Of a stretch of 30,282 nucleotides of DNA, positions 1-30,282 are shown piece by piece. Source of the stretch: a virus. Lineage: Duplodnaviria; Heunggongvirae; Uroviricota; Caudoviricetes. How positions within the stretch are numbered: the stretch's first letter is position 1; each line of letters begins with the position of its first letter. Position numbers and translations under genes: made by a program. Where the stretch lies: IMG/VR virus record IMGVR_UViG_2671181050_000003. One strand, 5' to 3'. The notes under the pieces are model-generated. The model ran no database searches. It saw only the letters and a list, made by a program, of their open reading frames with translations, and was not told the DNA's origin.

Positions 1-348
1 AAGACGCGTCTGCGTTGACTTCCCGTAGTCCCATTTACGCCCATTGTGCTCAAACGTGTAGTTCGCCGCTTCCATCGAATTACGCCAGGCGTTGATCTCA
101 TTAATTTTCTGTTGTCTGGCTTTTTCCACCGCATCTTCCGGTTGAGTATACGGCGCGATTTGACCATATTGACCTGAGTTCAGTGCCTGCCAGAGTTCTT
201 TTCCATGAGGGGCTTCGTCCGTTGGTGTCGCCGTAAACGGAAGCCAGTCCGTCTCCTCCTCGTCAACTCCGGTGAGTTTCACCAGACAGTTGATACATCC
301 CTGCCTGGTATATACCGGATCCTTAACCGCACTGATCGCTATTATCAT
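1..348 (-). CDS. Tail fiber assembly protein (Tfa-like), N-terminal 116 codons; 3' end runs off the window
   Basis: Minus-strand ORF not in the supplied track because it has no in-window stop. ATG at 346-348 preceded by GAGGT, 11 nt downstream of the tail fiber stop. My translation MIIAISAVKDPVYTRQG...INAWRNSMEAANYTFEHNGRKWDYG resembles Tfa-type proteins and it sits where tfa follows a side tail fiber gene. Confidence 0.6.
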   Translation of the reverse strand, partial: MIIAISAVKDPVYTRQGCINCLVKLTGVDEEETDWLPFTATPTDEAPHGKELWQALNSGQYGQIAPYTQPEDAVEKARQQKINEINAWRNSMEAANYTFEHNGRKWDYGKSTQTRL

Positions 349-359
349 GCCGTACCTCG

Positions 360-2312
360 TTACGCTATCCGCTGGAAAAGAGTAATAAAGTTAAACATCG
401 AGTTCTTTCCTCCTTGCATTCCTTCTGGCATCAGATCAATATATGCGGCGGGTTTAAATGCCCGCCACACCCCCGGAATGTCCTCCTCCAGTTTCAAAAA
501 CCAGATTTGATTTGGTGTCGATGCGCCTGTTTGTGTTGTCTGTATTGAAATCAGATCAATGGAGCTACCCTGAATGTTTTCATATATCCCTGATGAAAAT
601 AAGCCTTCGCCGTCAGCATAGACAGAGGACACGCCAAAAACATAAGAACCAACCGCATATTTCCCGGTGGAAACATTGCCGTCCCTTCCGGCAACCCCCT
701 GTGGGCCTGCCGGGCCAGCTGGTCCCTGCGGACCTGCAGGTCCTGTATCACCTTTTTGACCCCGGGGTCCGGCTGGGCCTGCATCACCTTTGGGACCAGC
801 TGCACCAGCCGGTCCCCGTGGGCCTGCGGGCCCCACTGCTCCCGCAGGCCCACGGAGGCCCTGCTCACCTTTCGGACCTGTGGGACCTGCCGATCCTTGC
901 TCGCCCCTGTCACCTTTCGGTCCAGGTATGCTTTCTCCCGACGGGCGGGTTGTCGCAACCTCTTCTGCCTTCTGTTTCGCTGCCCTGGCCTCATCCATTG
1001 CCGCCTTCACAGCTTTCGGTGTGGCTGCCTTCGTTTCATCATCACTGTCCGTTGCGCTGCTTAACTGCACAATTCCCTTCTGTGCCGTCGTCGCATCTGC
1101 CACATTTGCTGCGCTGCCCGCCGGGCCTGGCTCCCCACGAGGTCCCTGAGGTCCAGCTTCGCCTCGTTCACCTTTCGGACCTGCCGGACCCGGTTCACCT
1201 CTCTCTCCGGCGGGGCCCTGTAATCCTTGCGGACCACGTTCCCCGGGTTCCCCTTTCGGCCCCGCAGGTCCGGTCTCACCGCGCTCTCCCTTTGCTCCTG
1301 CCGGCCCCGGCTCACCTCTCGGACCAGCATCCCCCTTTGGTCCCTGAGGCCCCCCCGGGTCTCCTTTTTCGCCTCTGGCCCCGGTTTCACCACGCGGCCC
1401 CATTGCTCCCTGTGGCCCGGTCGCACCACGTGGGCCAGATGGCCCTGTTGCGCCAGCTGGCCCCTGCACTCCCTGAGGTCCCCGTTCTCCTGTATCACCT
1501 TTCTGGCCCGGTATGCCCTGAGGTCCGCGCTCTCCCTGCTCACCTTTCTCCCCACGCGGACCCGCCGGACCTGTTTCACCACGAGGACCAGCATCACCTT
1601 TCGGCCCTGTATCGCCTTTAGGTCCTCGTGCATTCTCAGCCATACGTCTGGCTTCTTCAGCACTAACCGTAGCAGCCTCAGCACGTTTAAGAACGTCTCC
1701 GGCGGCTTCCTGAGCCACTCTGGCGGTTTCAGCATGTTGTCTGGCCTCTTTAGCGTCAGCTGCCGCTGCCTTTTCAGACTCACCTGCCCGGGTCGCCGCC
1801 TCTGCAGCCTCACTGGCTTTTTGTGCAGACTCCGTCGCTTTGCTTGTCGCAGCCTTCGCGCTTTCTGATGCAGTCTTCGCACTGGCAGCAGCGCTTTCCT
1901 TCGACTGTGAAGCCTGATTATTTTTCACCGCCGTGTCTTCGTTCAGACGACGAATCGTGGCAAGGTCATCCGCCACATTGTTCTGTATCTGCCGGAAATC
2001 TGTCAGCAGTTCTCCGGGTATGCTCACCTCAACAAGACTACGCCGTAACAGCATATTGAGCGTCACCGTACTTTCAGTCCCCTCAATACGCACACGTCCG
2101 TAGACAGCAGTCTTCCCTTTCACCGTCACAGAAACCGCATACTCCCCCGGCTCCAGCGTCATTCCGTAATATCCACCTTCACGGGTCACTGCTGACGCAC
2201 TGGTGCCGCTGAGCGCATCCGGTGAAACTGTCAGCGCCGTCAGGGTAATATTTGCGCCTGATATTGCCTCACCATCAGGAGATTTCAGCGTCCCCGAAAC
2301 AACAACACTCAC
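360..2312 (-). CDS. Tail fiber protein with collagen-like Gly-X-Y repeats (650 aa)
   Basis: Two long Gly-X-Y runs ([29 protein letters not shown]...) and an Ala/Lys/Ser/Glu-rich segment in the translation; start codon overlaps the upstream gene stop (ATGA); lies at the distal end of the structural module, followed by a Tfa-like gene. Confidence 0.8.
677..1628. repeat. Collagen-like Gly-X-Y coding repeats (two blocks) inside the tail fiber gene
   Basis: Periodic GC-rich triplet repeats; they generate the long spurious ORFs seen in other frames and on the opposite strand (458..1621, 1061..1882, 790..1149). Confidence 0.7.
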
Positions 2313-2959
2313 ATTCCACCTCCGTTAAACACCTTCTTGCGGGCAGACAATGCACTGTCTGCACCCTGTTTAATCCCGAGCTGCTCAACAAAACTCTGAT
2401 AATGTTGTGCTGCCAGTCCTGACTCTGCACCACCGGCTGCATCCTTGCTGAATGCACGAAACAACATCCAGTCAACCAGCGGGTTAACATAAGCCTCTTC
2501 CAGCGGTACAGGCGTGTCATCATCCTGCGTCAGAACATACACCGCCTCCGGAATGCGGCTGACCACAGCATCAACACTCACAGCCTCCTCCGGTGCCGGA
2601 AACAGCCAGAACACGCGCGGGGCAAGGTCACTGCTGATAAAGCATTCCGGTTTCCCCCTCAGCATGTGCCAGTCGGGATACTGTGCATCAAGCACCTCAC
2701 GGGATTGCGGTTTTATAGCACTACCATCGCTGAGGCATATCACGTCAAGAAGCTGTATTGCGCCATCAGGCAAAGTCTGACGTGCACCAGGAACACAATT
2801 CAGCGTCTCCAGACTTGCGCCTGCATCCGGCCTTGCCAGAATCACCGCCCGCACAGCATCATTGTAATAATCACACAGCTCAGCCAGAGGCCAGCGCACC
2901 ATCATCGGGTCAACCAGTTGCGTGTTCACTCGTCCGATGATTTCAGTAATCGTCGTCAT
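2309..2959 (-). CDS. Hypothetical virion structural protein (216 aa)
   Basis: Start and stop codons overlap neighbouring genes (translational coupling) between the head genes and the tail fiber; no motif recognised. Confidence 0.55.
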
Positions 2960-3564
2960 CAGTAAAACCTTTGTCTGCGGACAGGATTGCGGTATGAGGA
3001 GTACGGACTTGTCGCCAGTGTGTCGCGATATGCCCGACGGATACCCTCAGAAAACAGCACAGAGAAATACTGTGCGCGCGACGGGTCTGACCATGAAACC
3101 CCGGTCTGCATGAACAACCGTTCAAGCGCCCCTGCAGCCACTTCTTCAGACCATGCCCGCAGTTCATCCTGCACCTGACGGCTCCCTGCTTTCGGAGCAA
3201 CGGCATAAAGCACACTCACCTCTCCGGGCGAACAGGCAAAATGCATTACCCGCCCCGGGCGGATTTCCACATCCTGACCACCAACGCTAACCACAAAACT
3301 GTTCTCCGCTTCTGCAAGAGCAACCTGTTCTCTTTCCTGCGCCTGCTGTGCCTGCCGCAACTGCTCATCCTGTTGTTGCTTTTTGAGCACACCATCAAGC
3401 TCTTCATGACGAACCCAGACATCCGGAAAGGCCAGCAACTGCCAGGCAAGCGCGCTGTCAACATGCACCGGCTCAAGACGCGGAAACAGTGTACGACTGC
3501 CGGTAAGGGTATCCTTTTTCACGGGTTTGGGGCCGATATAGACAACGGCAATTTTCTCGCTCAT
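2959..3564 (-). CDS. Hypothetical virion structural protein (201 aa)
   Basis: GGGGAA ribosome-binding site upstream of the ATG; Gln-rich central coiled-coil-like segment; position in the structural operon. Confidence 0.55.
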   Translation of the reverse strand: MSEKIAVVYIGPKPVKKDTLTGSRTLFPRLEPVHVDSALAWQLLAFPDVWVRHEELDGVLKKQQQDEQLRQAQQAQEREQVALAEAENSFVVSVGGQDVEIRPGRVMHFACSPGEVSVLYAVAPKAGSRQVQDELRAWSEEVAAGALERLFMQTGVSWSDPSRAQYFSVLFSEGIRRAYRDTLATSPYSSYRNPVRRQRFY

Positions 3565-3578
3565 ATAATTCCCCGGAT

Positions 3579-3601
3579 AAAAAAGCCCGCATGACGCGGG
3601 C
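3579..3601 (-). terminator. Hairpin terminator between the 130-aa and 201-aa genes
   Basis: GCCCGC/GCGGGC stem followed by a T-run on the minus strand. Confidence 0.4.
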
Positions 3602-3614
3602 CGGAAGGTTTATA

Positions 3615-4007
3615 TCAGTATCCCACTACGGTATAACGCAGCAGAACATTCAGGGTACCGGTCGCAGCAGCTGTCTTAATGGTGACCGTAACCAGCTCTC
3701 CATCACTCTGTGTGGTGTACGGCTCCACTGGCACATATTTAGCAAAGCTGGCAGTTACTGCACCACTGTCACCAATGAGCTCATGCTTGCCAGATTTAAC
3801 GCTGACGGTCGCCGTACCACCAAGACCACCTTTTGAAATCAGTTGGATCCCATTAATGCGAACGCCAGTCGGCAGTGAGAGAAGATTAATAACGGTTTCC
3901 TGTTCGGCAGCATTCACTGTAAACACACCTTCTGCCACCGACTCATTACCATGCGTACCTGAATAAACCCGCTCACTCAGTGACGGAGCAAGGATAGTCT
4001 TTGCCAT
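3615..4007 (-). CDS. Hypothetical protein (130 aa), possibly a head decoration or accessory structural protein
   Basis: AGGAG ribosome-binding site; Thr/Val/Gly-rich beta-type composition; sits directly after the capsid gene and is bracketed by hairpin terminators on both sides. Confidence 0.55.
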   Translation of the reverse strand: MAKTILAPSLSERVYSGTHGNESVAEGVFTVNAAEQETVINLLSLPTGVRINGIQLISKGGLGGTATVSVKSGKHELIGDSGAVTASFAKYVPVEPYTTQSDGELVTVTIKTAAATGTLNVLLRYTVVGY

Positions 4008-4022
4008 AATTAATGACTCCTG

Positions 4023-4045
4023 AAAAAGCCGGGCGATAACCCGGC
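4023..4045 (-). terminator. Hairpin terminator downstream of the capsid gene
   Basis: GCCGGG/CCCGGC stem with a 6-nt loop followed by TTTTT on the minus strand. Confidence 0.45.
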
Positions 4046-4061
4046 ATGGGGAAAGGAAAAA

Positions 4062-5276
4062 TCACAGCTTCACTGCGGTATCAACGGCAATAACACCGTG
4101 ATCCTGCATCTTGCCGCTCTTCTCGGGGAAACGGATTTTTTTCAGACCGTTGATCCAGCTGATTGCTATCTCAGTACGGTTATCCATATCCGTTTTCTTC
4201 TCAACCATGTTGAAGTGGCCGCCGCCCTTCTGGCCGTACGCATTCGCCAGCGCCTGAGCCCCCAGCAGCATGGCACGGTCGATGTTGGTCTTGGCCTGCT
4301 TCTCCTCTGTGGTTGCTGCCATATCGTTTTTCGATACAAGGACCTTTGAGTCCTTATAGAAACGGATCGGCATCCCCGCATACTTACGGACCAGAATATT
4401 GCGCCACATCGCACATTCGCCTTTAAACAGCGGATGGTTAAAACCTTTTGAGCGGTTTACGGCACGCGTCATCATCTGGTTCCAGTCCTTGCCGGACGTG
4501 GAGGTGTACCAGTCATTCCACTGACGCGGCGTGACGTAGAGGACGTAATACGGATCTTCGCCATACAGCTCATCACCGGACAGGCGTACCGGTTGTAACG
4601 GATGAGCCATCTCGTCAATAAACAGTGAGAGATTATCGACCAGCGCAAGAGTGAACAGGTCAGACTGGTCAATACTCTCAAAACTCGTCGCATCCCCACC
4701 GAAAAAATGACGATCATGCGTCGGCGGCAGTACGTCGTTGATCATGATTTTTTTGAATTCAGGGTGATCTGCCGTTGGCAGAATGGTGTCATCAGCAACA
4801 AAATCACCGCGGGCACCGGCAAGATGCACTATCGCACACTGGTCCTGCAGGTCGTTAAAGTACGTACCCAGCAGCGTTCTGGCAGAGGATGCCAGGTTGA
4901 ACTTCGTACGCTGCTGGCTCATACGTCCGCCCGCATCCACCAGGTGACGGCCCTGATTAATTTTCAGGGAAAAATCAGCATGGCTGAGGTCTTCACCACG
5001 GCCTTCAACGCGCTCATCCCCCATCGTCGGACGTTTAGAGAGTTTGTGCATGATGCTGAACGTCACTTCATCACCGGCCTGTTTGTTGAGGTCCGTGATT
5101 CGCACAACCGGTGCACCGGCACTGGTCTGCTTCGTGCTTTTCTTGTCAGGCGAAACTGCTTTTGGTGCATCCTGCTGTTCAGTGAGTATATTCACCATTG
5201 AGCGGTTGCGGTTGGCAGCCGTGAAAAGCGCCACCTGATACAGCTTATTCGCCTGGGCTGTTGTTACTGTGGTCAT
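4062..5276 (-). CDS. Major capsid protein (404 aa), assigned by position
   Basis: A 404-aa ORF immediately after the scaffold-like gene in the terminase-portal-scaffold-capsid order, followed by a terminator; no sequence motif recognised. Confidence 0.65.
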   Translation of the reverse strand: MTTVTTAQANKLYQVALFTAANRNRSMVNILTEQQDAPKAVSPDKKSTKQTSAGAPVVRITDLNKQAGDEVTFSIMHKLSKRPTMGDERVEGRGEDLSHADFSLKINQGRHLVDAGGRMSQQRTKFNLASSARTLLGTYFNDLQDQCAIVHLAGARGDFVADDTILPTADHPEFKKIMINDVLPPTHDRHFFGGDATSFESIDQSDLFTLALVDNLSLFIDEMAHPLQPVRLSGDELYGEDPYYVLYVTPRQWNDWYTSTSGKDWNQMMTRAVNRSKGFNHPLFKGECAMWRNILVRKYAGMPIRFYKDSKVLVSKNDMAATTEEKQAKTNIDRAMLLGAQALANAYGQKGGGHFNMVEKKTDMDNRTEIAISWINGLKKIRFPEKSGKMQDHGVIAVDTAVKL

Positions 5277-5298
5277 TACGTCAGTACTCCTTCAGTGG

Positions 5299-6306
5299 TT
5301 ACCCGAGTTTTTCCAGAATCGCGTCAATTTCAGCGTCCGTCATGCCTCGCATGGCGGCTTCAATTTCGGTATGGGAAGCACCAAGTAACCGTTCAAAATT
5401 ATCACCGGTTCCGACGGAAGCCGTGTTGCCAAGCTCTGACGGGGAAGCAGGCACTGCCATCTCCCGTTCAGCGGCTTTCACTTTTTCTTCCGCCGTTTTC
5501 CGGATATCCGTGTTGTCTGCCTTGTCATCAGAAGGCGGCTCACTGGCTTCACCGAAAGCAAGCTGCGTACGGCGGGCCACTTCGGCGAAACGTTCAGTGA
5601 GCGGTTTGTCTTTCCATGCGGGGTCATTCTGGAGCTTCCCGTCGATGGATACGGCAACCGAGAAGCGATCCGGATCGGAGTTCTGCCACGTTTTCAGCAC
5701 CGGCACGGCATTCATCGCATCAAGAACCGGTGATAAATCCTCACCACCATGACCTTCTGCCTGCTGTGCTGATTGCTGAACACGGGACTGGAGATAGTTA
5801 TTTTTACGGATGAGCGAAGCCACCGCGTCACCAATTTCCGGATACATCTCCCTGATACGGGCAATCTTCTCATCAGAGATTTTTTCGTTTTCCGGTAACG
5901 GTGCGGGTTTCATACCGGCCTGGTGGATCTGAGACGTCAGCAGTTCAACCAGGCGTTTTTCTTCGGCTATCTGTCCCCGAAGAAGTGCGGCTTCCTGTTC
6001 GGCCCGCTGCTTACCGGAACGTTCAGCCTCAAGGACTTCATAGGGAATGACGTGTTTACCATCGCGGGTGAGCACACCCTTCGCCTCCGGCTCCTTCACG
6101 TCCTGCGTCTGCTCAGCACTGGCATCCGGCGTCGGTGCCGCAGTGTTATCGCCCGTCTGTGTCTGTGCTGCCTCATCCGCATGATTTTCTGTGGCGGCCT
6201 CTGTCACGCCGTCCTGTTCGTGACCGTCAATATCCACATCCCCAAGCCCTTCCAGCATTTTTTCCAGTTGTTCCGGGGTTTCTTCACCCGTAAATTCAAA
6301 ATCCAT
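5299..6306 (-). CDS. Scaffolding protein (335 aa)
   Basis: Highly acidic, Ala/Glu/Gln-rich helical protein between portal and capsid genes; GGAG ribosome-binding site. Confidence 0.6.
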   Translation of the reverse strand: MDFEFTGEETPEQLEKMLEGLGDVDIDGHEQDGVTEAATENHADEAAQTQTGDNTAAPTPDASAEQTQDVKEPEAKGVLTRDGKHVIPYEVLEAERSGKQRAEQEAALLRGQIAEEKRLVELLTSQIHQAGMKPAPLPENEKISDEKIARIREMYPEIGDAVASLIRKNNYLQSRVQQSAQQAEGHGGEDLSPVLDAMNAVPVLKTWQNSDPDRFSVAVSIDGKLQNDPAWKDKPLTERFAEVARRTQLAFGEASEPPSDDKADNTDIRKTAEEKVKAAEREMAVPASPSELGNTASVGTGDNFERLLGASHTEIEAAMRGMTDAEIDAILEKLG

Positions 6307-6418
6307 AAATAACTCCGCATGGTCTGTTTATCGGACAGATCCGAATGGTTGAGTAAATAAGGCTTATCGCTGCCCCCGCGAATAAGCGCACCGCTCCCGG
6401 AACGCTTATCTCCGGAAA

Positions 6419-6443
6419 CAAAAAACCCCGTACGATGACGGGG
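6419..6443 (-). terminator. Hairpin terminator between portal and scaffold genes
   Basis: CCCCGT/ACGGGG stem followed by TTTTTTGTTT on the minus strand. Confidence 0.4.
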
Positions 6444-6463
6444 TTCCGTTAAGTTCAGGATTT

Positions 6464-8608
6464 TCAGAGCGGCATTTCATGCATCCGCTGTTGTAGTGTA
6501 TGCAGCATCTGTTGCTGAAGAACTTCCTGCTCCTGTTCCATATTCTGTATGCCGGTAATGATTTCTGCCGTATGTGCCTGGTTAAGCGCATCCACATAAC
6601 GCTGTCCCTGTGCCGCGGCGACATCCCGTTGTGCGCCAGCATTATCCCGTTGCGCAGCCGCGCGTGCCCTGGCAGCTTCTGCTTCCAGTTTAGCCACCCG
6701 GCCTGTCATTTCGCGCATCTGAAGTTCTGCCTGCTGTTGCTCCAGCGCCTGCTGTTGTGCTGCCGCTTCCTGCTCTTCCGGAGTCATCTCATCCGGTGAT
6801 TTTGGCGTCCCCAGCGCCGCACGAATACGTTCGACAAATTCCTGTTTCTGCGGCACATCCAGAAGATTAACCCACAGATCGAGCACAACAGCCTGCACCT
6901 GAGGCGGCAGCCCCTGAATAACCTCTGACATTCTCTGTGCAAGCTGTGCCTTAAACGCCGGTGTCTGCTGAACAGGAGCCAGCGCAATATGTGTATTTAA
7001 CCTTGAAATATCATTGGTCAGTTCACCATTATCACCTTCAGCATTGAGGACAATGGTCTGGCGACGCTGACGATCATCGCGATTAATCACCACCGCATGA
7101 TTGCGCCGCTTTTTCAGGTCATCAAGAAGATAAGCGAGCAACAGCCTTCCCACCTGCTGGCAGGCAAACTGGTAGTTATCGTTGATTTCGGCAAGGGTTG
7201 TGGCTCCCTGCTCCACCAGGTTGCTGATCGCCACACCGGACGATGCATTTGAATCCTGCCCGAGAAATGCGGAATAAACCCCCATCGTGTCCTGGATAAG
7301 TTTTTCCGACTCCTGCATGACCTGAAACTGCTGGCTGGCAACCTGAAAATCCTGTTCAACCCGGAAAACATCAGCAACGCTTTTCTGATTTTTTCGGGCC
7401 GGATTCAGTTTAATAATGCCATCCGGACGCTCGATCTGCTCCATCAGCTCGTTGTCTGACAACTGGGTGGCATCCTCGTCCATAATCACGCGTTTGGCCT
7501 GAAGCAACCACGTCAGTTTTATACGACGAAAATTCACCTCATCCTGTGCCGGAATGGCCCGGGAAATCAGCCCGTAAGGCTCCCCGGTTTTATCCTTCCG
7601 GTATCCCCAGAAGGGAACCAGCGGGAACATCCCCTGCGGCGCACTGCAGGGGCGATCCACAATAAAGTGCGGTCCCACAAACCAGGCTTCACGAATACGA
7701 CTTACCCGCCCGACTCTCACCTGCACCCGCCCGGATGCCACAGCCACCGCATGCATCAGATTATTTTTATCAAAGGCCACCACCCGTCCATTACTGAGTT
7801 CAATCACCGGAAGACGCTCGAATGTACGGTAATAAACCACCTGAAGCAGCACACGACGGCGTTCACGCTGAAGCCATTCGTTCTGCTGTCGATCCCATGA
7901 CTGATACTCTTCCCATGCACTCATCAACGGACTGGGCTGGCCTTCAGTAACCGTGGTATCGACAAAACCACGCCAGTCATCAATGGCATAATCGATAACC
8001 TGAGCCATTCCCGGAAATGTGGCTTTTGCCTCATCGGTATCCATCCAGCGGCGGCGCATCAGCCAGCGGCAGTCACTTAAATCAGCCTCCCGGCTGAGCC
8101 AGTCCCAGAACACTTCATTCCGGCTGACAGTAGACACCTTAAACTCAGGCCCGAACGGATCGCTGTTCCGTCTGACCTCCACCCAGCTGAGCCCCGCTTT
8201 GATTTGTTCCGCATAGGCATCAGAACGGGCTTTATTCATATTTCCAAGGCGGCAAGCATCGGCAAATTCAGCATTAATAGCTTCAGCCAGTTTTTCTGTT
8301 TCATCATCAGGATCATCTGATATCACCAACAGATCAGTCCGCGTTTTGGCCTCCATACCCAGAACACCATCAACGGTAGGCGCGATGAGGTTATGGATGG
8401 TCATCGGCTGACCGCGATCTTTCAACACCTGGAGAACTTCCAGTGGCAACTGGTCACCATCGTAATACGCACAGGCCTTGTTTGCGGCATCGCGCCATTT
8501 AGGCTGACTGTCAATATCAGAACAAAGCGCCTGTAACTGGCGCTGAGAAAAACGCGGCGTGGCTCCGTTGTCGTTTTTCGTCGCCATGGTATTAGTTTCA
8601 TTTTTCAT
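6464..8608 (-). CDS. Portal protein (714 aa)
   Basis: Large ORF whose start overlaps the large terminase stop; size and position typical of a portal; Ala/Gln-rich C-terminal tail. Confidence 0.75.
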   Translation of the reverse strand: MKNETNTMATKNDNGATPRFSQRQLQALCSDIDSQPKWRDAANKACAYYDGDQLPLEVLQVLKDRGQPMTIHNLIAPTVDGVLGMEAKTRTDLLVISDDPDDETEKLAEAINAEFADACRLGNMNKARSDAYAEQIKAGLSWVEVRRNSDPFGPEFKVSTVSRNEVFWDWLSREADLSDCRWLMRRRWMDTDEAKATFPGMAQVIDYAIDDWRGFVDTTVTEGQPSPLMSAWEEYQSWDRQQNEWLQRERRRVLLQVVYYRTFERLPVIELSNGRVVAFDKNNLMHAVAVASGRVQVRVGRVSRIREAWFVGPHFIVDRPCSAPQGMFPLVPFWGYRKDKTGEPYGLISRAIPAQDEVNFRRIKLTWLLQAKRVIMDEDATQLSDNELMEQIERPDGIIKLNPARKNQKSVADVFRVEQDFQVASQQFQVMQESEKLIQDTMGVYSAFLGQDSNASSGVAISNLVEQGATTLAEINDNYQFACQQVGRLLLAYLLDDLKKRRNHAVVINRDDRQRRQTIVLNAEGDNGELTNDISRLNTHIALAPVQQTPAFKAQLAQRMSEVIQGLPPQVQAVVLDLWVNLLDVPQKQEFVERIRAALGTPKSPDEMTPEEQEAAAQQQALEQQQAELQMREMTGRVAKLEAEAARARAAAQRDNAGAQRDVAAAQGQRYVDALNQAHTAEIITGIQNMEQEQEVLQQQMLHTLQQRMHEMPL

Positions 8609-10314
8609 CAGTGAGCCATCCAGTGTGTGGTTCTGCGTTTATCCGTTTTCTGTTTTACCCTCACCAGCATTCTGGCGCGCATCTCCTGGGCAATCATGTA
8701 GCTCATAAGCTGATCATCAAAACAGCCTTCCTGTGCATTCATGGAGCCTTTCGCGTCATAAACGTAGGTGTTCATTTCTGATAATGTGCCCGACCAGCGG
8801 ATCCCCGACAGGCCGTTATTCAGCAGCGTTTTCATTCCCTCTGTCAGGACCGGTTTACTCTGGCGGGTTGTCAGCCAGCCAAGACGGGGCGTATCGTCGT
8901 CATATGCCTGGTCAAGGTGCTGTTCGTTGTAGATATAACGCGTCGGATAGAGTTCCCTGAGTTTCAGGATAACGGCATGTCCGTGATTGTTACGCTCCGG
9001 CCCCACAAACGCATTGTTGTACATACGGCAGACCTGCGCAATGAGATGAGCGAAAAGCTCCGCATCGAGATGACCAAACCAGTGAGCCACCTGCTCACCA
9101 TTACTGCATCTGATGATATCCAGCGATGAGCGGTCTCCGTGCTCCAGCCCCTCAGCGGTATCCGCTCCGCATACATACTCTTCATCCGGATCCGGCAGCT
9201 CCCAGACCAGCAGATAATTCATCAGCGTCCGGTGCTGTTCGGCTTTATTCCCGTCACGCAGAGACTGCGCTTTGGTCTTCGTTCCTGTAACCGGTTCAAT
9301 GTCATAAACAATCAGCGGTGGCGAACAGAATGACTCTGCCTGCAGCGTGCTTTCCGCACTGAACACCCGTCGTCCTGACGTCAGAAACGCCTCCTGTGGC
9401 GTTGAGGGAAATTCCTGCTTCATTTCCTCACGCTGTTCAGTTTCCTTGCAGATGTACCAGTGTTTCTGCTCATCGGTAAGCGTGATGTTCATTGCTTTTT
9501 CAACCGCAGAAAAATACGCTGTTTTTTCCCGTGACAGCTTAAGTCCGCTTTCCGGCACTCTGGCGCTGTATTTGAGATCCTGCCACCAGGCGTAAAAATG
9601 GAATTTATAATCCTGTGGCGTCAGCGCCAGCCCTGATGCAGTGATTTCCTGTGCCCGGTTACTCATCTCGTAAAAATCGCCACCCACACCTTCAGCAGTG
9701 GATTCATCAAAAATAATGCATTCATCAGAGACGGCATTAAGCGTACCGGTTCGCAGCTCTTTCGCCTTAGCCGGATATTTCGCGCAAATTTTGCCGTGTT
9801 CTGAGATATGCAGGCGCTGCACCGTACCTGAGCGAAATGAGGTTGCCACCTGAATACTCGAGCCGTGACCAAACAGGATATAGCCACCGCTGGCACCGCT
9901 ACGACGTTCAACGATGGTGAATGAGGCTCTCAGCCAGTCAGGGAGATGATCAAACGGTACAGCAATTTTTGTGCGGAAAATTTCACTGGCAGCCTGTTTA
10001 TCCTGAGCGACGATCCCGCATTTGAGATGCGGAATGAATAATGCCTGGTCGAGAAGATAAATATCAATGGCTGTGGAAAATCCCAGCTGGCGCGCTTTCA
10101 GGATAATGTTTTTATTATGCATGTTACGAAACAACTGACGTTGCGCCGGTCGCATTCTGAAGGTGACCAGTTCACCTTTTTCGTTCTGTATTTTGTAGAG
10201 ATGATTGAGGCGCCACCAGGGATTGCTCAGTTTTGTCATAATGAACAGACGTTGTTCGGTCTCAGTCATTTCTGCAGATTCATCACATCGCGGTTTATTC
10301 TTCCGGAATGTCAT
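8608..10314 (-). CDS. Terminase large subunit (568 aa)
   Basis: Size and position directly downstream of the small terminase gene with overlapping start; N-terminal ATPase-like region and C-terminal acidic nuclease-like region. Confidence 0.8.
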   Translation of the reverse strand: MTFRKNKPRCDESAEMTETEQRLFIMTKLSNPWWRLNHLYKIQNEKGELVTFRMRPAQRQLFRNMHNKNIILKARQLGFSTAIDIYLLDQALFIPHLKCGIVAQDKQAASEIFRTKIAVPFDHLPDWLRASFTIVERRSGASGGYILFGHGSSIQVATSFRSGTVQRLHISEHGKICAKYPAKAKELRTGTLNAVSDECIIFDESTAEGVGGDFYEMSNRAQEITASGLALTPQDYKFHFYAWWQDLKYSARVPESGLKLSREKTAYFSAVEKAMNITLTDEQKHWYICKETEQREEMKQEFPSTPQEAFLTSGRRVFSAESTLQAESFCSPPLIVYDIEPVTGTKTKAQSLRDGNKAEQHRTLMNYLLVWELPDPDEEYVCGADTAEGLEHGDRSSLDIIRCSNGEQVAHWFGHLDAELFAHLIAQVCRMYNNAFVGPERNNHGHAVILKLRELYPTRYIYNEQHLDQAYDDDTPRLGWLTTRQSKPVLTEGMKTLLNNGLSGIRWSGTLSEMNTYVYDAKGSMNAQEGCFDDQLMSYMIAQEMRARMLVRVKQKTDKRRTTHWMAH

Positions 10315-11101
10315 CCAGTCTCCCCGAATTACTCATTTCATGCAGCGATGACACGATGTCACTGACAGGCGTAACAACGCCCCGACGCTGGCTGGTCAGA
10401 ATATCGGTTTCCGCTCTGAGTTTATCTCTGGCAGCGTTGATTCTTTCCCGGTCAGCACGAAGTTTTGGTGCTGTTTCCGCCAGAACGTCCAGCGTCAGCA
10501 ATGAGCGTTCAATTGACTCGATACGGGCAATATTCCGGTCAAGAGCCTGTTCGGCTTTAAGTATTTTGTCGTACAGGGCAACACGGGTTTCCACGTCAGC
10601 CGCCTCTTTCAGGTCGGCGAACATTTTTTTCAGTGTTCCTGTTACTGAAAGTGCGCGGGCACGGGTGAACACCAGTTCATCGAACAGCACCATATCGGAC
10701 GCATCATCCATGAGGTTATCTGCCTCAAGATACTTCGCATATCCACGGTGTCTCACGGCGTGGGTGTTACGGTCGCTAAACCGGGCAACGGGGTGAGGAT
10801 TGCCCGATCTGCTGTTGCGTTTCGTTTCTGCCGAATTTGCGCAGTTTTTTTCAGAATTTTTTGCGCATTTTTCATCGTCGGAACCCGCGTCATTGCTGGG
10901 TTCTTCATCTGAGATGTCATGATCGATTTCATGATCGGTTTTATGATCGATTTCATGATCGATTTTGCCCATTTTTATACGGGTTCTGGCGGTGTTGTAA
11001 TTAATCTTTTTCTTACGGCACCACTCCAGTAATGTTATTCCCGTTTCGGCATGTTCGCGTCGGAATGCCTGCTCCAGTTTTTTCCAGTCCAGCTTTGCCA
11101 T
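10295..11101 (-). CDS. Terminase small subunit (268 aa) with an internal (E/K)(I/T)DH tandem repeat
   Basis: N-terminal DNA-binding-like region and C-terminal coiled coil; gene overlaps the large terminase start; first gene after the lysis cassette. Confidence 0.6.
   Translation of the reverse strand: MAKLDWKKLEQAFRREHAETGITLLEWCRKKKINYNTARTRIKMGKIDHEIDHKTDHEIDHDISDEEPSNDAGSDDEKCAKNSEKNCANSAETKRNSRSGNPHPVARFSDRNTHAVRHRGYAKYLEADNLMDDASDMVLFDELVFTRARALSVTGTLKKMFADLKEAADVETRVALYDKILKAEQALDRNIARIESIERSLLTLDVLAETAPKLRADRERINAARDKLRAETDILTSQRRGVVTPVSDIVSSLHEMSNSGRLDDIPEE
10919..10966. repeat. Four tandem 12-bp repeats (ATGATCGATTTC-like) inside the small terminase gene
   Basis: Read directly in the sequence; in-frame, encoding IDHEIDHKTDHEIDHD. 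Confidence 0.8.
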
Positions 11102-11402
11102 GTCACTTTCTGACGTCCTCTGTTAAAAACTGACGCATAATGACCGCTGTGATTTTTCAGAATTCACACAGCAGCGTCTTGTTTGATTGATATTTACACA
11201 ATATGGTTGTTTTATCCGGTTTCTTCCACCACCGCACCGGACAGGCGGCCATGCGGGAAAACGCTCACGTTACCTGAAAACGTGGAAAGCCCGGTGTGCA
11301 TCGTTTTTGATTATCCCCACACACTCGCGCAGGAGGTCCAGTGTCTGGCTGAGGTCTCTGTTAATGCGGGAATACTGCGACGATACGGCGCATCAGCAAA
11401 AC

Positions 11403-11870
11403 TTATTTCAGGCACTGAGTGCGGATATATTCCTGTGCCCCTTCCAGCTGCTTCTGCATCATCATCAACCGCTCTCTGAGGGTGAAATAATCCCGTTCAG
11501 CGGTGTCTGCCAGTCGGGGGCCGGTTGCATTATCCATGCCGGAGGTGCCGGTGGCTTCACGCACGGTACCGGAGCAGGTGGCGTTGATCCGCAGGCGCTT
11601 ACGACCAGCAGCAACATCAGCACGCAGAGTTTCATTTTCAGCTCTCGCATCGGCTAATTCCCTCGAGTATTTTGCATCGAGCGCAGCAACATCGCGCTGG
11701 CGCACCTGCATATCAGTAATGGTGGCGTTTGCCAGCTCCAGCTCTCTGGCTTTTTTATCGCGCTGCGCTTTGTAGGTGATGGCGTTATCGCGGTAATGGT
11801 CTGTTGCCAGCCACAGCGCACCACAGCCACCCGCCAGGACAATAATCACCACACACAGAACACGGCTCAT
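11403..11870 (-). CDS. Rz: Rz-like i-spanin (155 aa)
   Basis: N-terminal transmembrane segment, coiled-coil periplasmic domain, position after the endolysin, and a complete embedded +1-frame lipoprotein ORF. Confidence 0.8.
11465..11635 (-). CDS. Rz1: Rz1-like o-spanin lipoprotein, embedded in Rz in another frame
   Basis: [15 protein letters not shown] lipobox followed by a Pro-rich mature peptide; start taken at the internal Met of track ORF 11465..11650. Confidence 0.7.
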
Positions 11871-11877
11871 CTCTCTT

Positions 11878-12009
11878 TCACCCCACCAGTCCCGATAACG
11901 TCAGGACTCGCCAGGCGGTGGAAAAGAAAATGGCAACCAGCATTAGTGAAAATGAAATGCCGACAATTACACAGAGGATCTTCGCCAGCGTTATGAGTTT
12001 GTCTGACAT
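11878..12009 (-). CDS. Small single-pass membrane protein (43 aa)
   Basis: Internal ATG of track ORF 11878..12099 preceded by AAGGGAGG at ideal spacing; translation [30 protein letters not shown] is a clear transmembrane helix. Confidence 0.45.
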
Positions 12010-12023
12010 GCTTAATCCTCCCT

Positions 12024-12206
12024 TCACGATTTCAACGCAATGACCAGTTTTGCCAGCCCATACAGCATCGGGGACACAGCAACACCGACCGCCACCCACT
12101 TAATGGCAAAAGCCAGTGCTCTGCTGATGTCATCAGTTACAGGCGCTTTCAGTTCAAGGCCGTTTTTCATAGTCAACCTCAACAGAATTCGTTTATACTT
12201 TTCCAT
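12024..12206 (-). CDS. Small hypothetical protein (60 aa) with a C-terminal hydrophobic segment
   Basis: Internal ATG (MEKYKRILL...) of track ORF 12024..12239 preceded by AAGGGAGA; sits between endolysin and Rz. Confidence 0.4.
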   Translation of the reverse strand: MEKYKRILLRLTMKNGLELKAPVTDDISRALAFAIKWVAVGVAVSPMLYGLAKLVIALKS

Positions 12207-12236
12207 GTTCTCCCTTGCCTTATCCAAGGTCAGAAA

Positions 12237-12275
12237 CACAAAACCCCGCTTGCAGCCAACAAACGGGGTTTTTAC
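12237..12275. terminator. Bidirectional hairpin terminator inside the lysis cassette
   Basis: CCCCGCTTG/CAAACGGGG stem flanked by an A-run upstream and a T-run downstream, so it can act on either strand. Confidence 0.4.
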
Positions 12276-12362
12276 TTTTATTCACTTAGTTTTTGTCAGT
12301 TCGCAGGATTTCGTGTTATCCGTCCGTGTGAGCAAACCGCATTTTTCAGCAAAATATTCTGC

Positions 12363-12896
12363 TTATCTGTCAATTCCCCAGCACGCCAGCGCGCTCTCCT
12401 GGTCACGCCGCGATACCTGCCCGTAACAGTTATTTGAGCGATTCCGACAGTCCCTGCCGCCGTCATATATCCATCGGCGGATTTCAGCACATGCACCTTT
12501 CCGGTCTCCGGCGTTCAGTTTCCGGTAAAACGTTGAGGTGAAGCATTTCGAAGGCCCGATGTTGTACGGACAGAATGACGCGATGCCCGCTTTCTGCGGT
12601 TCAGTCAGTGGCACTCTGATGTTTTTCTCCACCCATGCCAGCGCCTTATCACGCTCAATGGCGTTAACCTGGTCGCATTTTTCCTTCGACAACTTCATGC
12701 CCGGGACGACAGGTTTGCCATCCACCATGATGGCACCACGGCAGATGGTCCAGATCCCCGCACCATCACGGTATGCCGTGGTGTGGTTACCTTCTTTTTC
12801 GTCAAGAAACTGGTCGATGATTTCAGGCGCAGAAGCACCTGCCGCAATCAGCGCCAGAACGGCTACCGATAAACCATAGTGGAGTTTCTGAGTCAC
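12363..12896 (-). CDS. R: SAR endolysin, phage lysozyme with T4-lysozyme-type catalytic triad (177 aa)
   Basis: N-terminal Gly/Ala-rich weakly hydrophobic segment (signal-arrest-release type), then E-x8-D-x5-T (EGNHTTAYRDGAGIWT); immediately downstream of a pinholin-like gene. Confidence 0.85.
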   Translation of the reverse strand: MTQKLHYGLSVAVLALIAAGASAPEIIDQFLDEKEGNHTTAYRDGAGIWTICRGAIMVDGKPVVPGMKLSKEKCDQVNAIERDKALAWVEKNIRVPLTEPQKAGIASFCPYNIGPSKCFTSTFYRKLNAGDRKGACAEIRRWIYDGGRDCRNRSNNCYGQVSRRDQESALACWGIDR

Positions 12897-12900
12897 CTAA

Positions 12901-13116
12901 TCACTCTCCCCGGGCAGCCTTGCGACGGTCCTCTTTAATTTTGAAATACAGATTCGTCAGGTATGTCAGGAACCCCAGACACAGGCTCCCCAAAACCCCG
13001 ATAGCAGCCCACTGTGACGGAGTAACCTGATCCAACCACTGTAGAAACCAGTAACCCGCACTGCCCGCAGAAGTACCATAGGCTATGCCCGTTGATATTT
13101 TTTCCATCTGATACAT
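12901..13116 (-). CDS. S: Class II holin of the phage 21 pinholin type (71 aa) with dual-start motif
   Basis: Translation [45 protein letters not shown]... closely matches my recollection of the phage 21 S pinholin; two transmembrane domains; Met1/Met4 dual starts. Confidence 0.85.
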
Positions 13117-13192
13117 ATCCCCGCCCCGACAGACCTGTGCTACCGGAAATAAAAAAGGCCATCAGTGTTTTACTGATGGCCCTGCCCCGCCG

Positions 13193-13483
13193 TTACAGCA
13201 TTGTGCCCGGTTCGGGTTGTGTGTCTGTCATATCCGTCACCGGTGACTCCGGCTGAATATCACCATTTTCCGTGGTGACATCTTCCGCCTGTGGTTCCGG
13301 AAGCAGTTCCGGGGATGGTTCCGGCTGTGCACCAAGCAATTCATCCAGAATTGAATCCACTTCTGCATCAAGACGCGCCTCAAGGTTCTGCCGAAGTTGC
13401 TGTTTCAGTGCGCTCCGGACTTCTTCAGAGCGCAGGACTTCCTTCACTGCCTCAGCAGTGACCAGCGATTTTATTTCTGACAT
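13193..13483 (-). CDS. Hypothetical acidic protein (96 aa)
   Basis: Start taken at the internal Met (MSEIKSLV...) of track ORF 13193..13657; Pro/Glu-rich C-terminus; weak ribosome-binding site. Confidence 0.35.
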   Translation of the reverse strand: MSEIKSLVTAEAVKEVLRSEEVRSALKQQLRQNLEARLDAEVDSILDELLGAQPEPSPELLPEPQAEDVTTENGDIQPESPVTDMTDTQPEPGTML

Positions 13484-13508
13484 AGGATTTTCTCGTTGAA
13501 AGGGGTTA

Positions 13509-13703
13509 TTAAGAAGGTTGTTCCGGAATGAGTGGGGCTTCTGTTTTTGCTCCGGCTGACTGAGTGGCGCTGATTTTCTCAGCGGCCCTTTTGTCAATCT
13601 GTCTGCGCCAGAAGTCGCGTACTGCCCTGTATCCACCCGAAAGCAGATACAACACACAGACCACCGTACAGAAGTACAGCATTAACTGGTTGATGAATGT
13701 CAT
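13509..13703 (-). CDS. Small hypothetical membrane protein (64 aa)
   Basis: One predicted transmembrane helix (LMLYFCTVVCVLYLLSGG); lies in the gap downstream of the esterase gene. Confidence 0.3.
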   Translation of the reverse strand: MTFINQLMLYFCTVVCVLYLLSGGYRAVRDFWRRQIDKRAAEKISATQSAGAKTEAPLIPEQPS

Positions 13704-13843
13704 GGTTTATTACCGTTACTGTTGACAATGAGAACTGTTTTCATTTAGAAATGATTGATGTCGAAAGCATCCTTTCGTTAGATTCTCCATTGGGATTACC
13801 TCCGCCAGTCTCCATTCCTGTTGCTGGCGGTTTTTTTCGTCTG

Positions 13844-15817
13844 TTATGCTGCTACGGCATTCACACCAACAGTAAGACTTTCAATCAGCACAGGGTAAGT
13901 TGCCGCATTTCCGGTAATATCCGTAATTGCCAGCGCGTTGGCCTCAAAGGCTGCATTCGTCCATCTGGTCAGCGTAAACGGTTTTCCTGCTGCATTATCA
14001 AGCACCGGCGTGACGTTCAGCGAGCCACCACCCGGGAAGCGGAAAGTCAGCGTGTGCCAGTCGTGATCGAACGGACCATAACTACCAAGCCGCTGTGATG
14101 TGGTGTTTGCATGATACATCACATTGATGTTTGTTTTATCAGTCTGCAGATAGAAGGCCGCAATATAACCCTCCTCTGATTCCGCTCCCGGCCATCCACT
14201 ACCGCGCCAGTAAATACCCGCAGAATATTGATTTGCAGAAGCATTGAGAGATACATCATCGGGGATTTTAAAGCGCAGCGTGATTTCACCGCCGTTATCG
14301 AACAGCTCCTTCCCCTTACCGGCATCAATTGCGTGCGATACTTTCCAGGTCTTTTTCTGTGCAAGACCATTTTCTGGTTTTTCAAGACGAAGGGCTTTTT
14401 TACCTGAACCACTGTCACTGACCAGCGTGTTTTTGACATCTGTCAGCGTCCAGCCCTGCGAAGCCAGATCGGCATTTTCCGCATTCGCATCATAAGCCAG
14501 CACTGACTGTATCTTTGTCGGGACAACGGATTCAGGCTGAGTATCGCCACTCTCCTGTGCTGGTTGCGATACGCCTCCGCCTGAAGAAACCGCGGCTTTT
14601 GTCACTTTCCCGGAAACAAAATCTGCCACTCTGCCCACATGCAGAAGAATGGCTGTTGCCAGACGGTCGGAAATAATTCCGCGACGCGCCCATGAACCAA
14701 AGTGGGTTTTACGATCGGATGTTGTCCAGCTCTTCGCATCCGTTCGTCCACCGGAACCATAATACCCGATAGCCGGAATATCCGGGTCTTCTGACGGTTC
14801 ATTGGTCCCGACTTTCTGACCATTGTCATCCATCATAAACGGCACAAAGAAGATATTTTTACCGGCTTTGGTTTTGTATGCGCCATAGACGGCATCGTAT
14901 TGCGCTGAATACGTCTCCTTCCAGTAGTACGTCGTGTCACCACAAATCCAGGGCACCAGAGAAGGAGAAGCACCAGCGCACTGACCGGATACTCCCGCCA
15001 GGTCAGAACGGTATTTTTCCACCATGGCATCAAACATGGCGGGCTGACTGGCGTACGCTCCCTGTTTTAAATCAAACTCGCCCTGCATCCAGACAACACA
15101 AAGCAGTATGTTTTTGGGGTTTGCCTTCAGCGCGGCCTGAGTGCGTGTCAGCAGGTCTTTATACAACGGCTTATCAACGCCCCATCGTTCAGATTTATCC
15201 GACGCTCCTGAACTTTCACTGAACGTTCCGTCAGCACCGGCTGTAAACGCAGAGCCACCACGACAGCACGGCACTAACAAAATACCCGCATTTTCCGGCA
15301 TAAAGGGCAACAGCTTTTTGGCAATATGCAATCCCTGTCCGACACACCCATACTGCTCTGCGCTGGCTTTCGGATGAGAAAAACGGCTCAAATCCTGCAC
15401 ATCATGCAGGCAGTGGTCCGCCGGAATGATGTCGTTATATGCACAGGCCGCACCACCCGGTGTCACCGTACTGCGACGCGCCAGCTGTTTAATACGCGGG
15501 TCCGGACGGTCATATGTCTCCGGCAGCGGCAGACCTTCACCATACGCCATGCCGTTTGACTGTCCGGCCAGCGCAATGACAAAGTAATATTCTGGTTCAA
15601 CAACAACAGTCCGGGTACCATCTCCCCCCGGTGAAACTACCGGAGAGGTCATATCCCCTTCAGCGACTATAGCCTGGATAAATTCAGCACCATAACCCGC
15701 GTTTGAGATAATCGGACTACCATAGGGTTGCCAGCCTTCCTTCAGTTTTTGCGTCAGTTTTCCTGCGAGGTCTGACGGCGATGATGCCCTGACCACGTCA
15801 TAGTGTTTAAATGCCAT
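13844..15817 (-). CDS. nanS: Prophage sialate O-acetylesterase, NanS-p-like (SASA/SGNH hydrolase, about 658 aa)
   Basis: GQSN(G)M esterase motif (ALAGQSNGMAYG) and a DUF1737-like N-terminus (MAFKHYDVV...); start taken at the internal ATG with a GGGAGG ribosome-binding site; located between the late regulatory region and the holin, as in EHEC lambdoid prophages. Confidence 0.75.
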   Translation of the reverse strand: MAFKHYDVVRASSPSDLAGKLTQKLKEGWQPYGSPIISNAGYGAEFIQAIVAEGDMTSPVVSPGGDGTRTVVVEPEYYFVIALAGQSNGMAYGEGLPLPETYDRPDPRIKQLARRSTVTPGGAACAYNDIIPADHCLHDVQDLSRFSHPKASAEQYGCVGQGLHIAKKLLPFMPENAGILLVPCCRGGSAFTAGADGTFSESSGASDKSERWGVDKPLYKDLLTRTQAALKANPKNILLCVVWMQGEFDLKQGAYASQPAMFDAMVEKYRSDLAGVSGQCAGASPSLVPWICGDTTYYWKETYSAQYDAVYGAYKTKAGKNIFFVPFMMDDNGQKVGTNEPSEDPDIPAIGYYGSGGRTDAKSWTTSDRKTHFGSWARRGIISDRLATAILLHVGRVADFVSGKVTKAAVSSGGGVSQPAQESGDTQPESVVPTKIQSVLAYDANAENADLASQGWTLTDVKNTLVSDSGSGKKALRLEKPENGLAQKKTWKVSHAIDAGKGKELFDNGGEITLRFKIPDDVSLNASANQYSAGIYWRGSGWPGAESEEGYIAAFYLQTDKTNINVMYHANTTSQRLGSYGPFDHDWHTLTFRFPGGGSLNVTPVLDNAAGKPFTLTRWTNAAFEANALAITDITGNAATYPVLIESLTVGVNAVAA

Positions 15818-16018
15818 TATTCCTCCCGGCAGGGATAGTGTATGCAATCAAGATAAGGTGCGGGCTGACGTCAGTCATGGACAAGGGTTCAGAAACAGGA
15901 GGATGACTACAGCCCGCAATACGAAAAAGACCATACAGTTGCGCAGAGTGATTACTATCAGGTATTATTCGCCAGCTGAAAATTGATCACTTCACGTTTT
16001 GTTGTTTATTCCTTGCCA

Positions 16019-16047
16019 CCCGCGCTTCCCGGCGCGGGCTTTTTTTT
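16019..16047 (+). terminator. Strong intrinsic terminator on the plus strand
   Basis: CCCGCGC/GCGCGGG stem followed by eight T; no plus-strand gene upstream. Confidence 0.5.
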
Positions 16048-16054
16048 ATCCAAC

Positions 16055-16300
16055 AAGAAAGCCCCTCCGGAGAGGGGCTGGAGAGTAGCGCTATGTACCG
16101 TTCATGCATGGTGCAGGGTGCCTCCCGGTGAGTTCAGTATCAGCACCTGAACCCGCACCAGAAAGGATAAGGGGTGTGACCAAACACCTGTCGCTGATAT
16201 GCCCCTCCGCACAGGGGGATTCACCATGCCATATTTTTTTAACAAACTTCCCGCTGGCCAGACAATAATCGCCAGCCTGAATTGTGAGTAACGTGGCATT
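16055..16300 (-). repeat. Repeat unit A of an ORF-free tandem family, ending in a hairpin terminator (16061..16079)
   Basis: Shares conserved blocks with unit B (aaagcccctccggagaggggctg, catggtgc.agggtgcctcccggt, gggggattcacca, atttttaacaaa, gccagacaat, aattgtgag). Confidence 0.6.
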
Positions 16301-16324
16301 TTACGGGAAAACTGTTTTCTGCAG

Positions 16325-16534
16325 TAAAAAGGCCCGCCGGAGCGAGCCTGGAAGGATAGCGGTCATGTGATGCCGGTTTCCCGGTAACTCAGCATCGGTA
16401 TCTGAGTCAACGTTTTCTCTACTGGGTCATTTCCGATACGTTCCGCCTTCCGGCAGACTTTCATCACGTCAGAAAATATAGCACCCTGAGTAACAGGACA
16501 GTACTCAGAATTCAGGAAACTGTGACACATCCTG
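16325..16534 (-). repeat. Diverged middle unit of the same family, with its own hairpin terminator (16330..16349)
   Basis: Opens with aaaggcccgccggagcgagcctgg...tagcggtcatg, parallel to the start of units A and B. Confidence 0.4.
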
Positions 16535-16790
16535 CACAGAAAAGCCCCTCCGGAGAGGGGCTGAAGTATAGCCTAATTTCTGTCTGTCGCATGGTGCCAG
16601 GTGCCTCCCGGTAAATTCAGCCTGGCTACTGAATTTGCATGTTCGCTGGATCATACACTTTGCCAGATGCCCCGCCGCTGAGGGGGATTCACCACGCGAT
16701 GCAATTTTTAACAAATTCTCCGGCAGCCAGACAATCATCAAGCTGTGGAATTGTGAGGTATTTAAAAATTTCGCAGCCTCTTGCCACCCG
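16535..16790 (-). repeat. Repeat unit B, ending in a hairpin terminator (16544..16561 plus T-run)
   Basis: See unit A; perfect GCCCCTC/GAGGGGC stem followed by TTTTCTGTG on the minus strand. Confidence 0.6.
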
Positions 16791-16876
16791 CTTTTCACAA
16801 AAATCGTATGTAGAAGGCCGCAGCGTAACTATCACTGATGAATTCAGGACACCCAGAGGCTACGGCTCAGTTTGGA

Positions 16877-16948
16877 TTGTGGCGGCCGGAATCGAACCAG
16901 CTCCCATCGGTGCGCTGCCGATTACAATACGCGCGGCGATCCGCTACA
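16877..16948 (-). pseudogene. tRNA-like element: canonical T-arm and acceptor stem, anticodon-like hairpin, non-canonical D-arm
   Basis: Minus strand reads tgtagcg...atcgg-cagcgca-ccgat-ggga-gctgg-ttcgatt-ccggc-cgccaca-a. The GGTTCGATTCC T-loop is exact and the acceptor pairs 6 of 7, but the D-arm does not fold, position 33 is not U and no CCA is encoded. Confidence 0.35.
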
Positions 16949-17080
16949 TGACTAGTATTTTCACAGTCGCCTGTCTGCTAGCTCGCCATTGAGCTTCACC
17001 ACAACGATAAGAGCACTGCGCACACCTTTCACCAATTCCACGAGGTCTGCGGGTTCAATGCTCTTACCTGTTGTGCAAAC

Positions 17081-17107
17081 AAAAAGCCCCGACATTTCTG
17101 CCGAGGC
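17081..17107 (-). terminator. Candidate tR'-like terminator about 100 nt downstream of the putative late promoter
   Basis: GCCTCG/CGGGGC stem (one G-U pair) followed by TTTTTGTTT on the minus strand. Confidence 0.35.
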
Positions 17108-17214
17108 CTTTACCTAATCTAGCCAGTATGCCGATCCTAAATATTATCGACGACCGAGGTAAATCAGGATTTCTCTTTCGCTTCTCAGTGCGCTTTTGCT
17201 CCGAGCATACACAA

Positions 17215-17243
17215 AACATACTACTTTCATTTCTCGAAAGCAA
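17215..17243 (-). promoter_or_regulatory. Candidate late promoter pR' (TTGCTT, 17-nt spacer, TATGTT) directly downstream of the Q-like gene
   Basis: Sigma-70-like hexamers read on the minus strand; expected position for pR' and the Q-utilisation site. Confidence 0.4.
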
Positions 17244-17267
17244 CGCATTTACAAAAAATATTTTGCA

Positions 17268-17894
17268 TCATCCAGCAATCACTAGAAGTTCTTTCTCCAA
17301 TTCTCGCTTCATTGCATAAAACATTTCTGAATCAAGGACCCTCTCGCACCACACGACCCGCCTCCGGCAATACTGAATATCAACTCCTGTTATCTGAGAA
17401 ATCATCCTGGCGATATCTTGCGTGCTGTCGCGATTGCAATATCGCCTAATAGCTACATCACGGACAGGGCTTTCACGATGAAAGGTCTCAACCATCACAC
17501 GTTCAACGAAAGCAGCATCATCGGATTCTTTGGCGAGAGCAATGATATTACCTGCCGATGACTGAGGGATGACCAGTTCTCGGGCTTTCTGATGGAGTTC
17601 ATCTCCACGTAGTCCGTCTTCTTCATACAGACGCATGACAACAGACTCAATCTGCTTAGCTTTGTCATCGCTCCACTGACTGCGAATCATCAGTCGCCCA
17701 ATAACGTTAATTGCACCACAAGGAGAATCATCACCAGCGTTAACATTTCCCCATACCTGTAGCATGTAGTGAACCCATGCTTTCTGACGAGAGTTAATGA
17801 TTTTCTTCGGATGCCTCCATATGCGGCGGAAATGAGCATCATTAATAAAGTTAACCATGCCGAATACTGGGGTTAGCCGCATCACAGCCCCCAT
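17268..17894 (-). CDS. Putative late antiterminator Q (208 aa), assigned by position
   Basis: Last gene of the nin region, immediately upstream of the candidate pR'/tR' and the late genes; four Cys residues; family not recognised from sequence. Confidence 0.4.
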   Translation of the reverse strand: MGAVMRLTPVFGMVNFINDAHFRRIWRHPKKIINSRQKAWVHYMLQVWGNVNAGDDSPCGAINVIGRLMIRSQWSDDKAKQIESVVMRLYEEDGLRGDELHQKARELVIPQSSAGNIIALAKESDDAAFVERVMVETFHRESPVRDVAIRRYCNRDSTQDIARMISQITGVDIQYCRRRVVWCERVLDSEMFYAMKRELEKELLVIAG

Positions 17895-18124
17895 CCTTTA
17901 CAATGACACCACACTTCAAACATTCGTTTCACAACTTCACGGCAGTAGAAACCGTCAGCATCACGTGTCAGGTCATAGCGATCTCCGTGCTTCAGTCTCA
18001 TATAGCATTCGAATAATCTGTTCATATACTCTTCGCCATGAACTCCGCTATTACGCTGCTCATGCGCTTTTCCAGACGACCTGAATAAAGCCATGCGTTC
18101 AGGCACCTGCTGAATATCACGCAT
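17882..18124 (-). CDS. Hypothetical protein (80 aa)
   Basis: Internal ATG of track ORF 17882..18229 preceded by AAGGGGA; overlaps the ninH stop and the Q start, consistent with translational coupling. Confidence 0.4.
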   Translation of the reverse strand: MRDIQQVPERMALFRSSGKAHEQRNSGVHGEEYMNRLFECYMRLKHGDRYDLTRDADGFYCREVVKRMFEVWCHCKGWGL

Positions 18125-18317
18125 CAGTAGCTTTCCCCTTATCCCATCCACGATGAACCATAAGGACACCGTTGACGACGGCGTGCCGTTTGCCTTCTTT
18201 ATCACCGACATATTTTCTGACCGTAGCACGATTACAGTTCAGTTTTCGTGAAACTTCAGTCATATTGCCTCGTGCCTGGATAAGCAATTCCGGTATTGTT
18301 TGAATTGTGGCGTTCAT
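18117..18317 (-). CDS. ninH: NinH-like small DNA-binding protein (66 aa)
   Basis: Translation MNATIQTIPELLIQARGNMTEVSRKLNCNRATVRKYVGDKEGKRHAVVNGVLMVHRGW matches my recollection of lambda NinH along its length. Confidence 0.8.
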   Translation of the reverse strand: MNATIQTIPELLIQARGNMTEVSRKLNCNRATVRKYVGDKEGKRHAVVNGVLMVHRGWDKGKATDA

Positions 18318-18676
18318 ATGTTCTCCAGTTCGGTGATTTTTATCCCCACTCTACCGCCAAGCACTTTCACGCCGCGAATTACGCGAATGTCATCGAATTG
18401 CACGTCGTCTTCCGCAAATCCGGCGTGGATAAGAGAGTCGAGTAAACCTTTCAGGATGTTATCGAGGTCGCGACGGCGGGAATCTGGTGGTTCAGCAATA
18501 ATTGTGATGCGAAGTCGTGATTTAGTGAAAATGTCTAATCTGAGTTGCCGGATGATTTGCTGTACGTCTTTTCGGTATTTCTGGCCTTTATCGCTGATGT
18601 AGTACTGGCTTCCCCGTCTTCGCCAGTAGGTATTCACCGTCGGCGGCCAGGGAAGCACAAACTCATATTCATTCAT
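18314..18676 (-). CDS. rusA: RusA-family Holliday junction resolvase (120 aa)
   Basis: LPWPP motif and DSRRRDLDN catalytic-region motif; position in the nin region. Confidence 0.85.
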   Translation of the reverse strand: MNEYEFVLPWPPTVNTYWRRRGSQYYISDKGQKYRKDVQQIIRQLRLDIFTKSRLRITIIAEPPDSRRRDLDNILKGLLDSLIHAGFAEDDVQFDDIRVIRGVKVLGGRVGIKITELENI

Positions 18677-18966
18677 GACTTAATCTTCCCCTCCTTCAGC
18701 AATATCGCCAGCGTCCTGATCACGCCTTCCAGGTGGTAAAGTCTGGCGTCGTTGTTGTCGAGAATGCGAGTACGGCGATCGATTTCATTATGGCAGTCAC
18801 TACAGGCCCATGCAGCCAACAGATCATCTGGCTTTGTTCCCGTTCCGCAAATTCCAGCCATTCGGTAATGCGCCAGAACTGTAGTTTCAGGGTTGCCATT
18901 GCATACGCCATAAATCCGTACCTGGCATTCTCTGCCGCGCGCTTCTTTGCGTAGGTTTGTCATCAT
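18673..18966 (-). CDS. DUF1364 / YbcO-like nin-region protein
   Basis: MTNLRKEARGRECQVR...CNGNPET...CSDCH Cys-rich pattern; start taken at the internal Met pair preceded by GAGGAA; the track's longer start at 19002 would overlap ninE. Confidence 0.6.
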   Translation of the reverse strand: MMTNLRKEARGRECQVRIYGVCNGNPETTVLAHYRMAGICGTGTKPDDLLAAWACSDCHNEIDRRTRILDNNDARLYHLEGVIRTLAILLKEGKIKS

Positions 18967-18986
18967 CTTATTCCTCATGCAGTAGG

Positions 18987-19178
18987 CTATCCGGAGTGAC
19001 AATTAAATCTTGCTCGACGCCTTAGCCACCGGATATCCCACAGGTGAGCCGTATAGTTGAAGGTTTTAACATCAGATTCTTTGGGGACTGGCCTGGGTTT
19101 ATTTCGGGAGCGTTTGGTTGGAAGGTAATTGCAGTTTTCACAGACGATATCGGTGATGCTTCGTCGCTGTCGTCTCAT
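18987..19178 (-). CDS. ninE: NinE-like protein (63 aa)
   Basis: [30 protein letters not shown]...[18 protein letters not shown] matches my recollection of NinE; start overlaps the ninB stop. Confidence 0.6.
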
Positions 19179-19585
19179 TCGTACCTCCTGTCGGTAAATC
19201 TGACACCCTGATCCACGGCCCAGGATGTTGTGTACTCAATCAGGCTTGCCATACGCTTCACGCTCATTTGCGCACTGCTTTCGCGGATATTGACGTATTC
19301 ACCTTCAAGACCTGGCAAAACATCAGCTTCCTGTTTTGTCGCCACGGCATGACCGCTGATTAACAAAACTTTCCACTGTTCTGGTTTTAGCCACCTGCCG
19401 CACCACTTAACCTGGCGGGATATATCAGCGACCATCGCGTGAAATTTTGCATTTTGAGCGAGATTACGCTTGTAATCGGTGATACGGATCGTAACGGGTT
19501 TGTCTTTATCGAGAGTTGTTGCAAGGATGGCGTTAATGGCGAATTGTTGCTGCTGCTTACTTCGGAGGAAGATAGTCTGGTTCAT
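19175..19585 (-). CDS. ninB: NinB-like recombination protein (136 aa)
   Basis: Similarity to lambda NinB (LDQNRK... versus [25 protein letters not shown]); synteny ninB-ninE. Confidence 0.75.
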
Positions 19586-19639
19586 TATTCCCTCTCACTG
19601 GATTTTCCCAACAAAAAAGGAGCCGAAGCTCCTTTAGTT

Positions 19640-20341
19640 TCAGAATTCAAATTGTCTTGCCCGCAGGCTTTTCAGCATTGGCATGGCCCGCTGGATAACG
19701 GAACTTGACATGTCGAGACGTGTTACCTCCCTTAGTAGCGCGTCTCTGTTCTTCGTCACCATGTAGATGGTCTCAAACGCAATGTCATACAGCTTGTTCG
19801 TGTATGAGGAGTTCAGCTCTTTCATTATGGGGTACAGCTGCTTGCTAAGGTCCTGGGCTTTTTCCATCCAGAGTTGCATGTAGCAAAGGAGGATGATTTC
19901 CTCGGCTGTGAATTGTGGCTGAATCTGCGGCTGCTGTTCGGTTGGTGCTGTTTTTCCCTGGCTGAAATAGCAGTCTTCCAGTTTTTCGAACACTTCCCAC
20001 GCCTGATCGGTTTCGAGCATTTTTGCGTGACGGGCTGCGCCGCGTTCTGTCCAGAGGATGAGGGAGCGAACATTGCGGGCGATTTTCACAGAGTAACTTT
20101 CTGTTACCTCGCGGCTAACAGACTCGCTTAAAGATAGTCTGTGCTTAAACTCACGTAGTTCATTCCCTTCCAACTTAAAGAAATGTTTTCCCTGTACAAA
20201 TCGCGCAGAGTTACGGGAAAAATTCATTTTTATATTGACTGTTTCAGTGCCATACAATTGCGCCAATAATTCTGTAGTAATTACGGGGATCTGGTTGTAG
20301 GCAATTGGGGAAAGAGTTTCAACGGAAATTTGAGTCGCCAT
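19640..20341 (-). CDS. Phage antirepressor / Roi-like DNA-binding protein (233 aa)
   Basis: N-terminal ORF6N/KilA-N-like segment (ELLAQLYGTE...NFSRNSARFVQGKHFFKLEG) plus a C-terminal helical domain; position between the replication and nin genes. Confidence 0.6.
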   Translation of the reverse strand: MATQISVETLSPIAYNQIPVITTELLAQLYGTETVNIKMNFSRNSARFVQGKHFFKLEGNELREFKHRLSLSESVSREVTESYSVKIARNVRSLILWTERGAARHAKMLETDQAWEVFEKLEDCYFSQGKTAPTEQQPQIQPQFTAEEIILLCYMQLWMEKAQDLSKQLYPIMKELNSSYTNKLYDIAFETIYMVTKNRDALLREVTRLDMSSSVIQRAMPMLKSLRARQFEF

Positions 20342-20609
20342 GACAACGCCCTCTGGTTGATGAATTTAACTATCACCACCGTCAGGTGCAAATCTTTGGG
20401 TGGTGAGACGTACAGGGTTTGCACTACCGGATCAACCAACCGGCGAGCCTTTCGGCTCCCCCATACGCCCCACCATAATTCAGATGTGCGTGTGCTTACG
20501 ACAACAAAAAACACGCTCGCGGCGTGTGTCTGTCGCGGTTGAATATCCGGGGTGCAAATCCCGACGCCAGATTTTGCTGGCGTGCGAAGAATATAATCCC
20601 GGATATGTG

Positions 20610-20638
20610 TTGTCGTCAACATACCTTGAATGTATATA
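20610..20638 (+). promoter_or_regulatory. Candidate sigma-70 promoter (TTGTCG, 17-nt spacer, TATATA) for the toxin-antitoxin operon
   Basis: Hexamers read directly; the predicted start site is only a few nt before the first candidate ATG, giving a leaderless or short-leader mRNA. Confidence 0.4.
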
Positions 20639-20649
20639 ACAAATTTGTT

Positions 20650-20991
20650 ATGTTTACTCTCATGAACTACATTATCGAATACTACAGTGACGAGGTTGAA
20701 GCTGAGATCCTTTCTCTTCCTGAGACCTTACAAGCCCGGTACATTCGGTACACGGAGAAAATGCGTATTTACGGAGCTAATCTTGGTTCCCCGCATACAG
20801 AGGCATTTGGCGACGGTTTGTTTGAAATCCGCCTTAAGGGCTCGGAAGGCATAGGGCGTGTTTTTTACTGCACGCTAAAAGGAAAGCGAATCATTATGTT
20901 GCATAGCTTTGTAAAGAAAACGCAAAAAACTCCACCTGCCGAGCTTAGAAAAGCTGAAACCAGAATGAAGGAGGTTAAGCATGACTGGTAA
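20650..20991 (+). CDS. RelE/ParE-superfamily toxin, Gp49-like / HigB-like (about 110 aa)
   Basis: MNYIIEYY...LPETLQARYIRYTEKMRIYGANLGSPH...FEIRLKG...RVFYCTLKGKRIIMLHSFVKKTQKTP fits my recollection of the Gp49-like toxin family; 3' end overlaps the antitoxin start by 11 nt; start is 20650 or 20662 (no ribosome-binding site at either). Confidence 0.7.
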   Translation: MFTLMNYIIEYYSDEVEAEILSLPETLQARYIRYTEKMRIYGANLGSPHTEAFGDGLFEIRLKGSEGIGRVFYCTLKGKRIIMLHSFVKKTQKTPPAELRKAETRMKEVKHDW

Positions 20992-21289
20992 ACGTACCCC
21001 ACCTACCATGACACACGATGAAATGGTAGAAAAAATGTTGTCTAACCCCGCAGTAAAAGCAGAATACGACGCCATCGCCGATGAATTCGCACTACTTGAT
21101 GAAATGCTGGCAGCACGAAAAGAAGCTGGCTTAACCCAGGCTGAAGTTGCTGAACGTATGGGAACAAAAGCGACTGCGATAACCAGAATGGAAAGCAATC
21201 TTGCATCAGGTACAAGCGGCCCATCATTTGCCACACTGAAAAAATTCGCCCGTGCTACAGGGAAAAAACTCCAGATCCGCTTCGTTTAA
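20981..21289 (+). CDS. XRE-family helix-turn-helix antitoxin, HigA-like (102 aa)
   Basis: AAGGAGG ribosome-binding site; helix-turn-helix GLTQAEVAERMGTKATAITRMES; toxin-first operon order as in higBA. Confidence 0.75.
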   Translation: MTGKRTPPTMTHDEMVEKMLSNPAVKAEYDAIADEFALLDEMLAARKEAGLTQAEVAERMGTKATAITRMESNLASGTSGPSFATLKKFARATGKKLQIRFV

Positions 21290-21301
21290 CTCTCCACTAC
21301 C

Positions 21302-21326
21302 GCGCCGTCATTCTGGCGGCGCTTTA
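21302..21326 (+). terminator. Weak hairpin after the antitoxin gene
   Basis: GCGCCG/CGGCGC stem with a 9-nt loop followed by TTTA; poor U-tract. Confidence 0.3.
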
Positions 21327-21343
21327 CCCCAGAGAAATATCAA

Positions 21344-21589
21344 TCACCGGATTACCACATCCCACTCCGGCTCCTGCCATCTCAAATCCGGTGAATCATT
21401 TCTCTCAGGAATAACCATTACGTCCTTTTCCCTTCGCTCCCTTTCTATCGCCATCACAGCCAATGCTGCAACCATGATGTATTTTTGTTCGTCGGTTCCT
21501 GTTTCATAACGACGCATGAGGGTAAACTCGGGGCGATCAGTAACCTCAATGATTTCGTTAATTTCTTTAATTTCGCGAGGAATATCCAT
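21344..21589 (-). CDS. Hypothetical protein (81 aa)
   Basis: ATG preceded by AAAGGAGA; fills the gap between the antitoxin and the zinc-ribbon gene; its start overlaps the plus-strand start at a CCATGG palindrome. Confidence 0.35.
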   Translation of the reverse strand: MDIPREIKEINEIIEVTDRPEFTLMRRYETGTDEQKYIMVAALAVMAIERERREKDVMVIPERNDSPDLRWQEPEWDVVIR

Positions 21590-22262
21590 GGGTTTAGTCT
21601 CCTTTGATATCACATGCCCGCACTGTTTAAAAGAGCGAGCTGTTATTGAGGCATTTGCCGAAAAACAAATTGAAAAAACACCTTTTTTTAACGTCGCTTT
21701 TGTATGCAGAAGTTGTCATCGAGGAGGTGTTGCTATTGTTGAAATCCCATCAGACCACTATCACGGTCCCATGGCGGAAAGCCAGAAAAAAGACCTCGAT
21801 ATTCTGATTTCAGGAAATAGCCAGTACCGTTTCCGCAAGATCTATCCTGTGGTCAAAAAAATTACCGCACCAGAATATACGCCCCCGGTTGCAGACCGTA
21901 CTTTTGTTGAGGCAAAAGAGGATTTACAGAGGAGGCGGTACGACACAGTGGTTATTCTTTGTCGCAGAGTCCTCGATATCTCCACGAAAAAACTGCTCGG
22001 CGATGAAGCAGGAAAAGAATCGCTGTCGCAACGTATTCAGATGATTTACAAAAAAGGCCTGATCACTGAACAGATGAAGGAATGGGCTCATATTGTACGA
22101 ATTGATGCCAATAAAGCAGTTCATACAGATGAAGTTTTCACACCAATTGAGGCAAGCCAGATCCTGAGTTTTACCGAAATGTTTTTAGTCTACGCCTTCA
22201 CTCTGCCTGCAATGGTGGAAGCCAGACGTGAACAAAAAAGATCAGATTCAGCCTCTATATGA
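21588..22262 (+). CDS. Zinc-ribbon protein with a DUF4145-like C-terminal helical domain (224 aa); candidate defense protein
   Basis: Start taken at MGLVSFDITCPHC with a GAGGAA ribosome-binding site. CPHC...CRSC four-Cys pattern at the N-terminus; C-terminal region (...IVRIDANKAVHTDEVFTPIEASQIL...) resembles DUF4145 as I recall it; opposite strand to flanking phage genes. Confidence 0.55.
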   Translation: MGLVSFDITCPHCLKERAVIEAFAEKQIEKTPFFNVAFVCRSCHRGGVAIVEIPSDHYHGPMAESQKKDLDILISGNSQYRFRKIYPVVKKITAPEYTPPVADRTFVEAKEDLQRRRYDTVVILCRRVLDISTKKLLGDEAGKESLSQRIQMIYKKGLITEQMKEWAHIVRIDANKAVHTDEVFTPIEASQILSFTEMFLVYAFTLPAMVEARREQKRSDSASI

Positions 22263-22294
22263 ATCACTTTTCTGAACACGTAAGCCCCCGTCAT

Positions 22295-22726
22295 TCACGA
22301 CGGGGAGAACATCAATCCCTCTGCACTCCCTCGCCAGAATGCCAGCACACGCTGCATCGTTTCGCTGTTACGGCACTCGCGACAAATTGTGTTGTAGCGT
22401 CTGTCGTAGCGCCGTATTTCCCCATCTGGTAATGCCCGGATAAGGTCTGGATCAACGACAACCGGTTTCTTCGACTTTGCCCTTGAGAGTTTTTTGCGGG
22501 CATTTTGCCAGTCCTTACGAGCCTGTTCAGACGGGAATACTCCGTAACCGGAATTGTAAACATCACCACTGGCGGCCAGCTCCATGCATAAACGACCGAC
22601 AGACGCATGACTGACACCAATTTCATCCGATAACTGCCGAATCGTGCCTCGTCCGTTAAGGCGTACGAATTCCACGATCAGCCCCTTAATTTTTTCCCGC
22701 TCTTCTGGTGTAAATGCTCTTGTCAT
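22295..22726 (-). CDS. Hypothetical DNA-binding protein, winged-helix-like (143 aa)
   Basis: GGAGGTG ribosome-binding site before the ATG (MTRAFTPEE...); the track's first codon is a GTG; early-right operon position after the replication genes. Confidence 0.5.
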   Translation of the reverse strand: MTRAFTPEEREKIKGLIVEFVRLNGRGTIRQLSDEIGVSHASVGRLCMELAASGDVYNSGYGVFPSEQARKDWQNARKKLSRAKSKKPVVVDPDLIRALPDGEIRRYDRRYNTICRECRNSETMQRVLAFWRGSAEGLMFSPS

Positions 22727-22741
22727 AAGCACCTCCGGAGA

Positions 22742-23512
22742 TCACTTTGTTGTCGGTGAATGAACCGGAATATCAGCAATCGAACTGAAAATATCCCGGT
22801 GTTTATTCAGCTCCCGCAGCGCGGCGCAGACTCGCTCCCACTTCTGAACATCACTTTTCGCCCTGCGCAGCGCCAGGTTTGCCCTGCGCAGGGACGGAAA
22901 AATCAGCTCATCTGCTTGCGTTTCGGTAAACGATGGCAACGACTGCACAATGTCCGCCACAGTTTCTGTTTTAATTTCTTCCTGTGTTGCGGCTTCCCGG
23001 ACTGGTAACGCAGCACCTGCTGGCTGAGGAAAGGCCTTACCATCACTTTCCGTTACCAGCGCGGCTTTCGGCTCTGCTGGTAAATTATCGCCCGGCATGC
23101 AGTAACGAAATTTACCGTTCTGATTAACGCGTGCCAGCCGCCCCGTTGCGGTTACCACCGCCAGCGTGGAAGCAACCTTGCGAGTACTGACACCGAACTT
23201 ACCCGCCAGTTCCTCACACGTTTTAGCCCCATCCTGACCGATAAACTCAATCATCATGTCTGCGGTAACTTTTGGAGCAACCTCTTCGGTTACCACATCC
23301 GGCGCTTCAGGTTGTAGTGCCTGCCCTTCGGTTACCCCGGCTTCACCTTCGACAGCCAGAAACCAGGTGTGACCCGTTTTATCAACAACGCCATTTTTTT
23401 TGAGCTCCCACAGTTCGTTGAGAACTTCTTCACGGCTGATATCAAGCCGCGCCGCCAGTTCAACAGAATTGGCTTTTCCCATCGCTTTCAGTGCATGCAA
23501 TACGGTTTCCAT
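22742..23512 (-). CDS. Hypothetical prophage protein with N-terminal winged-helix-like region (256 aa)
   Basis: Follows the DnaC-like gene in the same operon; family not firmly recognised. Confidence 0.5.
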
Positions 23513-23537
23513 CGAAAATTTACCTCGTCAAAAATTC

Positions 23538-24278
23538 TCACATACCCTGACGTCCAACGTTTGACCGCCAGCTCTCCCAGTTAAAATTCACCCAACGACC
23601 ACCATTCATGGTCATACGGTCCATCACCCGATCTCCGAGGAGTGTGCTCATCGCTGCGTGATTCAGGTTCGTCAGGATCCCGACCGTGCGCAGTGATGCC
23701 GTTCTGCGGTCGACGATCTGGTTCAGTATGACCTGCTCGTTGCGCGTATCCCGCTGCATGCCAATTTCATCAAGGACCAGAAGGTCAACTCCACAAAGCT
23801 CCTGTAAAAATTTTTCCCCGGACTGGCCGTTGTTGTAGCCGTCATGCAACACGCTCATGACATCGGACACGGTGACGATAATCACGCTTCTCCCCTTCGC
23901 CATCAGCCGATTGCCAATCGCTGCTGCCAGGTGATTTTTACCGGTACCAGGTTTACCGCTGAACACGAAGTTTGTACACCCGGTCATCAATTCATCGGCA
24001 ATGGATTTCGCCTGGCTCAGAGCATGGCGCTGACCGTCGTTCTGCACCCGGTAGTTCCCGAATGAGCACTTCCTGTGAAGCGGCTGGATGCCCGCACGGT
24101 TCAGGATTTTTTCAACCCGCACCTGATGATTCAGGCGGTTAATTTCCTCGCTGCGCTTACGGCCCTCAGCCAGTTGCCATTCCCGCCATTCGTCGGTCGT
24201 CCGGAACGGTGGAACCGCCCCCTGTGGTGCAAGTCTGCGAATACGTTCAAGAACCCCAACTGCCGCAATGTTTTTCAT
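23538..24278 (-). CDS. DnaC-like helicase loader (IstB-type AAA+ ATPase, 246 aa)
   Basis: Walker A GKPGTGKNHLAAA and Walker B LLVLDEIG; follows the replication initiator. Confidence 0.85.
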   Translation of the reverse strand: MKNIAAVGVLERIRRLAPQGAVPPFRTTDEWREWQLAEGRKRSEEINRLNHQVRVEKILNRAGIQPLHRKCSFGNYRVQNDGQRHALSQAKSIADELMTGCTNFVFSGKPGTGKNHLAAAIGNRLMAKGRSVIIVTVSDVMSVLHDGYNNGQSGEKFLQELCGVDLLVLDEIGMQRDTRNEQVILNQIVDRRTASLRTVGILTNLNHAAMSTLLGDRVMDRMTMNGGRWVNFNWESWRSNVGRQGM

Positions 24279-24284
24279 GACACG

Positions 24285-25247
24285 TCACCCCCTGAATCCC
24301 GGCGGTATTTCAGTGTCCGGTTCAGAAATGTGATTCACGCAACGCTGCGCAGGCGAACGCCCCAGGCGGATAACCAGTTCATCCCATTTTTCCCGGAGTT
24401 TTGCCGGACTCATGATGTTTTTTACCCAGAACGAATCCCGCTGGAGACGCCCAAACATTTCACAAATTTGTCTGTGAGTTCTGCCATCCAGCATCCGCAT
24501 TGTGCGAACGTCATTGGCCCATGCTGTCCAGTTGGGTTCTTTCGGTCTAGTGATCTCGCCATCATAGCTGGCCGCCTGCTCGTAAAGACTCACGATTCGT
24601 CCCCAGATCCACTGTGCGCACACCAAATCTTCCTGACTTCCCCACTGGCGTTTTTTCGCACTGAACACAACCGCGTCAGGGTGTCGGGTTAAAAAATCCT
24701 GTTCAGCCGTCTGCGGGTCCGGTTGCGAAGCGTCCGGACAAGAAGATCTTTTATCTGACGGATCAGGTTTTAATACTGACGGATCGGGGTCAATCATCGC
24801 CCCCCTAATCGGCAGTTTTTTATCAACAGTTGATCCATCAAAATTTGACGGGTCAACCGTTGAGGGGTCAATATTTGACGGGTCAACTGTTAACGGGTCA
24901 TTTTTTGCCGGGCTAATTTTTCTTTTCGGTTTATATGACTCACGCGCCGCCGCCGCAGCTGCTTCGAGTTTTTCCACATTAAGCCGATAGATATTGCTTA
25001 CATTACGCCCACCGACCTTACGCTCTTCCTTCGTCAGCCAGCCCTCTTTCGCCAGTTCTGCAATAGCCGATTTCACTGTGGATTCACTTCTTGCACCGAT
25101 CTGACGCCGGATAGTTTCAATGGCAGGCCATGACACGCCCTCGTCATTGCTGTAGTCTGCAAGACGGGCCATAACCGCCACCCTGGATAAGATCATGCCG
25201 GTGAAGGCGCACCCTTCCCAGACAAGACCATGAAGCTTGCTGCTCAT
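24285..25247 (-). CDS. Replication initiation protein (O-like), carrying the iteron array internally
   Basis: N-terminal helix-turn-helix region (WPAIETIRRQIGARSESTVKSAIAELAKEGWL), a repeat-encoded linker and a C-terminal domain; start taken at the ATG (MSSKLHG...) because the track's first codon is a GTG. Confidence 0.75.
   Translation of the reverse strand: MSSKLHGLVWEGCAFTGMILSRVAVMARLADYSNDEGVSWPAIETIRRQIGARSESTVKSAIAELAKEGWLTKEERKVGGRNVSNIYRLNVEKLEAAAAAARESYKPKRKISPAKNDPLTVDPSNIDPSTVDPSNFDGSTVDKKLPIRGAMIDPDPSVLKPDPSDKRSSCPDASQPDPQTAEQDFLTRHPDAVVFSAKKRQWGSQEDLVCAQWIWGRIVSLYEQAASYDGEITRPKEPNWTAWANDVRTMRMLDGRTHRQICEMFGRLQRDSFWVKNIMSPAKLREKWDELVIRLGRSPAQRCVNHISEPDTEIPPGFRG
24783..24910. repeat. 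Iteron-like direct repeats (GACGGGTCAA-type, at least four copies) inside the initiator gene, followed by an AT-rich stretch; candidate origin
   Basis: Read directly: cggggtcaat, gacgggtcaa, gaggggtcaat, gacgggtcaa, aacgggtcat, then ttttttgccgggctaatttttcttttcggtttatat; translated as DPLTVDPSNIDPSTVDPSNFDGSTVD. Confidence 0.55.
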
Positions 25248-25269
25248 AAAACCCCCGAACACCGTGCTT

Positions 25270-25695
25270 TTAGTGCATCACCACAGCATTCCCTGCCGGG
25301 CCGCCGCGATTCATCTGGTCATACAAAACAACCGCTGACGCAACAAAATCATCGACATCCTTCACCAGCCGATCCCTCCGTTCGACGATCTCACGGTAAT
25401 ATTCAGAACTGTGGCTGCGCATACGGGCCACTAGCAAAGGCGGCATCGCCTTTTCGATCGCCGGTAACAGAGCCTGCATTTTTTCAACAGCATCAGGGGT
25501 GTCTTTATCCAGCCAACGGAAAATTTTCTGGGTATTACGGGCCAGGGCTTCCGGATGGCTGTCGTCATACAGTTCCGGGAACGTCATTCCCAGCTCGAAA
25601 TACGCTTTGGTAATTTTCGCAGCCGGCACTTTTTCGCCGTCCGGATGCGCCCAGACATTCATCGCCATGCGGATGTGTTCATGCTTGATTTTCAT
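25270..25695 (-). CDS. YdaT-like protein (141 aa)
   Basis: N-terminus MKIKHEHI matches my recollection of the Rac prophage YdaT; AGGAG ribosome-binding site; immediately downstream of the Cro-like gene. Confidence 0.6.
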   Translation of the reverse strand: MKIKHEHIRMAMNVWAHPDGEKVPAAKITKAYFELGMTFPELYDDSHPEALARNTQKIFRWLDKDTPDAVEKMQALLPAIEKAMPPLLVARMRSHSSEYYREIVERRDRLVKDVDDFVASAVVLYDQMNRGGPAGNAVVMH

Positions 25696-25960
25696 GAATC
25701 AAGCTCCTAGAAAGTGGTTGTGTTAACGTTTTGGTATCTTCCAGCTCGGGCCAAATATTCATCCAATCAAAAGGCCTTAGTTGCTGACGTGTAACTTCAC
25801 CATTACTGGCTCGCTCAATAAGGACACATAACGATGCCCCTAACACTTGACCTTTACTCAATGCCTTTCTTAGATAACCGATGCTGGTACCACACTCGCA
25901 TGCAAACATACGCTGTTCATCTGACGAAAGAGAATTGAGAAATATTCTTAATTCTTCCAT
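25679..25960 (-). CDS. Cro-like / YdaS-family helix-turn-helix regulator (93 aa)
   Basis: AAGGAG ribosome-binding site; divergent from the repressor gene across an operator-rich intergenic region. Confidence 0.6.
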   Translation of the reverse strand: MEELRIFLNSLSSDEQRMFACECGTSIGYLRKALSKGQVLGASLCVLIERASNGEVTRQQLRPFDWMNIWPELEDTKTLTQPLSRSLIHENQA

Positions 25961-25989
25961 AGCTACTCCTTAGTAAACACAGCAAAGAA

Positions 25990-26067
25990 TACCTACAGGT
26001 AAACAAAAGTCAATACCCACAGGTTGTTTACCTTGCGGTAATCGCATCTATTATTTACCTATGGACA
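25990..26067. promoter_or_regulatory. Operator cluster: four TACC-N4-GGTA sites in the cro/repressor intergenic region (OR-like)
   Basis: tacctacaggta (25990), tacccacaggtt (26014), taccttgcggta (26029), tacctatggac (26056, overlapping the repressor ATG). Confidence 0.5.
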
Positions 26068-26480
26068 AATATGAATTTAGACGACAGCAACTCATCAAAA
26101 TTCGTGATGAGAAATGCGATGGTAAAGCGGTTAACGTGGCCAGAAAGATCGGGCGCGAGCCTTCTTATGTATCAAGAATGTTGTACCCAGAGGGGAAAAA
26201 GGGAAAAAAACGGATCGCTGATGATATGGTGGAGATTATCGAAGAGTCCTTTGGGTTACCCCGGGGATGGATGGATGGTATCGTTTCATCATCAACGAAC
26301 ACAGCCTCCAGTTATGAAACAAGGGTTCTAACGCCACGACAACGTATTTTTTTAGATCTCTTAGACGAACTGCCAGAAAGTGAAGCGGATAAATTATTAA
26401 AAACTCTTGAAGAGAAAAAACAGTATTACAATATGATCTACGAAGAAATCCGTAAAAAGAAAGCACAAAACACATCATAG
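26061..26480 (+). CDS. Prophage repressor (CI-like helix-turn-helix protein, 139 aa)
   Basis: Helix-turn-helix GKAVNVARKIGREPSYVSRM; divergent from the Cro-like gene; no ribosome-binding site before the ATG; operators on both sides. Confidence 0.65.
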   Translation: MDKYEFRRQQLIKIRDEKCDGKAVNVARKIGREPSYVSRMLYPEGKKGKKRIADDMVEIIEESFGLPRGWMDGIVSSSTNTASSYETRVLTPRQRIFLDLLDELPESEADKLLKTLEEKKQYYNMIYEEIRKKKAQNTS

Positions 26481-26522
26481 CTCACCAAACAACTAGTCAC
26501 CAGTTAAGACACCGCAAAAATT

Positions 26523-26559
26523 TACCCATGGGTATTTACTTTTTAAATACCTATGGGTA
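26523..26559. promoter_or_regulatory. Two palindromic operators downstream of the repressor gene (OL-like)
   Basis: TACCCATGGGTA (perfect 12-bp palindrome, 26523) and TACCTATGGGTA (26548), 25 bp apart. Confidence 0.45.
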
Positions 26560-26745
26560 TCCTTATTTTCATACCAACCCACCCCGCCCCACAGAATGCA
26601 GGGCAATACTTCGAGTTACCAGGCAGTGGTCAGGGGTTAAGTAGCCAGCCCGAGGCGTAAGAACATGACGGCAGGGTTCAACTTTAATAACTATGCAGCA
26701 GGTTTTTGTTCCGCTACCCCGGCGTTAAGGGGAAATGAGGTCAGC

Positions 26746-26901
26746 ATGGATACTATCGATCTTGGCAACAGCGAATCTCTGGTATGTGGCGTGTTCCCCA
26801 ACCAGGACGGTACGTTCACCGCGATGACGTATACCAAAAGCAAAACGTTTAAAACCGAAAATGGTGCCCGTCGCTGGCTGGAAAGAAACTCAGGTGAGTG
26901 A
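26746..26901 (+). CDS. Small protein, YdfA-like (51 aa)
   Basis: Internal ATG of track ORF 26665..26901 preceded by GAGGT; size and position match the first small gene of the Qin dicB operon. Confidence 0.5.
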   Translation: MDTIDLGNSESLVCGVFPNQDGTFTAMTYTKSKTFKTENGARRWLERNSGE

Positions 26902-26902
26902 T

Positions 26903-27031
26903 ATGGATTTCGACACAATCATGGAAAAGGCTTACGAAGAATACTTCGAAGGTCTTGCCGAAGGCGAAGAAGCTCTCAGCTTCAGTGAATTTAAACAGGC
27001 GCTTTCCAGTTCGGCAAAATCTAACGGCTGA
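26903..27031 (+). CDS. Small acidic protein, YdfB-like (42 aa)
   Basis: Not in the track (under 60 aa). ATG at 26903 preceded by AGGTGAG and starting 1 nt after the previous stop; MDFDTIMEKAYEEYFEGLAEGEEALSFSEFKQALSSSAKSNG. Confidence 0.45.
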   Translation: MDFDTIMEKAYEEYFEGLAEGEEALSFSEFKQALSSSAKSNG

Positions 27032-27060
27032 TAAGCGAAACAGCACCGCGAGGAATCAGT

Positions 27061-27279
27061 ATGCAGAAACGAGAACCCGTCATCATCGCGCCAGACTATA
27101 CCGATGATGAACTTTATGAGTGGATGCGCCAGAAAATTAATGCAGTGCAGGATCTGAAATGGGCCAATGAAGCCAGGACTAAGCAGGCTGAAAATCTGTC
27201 CGCTCTGGAGCAGGATATCACCAGGCTGGAAAAAGCAGCGGCATTAAGCATTGCCAGAATGGTTACATACCCACGTTAA
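27061..27279 (+). CDS. Small protein, YdfC-like (72 aa)
   Basis: Size and position in the early-left operon. Confidence 0.5.
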   Translation: MQKREPVIIAPDYTDDELYEWMRQKINAVQDLKWANEARTKQAENLSALEQDITRLEKAAALSIARMVTYPR

Positions 27280-27301
27280 TAGCTAACCAACGAGGCTAAT
27301 A

Positions 27302-27703
27302 ATGGAATTTAAAGATTTACCAATGCAATTCCAGGAAATGGCAGCGAATATAGTTCGTTCCCAACTGGCGACTCTTGACCTGAGTACCGTAGAAAAAGAA
27401 ACCATCGATACTATATCCGGTAACGTGCGTCGTGCCTTTATAGGTCTGTATGAAGAGAAGCGCCTATTCGGCGGACAGAATTCGCCTGAAAACAAGAATC
27501 AAGCAAATGATGAGAAGCTGAAACACATTATCGCCTTACTTTTGGAAGACGCAAAACGTCTACAGCAACTGGAACCAAATGCAGGCACAGAGGCCCGCAT
27601 TTGGATTGCCATGAAATCACTCAAATGTGAAAGCAGTGATTATTTCAAAACAACAATTAAAACTACTCAACTTTCGGGAGAGCTACTGAAGAAATTGCCA
27701 TAA
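27302..27703 (+). CDS. Hypothetical protein (133 aa), helical
   Basis: GAGG ribosome-binding site; 3' end overlaps the convergent minus-strand gene by about 40 nt. Confidence 0.5.
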   Translation: MEFKDLPMQFQEMAANIVRSQLATLDLSTVEKETIDTISGNVRRAFIGLYEEKRLFGGQNSPENKNQANDEKLKHIIALLLEDAKRLQQLEPNAGTEARIWIAMKSLKCESSDYFKTTIKTTQLSGELLKKLP

Positions 27704-27941
27704 GAGCACGGTCTTTCTCTTGTTCTGCAAGATGAGCATTAATACCTGGTATGGTTTTTTCAAATTTATCTATCTGTTGAATAACAACTTCGCGGTATAC
27801 GTTTGTTTTTGTACCACCAAGCGCAGCCGTTAATGCAGAAAGCATATTTAGTATCATATCAGTGCGATATGAAAGAATCCTGATAGCTTCATCTTGTTCT
27901 TCAATAATAGATTGCAGGGCCTCAATTTGCTTTTTATCCAT
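27663..27941 (-). CDS. Hypothetical protein (92 aa), helical
   Basis: Internal ATG (MDKKQIEAL...) preceded by AGGAGGG; convergent with and overlapping the 133-aa gene. Confidence 0.5.
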   Translation of the reverse strand: MDKKQIEALQSIIEEQDEAIRILSYRTDMILNMLSALTAALGGTKTNVYREVVIQQIDKFEKTIPGINAHLAEQEKDRALMAISSVALPKVE

Positions 27942-28276
27942 TTCACCCTCCTGAGGGTTGGTAATTAAGGAGTTCTCCACGGGTCAGGTGGAGTGCGTGC
28001 GCCGGACACGGGTGAGCATCCGGCACTGACAGCTTACTGAAAGGATATGTCCCTGAAAAGTCAGGGCATAACGCGAAAGCGCACGGCGAAATTGGTCTCT
28101 CTGTACGGTGTCGTTAAATTTAGTTCGACCGTGCGCTTCCGGTTGTGGCACTCCGCGAAATGGCGCGGCGGTAAGTATGGCTGGGGTTTCCTCCATTGCT
28201 CCAGAAAATGCACCGGGTTGTCAGGTTGACCATACGCTTAAGTGACAACCCCGCTACAACGCCCTCTGTTATCAAT

Positions 28277-28334
28277 TTTCTGGTGACATTTGGCGGTATC
28301 AGTTTTACTCCGTGACTGCTCTGCCGCCCTTTTT
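28277..28334 (+). ncRNA. dicF: DicF-like small RNA
   Basis: tttctggtgacatttggcggtatcagttttactccgtgactgctctgccgcccttttt matches the E. coli DicF sequence as I recall it with about one substitution; followed by dicB-like and ydfD-like genes as in Qin. Confidence 0.65.
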
Positions 28335-28512
28335 AAAGTGAATTTTGTGATGCGGTGAATGCGGCTATGCGCACGCGGAACAGTTAAAGCAGTAAGGCGG
28401 TATTTTACGGGCGTAACGAGCATCAACTAACCCGGCGTTAATTGTTAACTGGTTAACGTCACCTAGAGGCACCAGGCACTGCATCACAAAATTCATTGTT
28501 GAGGACGCGATA

Positions 28513-28701
28513 ATGGAAACGTTATTACCAAACGTTAATACGTCTGAAGGTTGTTTTGATATTGGTGTTCTGCTCAGTAACCGGGAGTTTACTGAAGATG
28601 CCATTAATATGAGGAAATATGAGCCTTATCTGCTCAATGATAATTCCATACTTTCCCGAATTGCTCTTCTTGAACTTGGTATTTTCGGAGAACGTCAATG
28701 A
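28513..28701 (+). CDS. dicB: DicB-like cell-division inhibitor (62 aa)
   Basis: N-terminus METLLPNVNTSEGCFDIG closely matches my recollection of DicB; GAGGA ribosome-binding site; immediately downstream of DicF. Confidence 0.6.
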   Translation: METLLPNVNTSEGCFDIGVLLSNREFTEDAINMRKYEPYLLNDNSILSRIALLELGIFGERQ

Positions 28702-28886
28702 CTTCAGCATTTGCACTGATGATGACGGTTTTTCTTATAACGGGTGAATCACAGAATGTGATTACCGGAATTTATGCAAGTAAAGAATCCTGCCTCCAGG
28801 CAAGAGACGAGCAAAAAATTTCTGGTGAATGCCTCCCGCTAAAAAAAGTATCGCTGTACCTGAATAACGAAACACCGGCTGGATAA
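28698..28886 (+). CDS. YdfD-like small protein with N-terminal hydrophobic segment (62 aa)
   Basis: GGAGA ribosome-binding site; start overlaps the dicB-like stop; N-terminal MTSAFALMMTVFLITG. Confidence 0.5.
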   Translation: MTSAFALMMTVFLITGESQNVITGIYASKESCLQARDEQKISGECLPLKKVSLYLNNETPAG

Positions 28887-28981
28887 CCCTCCAGCCATAT
28901 TAACACCATACCAACGGATTAAAAATGCCAGCAATGGCAGGGATTCGTTCACCCTGAAATCTGTAATGAGGTTAAAACAAA

Positions 28982-30282
28982 ATGAGTAAGGTCTTTATTT
29001 GCGCTGCTATTCCTGATGAACAGGCCATAAAAGAAGATAGCGCTGTTGCGGTGGCCACTGCCATTGAAGCTGGTGATGAGCGTCGCGCACGCGCAAAATT
29101 TCATTGGCAATTTCTGGAGCAATTCCCTGCAGCTCAGGACTGCGCTTATAAATTTATTGTCTGTGAGGATAAACCCGGCATACCCCGCCCTGCCCTCGAT
29201 TCCTGGGATGCTGAATATATGCAGGAAAACCGCTGGGATGAGGCGTCTGCTTCCTTTGTCCCGGTTGAGACTGAATCAGATCCGATGAACGTCACTTTTG
29301 ACAAGCTGGCCCCTGAAGTACAGAACGCTGTCATGGTTAAGTTCGACACATGTGAAAACATCACCGTTGATATGGTTATTAGCGCACAGGAATTGTTGCA
29401 GGAAGACATGGCAACATTCGACGGACATATCGTTGAAGCGTTGATGAAAATGCCAGAAGTTAACGCCATGTATCCGGAGCTTAAGTTGCACGCCATTGGG
29501 TGGGTTAAGCATAAATGTAAGCCTGGTGCCAAATGGCCCGAAATTCAGGCAGAGATGCGCATCTGGAAAAAACGTCGCGAAGGTGAACGCAAGGAAACCG
29601 GAAAATACACGTCTGTTATTGATCTCGCCCGCGCCAGAACCAATCAACAGCACAGTGAAAATTCAACAGGAAAAATCAGCCCGGTCATTGCTGCCATTCA
29701 TCGCGAATACAAGCAGACATGGAAAACACTGGATGACGAACTGGCCTACGCTCTCTGGCCTGGTGATGTGGATGCCGGAAACATTGACGGCAGCATCCAT
29801 CGCTGGGCAAAAAATGAAGTTATCGACAACGACCGCGAAGACTGGAAGCGTATCTCGGCATCAATGCGCAAACAGCCTGATGCCCTTCGCTACGACCGCC
29901 AAACTATTTTTGGCCTTGTCCGTGAGCGTCCGATCGACATTCACAAAGATCCCATAGCACTGAACAAATATATCTGCGAATACCTGACTACAAAGGGCGT
30001 GTTTGAAGATGAAGGAACAAATCAGAGCGCAACTGATACTCTCTCGTCGCCAGTACCAGAAACTGATGCAGTGGAAACGGCAATTCCGGACAACGAAAAA
30101 ACCGAATGCAAAGTGGAAGTCGAACCATCTGTAGAACGTGAGGGGCCGTTCTACTTCCTCTTCACCGACAAGGATGGCGAAAAATACGGTCGCGCAAACA
30201 AACTTTCTGGTCTGGATAAGGCACTGGCTGCTGGCGCCACTGAAATCACAAAAGAAGAATATTTTGCCCGAAAAAATGGCAC
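28982..30282 (+). CDS. Large early-left protein, N-terminal 433 codons; 3' end beyond the window (YdfE/RecE-position gene, product uncertain)
   Basis: Open frame from the ATG at 28982 (GAGGT ribosome-binding site) to the window edge with no stop; absent from the track because it is unterminated. Confidence 0.55.
   Translation, partial: MSKVFICAAIPDEQAIKEDSAVAVATAIEAGDERRARAKFHWQFLEQFPAAQDCAYKFIVCEDKPGIPRPALDSWDAEYMQENRWDEASASFVPVETESDPMNVTFDKLAPEVQNAVMVKFDTCENITVDMVISAQELLQEDMATFDGHIVEALMKMPEVNAMYPELKLHAIGWVKHKCKPGAKWPEIQAEMRIWKKRREGERKETGKYTSVIDLARARTNQQHSENSTGKISPVIAAIHREYKQTWKTLDDELAYALWPGDVDAGNIDGSIHRWAKNEVIDNDREDWKRISASMRKQPDALRYDRQTIFGLVRERPIDIHKDPIALNKYICEYLTTKGVFEDEGTNQSATDTLSSPVPETDAVETAIPDNEKTECKVEVEPSVEREGPFYFLFTDKDGEKYGRANKLSGLDKALAAGATEITKEEYFARKNG

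Follow-up and report, generated by a model that had tools for sequence, protein, structure and literature searches.

The window analyzed here, the whole 30,282-nt stretch of virus record IMGVR_UViG_2671181050_000003, carries two divergent genes separated by 100 bp (intergenic region, 25961-26060). The plus strand encodes a 139-amino-acid repressor (26061-26480) with an N-terminal helix-turn-helix and a DicA-like C-terminus. The minus strand encodes a 93-amino-acid Cro-like protein of the YdaS family (25960-25679; Pfam YdaS_toxin, E 9e-6; PHROG 35), whose Shine-Dalgarno sequence AAGGAG (25967-25972 in plus-strand coordinates) lies 6 nt before its ATG. A perfect copy of the published YdaT site, TTGATT-N6-AATCAA, is found at 25685-25702. 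Past the repressor, 26578-26901 on the plus strand holds the leader and first gene (DUF1391 by Pfam, ydfA-like, ATG at 26746) of an early-left operon that includes DicF (28278-28329, Rfam) and that, as annotated in matching genomes, reaches dicB in near-identical E. coli prophages.

The repressor, annotated only as a "hypothetical protein" (WP_000362153.1), has a modular build. A helix-turn-helix DNA-binding module without a Pfam model spans residues 1 to about 75; a low-confidence linker (residues 77-86) and a DicA-like helical hairpin (residues 89-137) follow (AlphaFold model, pLDDT 83). Similarity to DicA is confined to 46-51 residues of the C-terminus (33% identity over 46, BLASTP E 2e-7); the N-terminus is unrelated to DicA, and the score with the NCBIfam DicA model, 24.5 bits, is below its cutoff of 101. 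A Pfam search of the protein gave no hit and thus no S24 peptidase domain. In a 14-sequence alignment, residues 1-75 are 65-84% identical, with the MDKYE N-terminus and the SYV-RM stretch invariant.

Candidate operators and promoters

The preliminary description placed TACC-N4-GGTA inverted repeats on both sides of the repressor gene, four in the intergenic region and two, one of them a perfect palindrome, just past the stop codon. Scanning the whole 30-kb window for TACCNNNNGGTA, with shuffled windows as the control, returned exact matches at 25990, 26029, 26523, and 26548, all inside one 570-bp stretch around the repressor open reading frame. Four copies against 0.14 expected, with four or more in none of 100 shuffles, put the motif above background; the 14 kb of flanking chromosome, the sole host stretch scanned, contained no exact site. 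About 70 copies would be expected by chance in a whole E. coli chromosome. Candidate sites were scored with a weight matrix (PWM) built only from relatives, for which the best scores in shuffled windows averaged 10.7 and reached at most 20.3, and the five sites that we accept scored 12.7-25.0. Both downstream sites and the palindrome were borne out. In the intergenic region, two perfect sites and one near-perfect site stood, and the fourth, over the repressor ATG, did not: it scores at chance level and is absent in relatives. Isolated near-matches at 15953 (TACTATCAGGTA, PWM 13.1), 25601, and 19409 lie away from the promoters of interest with scores within the shuffle maxima and were set aside as chance occurrences.

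The accepted sites fall on predicted promoters. On the minus strand, a PR-like promoter of cro (25986-26013) combines the -35 hexamer TTGACT (26013-26008), a 16-nt spacer, and the -10 hexamer TATTCT (25991-25986), for 9 of 12 matches in the promoter scan; its block TCAATACC (reverse complement GGTATTGA) is conserved in relatives. OR1 (TACCTACAGGTA, 25990-26001, exact, PWM 22.6) sits in the spacer of PR and overlaps its -10 by 2 nt, and OR2 (TACCCACAGGTT, 26014-26025, one mismatch in a degenerate right half, PWM 13.3) adjoins its -35. The PRM-like promoter on the plus strand (26027-26054) also has 9 of 12 matches, with TTTACC (26027-26032) and TATTAT (26049-26054) separated by 16 nt, and OR3 (TACCTTGCGGTA, 26029-26040, exact, PWM 12.7) overlaps its -35 and spacer. 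OR1 and OR2 are spaced by 24 bp and OR2 and OR3 by 15 bp, center to center.

The predicted PRM start is 26061, the seventh nucleotide after the -10 and the A of the repressor ATG, which places the center of OR2 at -41.5. No start codon precedes this ATG in the open reading frame, and none of GGAG, GAGG, AGGA, AAGG, or GGGG occurs 4 to 16 nt upstream of it, in keeping with the earlier statement that it lacks a ribosome-binding site. The -10 hexamer ends 6-7 nt before the repressor ATG in 27 of 35 related loci. This placement, together with the lack of a Shine-Dalgarno-like tetramer upstream of the window's ATG, supports the suggestion that the repressor is translated from a leaderless mRNA, as predicted from promoter geometry. 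The cI gene of lambda is a precedent with a mapped leaderless 5' end. For PaaR2 of CP-933P, a leaderless mRNA was established by 5' RACE mapping of the 5' end and by N-terminal sequencing (PMC8630535).

The downstream sites are OL2 (TACCCATGGGTA, 26523-26534, exact, PWM 25.0), the perfect palindrome, 42 bp after the repressor stop codon, and OL1 (TACCTATGGGTA, 26548-26559, exact, PWM 20.5). Their 25-bp spacing is like that of relatives, and the downstream pairs of about 30 relatives have a site in the same place as OL2. Between and over them we propose a plus-strand promoter PL, equivalent to dicBp (26535-26563), with TTTACT (26535-26540), a 17-nt spacer, TATCCT (26558-26563), and a predicted start near 26570-26571; OL2 is directly upstream of its -35 and OL1 overlaps its -10 by 2 nt. 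These hexamers match at 8 of 12 positions, below the threshold of the promoter scan, and PL was placed by position relative to relatives, in which a TTGACA-like hexamer directly follows the first downstream site and the -10 starts at the TA of the second. The PL -10 reads TATTCT in lineage variants, and Qin has TTGACC and TAATCT at the equivalent place.

Distribution of the sites among related loci

The sites were then compared across 41 genome loci of relatives (246 kb), with 43 loci compared for site layout. In 35 of the 41 genomes, a site lies near -32 from the ATG of the gene carrying the repressor module, with further sites near -72 and -47 in most of them. OR1 is kept at -71 to -75 in most relatives and OR3 at -32 to -35; equivalents of OR2 are found at -47 to -50 in 25 relatives, where the right half is degenerate as well (GGTT, GGGA, or GGTC). 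About 30 relatives carry a downstream pair of sites 24-26 bp apart around a promoter. Altogether, the 41 loci contain 114 exact sites against 3.7 expected. Of these, 59 fall in a 71-bp zone preceding the repressor ATG and 44 belong to downstream pairs, the remaining 11 being mostly downstream-pair members whose partner has one mismatch. The module and its sites extend over Enterobacterales, Aeromonas, Neisseria, Burkholderiales, and Xanthomonadales (Xanthomonas). The N-terminal module, joined here to a DicA-like tail, is joined to Peptidase_S24 (PF00717) in mEp043 cI and many others, and a YdaS-like Cro is divergent from the repressor in most of these loci. Among 80 near-identical viral contigs, the central 4 bp vary and TACC and GGTA are fixed; judged from sequence, variation confined in this way is the signature of a protein-binding site. 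Of 5426 complete E. coli genomes, 822 contain the 1.1-kb immunity region with a coverage of at least 80%.

Two prophages with another DNA-binding domain are informative. Tritos shares the C-terminal coding region of the repressor and, at near-identity, the DNA from window position 26578 onward; it has a different N-terminal domain and AGTACAT-type repeats at both the OR and OL places. Qin, with identity to the window from about 26708, has TTAG-N6-CTAA repeats around dicA at both places, with TTGACC and TAATCT between and over those downstream. There, repression of dicBp by DicA has been shown experimentally (PMC10448788). Since layout and flanks are shared while another DNA-binding domain comes with other repeats at both places, the downstream pair appears to be an OL/PL-type operator rather than merely a terminator. 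The OR/OL-like layout put forward in the preliminary description is accordingly supported: the motif at fixed offsets and the promoter-flanking downstream pair follow the DNA-binding domain, and the motif is swapped with it. We consider it very likely that the TACC-N4-GGTA sites serve as operators in the immunity switch, lambda-like in layout, of a Qin/Rac-like lambdoid prophage.

Alternative readings of the sites

The downstream pair also has the makings of an RNA hairpin with a T-rich tail, which the preliminary description had overlooked. The terminator scan called a structure (26523-26569, plus strand; hairpin, 26523-26559) made up of OL2, OL1, and the TTTA/TAAA sequences beside them, with TCCTTATTTT as its tail. 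The 16-bp stem has only 5 G-C pairs and a 5-nt loop (-22.2 kcal/mol, z -6.8), and C and A residues break up the tail UCCUUAUUUU. A terminator function for the repressor transcript is possible. A genuine OL/PL operator could then also act through its RNA image to terminate the leaderless repressor transcript, or the bound repressor could form a roadblock, keeping maintenance transcription off the toxic dicF-dicB genes. All of the operator evidence applies to this reading, as do the hairpin energy and scan data, and the window lacks the separate terminator found in relatives with longer repressor operons. Against it, two neighboring palindromes could give rise to such a hairpin incidentally. In 19 lineage variants, 98.7% of cells are paired and one double compensatory change is seen, but this pairing was reached in 71 of 500 shuffles and is not significant; the flank changes (A to G opposite U) are of the kind that arises most often by mutation anyway, and the U-tract is imperfect. 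We lean against such a double role while regarding it as the most credible of the alternatives.

Less credible is a working operator at 26056-26067 (TACCTATGGACA), the fourth intergenic site, through which the repressor would block its own leaderless start. This site spans the ATG and keeps an intact TTTACC half with a YRYR center, it is unvaried in 80 close relatives, and there are precedents in RacR O3, which contains the racR ATG (PMC9638921), and in a Qin site ending 1 nt before the dicA ATG. However, it has only one intact half-site, and its two mismatches, both in the GGTA half, hit positions invariant in OR1, in the OL sites, and in most OR3 sites of relatives. It scores 10.8, whereas the best scores of shuffled windows average 10.7, and no counterpart exists among the 43 related loci. 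The invariance is itself uninformative because conserved codons (Met-Asp-Lys) determine the right half and the neighboring sequence is equally invariant. The fourth intergenic site lacks support, and we consider its use as an operator unlikely.

Much more improbable is the view that the downstream pair is nothing but the intrinsic terminator of the repressor gene, unbound by the repressor and resembling the operators because any pair of palindromes makes a hairpin. The scan call and folding energy would suit it, the stem runs 4 bp past the 12-mers, no other hairpin follows the stop codon (26480) before the next operon begins, and pairing is largely kept among the lineage variants. Yet the downstream 12-mers are the exact OR motif, and about 30 relatives show a TTGACA-like -35 between the two sites and a -10 that the pair overlaps. 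The hairpin is unconserved in the wider relatives, where the downstream sites are often not mutually complementary, and some relatives (e.g., mEp043 and loci L020 and L043) have a separate upstream terminator. In Tritos and Qin, moreover, the segment changes with the DNA-binding domain between two homologous flanks. Covariation is not significant in either direction, and the tail is broken. This reading was rejected on comparative grounds.

Finally, the sites might be recognized by the YdaS-like Cro or another factor rather than by the 139-amino-acid protein. We infer the assignment to the repressor from co-occurrence; Cro is co-conserved with the sites in most loci, and co-occurrence alone therefore does not separate the two proteins. 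Recognition by Cro or another factor in place of the repressor nevertheless has very little probability, given that in Klebsiella loci lacking a YdaS-like divergent gene the -73, -33, and downstream sites still accompany the N-terminal domain, that OR3 and the PRM -35 coincide in a single sequence whose distance from the repressor ATG is fixed, and that, to our knowledge, repressor and Cro use common operators in all lambdoid switches studied. PaaR2 and YdaS have operators in common (PMC8630535).

Proposed switch and comparison with known systems

For the immunity switch that we favor, we infer the identity of the binder, the order of occupancy, activation, the leaderless start, termination, and the route of induction as follows. 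Dimers of the repressor would bind an approximately 14-bp dyad, tTACC-YRYR-GGTAa, through the N-terminal helix-turn-helix, and the YdaS-like Cro probably binds the same sites. By analogy with lambda, occupancy of OR1 and OR2 would cover the -10, spacer, and -35 edge of PR and turn off the leftward cro promoter, and OR3, within the repressor promoter, would limit repressor synthesis at high occupancy. OR2, centered at -41.5, has the position from which lambda CI activates PRM, and transcription from PRM would start at the A of the ATG to give a leaderless repressor mRNA. OL2 and OL1 would bracket PL (TTTACT-17-TATCCT), which is predicted to drive the ydfA-dicF-dicB early-left operon as the equivalent of lambda PL and Qin dicBp. 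Within the repressor transcript, the OL pair would form a strong hairpin with a U-rich tail that may stop the transcript. The occupancy logic may differ from that of lambda because OR2 and OR3 are 15 bp apart, against 23-24 bp.

Since the repressor is DicA-like at its C-terminus and lacks an S24 peptidase domain, we expect induction to proceed through an antirepressor and not through RecA-stimulated self-cleavage. The candidate antirepressor is an Ant homologue at 19640-20341 (PHROG 377, E 5e-83), preceded by C4 and isrK RNAs (whole region, 19640-20583). The window contains no homologue of Rem and no convincing LexA box, with only low-quality CTG-N10-CAG matches.

The kind of mechanism is not new. 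A lambda-like switch is ordinary, and its DNA specificity is what had not been written down before, as far as the open-access literature shows: searches for the motif and for mEp043 found no earlier description of these operators, nor a paper on those of mEp043 and CharmingMan. Naming them would allow annotators to recognize this immunity type, to predict homo-immune prophages (e.g., with mEp043), and to locate the promoter controlling the toxic dicF-dicB genes in these strains. The family is also a natural experiment in which one DNA-binding module and operator geometry are combined with varied induction domains, and the conserved weak OR2 and leaderless start can be used to test the reach of the lambda logic. 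More tentatively, a single cassette (the helix-turn-helix without a Pfam model, the YdaS-like Cro, TACC-N4-GGTA operators with a weak OR2, and the leaderless promoter) may have kept to one DNA specificity in bacteria as distant as E. coli, Neisseria, Burkholderiales, and Xanthomonas while its sensor domain was swapped repeatedly (S24 peptidase, DicA-like hairpin, and others), the OL pair of the compact E. coli version being also recruited as a terminator or roadblock of the leaderless repressor transcript. If so, a conjecture we would not bet on, the same 37 bp would serve as DNA operator, promoter frame, and RNA terminator.

In outline, the layout resembles that of lambda. There too, the repressor and cro genes diverge with about 100 bp between them, a pair of back-to-back promoters is covered by three dyad sites, OR1 and OR2 are spaced by 24 bp, one site is centered near position -42 relative to the start of the maintenance promoter, transcription from that promoter begins at the ATG and yields a leaderless mRNA (predicted here), and the motif recurs downstream of the repressor operon, at the early-left promoter. 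The lambda operators are, however, 17 bp long instead of 12-14 bp, OR2 and OR3 are 23-24 bp apart instead of 15, and OL has three sites instead of two. Lambda CI carries an S24 self-cleavage domain, whereas the 139-amino-acid repressor has none and shows no sequence similarity to CI, and the OL pair here lies 42 bp past the repressor stop without rex-type cargo or a separate terminator.

Rac (RacR/YdaS; PMC9638921) shares the ydaS, ydaT, ydaU, and ydaV layout, three intergenic inverted-repeat operators, and a repressor ATG within or beside an operator. RacR operators read (T/A)TAGGC-N3-GCCTA(T/A), and homology of the repressor to RacR was rejected (BLASTP E above 2, with a different operator motif). 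CP-933P (PaaR2/YdaS/YdaT; PMC8630535, PMC9986795) likewise has a YdaS-like Cro, a YdaT-like CII, an intergenic region of similar size (97 bp), and OR- and OL-type operator clusters. In contrast, PaaR2 is described as starting with MQKKE and as using 18-bp palindromic operators with the half-site GTTTAGTAA, and it is followed by paaA2-parE2 toxin-antitoxin genes that are absent here.

A sequence search of the repressor against solved structures gave nothing significant, and Z-alpha winged-helix matches (E ~0.08) were discarded. The best structural match of the modeled N-terminal domain, which also resembles other XRE-type helix-turn-helix proteins, is Rep of Salmonella phage SPC32H (5d50, 5d4z; 72 columns, rmsd 1.3, 26% identity). 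The match is weak (Foldseek E 2e-3 to 7e-3) and has no sequence-level counterpart; Rep was crystallized together with an antirepressor protein, according to the title of entry 5d50.

Qin (DicA/DicC/dicBp; PMC10448788) has the same gene order (cro-like, repressor, DUF1391 ydfA, dicF, dicB), a short non-cleavable repressor with a homologous C-terminus, operators on either side of a promoter in the interval from the repressor stop to ydfA, and DNA identity from just upstream of ydfA. DicA differs in its HTH_3-type N-terminus and its TTAG-N6-CTAA repeats, and Qin has the antirepressor Rem. The mEp043 cI and CharmingMan repressors (PV340537, PP925830) differ in being S24 peptidase-type proteins of 222-228 amino acids, and mEp043 also encodes an N antiterminator, terminates transcription separately ahead of OL, and carries an additional TTACC-N14-GGTAA repeat. 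Both nevertheless share with the window an N-terminal domain that is 65% identical over residues 1-86, three sites at equal offsets, an early-left pair 25-26 bp apart, and a homologous Cro.

Putative operator sites around the repressor gene

A motif search of the 30,282-bp window returned four exact matches to TACCNNNNGGTA, at 25990, 26029, 26523 and 26548, against 0.14 expected from shuffles (0 of 100 shuffles reached four). Allowing one mismatch added a site at 26014 (TACCCACAGGTT) in the same region, together with eight scattered matches consistent with background. The sites surround the 139-aa repressor ORF (26061-26480, + strand), from which a 93-aa Cro-like gene of the YdaS family diverges (25960-25679); the genes after this cro are YdaT/CII-like, O-like (replication) and DnaC-like. 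The preliminary description had proposed four sites in the cro/repressor spacer and two past the repressor stop. Both downstream sites (OL2, 26523; OL1, 26548) are exact, and three intergenic sites stand (OR1, 25990; OR2, 26014, with one mismatch; OR3, 26029). However, the fourth, TACCTATGGACA at 26056-26067, has two mismatches, both in its GGTA half, and that half is also dictated by conserved Met-Asp-Lys codons. We therefore consider five sites solid and this one doubtful.

To test the operator reading by comparison, one genome per species was scanned, yielding 41 loci encoding the repressor's DNA-binding domain in Enterobacterales, Aeromonas, Neisseria, Burkholderiales, Nitrosomonadales and Xanthomonadales. 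Of the 41 loci, 35 have an OR3-type site near -32 relative to the ATG; most also show sites near -72 and -47, and the right half of the middle one is almost always degenerate (GGTT, GGGA or GGTC). Exact sites numbered 114 in these 246 kb (3.7 expected), with 59 in the 71-bp upstream zone, 44 in downstream pairs and most of the remaining 11 in downstream pairs in which the other site has one mismatch. Phages mEp043 and CharmingMan match the window in their cI-cro spacers, with these three sites at identical offsets, and each has a downstream pair spaced 25-26 bp in front of the early-left genes, in mEp043 just upstream of N. The consensus is tTACC-YRYR-GGTAa, and a weight matrix built from the relatives alone scored the window sites at 25.0 (26523), 22.6 (25990), 20.5 (26548), 13.3 (26014) and 12.7 (26029), while site 26056, at 10.8, equalled the average of the best scores from shuffled windows. 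In 80 IMG/VR viral contigs that encode an identical DNA-binding domain, changes concentrate in the central four bases and TACC and GGTA are fixed, as is usual for sites bound by dimers.

Two variations were also observed. The OR3 equivalent of 26029-26040 reads TACCTTGCAGTA (GGTA to AGTA) in about one quarter of these otherwise near-identical prophages; this natural variant is expected to make negative autoregulation weaker. In mEp043 (3553-3576) and four other loci (L010, L012, L015 and L021), the OL pair is preceded at a distance of about 20 bp by ATTACCTGAAAATTCAAGCAGGTAA, in which the TTACC/GGTAA half-sites of the operators stand 14 bp apart instead of 4 (one extra helical turn). The window lacks this type of repeat, which may represent a third OL site recognized with another geometry.

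Predicted intergenic promoters and a probable leaderless start

The promoter scan predicted a leftward cro promoter, PR (TTGACT-16-TATTCT, 26013-25986), with OR1 in its spacer and -10 and OR2 abutting its -35, and a rightward repressor promoter, PRM (TTTACC-16-TATTAT, 26027-26054), whose -35 is physically part of OR3. Taking transcription to start at the A of the repressor ATG, OR2 is centered at -41.5, the position from which lambda CI bound at OR2 contacts RNA polymerase at PRM. That A is the seventh base after the PRM -10, and the ORF has neither an upstream start codon nor a Shine-Dalgarno sequence before its ATG. Likewise, a -10-like hexamer ends 6-7 nt before an invariant ATG-GAY-AAR-TAY-GAR in 27 of 35 related loci. 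Given this geometry and the proven leaderless translation of lambda cI and of PaaR2 from the related CP-933P prophage (PMC8630535), the suggestion that the repressor mRNA may be leaderless is well supported as an inference.

At 25685-25702, the perfect inverted repeat TTGATTTTCATGAATCAA spans the end of cro and the start codon at which the YdaT/CII-like gene begins (ATG at 25695, - strand). It is the sole zero-mismatch match in the window to TTGATT-N6-AATCAA, the published binding consensus of CP-933P YdaT (PMC9986795), which suggests YdaT autoregulation or a PRE-like element.

The YdaS-like Cro is conserved along with the sites, so co-occurrence separates repressor from Cro as the binder only in part. 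In four Klebsiella loci, however, no Cro gene diverges from the repressor, yet the domain is present, as are the sites at -73, at -33 and downstream. A further argument for the repressor is that the -35 of its own promoter belongs to OR3. To our knowledge, repressor and Cro both use the operators in every studied lambdoid switch, and by analogy both probably do so here. PaaR2/YdaS provides a switch with both proteins on the operators (PMC8630535). In the Klebsiella loci (L005, L008, L009 and L011, ~2900-3960), the domain is fused to S24 (233-242 aa) and a terminator-like hairpin lies 5' of the gene; with just the -73, -33 and downstream sites, this version looks like a stand-alone autoregulated regulator more than a classic switch.

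The downstream pair

Three results argue that the downstream sites form an operator pair around a promoter. In about 30 relatives, a TTGACA-like hexamer directly follows the first site, and the final TA of the second starts a -10 (TATATT, TAATAT or TATTCT). A candidate early-left promoter, PL, was placed at the same positions in the window (-35 TTTACT, 26535-26540; -10 TATCCT, 26558-26563), in the order of its own PR: site, -35, 6-7 nt, site, -10. In Qin, the interval between dicA and ydfA is organized in the same way, but its repeats are TTAG-N6-CTAA, found again in the dicC-dicA spacer; the promoter of the dicA-ydfA interval, dicBp, is repressed by DicA (PMC10448788), and window and Qin turn identical just upstream of ydfA. 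Phage Tritos, whose repressor has a different N-terminal domain, has AGTACAT-type repeats in its OR as well as in the stretch that takes the place of 26480-26577; it shares the repressor C-terminal coding region and is near-identical to the window from 26578 onward. The segment with the pair is thus an island that varies in step with the DNA-binding domain.

The pair also forms a 16-bp hairpin followed by TCCTTATTTT (terminator scan, 26523-26559; -22.2 kcal/mol as RNA, z -6.8), and termination may coexist with operator function. There is no other terminator in the window between the repressor stop codon and PL, the stem reaches 4 bp beyond the operators, and 98.7% pairing is kept in lineage variants, although the covariation test was not significant (71 of 500 shuffles reached the observed pairing). 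A terminator rather than an operator, the rival reading raised by this hairpin, is opposed by the promoter hexamers, Qin and Tritos, by relatives whose two sites are often not mutually complementary, and by a separate GC-rich terminator upstream of the pair in mEp043, L020 and L043. The preliminary description therefore needs amendment at two points, the fourth intergenic site and this possible operator/terminator overlap.

The 170-nt early-left leader that follows (26578-26745) is almost identical in Tritos, although that phage differs in immunity. GC-rich dyads such as GCCCCACAGAATGCAGGGC occur in the leader, which has no Rfam match and could contain a nut-like or processing element.

Repressor domains, proposed switch and known systems

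The repressor, a "hypothetical protein" in RefSeq, has no Pfam match and no similarity to RacR. Its first ~75 residues are 65-84% identical to short repressors and to many 220-240-aa Peptidase_S24 proteins, including cI of lambdoid phage mEp043, and its last ~50 match DicA (NCBIfam partial match; BLASTP E 2e-7). The AlphaFold model (pLDDT 83) comprises an N-terminal helix bundle, a disordered linker (77-86) and a C-terminal helical hairpin, with closest PDB matches to the Rep repressor of a Salmonella phage crystallized with its antirepressor (5d50) and other XRE-type helix-turn-helix proteins. A 301-aa relative from a Neisseria sp. MAG (L029, 3001-3903) joins the MDKYE-type domain, a second canonical HTH_3 domain and Peptidase_S24, and is a repressor carrying two different DNA-binding domains.

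The region is 99.7% identical to prophages of many E. coli genomes and present in 822 of 5426 complete ones (coverage 80% or more). These prophages adjoin ompW and look complete (terminase, lysis genes, Q, int and xis). On the same strand, 3' of the repressor, lie a DUF1391 (ydfA-like) gene and DicF RNA (28278-28329), continued in near-identical E. coli prophages by dicB, ydfD, exonuclease, xis and int; Qin prophage has this order. The window also holds two full-length STnc100 sRNA copies ~280 bp apart (16049-16258 and 16534-16727, - strand; Rfam RF02076, 130 and 139 bits).

In the switch that we propose, repressor dimers in the lysogen would occupy the OR1/OR2 pair (24 bp apart, OR2 being intrinsically weak) as well as the OL1/OL2 pair (25 bp apart), shutting PR (cro-ydaT-replication) and PL (ydfA-dicF-dicB-exo-xis-int). 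The dimer at OR2 would stimulate the leaderless PRM, OR3 would cap the repressor level, and Cro would use these sites to the opposite effect. As the repressor has no S24 domain, induction should need an antirepressor. A 233-aa Ant homologue is encoded at 19640-20341 (- strand; PHROG 377, E 5e-83), with C4 antisense RNA (20396-20480) and isrK RNA (20506-20583) directly upstream. This P1/Gifsy-like Ant/C4/isrK module (19640-20583) could be the induction route for this non-cleavable repressor; neither a Rem homologue nor a clear LexA box was found in the window.

In the open-access literature, neither the motif nor the mEp043 operators were found to be described. The OR/OL-like layout first proposed is supported, with the same motif at conserved offsets in relatives and around the proposed early-left promoter, and other motifs accompanying other domains. 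Architecturally, the switch matches those of lambda, CP-933P, Qin and Rac. Its novelty lies in the assignment of a specific operator motif and promoter set to an unannotated, widespread repressor domain, and in the breadth of domain/operator conservation under different sensor domains.

Follow-up and report, generated by a model that had tools for sequence, protein, structure and literature searches.

The gene pair between ydfC and DicF

The window (here and below, the whole stretch of 30,282 nucleotides that was analysed) contains the immunity and early-left region of an E. coli lambdoid prophage of the Qin/Rac type. The features of this region, with the evidence for their assignment in brackets, are the following.

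25270-25960, minus strand: Cro-like and YdaT-like genes
26061-26480, plus strand: DicA-like repressor
26746-26901, plus strand: ydfA (DUF1391)
26903-27031, plus strand: ydfB
27061-27279, plus strand: ydfC-like gene, 72 aa, left conserved flank of the slot described below (open reading frame list; ydfC annotation in relatives; alignment with K-12 ydfC)
27302-27703, plus strand: gene P, 133 aa, ATG start, co-oriented with the dicBF (early-left) operon (open reading frame list)
27302-27481, plus strand: N-terminal module of P, about residues 1-60, or 1-62 by PHROG sub-hits (phrog_6937, phrog_2151 and phrog_9419 sub-hits; allele comparison)
27506-27703, plus strand: C-terminal module of P, about residues 69-133 (PHROG sub-hits; free-standing homologues)
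27663-27941, minus strand: gene M, 92 aa from its ATG, antisense to the dicBF operon (open reading frame list)
27663-27703, both strands: tail-to-tail overlap of P and M, 41 nt
27942-27952, minus strand: ribosome-binding region of M, AGGAGGGTGAA, directly 5′ of the ATG (sequence; allele survey)
27955-28277, plus strand: 'DicF leader', conserved structured right flank of the slot (alignments; compensatory pairs)
28278-28329, plus strand: DicF sRNA (Rfam RF00039, 77 bits)
28513-28701, plus strand: dicB, 62 aa, cell-division inhibitor, downstream of the slot (open reading frame list; dicB annotation in near-identical genomes)
28698-28886, plus strand: ydfD-like gene

Genes for a RecE-type exonuclease, xis and int come next in near-identical genomes. 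The original prediction had described a convergent, 3′-overlapping pair of genes of 133 aa (plus strand) and 92 aa (minus strand), with good ribosome-binding sites and an overlap of about 40 nt, inserted where roughly 1 kb separates the ydfC-like gene from DicF, and in all these respects it was accurate. The overlap measures 41 nt by coordinates; P is preceded by GAGG at 27292-27295, 6 nt 5′ of its ATG, and M by AGGAGG at 27952-27947, 5 nt 5′ of its ATG. Since Rfam places DicF at 28278-28329, the gap between ydfC and DicF is 998 nt, as compared to 340 nt in the Qin prophage of K-12. A three-way alignment revealed that K-12 Qin is devoid of exactly the two-gene cassette of ~650 bp (~27300-27952), with conserved sequence on both sides, and the insertion thus coincides with the cassette. 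A version of M extended to 105 aa from a GTG codon is unlikely.

Coding evidence for P and M

Both open reading frames are called as hypothetical proteins by PGAP in near-identical E. coli genomes (WP_001339605.1 and WP_000358769.1), and a literature search by protein accession found no paper on P or M. Comparison by the Nei-Gojobori method, between homologues that are just 63-71% identical in protein, gave a dN/dS of 0.24-0.26 for M against its Salmonella homologues and of 0.18 for the C-terminal module (C-module) of P against a Salmonella gene of 71 aa. Judged by these ratios of about 0.2, P and M evolve as proteins under purifying selection. Moreover, start codons and ribosome-binding sites are conserved, the GC content by codon position is coding-like, and full-length homologues of M occur in Salmonella prophages at 71% and ~43% identity (range 43-71%). 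That P and M are real genes we regard as established.

A polymorphic slot in related prophages

An exact-match scan of IMG/VR for a 24-mer of the right flank retrieved 120 loci, most of which (89, ~74%) were empty, like K-12, while the other 31 had a cassette. The occupied loci were divided into five classes by their minus-strand gene (92/91, 73, 77 and 63 aa), and a sixth class, named A', came from a protein-based scan.

Class A (this window): P 133 aa, M 92 aa, overlap 41 nt
Class B: P 106-109 aa, M 91 aa, overlap 23-32 nt
Class C: P 124 aa, M 73 aa, overlap 11 nt
Class D (E. coli O157:H7): P 135 aa, M 77 aa, overlap 23 nt
Class E: P 200 aa, M 63 aa, overlap 23 nt
Class A': P 133 aa, 89% identical (protein) to that of class A, M 61 aa, unrelated, no overlap

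Classes A-E share the right flank and the ribosome-binding region AGGAGG(G/A)(T/G)GAA, with small variants just 5′ of this region. Class A' differs in its flank, has its two genes separated by a hairpin, and regains homology to the window at 27983. The loci of this class also show a shortened variant of DicF, TTTTCTGGTGATTCGGCGGAAATGGATATCCGCCATTTTT (~3960-4010 in locus L060), with an altered seed or terminator region, so that in some prophages DicF varies with the type of cassette.

Classes B and C have ~95 residues of P in common and different M genes, and classes D and E have the central part of P in common, again with different M genes. These two patterns indicate that M was swapped without regard to the type of P and that the breakpoints fall near the 3′ end of P. 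In six class-A loci M is frameshifted, with a product of 27 aa, and P is intact.

Among 5426 complete E. coli genomes, this allele was found in 124, when at least 80% of its length had to be covered (strains with this allele include E. coli CE10, NC_017646, and AR_0013, NZ_CP032204), and a further ~1650 share only part of it; the wider dicBF region was matched in 4757 of the same genomes. Since most related prophages do not have the cassette, any function that it exerts must be dispensable, and the pair proved to be accessory and not part of the conserved core, as had been anticipated. On this comparison of alleles, the junction between ydfC and the DicF leader is a polymorphic slot for at least six alternative minus-strand genes. 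The characters expected of a moron or accessory cassette were found here: presence or absence at a fixed site between conserved flanks, a minus-strand gene within a plus-strand operon and an atypical base composition (GC of M 37% and GC3 25%, in a window of 50.5% GC).

Protein families of P and M

P matches phrog_1363, a PHROGs family of function unknown, and the PHROG sub-hits split it into two modules. Essentially all of its 275 homologues are from Escherichia and other enterobacterial prophages. The N-terminal module (N-module) is common to all cassette alleles, which share the first ~55-60 residues of P, and it is also present in other early-left phage proteins, e.g. gp22 of the Stx phage ArgO145, which lacks an antisense partner. 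The C-module, with the motif ELKHxIxLLLEDAKRLQQxEPNAGTEARIW, stands alone as a gene of 71-97 aa in phages of Salmonella, Cronobacter and Aeromonas, namely in Salmonella Rac-like prophages (71 aa), in Cronobacter phage phiES15 (gp10) and in Aeromonas phage pAEv1818 (gp20); in all three settings it is the first gene downstream of a DicA-type repressor. P is therefore modular. Its AF2 model is all-helical and of low confidence (pLDDT 52), too poor as a query for structure searches.

M matches phrog_18692, also of function unknown. An exhaustive HMMER profile search of 1.84 billion representative proteins collected a family of 21 clusters, all of them small prophage proteins with the exception of one long repetitive protein. 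M was seen in chromosomal prophages only, and tblastn gave no match to it in 50,697 GenBank phage records. The protein is mildly acidic and predicted to be soluble (GRAVY -0.11, pI 5.2); its AF2 model, of moderate confidence (pLDDT 73), shows amphipathic helices, a first one of 39 residues (3-41) followed by those at 48-58 and 69-85, and structure searches with M gave generic helical matches only. Between the 92-aa and 91-aa types (M92 and M91) there is a distant homology, with 27% identity and a pairwise E of 1e-4, and Salmonella proteins link the two at 43-46%. The slot proteins of 73, 77, 63 and 61 aa have no significant similarity to M92/M91 or to each other, so that a relationship among all M types found no support and just the 92-aa and 91-aa types are demonstrably related.

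P, M and all the alternative slot proteins gave nothing above threshold in Pfam, NCBIfam and PADLOC (no match at E<0.01 in PADLOC-DB 2.0), and in PHROGs they hit unknown-function families only; sequence searches of the PDB were equally negative. The view that neither protein belongs to a known family was thus upheld. The one sub-threshold signal was a RelB-like antitoxin match of M in NCBIfam, with E 0.013 and 15.7 bits against a cut-off of 50.

Convergent pairs in other genera

Convergent arrangements with relatives of P or M recur in other genera. In a Salmonella Rac-like prophage the 71-aa C-module gene converges with an M homologue of 93 aa (M93), with an overlap of 41 nt. In Cronobacter phiES15 and Aeromonas pAEv1818 the C-module gene converges with an unrelated protein of ~93-95 aa (phrog_8894), with an overlap of 30 nt; scans upstream of the antisense genes of both phages gave no promoter. 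In phiES15 (L210, JQ780327) the antisense gene is an unannotated 95-aa open reading frame at 3235-3522 on the minus strand, homologous to gp19 of pAEv1818 and convergent with gp10. In Salmonella P2/186-like prophages, finally, the partner of a 92-aa M is a helix-turn-helix (HTH) protein of 171-191 aa, encoded downstream of cox, and the overlap is again 41 nt. This protein resembles the tail of P in its last ~12 residues only, the very stretch whose coding sequence lies opposite that of the conserved M C-terminus (...SVALPK..).

The slot and the sieB locus

The order of genes in the window is dicA-like, ydfA (DUF1391), ydfB, ydfC, P converging with M, DicF, dicB and, further on, the recE-like gene. 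In Rac the order is racR, ydaG and ydaF (DUF1391), the last converging with sieB, followed by the KilS sRNA, kilR, ydaE, racC and recE; the tails of ydaF and sieB overlap by 4 nt, and those of N and sieB in lambda abut. In lambda and in Rac, therefore, sieB runs against the early-left operon and meets an early gene tail to tail close to the repressor, and M is placed in the same way. The likeness to Rac goes further, as sieB is followed there by KilS and kilR, and M by DicF and dicB in the window; in the Rac record of K-12 (L212) sieB, KilS and kilR lie at 3906-4660, in the order of the window. This synteny is established, and the shared layout puts M in the position of a classic prophage-expressed exclusion gene, in agreement with the original prediction that the region is a classic site for such genes. 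It also suggests that the early-left operons of DicA/RacR-type prophages share a blueprint. The likeness is one of place and is no test of function.

SieB is a membrane-associated protein. A homology between M and SieB was considered and rejected, as the alignment of the M profile with lambda and Rac SieB had an hhalign probability <1% and M has no Pfam match. Proteins of the SieB type measure ~160-190 aa, the Rac and lambda records having 162-184 aa, and contain hydrophobic membrane segments; M differs on both counts, with 92 aa and a predicted soluble, all-helical structure.

An antisense placement within lytic genes has been reported as characteristic of prophage accessory loci, one such moron being STMMW_20121 of ST64B (Owen et al. 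2020; PMC7067206). M is similar to such loci in being optional, AT-rich and antisense to lytic genes, between conserved flanks in otherwise syntenic prophages. On the other hand, no convincing promoter was found for M and no terminator between the two genes of this allele, the slot offers one ribosome-binding site to unrelated coding sequences, and M overlaps its convergent neighbour. The cassette is, in short, an antisense accessory cassette in an early-left operon, which is a known kind of locus; its protein families are uncharacterised and its conserved slot architecture is unusual.

The closest backbone is that of the K-12 Qin dicBF operon (ydfABC-dicF-dicB-ydfD), with the same DicA-type repressor, DicF and dicB (PMC5069750); the difference is that the P/M cassette is absent from it, as in about three quarters of the sampled relatives. 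This operon has been studied for DicF and DicB, and neither a gene between ydfC and dicF nor a variable antisense slot is discussed in PMC5069750 or PMC6206680. The slot is a compact and well-delimited hotspot for at least six orphan small-protein families, in the position that the exclusion gene has in lambda and Rac.

Signals for the expression of M

A standard scan of the minus strand for a sigma-70 promoter of M gave none, and a relaxed scan yielded nothing beyond an 8/12 match within antisense DicF, which would imply a leader of ~325 nt. No CII-type motif (TTGC-N6-TTGC) was found near M. In this allele there is no terminator-like site within or between P and M; on the minus strand the closest such site lies inside ydfC, so that a transcript of M would run antisense through P.

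The DicF leader precedes M when read on the minus strand and DicF when read on the plus strand. It is ~320 nt long, GC-rich and far more conserved than the neighbouring protein genes, M included; of its 62 predicted pairs, 21 show compensatory changes, and it belongs to no Rfam family. The asymmetry of G-U pairs and the consensus folding energy speak mildly for the DicF strand rather than the M strand. The same element, ~300 nt long there, also adjoins M-family genes in Salmonella P2/186-like prophages, in loci without an Rfam match to DicF, at these positions:

L207-L209, ~3648-3987: leader element
L204, 3660-3987: leader element

The DicF leader could be an undescribed processing or antitermination element. 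It contains a 70-aa open reading frame on the minus strand (27984-28196), and in some alleles the frame is open from the leader into M; the homologues of this frame differ by insertions and deletions that are not multiples of three, which indicates that it is not coding.

Interpretation of the cassette

The reading that we prefer, with a probability of about 45%, is that the slot is an exchangeable accessory site equivalent to the sieB slot, in which P is an early-lytic modular accessory protein and M an antisense, exchanged accessory protein, probably expressed by the resident prophage, the expression of the two being mutually exclusive. P, as a modular accessory protein, would belong to the early-left (dicBF) operon that DicA represses and, owing to this repression, it would be made on induction or infection. 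M would be a distinct protein, small, soluble and helical, that is exchanged horizontally and encoded on the strand opposite the operon; it would be made by the resident prophage like other antisense moron genes, and it may act on a superinfecting phage or on host physiology. Exclusion, abortive infection and modulation of the host or of the operon are candidate roles for it. Since nothing like a terminator separates the two convergent, overlapping genes, a transcript that reads in from either side would be antisense to the other gene, and from this mutual antisense RNA we infer that P and M are expressed in alternative states. M would then be active in the lysogen and shut off once the early-left operon is transcribed. 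This would be analogous to the antisense control of P22, in which the expression of sieB is modulated by an antisense RNA, sas (PMC12197685). The convergent overlap would in this case illustrate, in a natural setting, how lysogenic and lytic expression can exclude each other. If the slot proteins are exclusion, defence or regulatory factors, the conserved flanks offer a handle for mining more of them across prophages; if they have no phenotype, the locus is mere prophage mosaicism.

Another explanation, in our opinion rather unlikely but deserving the most attention among the alternatives, is that P and M are functionally unrelated, M may be expressed at any stage, and the overlap is a by-product of the recombination of cassettes into a hotspot, with no regulatory or protein interplay: an incoming minus-strand cassette would bring with it the final codons and stop codon of the upstream gene. 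Several observations fit this, namely (i) M types are swapped independently of P types in classes B/C and D/E; (ii) classes A and A' combine P proteins that are 89% identical (aa) with unrelated M genes; (iii) the HTH partner in the Salmonella P2-like prophages shares with P just the ~12-residue tail that is antisense to the C-terminus of M; (iv) the length of the overlap varies by class (11, 23, 32 or 41 nt, and none in A'). Against it, a convergent and overlapping antisense gene is found beside the C-module in four genera, with different partner families, and this recurrence suggests that the arrangement itself is maintained; furthermore, transcription units that converge and overlap disturb each other whether this is selected for or not.

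The slot might also be a dedicated expression site, made of the conserved flank and the ribosome-binding site by the DicF leader, through which Qin/Rac-type and some P2-like prophages exchange a varied set of small anti-phage proteins, for exclusion or abortive infection, expressed in the lysogen, with the convergent P/C-module, the antisense transcript or both providing self-immunity on induction. We consider this improbable. If true, it would define a new class of miniature modules for defence and self-immunity, with at least 6-7 unrelated orphan protein families.

Even less probable, in our estimate, is a toxin-antitoxin or toxin-immunity pair, in which P, or its variable C-terminal part, would be toxic and would be neutralised by the M protein or by the M mRNA acting as antisense. 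Convergent, 3′-overlapping type I toxin-antitoxin loci are known from Bacillus subtilis prophages, such as txpA/RatA and bsrG/SR4, and P and M resemble them in their convergent units, 3′ overlap and prophage location. The variable C-terminal region of P adjoins the variable M gene, the C-module and the M family occur together in E. coli and Salmonella with the same 41-nt overlap, and the sub-threshold RelB-like match of M points in the same direction. The known type I loci, however, consist of a small hydrophobic toxin and a non-coding antisense RNA, whereas P and M are both hydrophilic, conserved protein genes (92-133 aa, dN/dS ~0.2), P is not a small hydrophobic peptide any more than M is, and their partners are swapped independently. 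Type II systems are co-directional, co-transcribed operons with family homology and obligate co-occurrence of the partners, but P and M are convergent, show no match to a toxin or antitoxin family above threshold, and do without each other: near-identical P proteins are found with unrelated M genes, the M family is found with an unrelated HTH protein, and M is frameshifted in six class-A loci in which P is intact. The suggestion that the pair might be toxic with mutual neutralisation is accordingly disfavoured by the independent exchange of M, by its HTH partner and by these frameshifts.

A functional tie of M to the DicF leader seems to us very doubtful. M could for example be a small RNA-binding or regulatory protein for the processing, termination or read-through of DicF, or the leader could be the regulatory 5′ UTR of M. 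This would account for the finding of the M family next to the same ~300-nt element in two unrelated types of phage, lambdoid and P2/186-like, and for a conservation of the element far above that of M; besides, the sole weak promoter candidate of M is beyond the leader, which, if that promoter were used, would be the 5′ UTR of M. Most loci, though, have the leader and DicF without any M, unrelated proteins occupy the position of M, the strand analysis is mildly in favour of the DicF strand, and neither the AF2 model nor the structure searches gave M a recognisable nucleic-acid-binding fold.

That one or both open reading frames are unexpressed annotation artefacts or decaying remnants, as the dispensable cassette, the frameshifts in some of its copies and the failure of the scans to find an M promoter might suggest, is contradicted by the selection data (dN/dS ~0.2 in both genes) and can hardly be reconciled with the retained start codons and strong ribosome-binding sites, the full-length M homologues of Salmonella (43-71% identity) and the annotation of both genes by PGAP.

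Other RNA elements of the region

Between DicF and dicB, at 28341-28490 on the plus strand, there is an STnc100-like match that is weak (24 bits, E 0.004) and does not reach the gathering score; two full STnc100 copies are on the minus strand at 16049-16258 and 16534-16727. The window also contains, on the minus strand, a pair made of isrK (20506-20583) and a C4 antisense RNA (20396-20480), an immI-like prophage RNA module, and the Salmonella P2-like prophages (L207-L209) have C4-like copies downstream of the M slot.

Follow-up and report, generated by a model that had tools for sequence, protein, structure and literature searches.

DicF, DicB and YdfD are a well-studied case of prophage genes that act on cell division, sugar uptake and phage entry in the host, and dicBF has been found in many prophages (PMC5069750). 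Does the 30,282-nt stretch of tailed-phage DNA analysed here (the window) carry an intact operon of this kind, as a preliminary description of it had proposed, and what are the non-coding parts of that operon built of? Our analysis confirms the dicF-dicB-ydfD operon, which is already known: the window holds an ordinary copy in a lambdoid prophage of E. coli. We are confident that the region is the early-left (PL-type) operon of a complete-looking prophage carrying the known dicBF module. Its order is ydfA-ydfB-ydfC, two extra genes, a leader, dicF, a spacer, dicB, ydfD and an exonuclease gene.

The DicF small RNA

We used a covariance-model search to identify DicF in the window. This revealed a match to Rfam RF00039 on the plus strand at 28278-28329, with a score of 77.0 bits (E = 1.4e-15) for a family whose gathering score is 48 bits. 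The match spans the complete model (positions 1-52 of 52) with a posterior probability of 1.0 at every aligned position. The whole feature runs from 28277 to 28334 and comprises a 53-nt RNA (28277-28329), an intrinsic terminator hairpin within it (28292-28328) of -15.9 kcal/mol, the same as in K-12, and a UUUUU run at 28330-28334. These are exactly the coordinates that the preliminary description had given to DicF, and the Rfam score on which it had made the identification depend lies well above threshold. The alignment with K-12 dicF that it had also suggested gives a single mismatch (52 of 53 bases alike). At nucleotide 12 the window has A, the Rfam consensus base, where K-12 has G. The change falls outside the ftsZ-pairing core, and nucleotides 13-53 are the same as in K-12.

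The RNA thus has the attributes by which family members are recognised: a score above gathering over the full model, a 3' Rho-independent terminator with its U-run, the sequence pairing with the ftsZ ribosome-binding region (by identity to K-12), and a position in the ydfABC-dicF-dicB order that matches K-12, from whose polycistronic transcript it would be processed. We dropped duplex energy as a test of the interaction with ftsZ, since the whole-length duplex (-36.6 kcal/mol) separates poorly from those formed by shuffled DicF (-31.1 +/- 4.2 kcal/mol, z about -1.3). The argument for pairing therefore rests on identity to the K-12 RNA, for which pairing with ftsZ was proven with compensatory mutations and for which xylR and pykA are further pairing targets (PMC5069750). 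Species of 53 nt and 72 nt have been described (PMC9438474). It could be objected, as a general caution, that a covariance-model hit is no test of expression and that the match is a chance or decayed sequence encoding no functional sRNA. We regard the probability of this as negligible: every model position is aligned with full confidence at a score far above gathering, the sequence is almost that of an experimentally characterised RNA, its terminator is unbroken, and it stands at the right place in the operon. At the level of sequence, the Rfam score and the K-12 alignment effectively refute the objection.

Genes downstream of DicF

The 62-aa gene that follows (28513-28701, plus strand) is dicB. 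Along its entire length of about 62 aa it exceeds the curated cut-offs of both Pfam (PF05358, 125.5 bits for a cut-off of 27, residues 1-62 on profile positions 1-62) and NCBIfam (NF049927, 114.2 bits for a cut-off of 100), and dicB is annotated in identical E. coli genomes. The protein is 63% identical to K-12 DicB. Counted by hand on the alignment, residues 1-35 are about 80% identical and residues 36-62 about 41%. The product had earlier been credited with a DicB-like N-terminus; the homology stands, and its limitation to the N-terminus was an understatement, because the gene is a full-length member of the family.

The next gene (28698-28886, plus strand, 62 aa) had been described as small, hydrophobic and ydfD-like, which agrees with our searches. 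It belongs to DUF1482 (Pfam PF07358, 54 bits for a cut-off of 25) and matches phrog_1092 with 114.8 bits. Its product is 44% identical to K-12 YdfD, with which the hydrophobic N-terminus (MxSAFxLxxTVFLxxGE) and both cysteines align. As in K-12, its start codon overlaps the dicB stop codon (ATGA). K-12 DicB binds MinC and inhibits the Z ring via ZipA, and it confers about 100-fold resistance to lambda that depends on DicB and ManYZ (PMC6832061). Lysis through inhibition of IspG was shown only for K-12 YdfD (PMC8835842). Since the 27 C-terminal residues of DicB are only 41% identical to K-12 and YdfD only 44%, binding of MinC and IspG by the proteins of the window is extrapolated from K-12.

Further downstream, the 5' part of an exonuclease gene (28982-30282, plus strand; phrog_2082 exonuclease, 1095 bits over 433 aa) stays open for at least 433 codons and runs off the end of the window. 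Identical genomes have an exonuclease annotated at the same place, and the K-12 counterpart is the pseudogene ydfE.

Operon context and an inserted cassette

Upstream of the leader lie homologues of ydfA (26746-26901; DUF1391, Pfam PF07151, 94.5 bits), ydfB (26903-27031, 42 aa; phrog_2061) and ydfC (27061-27279, 72 aa; phrog_1744), all on the plus strand. The DNA of the three genes is about 97% identical to K-12; ydfB is collinear with its nearly identical K-12 counterpart, and ydfC is likewise nearly identical. Because of this upstream part, the operon can be called a Qin-type dicBF operon. The claim that it is intact holds as well, with the leader collinear and dicF, dicB and ydfD in the K-12 order.

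Between ydfC and the leader, the window has a two-gene cassette (27302-27941) that is absent from K-12 Qin. The first gene encodes 133 aa (27302-27703, plus strand; phrog_1363, 153.7 bits) and the second, convergent with it, 92 aa (27663-27941, minus strand; phrog_18692, 206.3 bits), with a 41-bp overlap of their 3' ends. Neither matched anything in Pfam, NCBIfam or the PADLOC scan for defence systems; both fall in PHROG families of unknown function. The 92-aa gene has a strong ribosome-binding site (AGGAGG) before its ATG, and only 49 of 5426 complete E. coli genomes have it beside the leader. Lying convergent on the minus strand within the operon, it could hinder transcription from reaching dicF. 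The suggestion that its promoter lies in the leader found no support: a crude scan of the minus strand of 27942-28276 gave no sigma-70-like site, and no convincing -35/-10 pair was seen there by eye.

A regulator of another immunity type

We then considered what controls the operon. A 139-aa regulator is encoded at 26061-26480 on the plus strand (phrog_5736 'transcriptional regulator', 233.6 bits) and is the candidate repressor. It is not DicA. BLASTP found a resemblance to DicA only in the C-terminal 46 residues (89-134, 33% identity), the NCBIfam DicA profile (NF007257) gave 24.5 bits over residues 86-136 only for a cut-off of 101, and the DNA-binding half is unrelated. The protein is therefore a different type of repressor, heteroimmune to DicA. 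The divergent genes beside it are YdaS/YdaT-like, as in Rac.

The motif TACC-N4-GGTA has four exact copies in the 30-kb window, where 0.14 would be expected by chance, and all of them flank the regulator gene. An OR-like cluster (25990-26040) lies between the divergent YdaS-like gene and the regulator gene, with TACCTACAGGTA at 25990, TACCCACAGGTT at 26014 (one mismatch) and TACCTTGCGGTA at 26029. On the other side of the gene, an OL-like pair (26523-26559) consists of TACCCATGGGTA at 26523 and TACCTATGGGTA at 26548. The proposal that the operon lies downstream of the prophage's repressor is thus borne out by a regulator gene with operators on both sides. Homology to K-12 begins only at about 26715, so the OL-like control region is specific to the immunity type. 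We presume that the operon promoter lies at the OL-like pair, at which the scan found no sigma-70 consensus promoter above its threshold. The window also encodes a P22-type antirepressor (19640-20341, with ORF6N and P22_AR_C domains), whose gene adjoins C4 and IsrK RNAs.

Occurrence of the module

Close relatives of the region are prophages adjacent to ompW: E. coli CE10 and about 48 other genomes match positions 27600-29000 at 99.8-99.9% identity. The CE10 element neighbours ompW, includes an integrase and an excisionase, and has dicB and DUF1482 annotated. The PPompW phages of EHEC O26/O111-type strains match 27942-29000 at 90% identity and, unlike the window, are without the 92-aa/133-aa cassette. 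Elsewhere the window is a mosaic, and its best long match extends over only 76% of 25 kb. In one related prophage the same slot is filled by kil, which encodes a different FtsZ inhibitor. A scan for the DicF core at the species level returned only eight loci, from Escherichia, Shigella and MAG contigs, one of which (L005) was rejected as a chance match, and so contributed little diversity.

The comparison with K-12 Qin brings out what is shared and what differs. Gene order and content are the same, with the exonuclease gene 3' and a regulator directly upstream, and the resemblance extends to ydfABC (about 97% identity), the leader (about 90%), DicF and the dicB/ydfD start-stop overlap. In contrast, the window has a regulator and operators of another immunity type (not DicA/DicC), the cassette between ydfC and the leader, and divergent alleles of ydfD and of the C-terminal half of dicB. 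Its exonuclease gene is open where K-12 has a pseudogene, and its prophage, unlike the cryptic Qin, looks complete.

These comparisons bear on whether the operon could be a silent relic, with intact sequences that are never meaningfully expressed in this prophage. In K-12 dicBp is tightly repressed and the inducing conditions were long unknown (PMC10448788, PMC6832061); here, in addition, a convergent gene interrupts the operon. Against this, no reading frame or RNA element is broken, many unrelated isolates carry the region at 99.9% identity, and the prophages of the relatives keep integrase, excisionase, lysis and structural genes. Moreover, DicF builds up in K-12 during stationary phase, and spontaneous derepression occurs in a subpopulation of cells (PMC10448788). 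We consider a silent relic improbable.

The leader and its probable processing sites

The leader had been described as an ORF-poor, GC-rich stretch (27942-28276) with several hairpins. This is accurate: GC content over 27950-28249 is 54.7%, compared with roughly 37-47% in the flanks, and the predicted fold is more stable than that of shuffled sequence (z = -2.8). One hairpin, the palindrome ccctga-aaag-tcaggg, had been placed at 28053-28072 and is corrected here to 28051-28066. The leader is collinear with the 340-nt ydfC-dicF spacer of K-12, at about 90% identity. Its open reading frames are not conserved, because K-12 differs by indels of 3 and 4 nt; these indels, together with the variable length of the hairpin H2 described below, led us to reject a small leader-encoded protein.

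RNase III and RNase E sites have been mapped experimentally in the K-12 ydfC-dicF spacer (PMC10448788), and homology to this mapped sequence supports the earlier suggestion that the leader holds DicF processing sites. A long imperfect stem with a variable loop (28073-28141, plus strand; 28073-28089 paired with 28125-28141) is present in the minimum free energy folds of both the window and K-12. Its arms are conserved, its loop varies, and one C-G pair is changed to U-G. Processing of DicF depends on RNase III in K-12 (PMC10448788), and counting 190 nt back from the DicF 3' end leads to about 28140; this stem is probably the RNase III substrate that yields the 5' end of the published 190-nt DicF species. 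An AU-rich single-stranded linker (28261-28276, plus strand), the same as in K-12, ends at the DicF 5' end. It is probably the region of RNase E cleavage, an enzyme that the 53-nt species needs in K-12 (PMC10448788).

A conserved four-way junction

Between stem and linker, the minimum free energy fold contains a four-way junction of about 118 nt (28142-28260, plus strand), the 5' domain of the 190-nt species. It is closed by P1 (28142-28149 with 28253-28260) and holds H1 (28153-28168), H2 with an outer part (28170-28172 with 28212-28214) and an inner part (28181-28186 with 28199-28204), and H3 (28215-28223 with 28243-28251). The element occurs once in the window, has no Rfam match at E<=10, and is also found in P1, Ayreon, Stx2c phages and Salmonella F1055. 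Among 70 distinct sequences, most of them close relatives whose relatedness inflates the shuffle control, 95.1% of cells are paired, compared with 37-61% when the partners are slid, and eight pairs change on both sides. The compensatory changes fall in P1, outer H2 and H3, and owing to its G-U pairs the fold is specific to the sense strand. Length variation degrades the column-wise count for inner H2 (88.9% paired), so we folded every hairpin separately; H2 is maintained by at least six stem sequence types. The H3 loop is invariant by construction of the search pattern. Pairing of the H2 loop with the strand 3' of H2, as a pseudoknot, was rejected, as the complementarity did not exceed that of shuffled loops in nine types (P = 0.11-1.0).

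In every inspected locus a terminator hairpin follows within about 10-35 nt of the junction, with a sequence that differs by lineage, and the setting is always a repressor-controlled early leader. Canonical DicF lies 3' of the junction in only 85 of 127 loci. The 'dicF-like region' of P1 (NC_005856, 68791-68892), which lies in the leader of the ban operon, is a case in point. It shares H1, H2 and H3 with about 79% core identity, has a hairpin and U-run after the junction, and lies just downstream of a repressor-controlled early promoter. It differs from the window in its closing stem and flanks, in having no canonical DicF (no Rfam match at E<=0.01), and in being followed by tRNA genes and ban rather than dicB. 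The put element of HK022 is also a structured RNA in a lambdoid early operon, upstream of terminators that need read-through, but it is of about 70 nt, has two stem-loops and occurs in both early operons (PMC9378689), whereas the window has one copy of a four-way junction of no sequence resemblance. Given this misfit of architecture and the single copy, we rejected membership of the put-like antiterminators and keep put as a functional analogy only.

Why, then, is the leader conserved? It may be a passive processing substrate, kept by recent ancestry and by the needs of RNase III and RNase E rather than by any function of the junction. The RNase III stem and the RNase E linker flank the junction exactly (PMC10448788), the failed pseudoknot and the built-in invariance of the H3 loop fit such an account, and so does the kinship of most of the 70 sequences with its effect on the control. 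It is harder to reconcile with the fact that P1, Ayreon/Stx2c-type phages and Salmonella F1055 retain the junction although their RNase III stem, flanks and downstream hairpin differ, or with the many H2 stem sequences that all keep a hairpin, the compensatory changes, and the G-U pairs that restrict the fold to one strand. We give a passive leader slightly less than an even chance. A tentative proposal, rather doubtful at present, is that the junction has an independent function and represents a mobile RNA module of phages that has yet to be described. Such a module could serve as a scaffold that governs how the sRNA is processed and how stable it is. It could also act in cis, adjusting how often transcription passes the sRNA terminator into genes of the dicB type, or be the constant body shared by a family of long sRNAs whose targeting ends are exchangeable.

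The spacer between DicF and dicB

The spacer (28337-28497, plus strand) is structured as well (z = -2.65); its STnc100-like core is closed by a helix of 21 bp (28337-28357 paired with 28477-28497). The helix is probably the RNase III site giving the 3' end of the 72-nt DicF species. The match to STnc100 (PasD; RF02076) is weak, at 24 bits (E = 0.004) for a gathering score of 47. Alignment folding gives the spacer and true STnc100 copies a common consensus structure, in which 12 of 23 pairs are compensatory, and the closing helix (GGUGAAU...GCACC) and inner hairpins are as in the two true STnc100 copies of the window. As the architecture is shared and the score below gathering, we speak of resemblance to STnc100, not of membership. 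The spacer also differs in location: it sits in the operon between dicF and dicB, not near the lysis/esterase region.

A model of operon function and its selective value

The proposed mechanism combines these elements with what is published on K-12, namely DicF processing, DicA and Rem (PMC10448788) and the actions of DicB through MinC and ZipA and on ManYZ (PMC6832061). In the lysogen, the 139-aa regulator would bind the statistically supported TACC-N4-GGTA copies at 26523 and 26548 and keep the operon off. Lifting of repression would allow transcription through the leader; the P22-type antirepressor whose gene follows the C4 and IsrK RNAs could plausibly be the trigger, on the model of Rem in Qin. 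Some transcripts would end at DicF's own terminator. RNase III would cut the stem at 28073-28141 to give the RNA of roughly 190 nt, and RNase E the AU-rich linker to give 53-nt DicF. These cleavages have been shown in K-12, and we infer them here because of the high sequence identity (about 90%) and the identical predicted fold. With Hfq, DicF would pair with the ribosome-binding region of ftsZ, and also with manX, xylR and pykA, and block translation as it does in K-12, with which it shares the pairing core.

In transcripts that read through the terminator, RNase III would cleave the 21-bp helix of the spacer, and DicB and the YdfD homologue would be made from these transcripts. Going by family membership, DicB would bind MinC, reach ZipA at midcell and dismantle the Z ring, and would close the ManYZ entry route of lambda-like phages. 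On the same basis, the YdfD homologue may act as YdfD does in K-12, where it inhibits IspG and lyses dividing cells.

This double action of DicB raises the question of what the module is kept for. It might be retained mainly for superinfection exclusion and effects on host metabolism, filamentation being a side effect of overexpression. DicB blocks ManYZ against DNA injection by lambda-like phages, with the strong lambda resistance mentioned above (PMC6832061), DicF represses manX, and the toxicity of DicF is unexplained by repression of ftsZ (PMC5069750). The module also lies in the immunity-proximal early operon, a typical place for exclusion genes. The kil gene in the same slot of a related prophage can be read both ways: it has been counted in favour of exclusion, and as another FtsZ inhibitor it argues for selection on division control itself. 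Nothing in the sequence tells the two roles apart. We regard retention mainly for exclusion as a serious minority view. It is compatible with the main explanation, as MinC is required for either DicB phenotype (PMC6832061).

The window thus adds a further copy, 99.9% identical to public E. coli DNA with annotated dicB, to a well-characterised system. Here the module belongs to a prophage that appears complete and has a different immunity type; its operators and antirepressor could offer a means of studying natural induction. Sequenced phages also carry the module, which updates a 2016 observation of its absence from phage databases. The non-coding parts of the operon are built of structured RNA modules common to unrelated phages, and the less-charted part is the conserved folded RNA just upstream of DicF, which is common to many phages. 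Understanding these RNA modules could explain how DicF-type sRNAs are produced and how transcription passes the DicF terminator to reach dicB.

DicF, dicB and ydfD

The Rfam scan of the whole window returned a full-length match to DicF (RF00039) at 28278-28329 on the plus strand, scoring 77.0 bits (gathering score, 48). Alignment to the Qin locus of E. coli K-12 (NC_000913.3) places the 53-nt RNA at 28277-28329 (+), followed by a U-run to 28334. The DicF homolog of the preliminary description is thus borne out, with a single base changed: nucleotide 12 is A, like the Rfam consensus, where K-12 has G. The core that pairs with ftsZ is identical in sequence to that of K-12, whose DicF pairs with the ribosome-binding region of ftsZ, an interaction proven by compensatory mutations (PMC5069750).

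The gene described as dicB-like (28513-28701, +) encodes a full-length DicB (Pfam PF05358, 125.5 bits; NCBIfam NF049927, 114.2 bits for a cut-off of 100). Identity to K-12 DicB is 63% overall, approximately 80% in residues 1-35 and 41% in residues 36-62 (hand count on the alignment). The small hydrophobic ydfD-like ORF (28698-28886, +) matches DUF1482 with 54 bits and has exactly the same overlap with the dicB stop codon as K-12 ydfD. Its product is 44% identical to K-12 YdfD, and the hydrophobic N-terminus and both cysteines align. A mosaic boundary lies within dicB: many phage matches to the region stop at 28617, around codon 35, where the identity to K-12 DicB also drops, so the C-terminal half of DicB and ydfD behave as an exchangeable allele. 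DicB works via MinC and ZipA, and it also bars the entry of phages that depend on ManYZ (PMC6832061). In K-12, YdfD inhibits IspG and causes lysis of dividing cells (PMC8835842). We infer the same functions for the divergent alleles of the window.

Upstream, the homologs of ydfA (26746-26901), ydfB (26903-27031) and ydfC (27061-27279), all on the plus strand, show about 97% identity to K-12. The ORF-poor leader of 340 bp that precedes DicF had been called GC-rich; its GC content is 54.7%, above that of its flanks, and it is collinear with the ydfC-dicF spacer of K-12, likewise of 340 nt. The palindromic hairpin reported in it is present, but at 28051-28066 rather than 28053-28072, the sole coordinate slip in an otherwise accurate account of the locus.

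Distribution and relatives

The region 27600-29000 is found at 99.8-99.9% identity in at least 25 complete E. coli genomes among the matches listed, and some part of it is present in 4727 of the 5426 complete E. coli genomes. The counterpart in strain CE10 belongs to a lambdoid prophage adjoining ompW, with integrase, excisionase and exonuclease genes, where dicB and DUF1482 are already annotated. Many E. coli prophages are known to carry the dicBF module (PMC5069750). Hence, the finding is real and already known: the locus is a known system within a known kind of prophage. These results confirm the dicBF observation and support its reading as an intact Qin-type division-inhibition operon, with the exception of a proposed minus-strand promoter (see the inserted cassette).

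DicF and DicB are also found in at least 59 deposited phage genomes, Stx-converting phages included (for example OV696610 Tritos, LC567818 Stx2_14040 and ON470612); in 2016, phage databases were reported to be devoid of both (PMC5069750). Two odd outliers, the Aeromonas jumbo phage MT713136 (87% identity over 246 nt) and an Actinobacillus record, may reflect contamination or recent transfer. In the closest long relative, a prophage of E. coli DETEC-S792, a Rac-type kil gene (30906-31127 of that locus), encoding another FtsZ inhibitor, fills the slot upstream of the exonuclease gene and replaces dicF-dicB-ydfD; the immunity region also differs.

Candidate repressor, operator-like sites and likely induction switch

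The regulator gene (26061-26480, +) encodes a 139-aa phage transcriptional regulator (phrog_5736). We rejected its identification as DicA, since it scores 24.5 bits with the NCBIfam DicA model for a cut-off of 101; the likeness to DicA is confined to the C-terminal 46 residues. As in Rac, the divergent genes encode YdaS- and YdaT-like proteins. The motif TACC-N4-GGTA has four exact copies in the 30-kb window, where 0.14 are expected by chance, and every one of them flanks the regulator gene. Two of them, with a third site carrying one mismatch, lie in the divergent promoter region (25990-26040), and the other two between the regulator gene and ydfA (26523-26559). This arrangement resembles the OR/OL layout of lambdoid immunity regions, and the claim that the operon lies downstream of its repressor is therefore well founded. 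The sequence pattern suggests that the regulator binds these operator-like sites, which define an immunity specificity other than that of Qin DicA/DicC.

A P22-type antirepressor gene with ORF6N and P22_AR_C domains (19640-20341, -) has a C4 antisense RNA (20396-20480, -) and an IsrK RNA (20506-20583, -) directly upstream. Since the antirepressor Rem is what induces dicBF in Qin (PMC10448788), the P22-type antirepressor is the obvious candidate for the same role. This region is a likely induction switch for the prophage, hence for the dicBF operon.

Transcript processing

The processing scheme is taken from work on K-12 and carried over by homology. Transcripts from the repressor-controlled promoter would either end at the terminator of DicF or read through it. 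RNase III gives a 190-nt species and RNase E the 53-nt DicF (PMC10448788); RNase III also yields a 72-nt form from read-through transcripts (PMC9438474). The window has structures matching these steps, as judged from predicted folds. The predicted folds of the window and of K-12 share a long imperfect stem (28073-28089 paired with 28125-28141) with conserved arms and a variable loop; its base lies some 190 nt before the 3' end of DicF. The DicF 5' end is directly preceded by an AU-rich linker (28261-28276). The suggestion that the leader holds processing sites is supported by its homology to the K-12 sequence in which such sites were mapped (PMC10448788). Further downstream, a predicted 21-bp helix (28337-28357 paired with 28477-28497) closes off the DicF-dicB spacer; its 5' arm is where the 3' end of the 72-nt form would be expected.

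In this spacer (28337-28497, +), the helix is wrapped around a core similar to STnc100, a prophage sRNA, with a sub-threshold Rfam score (24 bits, E = 0.004). A consensus structure is common to the spacer and to the two true STnc100 copies of the window, with 12 of 23 pairs compensatory. Parts of the spacer are also found in D6, P7, Rac-SA53 and Klebsiella phages. The two full-length STnc100 genes lie in tandem on the minus strand (16049-16258 and 16534-16727; 130 and 139 bits), and comparison with a related prophage puts them between the late-gene regulator region and the SASA esterase/lysis genes.

An inserted two-gene cassette

Two convergent genes, absent from Qin in K-12, occupy the exact junction of the ydfC stop codon with the leader. 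They encode proteins of 133 aa (27302-27703, +) and 92 aa (27663-27941, -), their 3' ends overlap by 41 bp, and PHROG places both in families of unknown function; neither has a match in Pfam, NCBIfam or PADLOC, a library of defence systems. The cassette adjoins the leader in only 49 of the 5426 complete E. coli genomes. The leader had been proposed to hold the promoter of the 92-aa gene, and we found no promoter-like site for it there.

A four-way junction upstream of DicF

A search of phage genomes with the leader revealed that its sub-segments travel separately. One of them, an element of about 118 nt directly 5' of DicF (28142-28260, +), is predicted to fold into a four-way junction with a closing stem (P1) and three hairpins (H1, H2 and H3). 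It also occurs in phage P1 (1501-1610 of the extracted locus), where it carries the annotation "dicF-like region" and lies in the leader of the ban operon, close behind the promoter under C1 control, as well as in Ayreon, Stx2c-converting phages and Salmonella phage F1055; the other extracted copies lie at 1501-1623 (two loci) and 1501-1620. None of these named phages has a DicF by Rfam at E <= 0.01. A motif derived from the element matches at least 120 viral contigs, and the element itself has no Rfam 15 match even at E <= 10.

Among 70 distinct sequences, 95.1% of the cells are in standard pairs, versus 37-61% with the partners slid by 1-3 columns. The close relatedness of the sequences inflates the shuffle control. 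Eight pairs changed on both sides. The H2 hairpin persists across at least six different stem sequences, whereas the invariance of the H3 loop follows from how the search pattern was built. The fold is specific to the sense strand owing to its G-U pairs. A proposed pseudoknot failed its control. The obvious functional analogy, the put RNA of HK022 (PMC9378689), differs in architecture.

Canonical DicF follows the element in 85 of 127 loci and another sequence in the remaining 42. Each of the 12 non-DicF variants inspected (20 of these 42 loci) seems to fold into a hairpin with a terminal U-run. In two IMG/VR contigs (L022 and L067), the variant present lacks both the RNase III stem and the 5' half of stem P1; these look like deletions between the two CGCGAAA repeats of the leader (window positions 28072-28078 and 28154-28160). 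A modest lead comes from the non-coding portions of the operon, which are modular and structured, and above all from the four-way junction.
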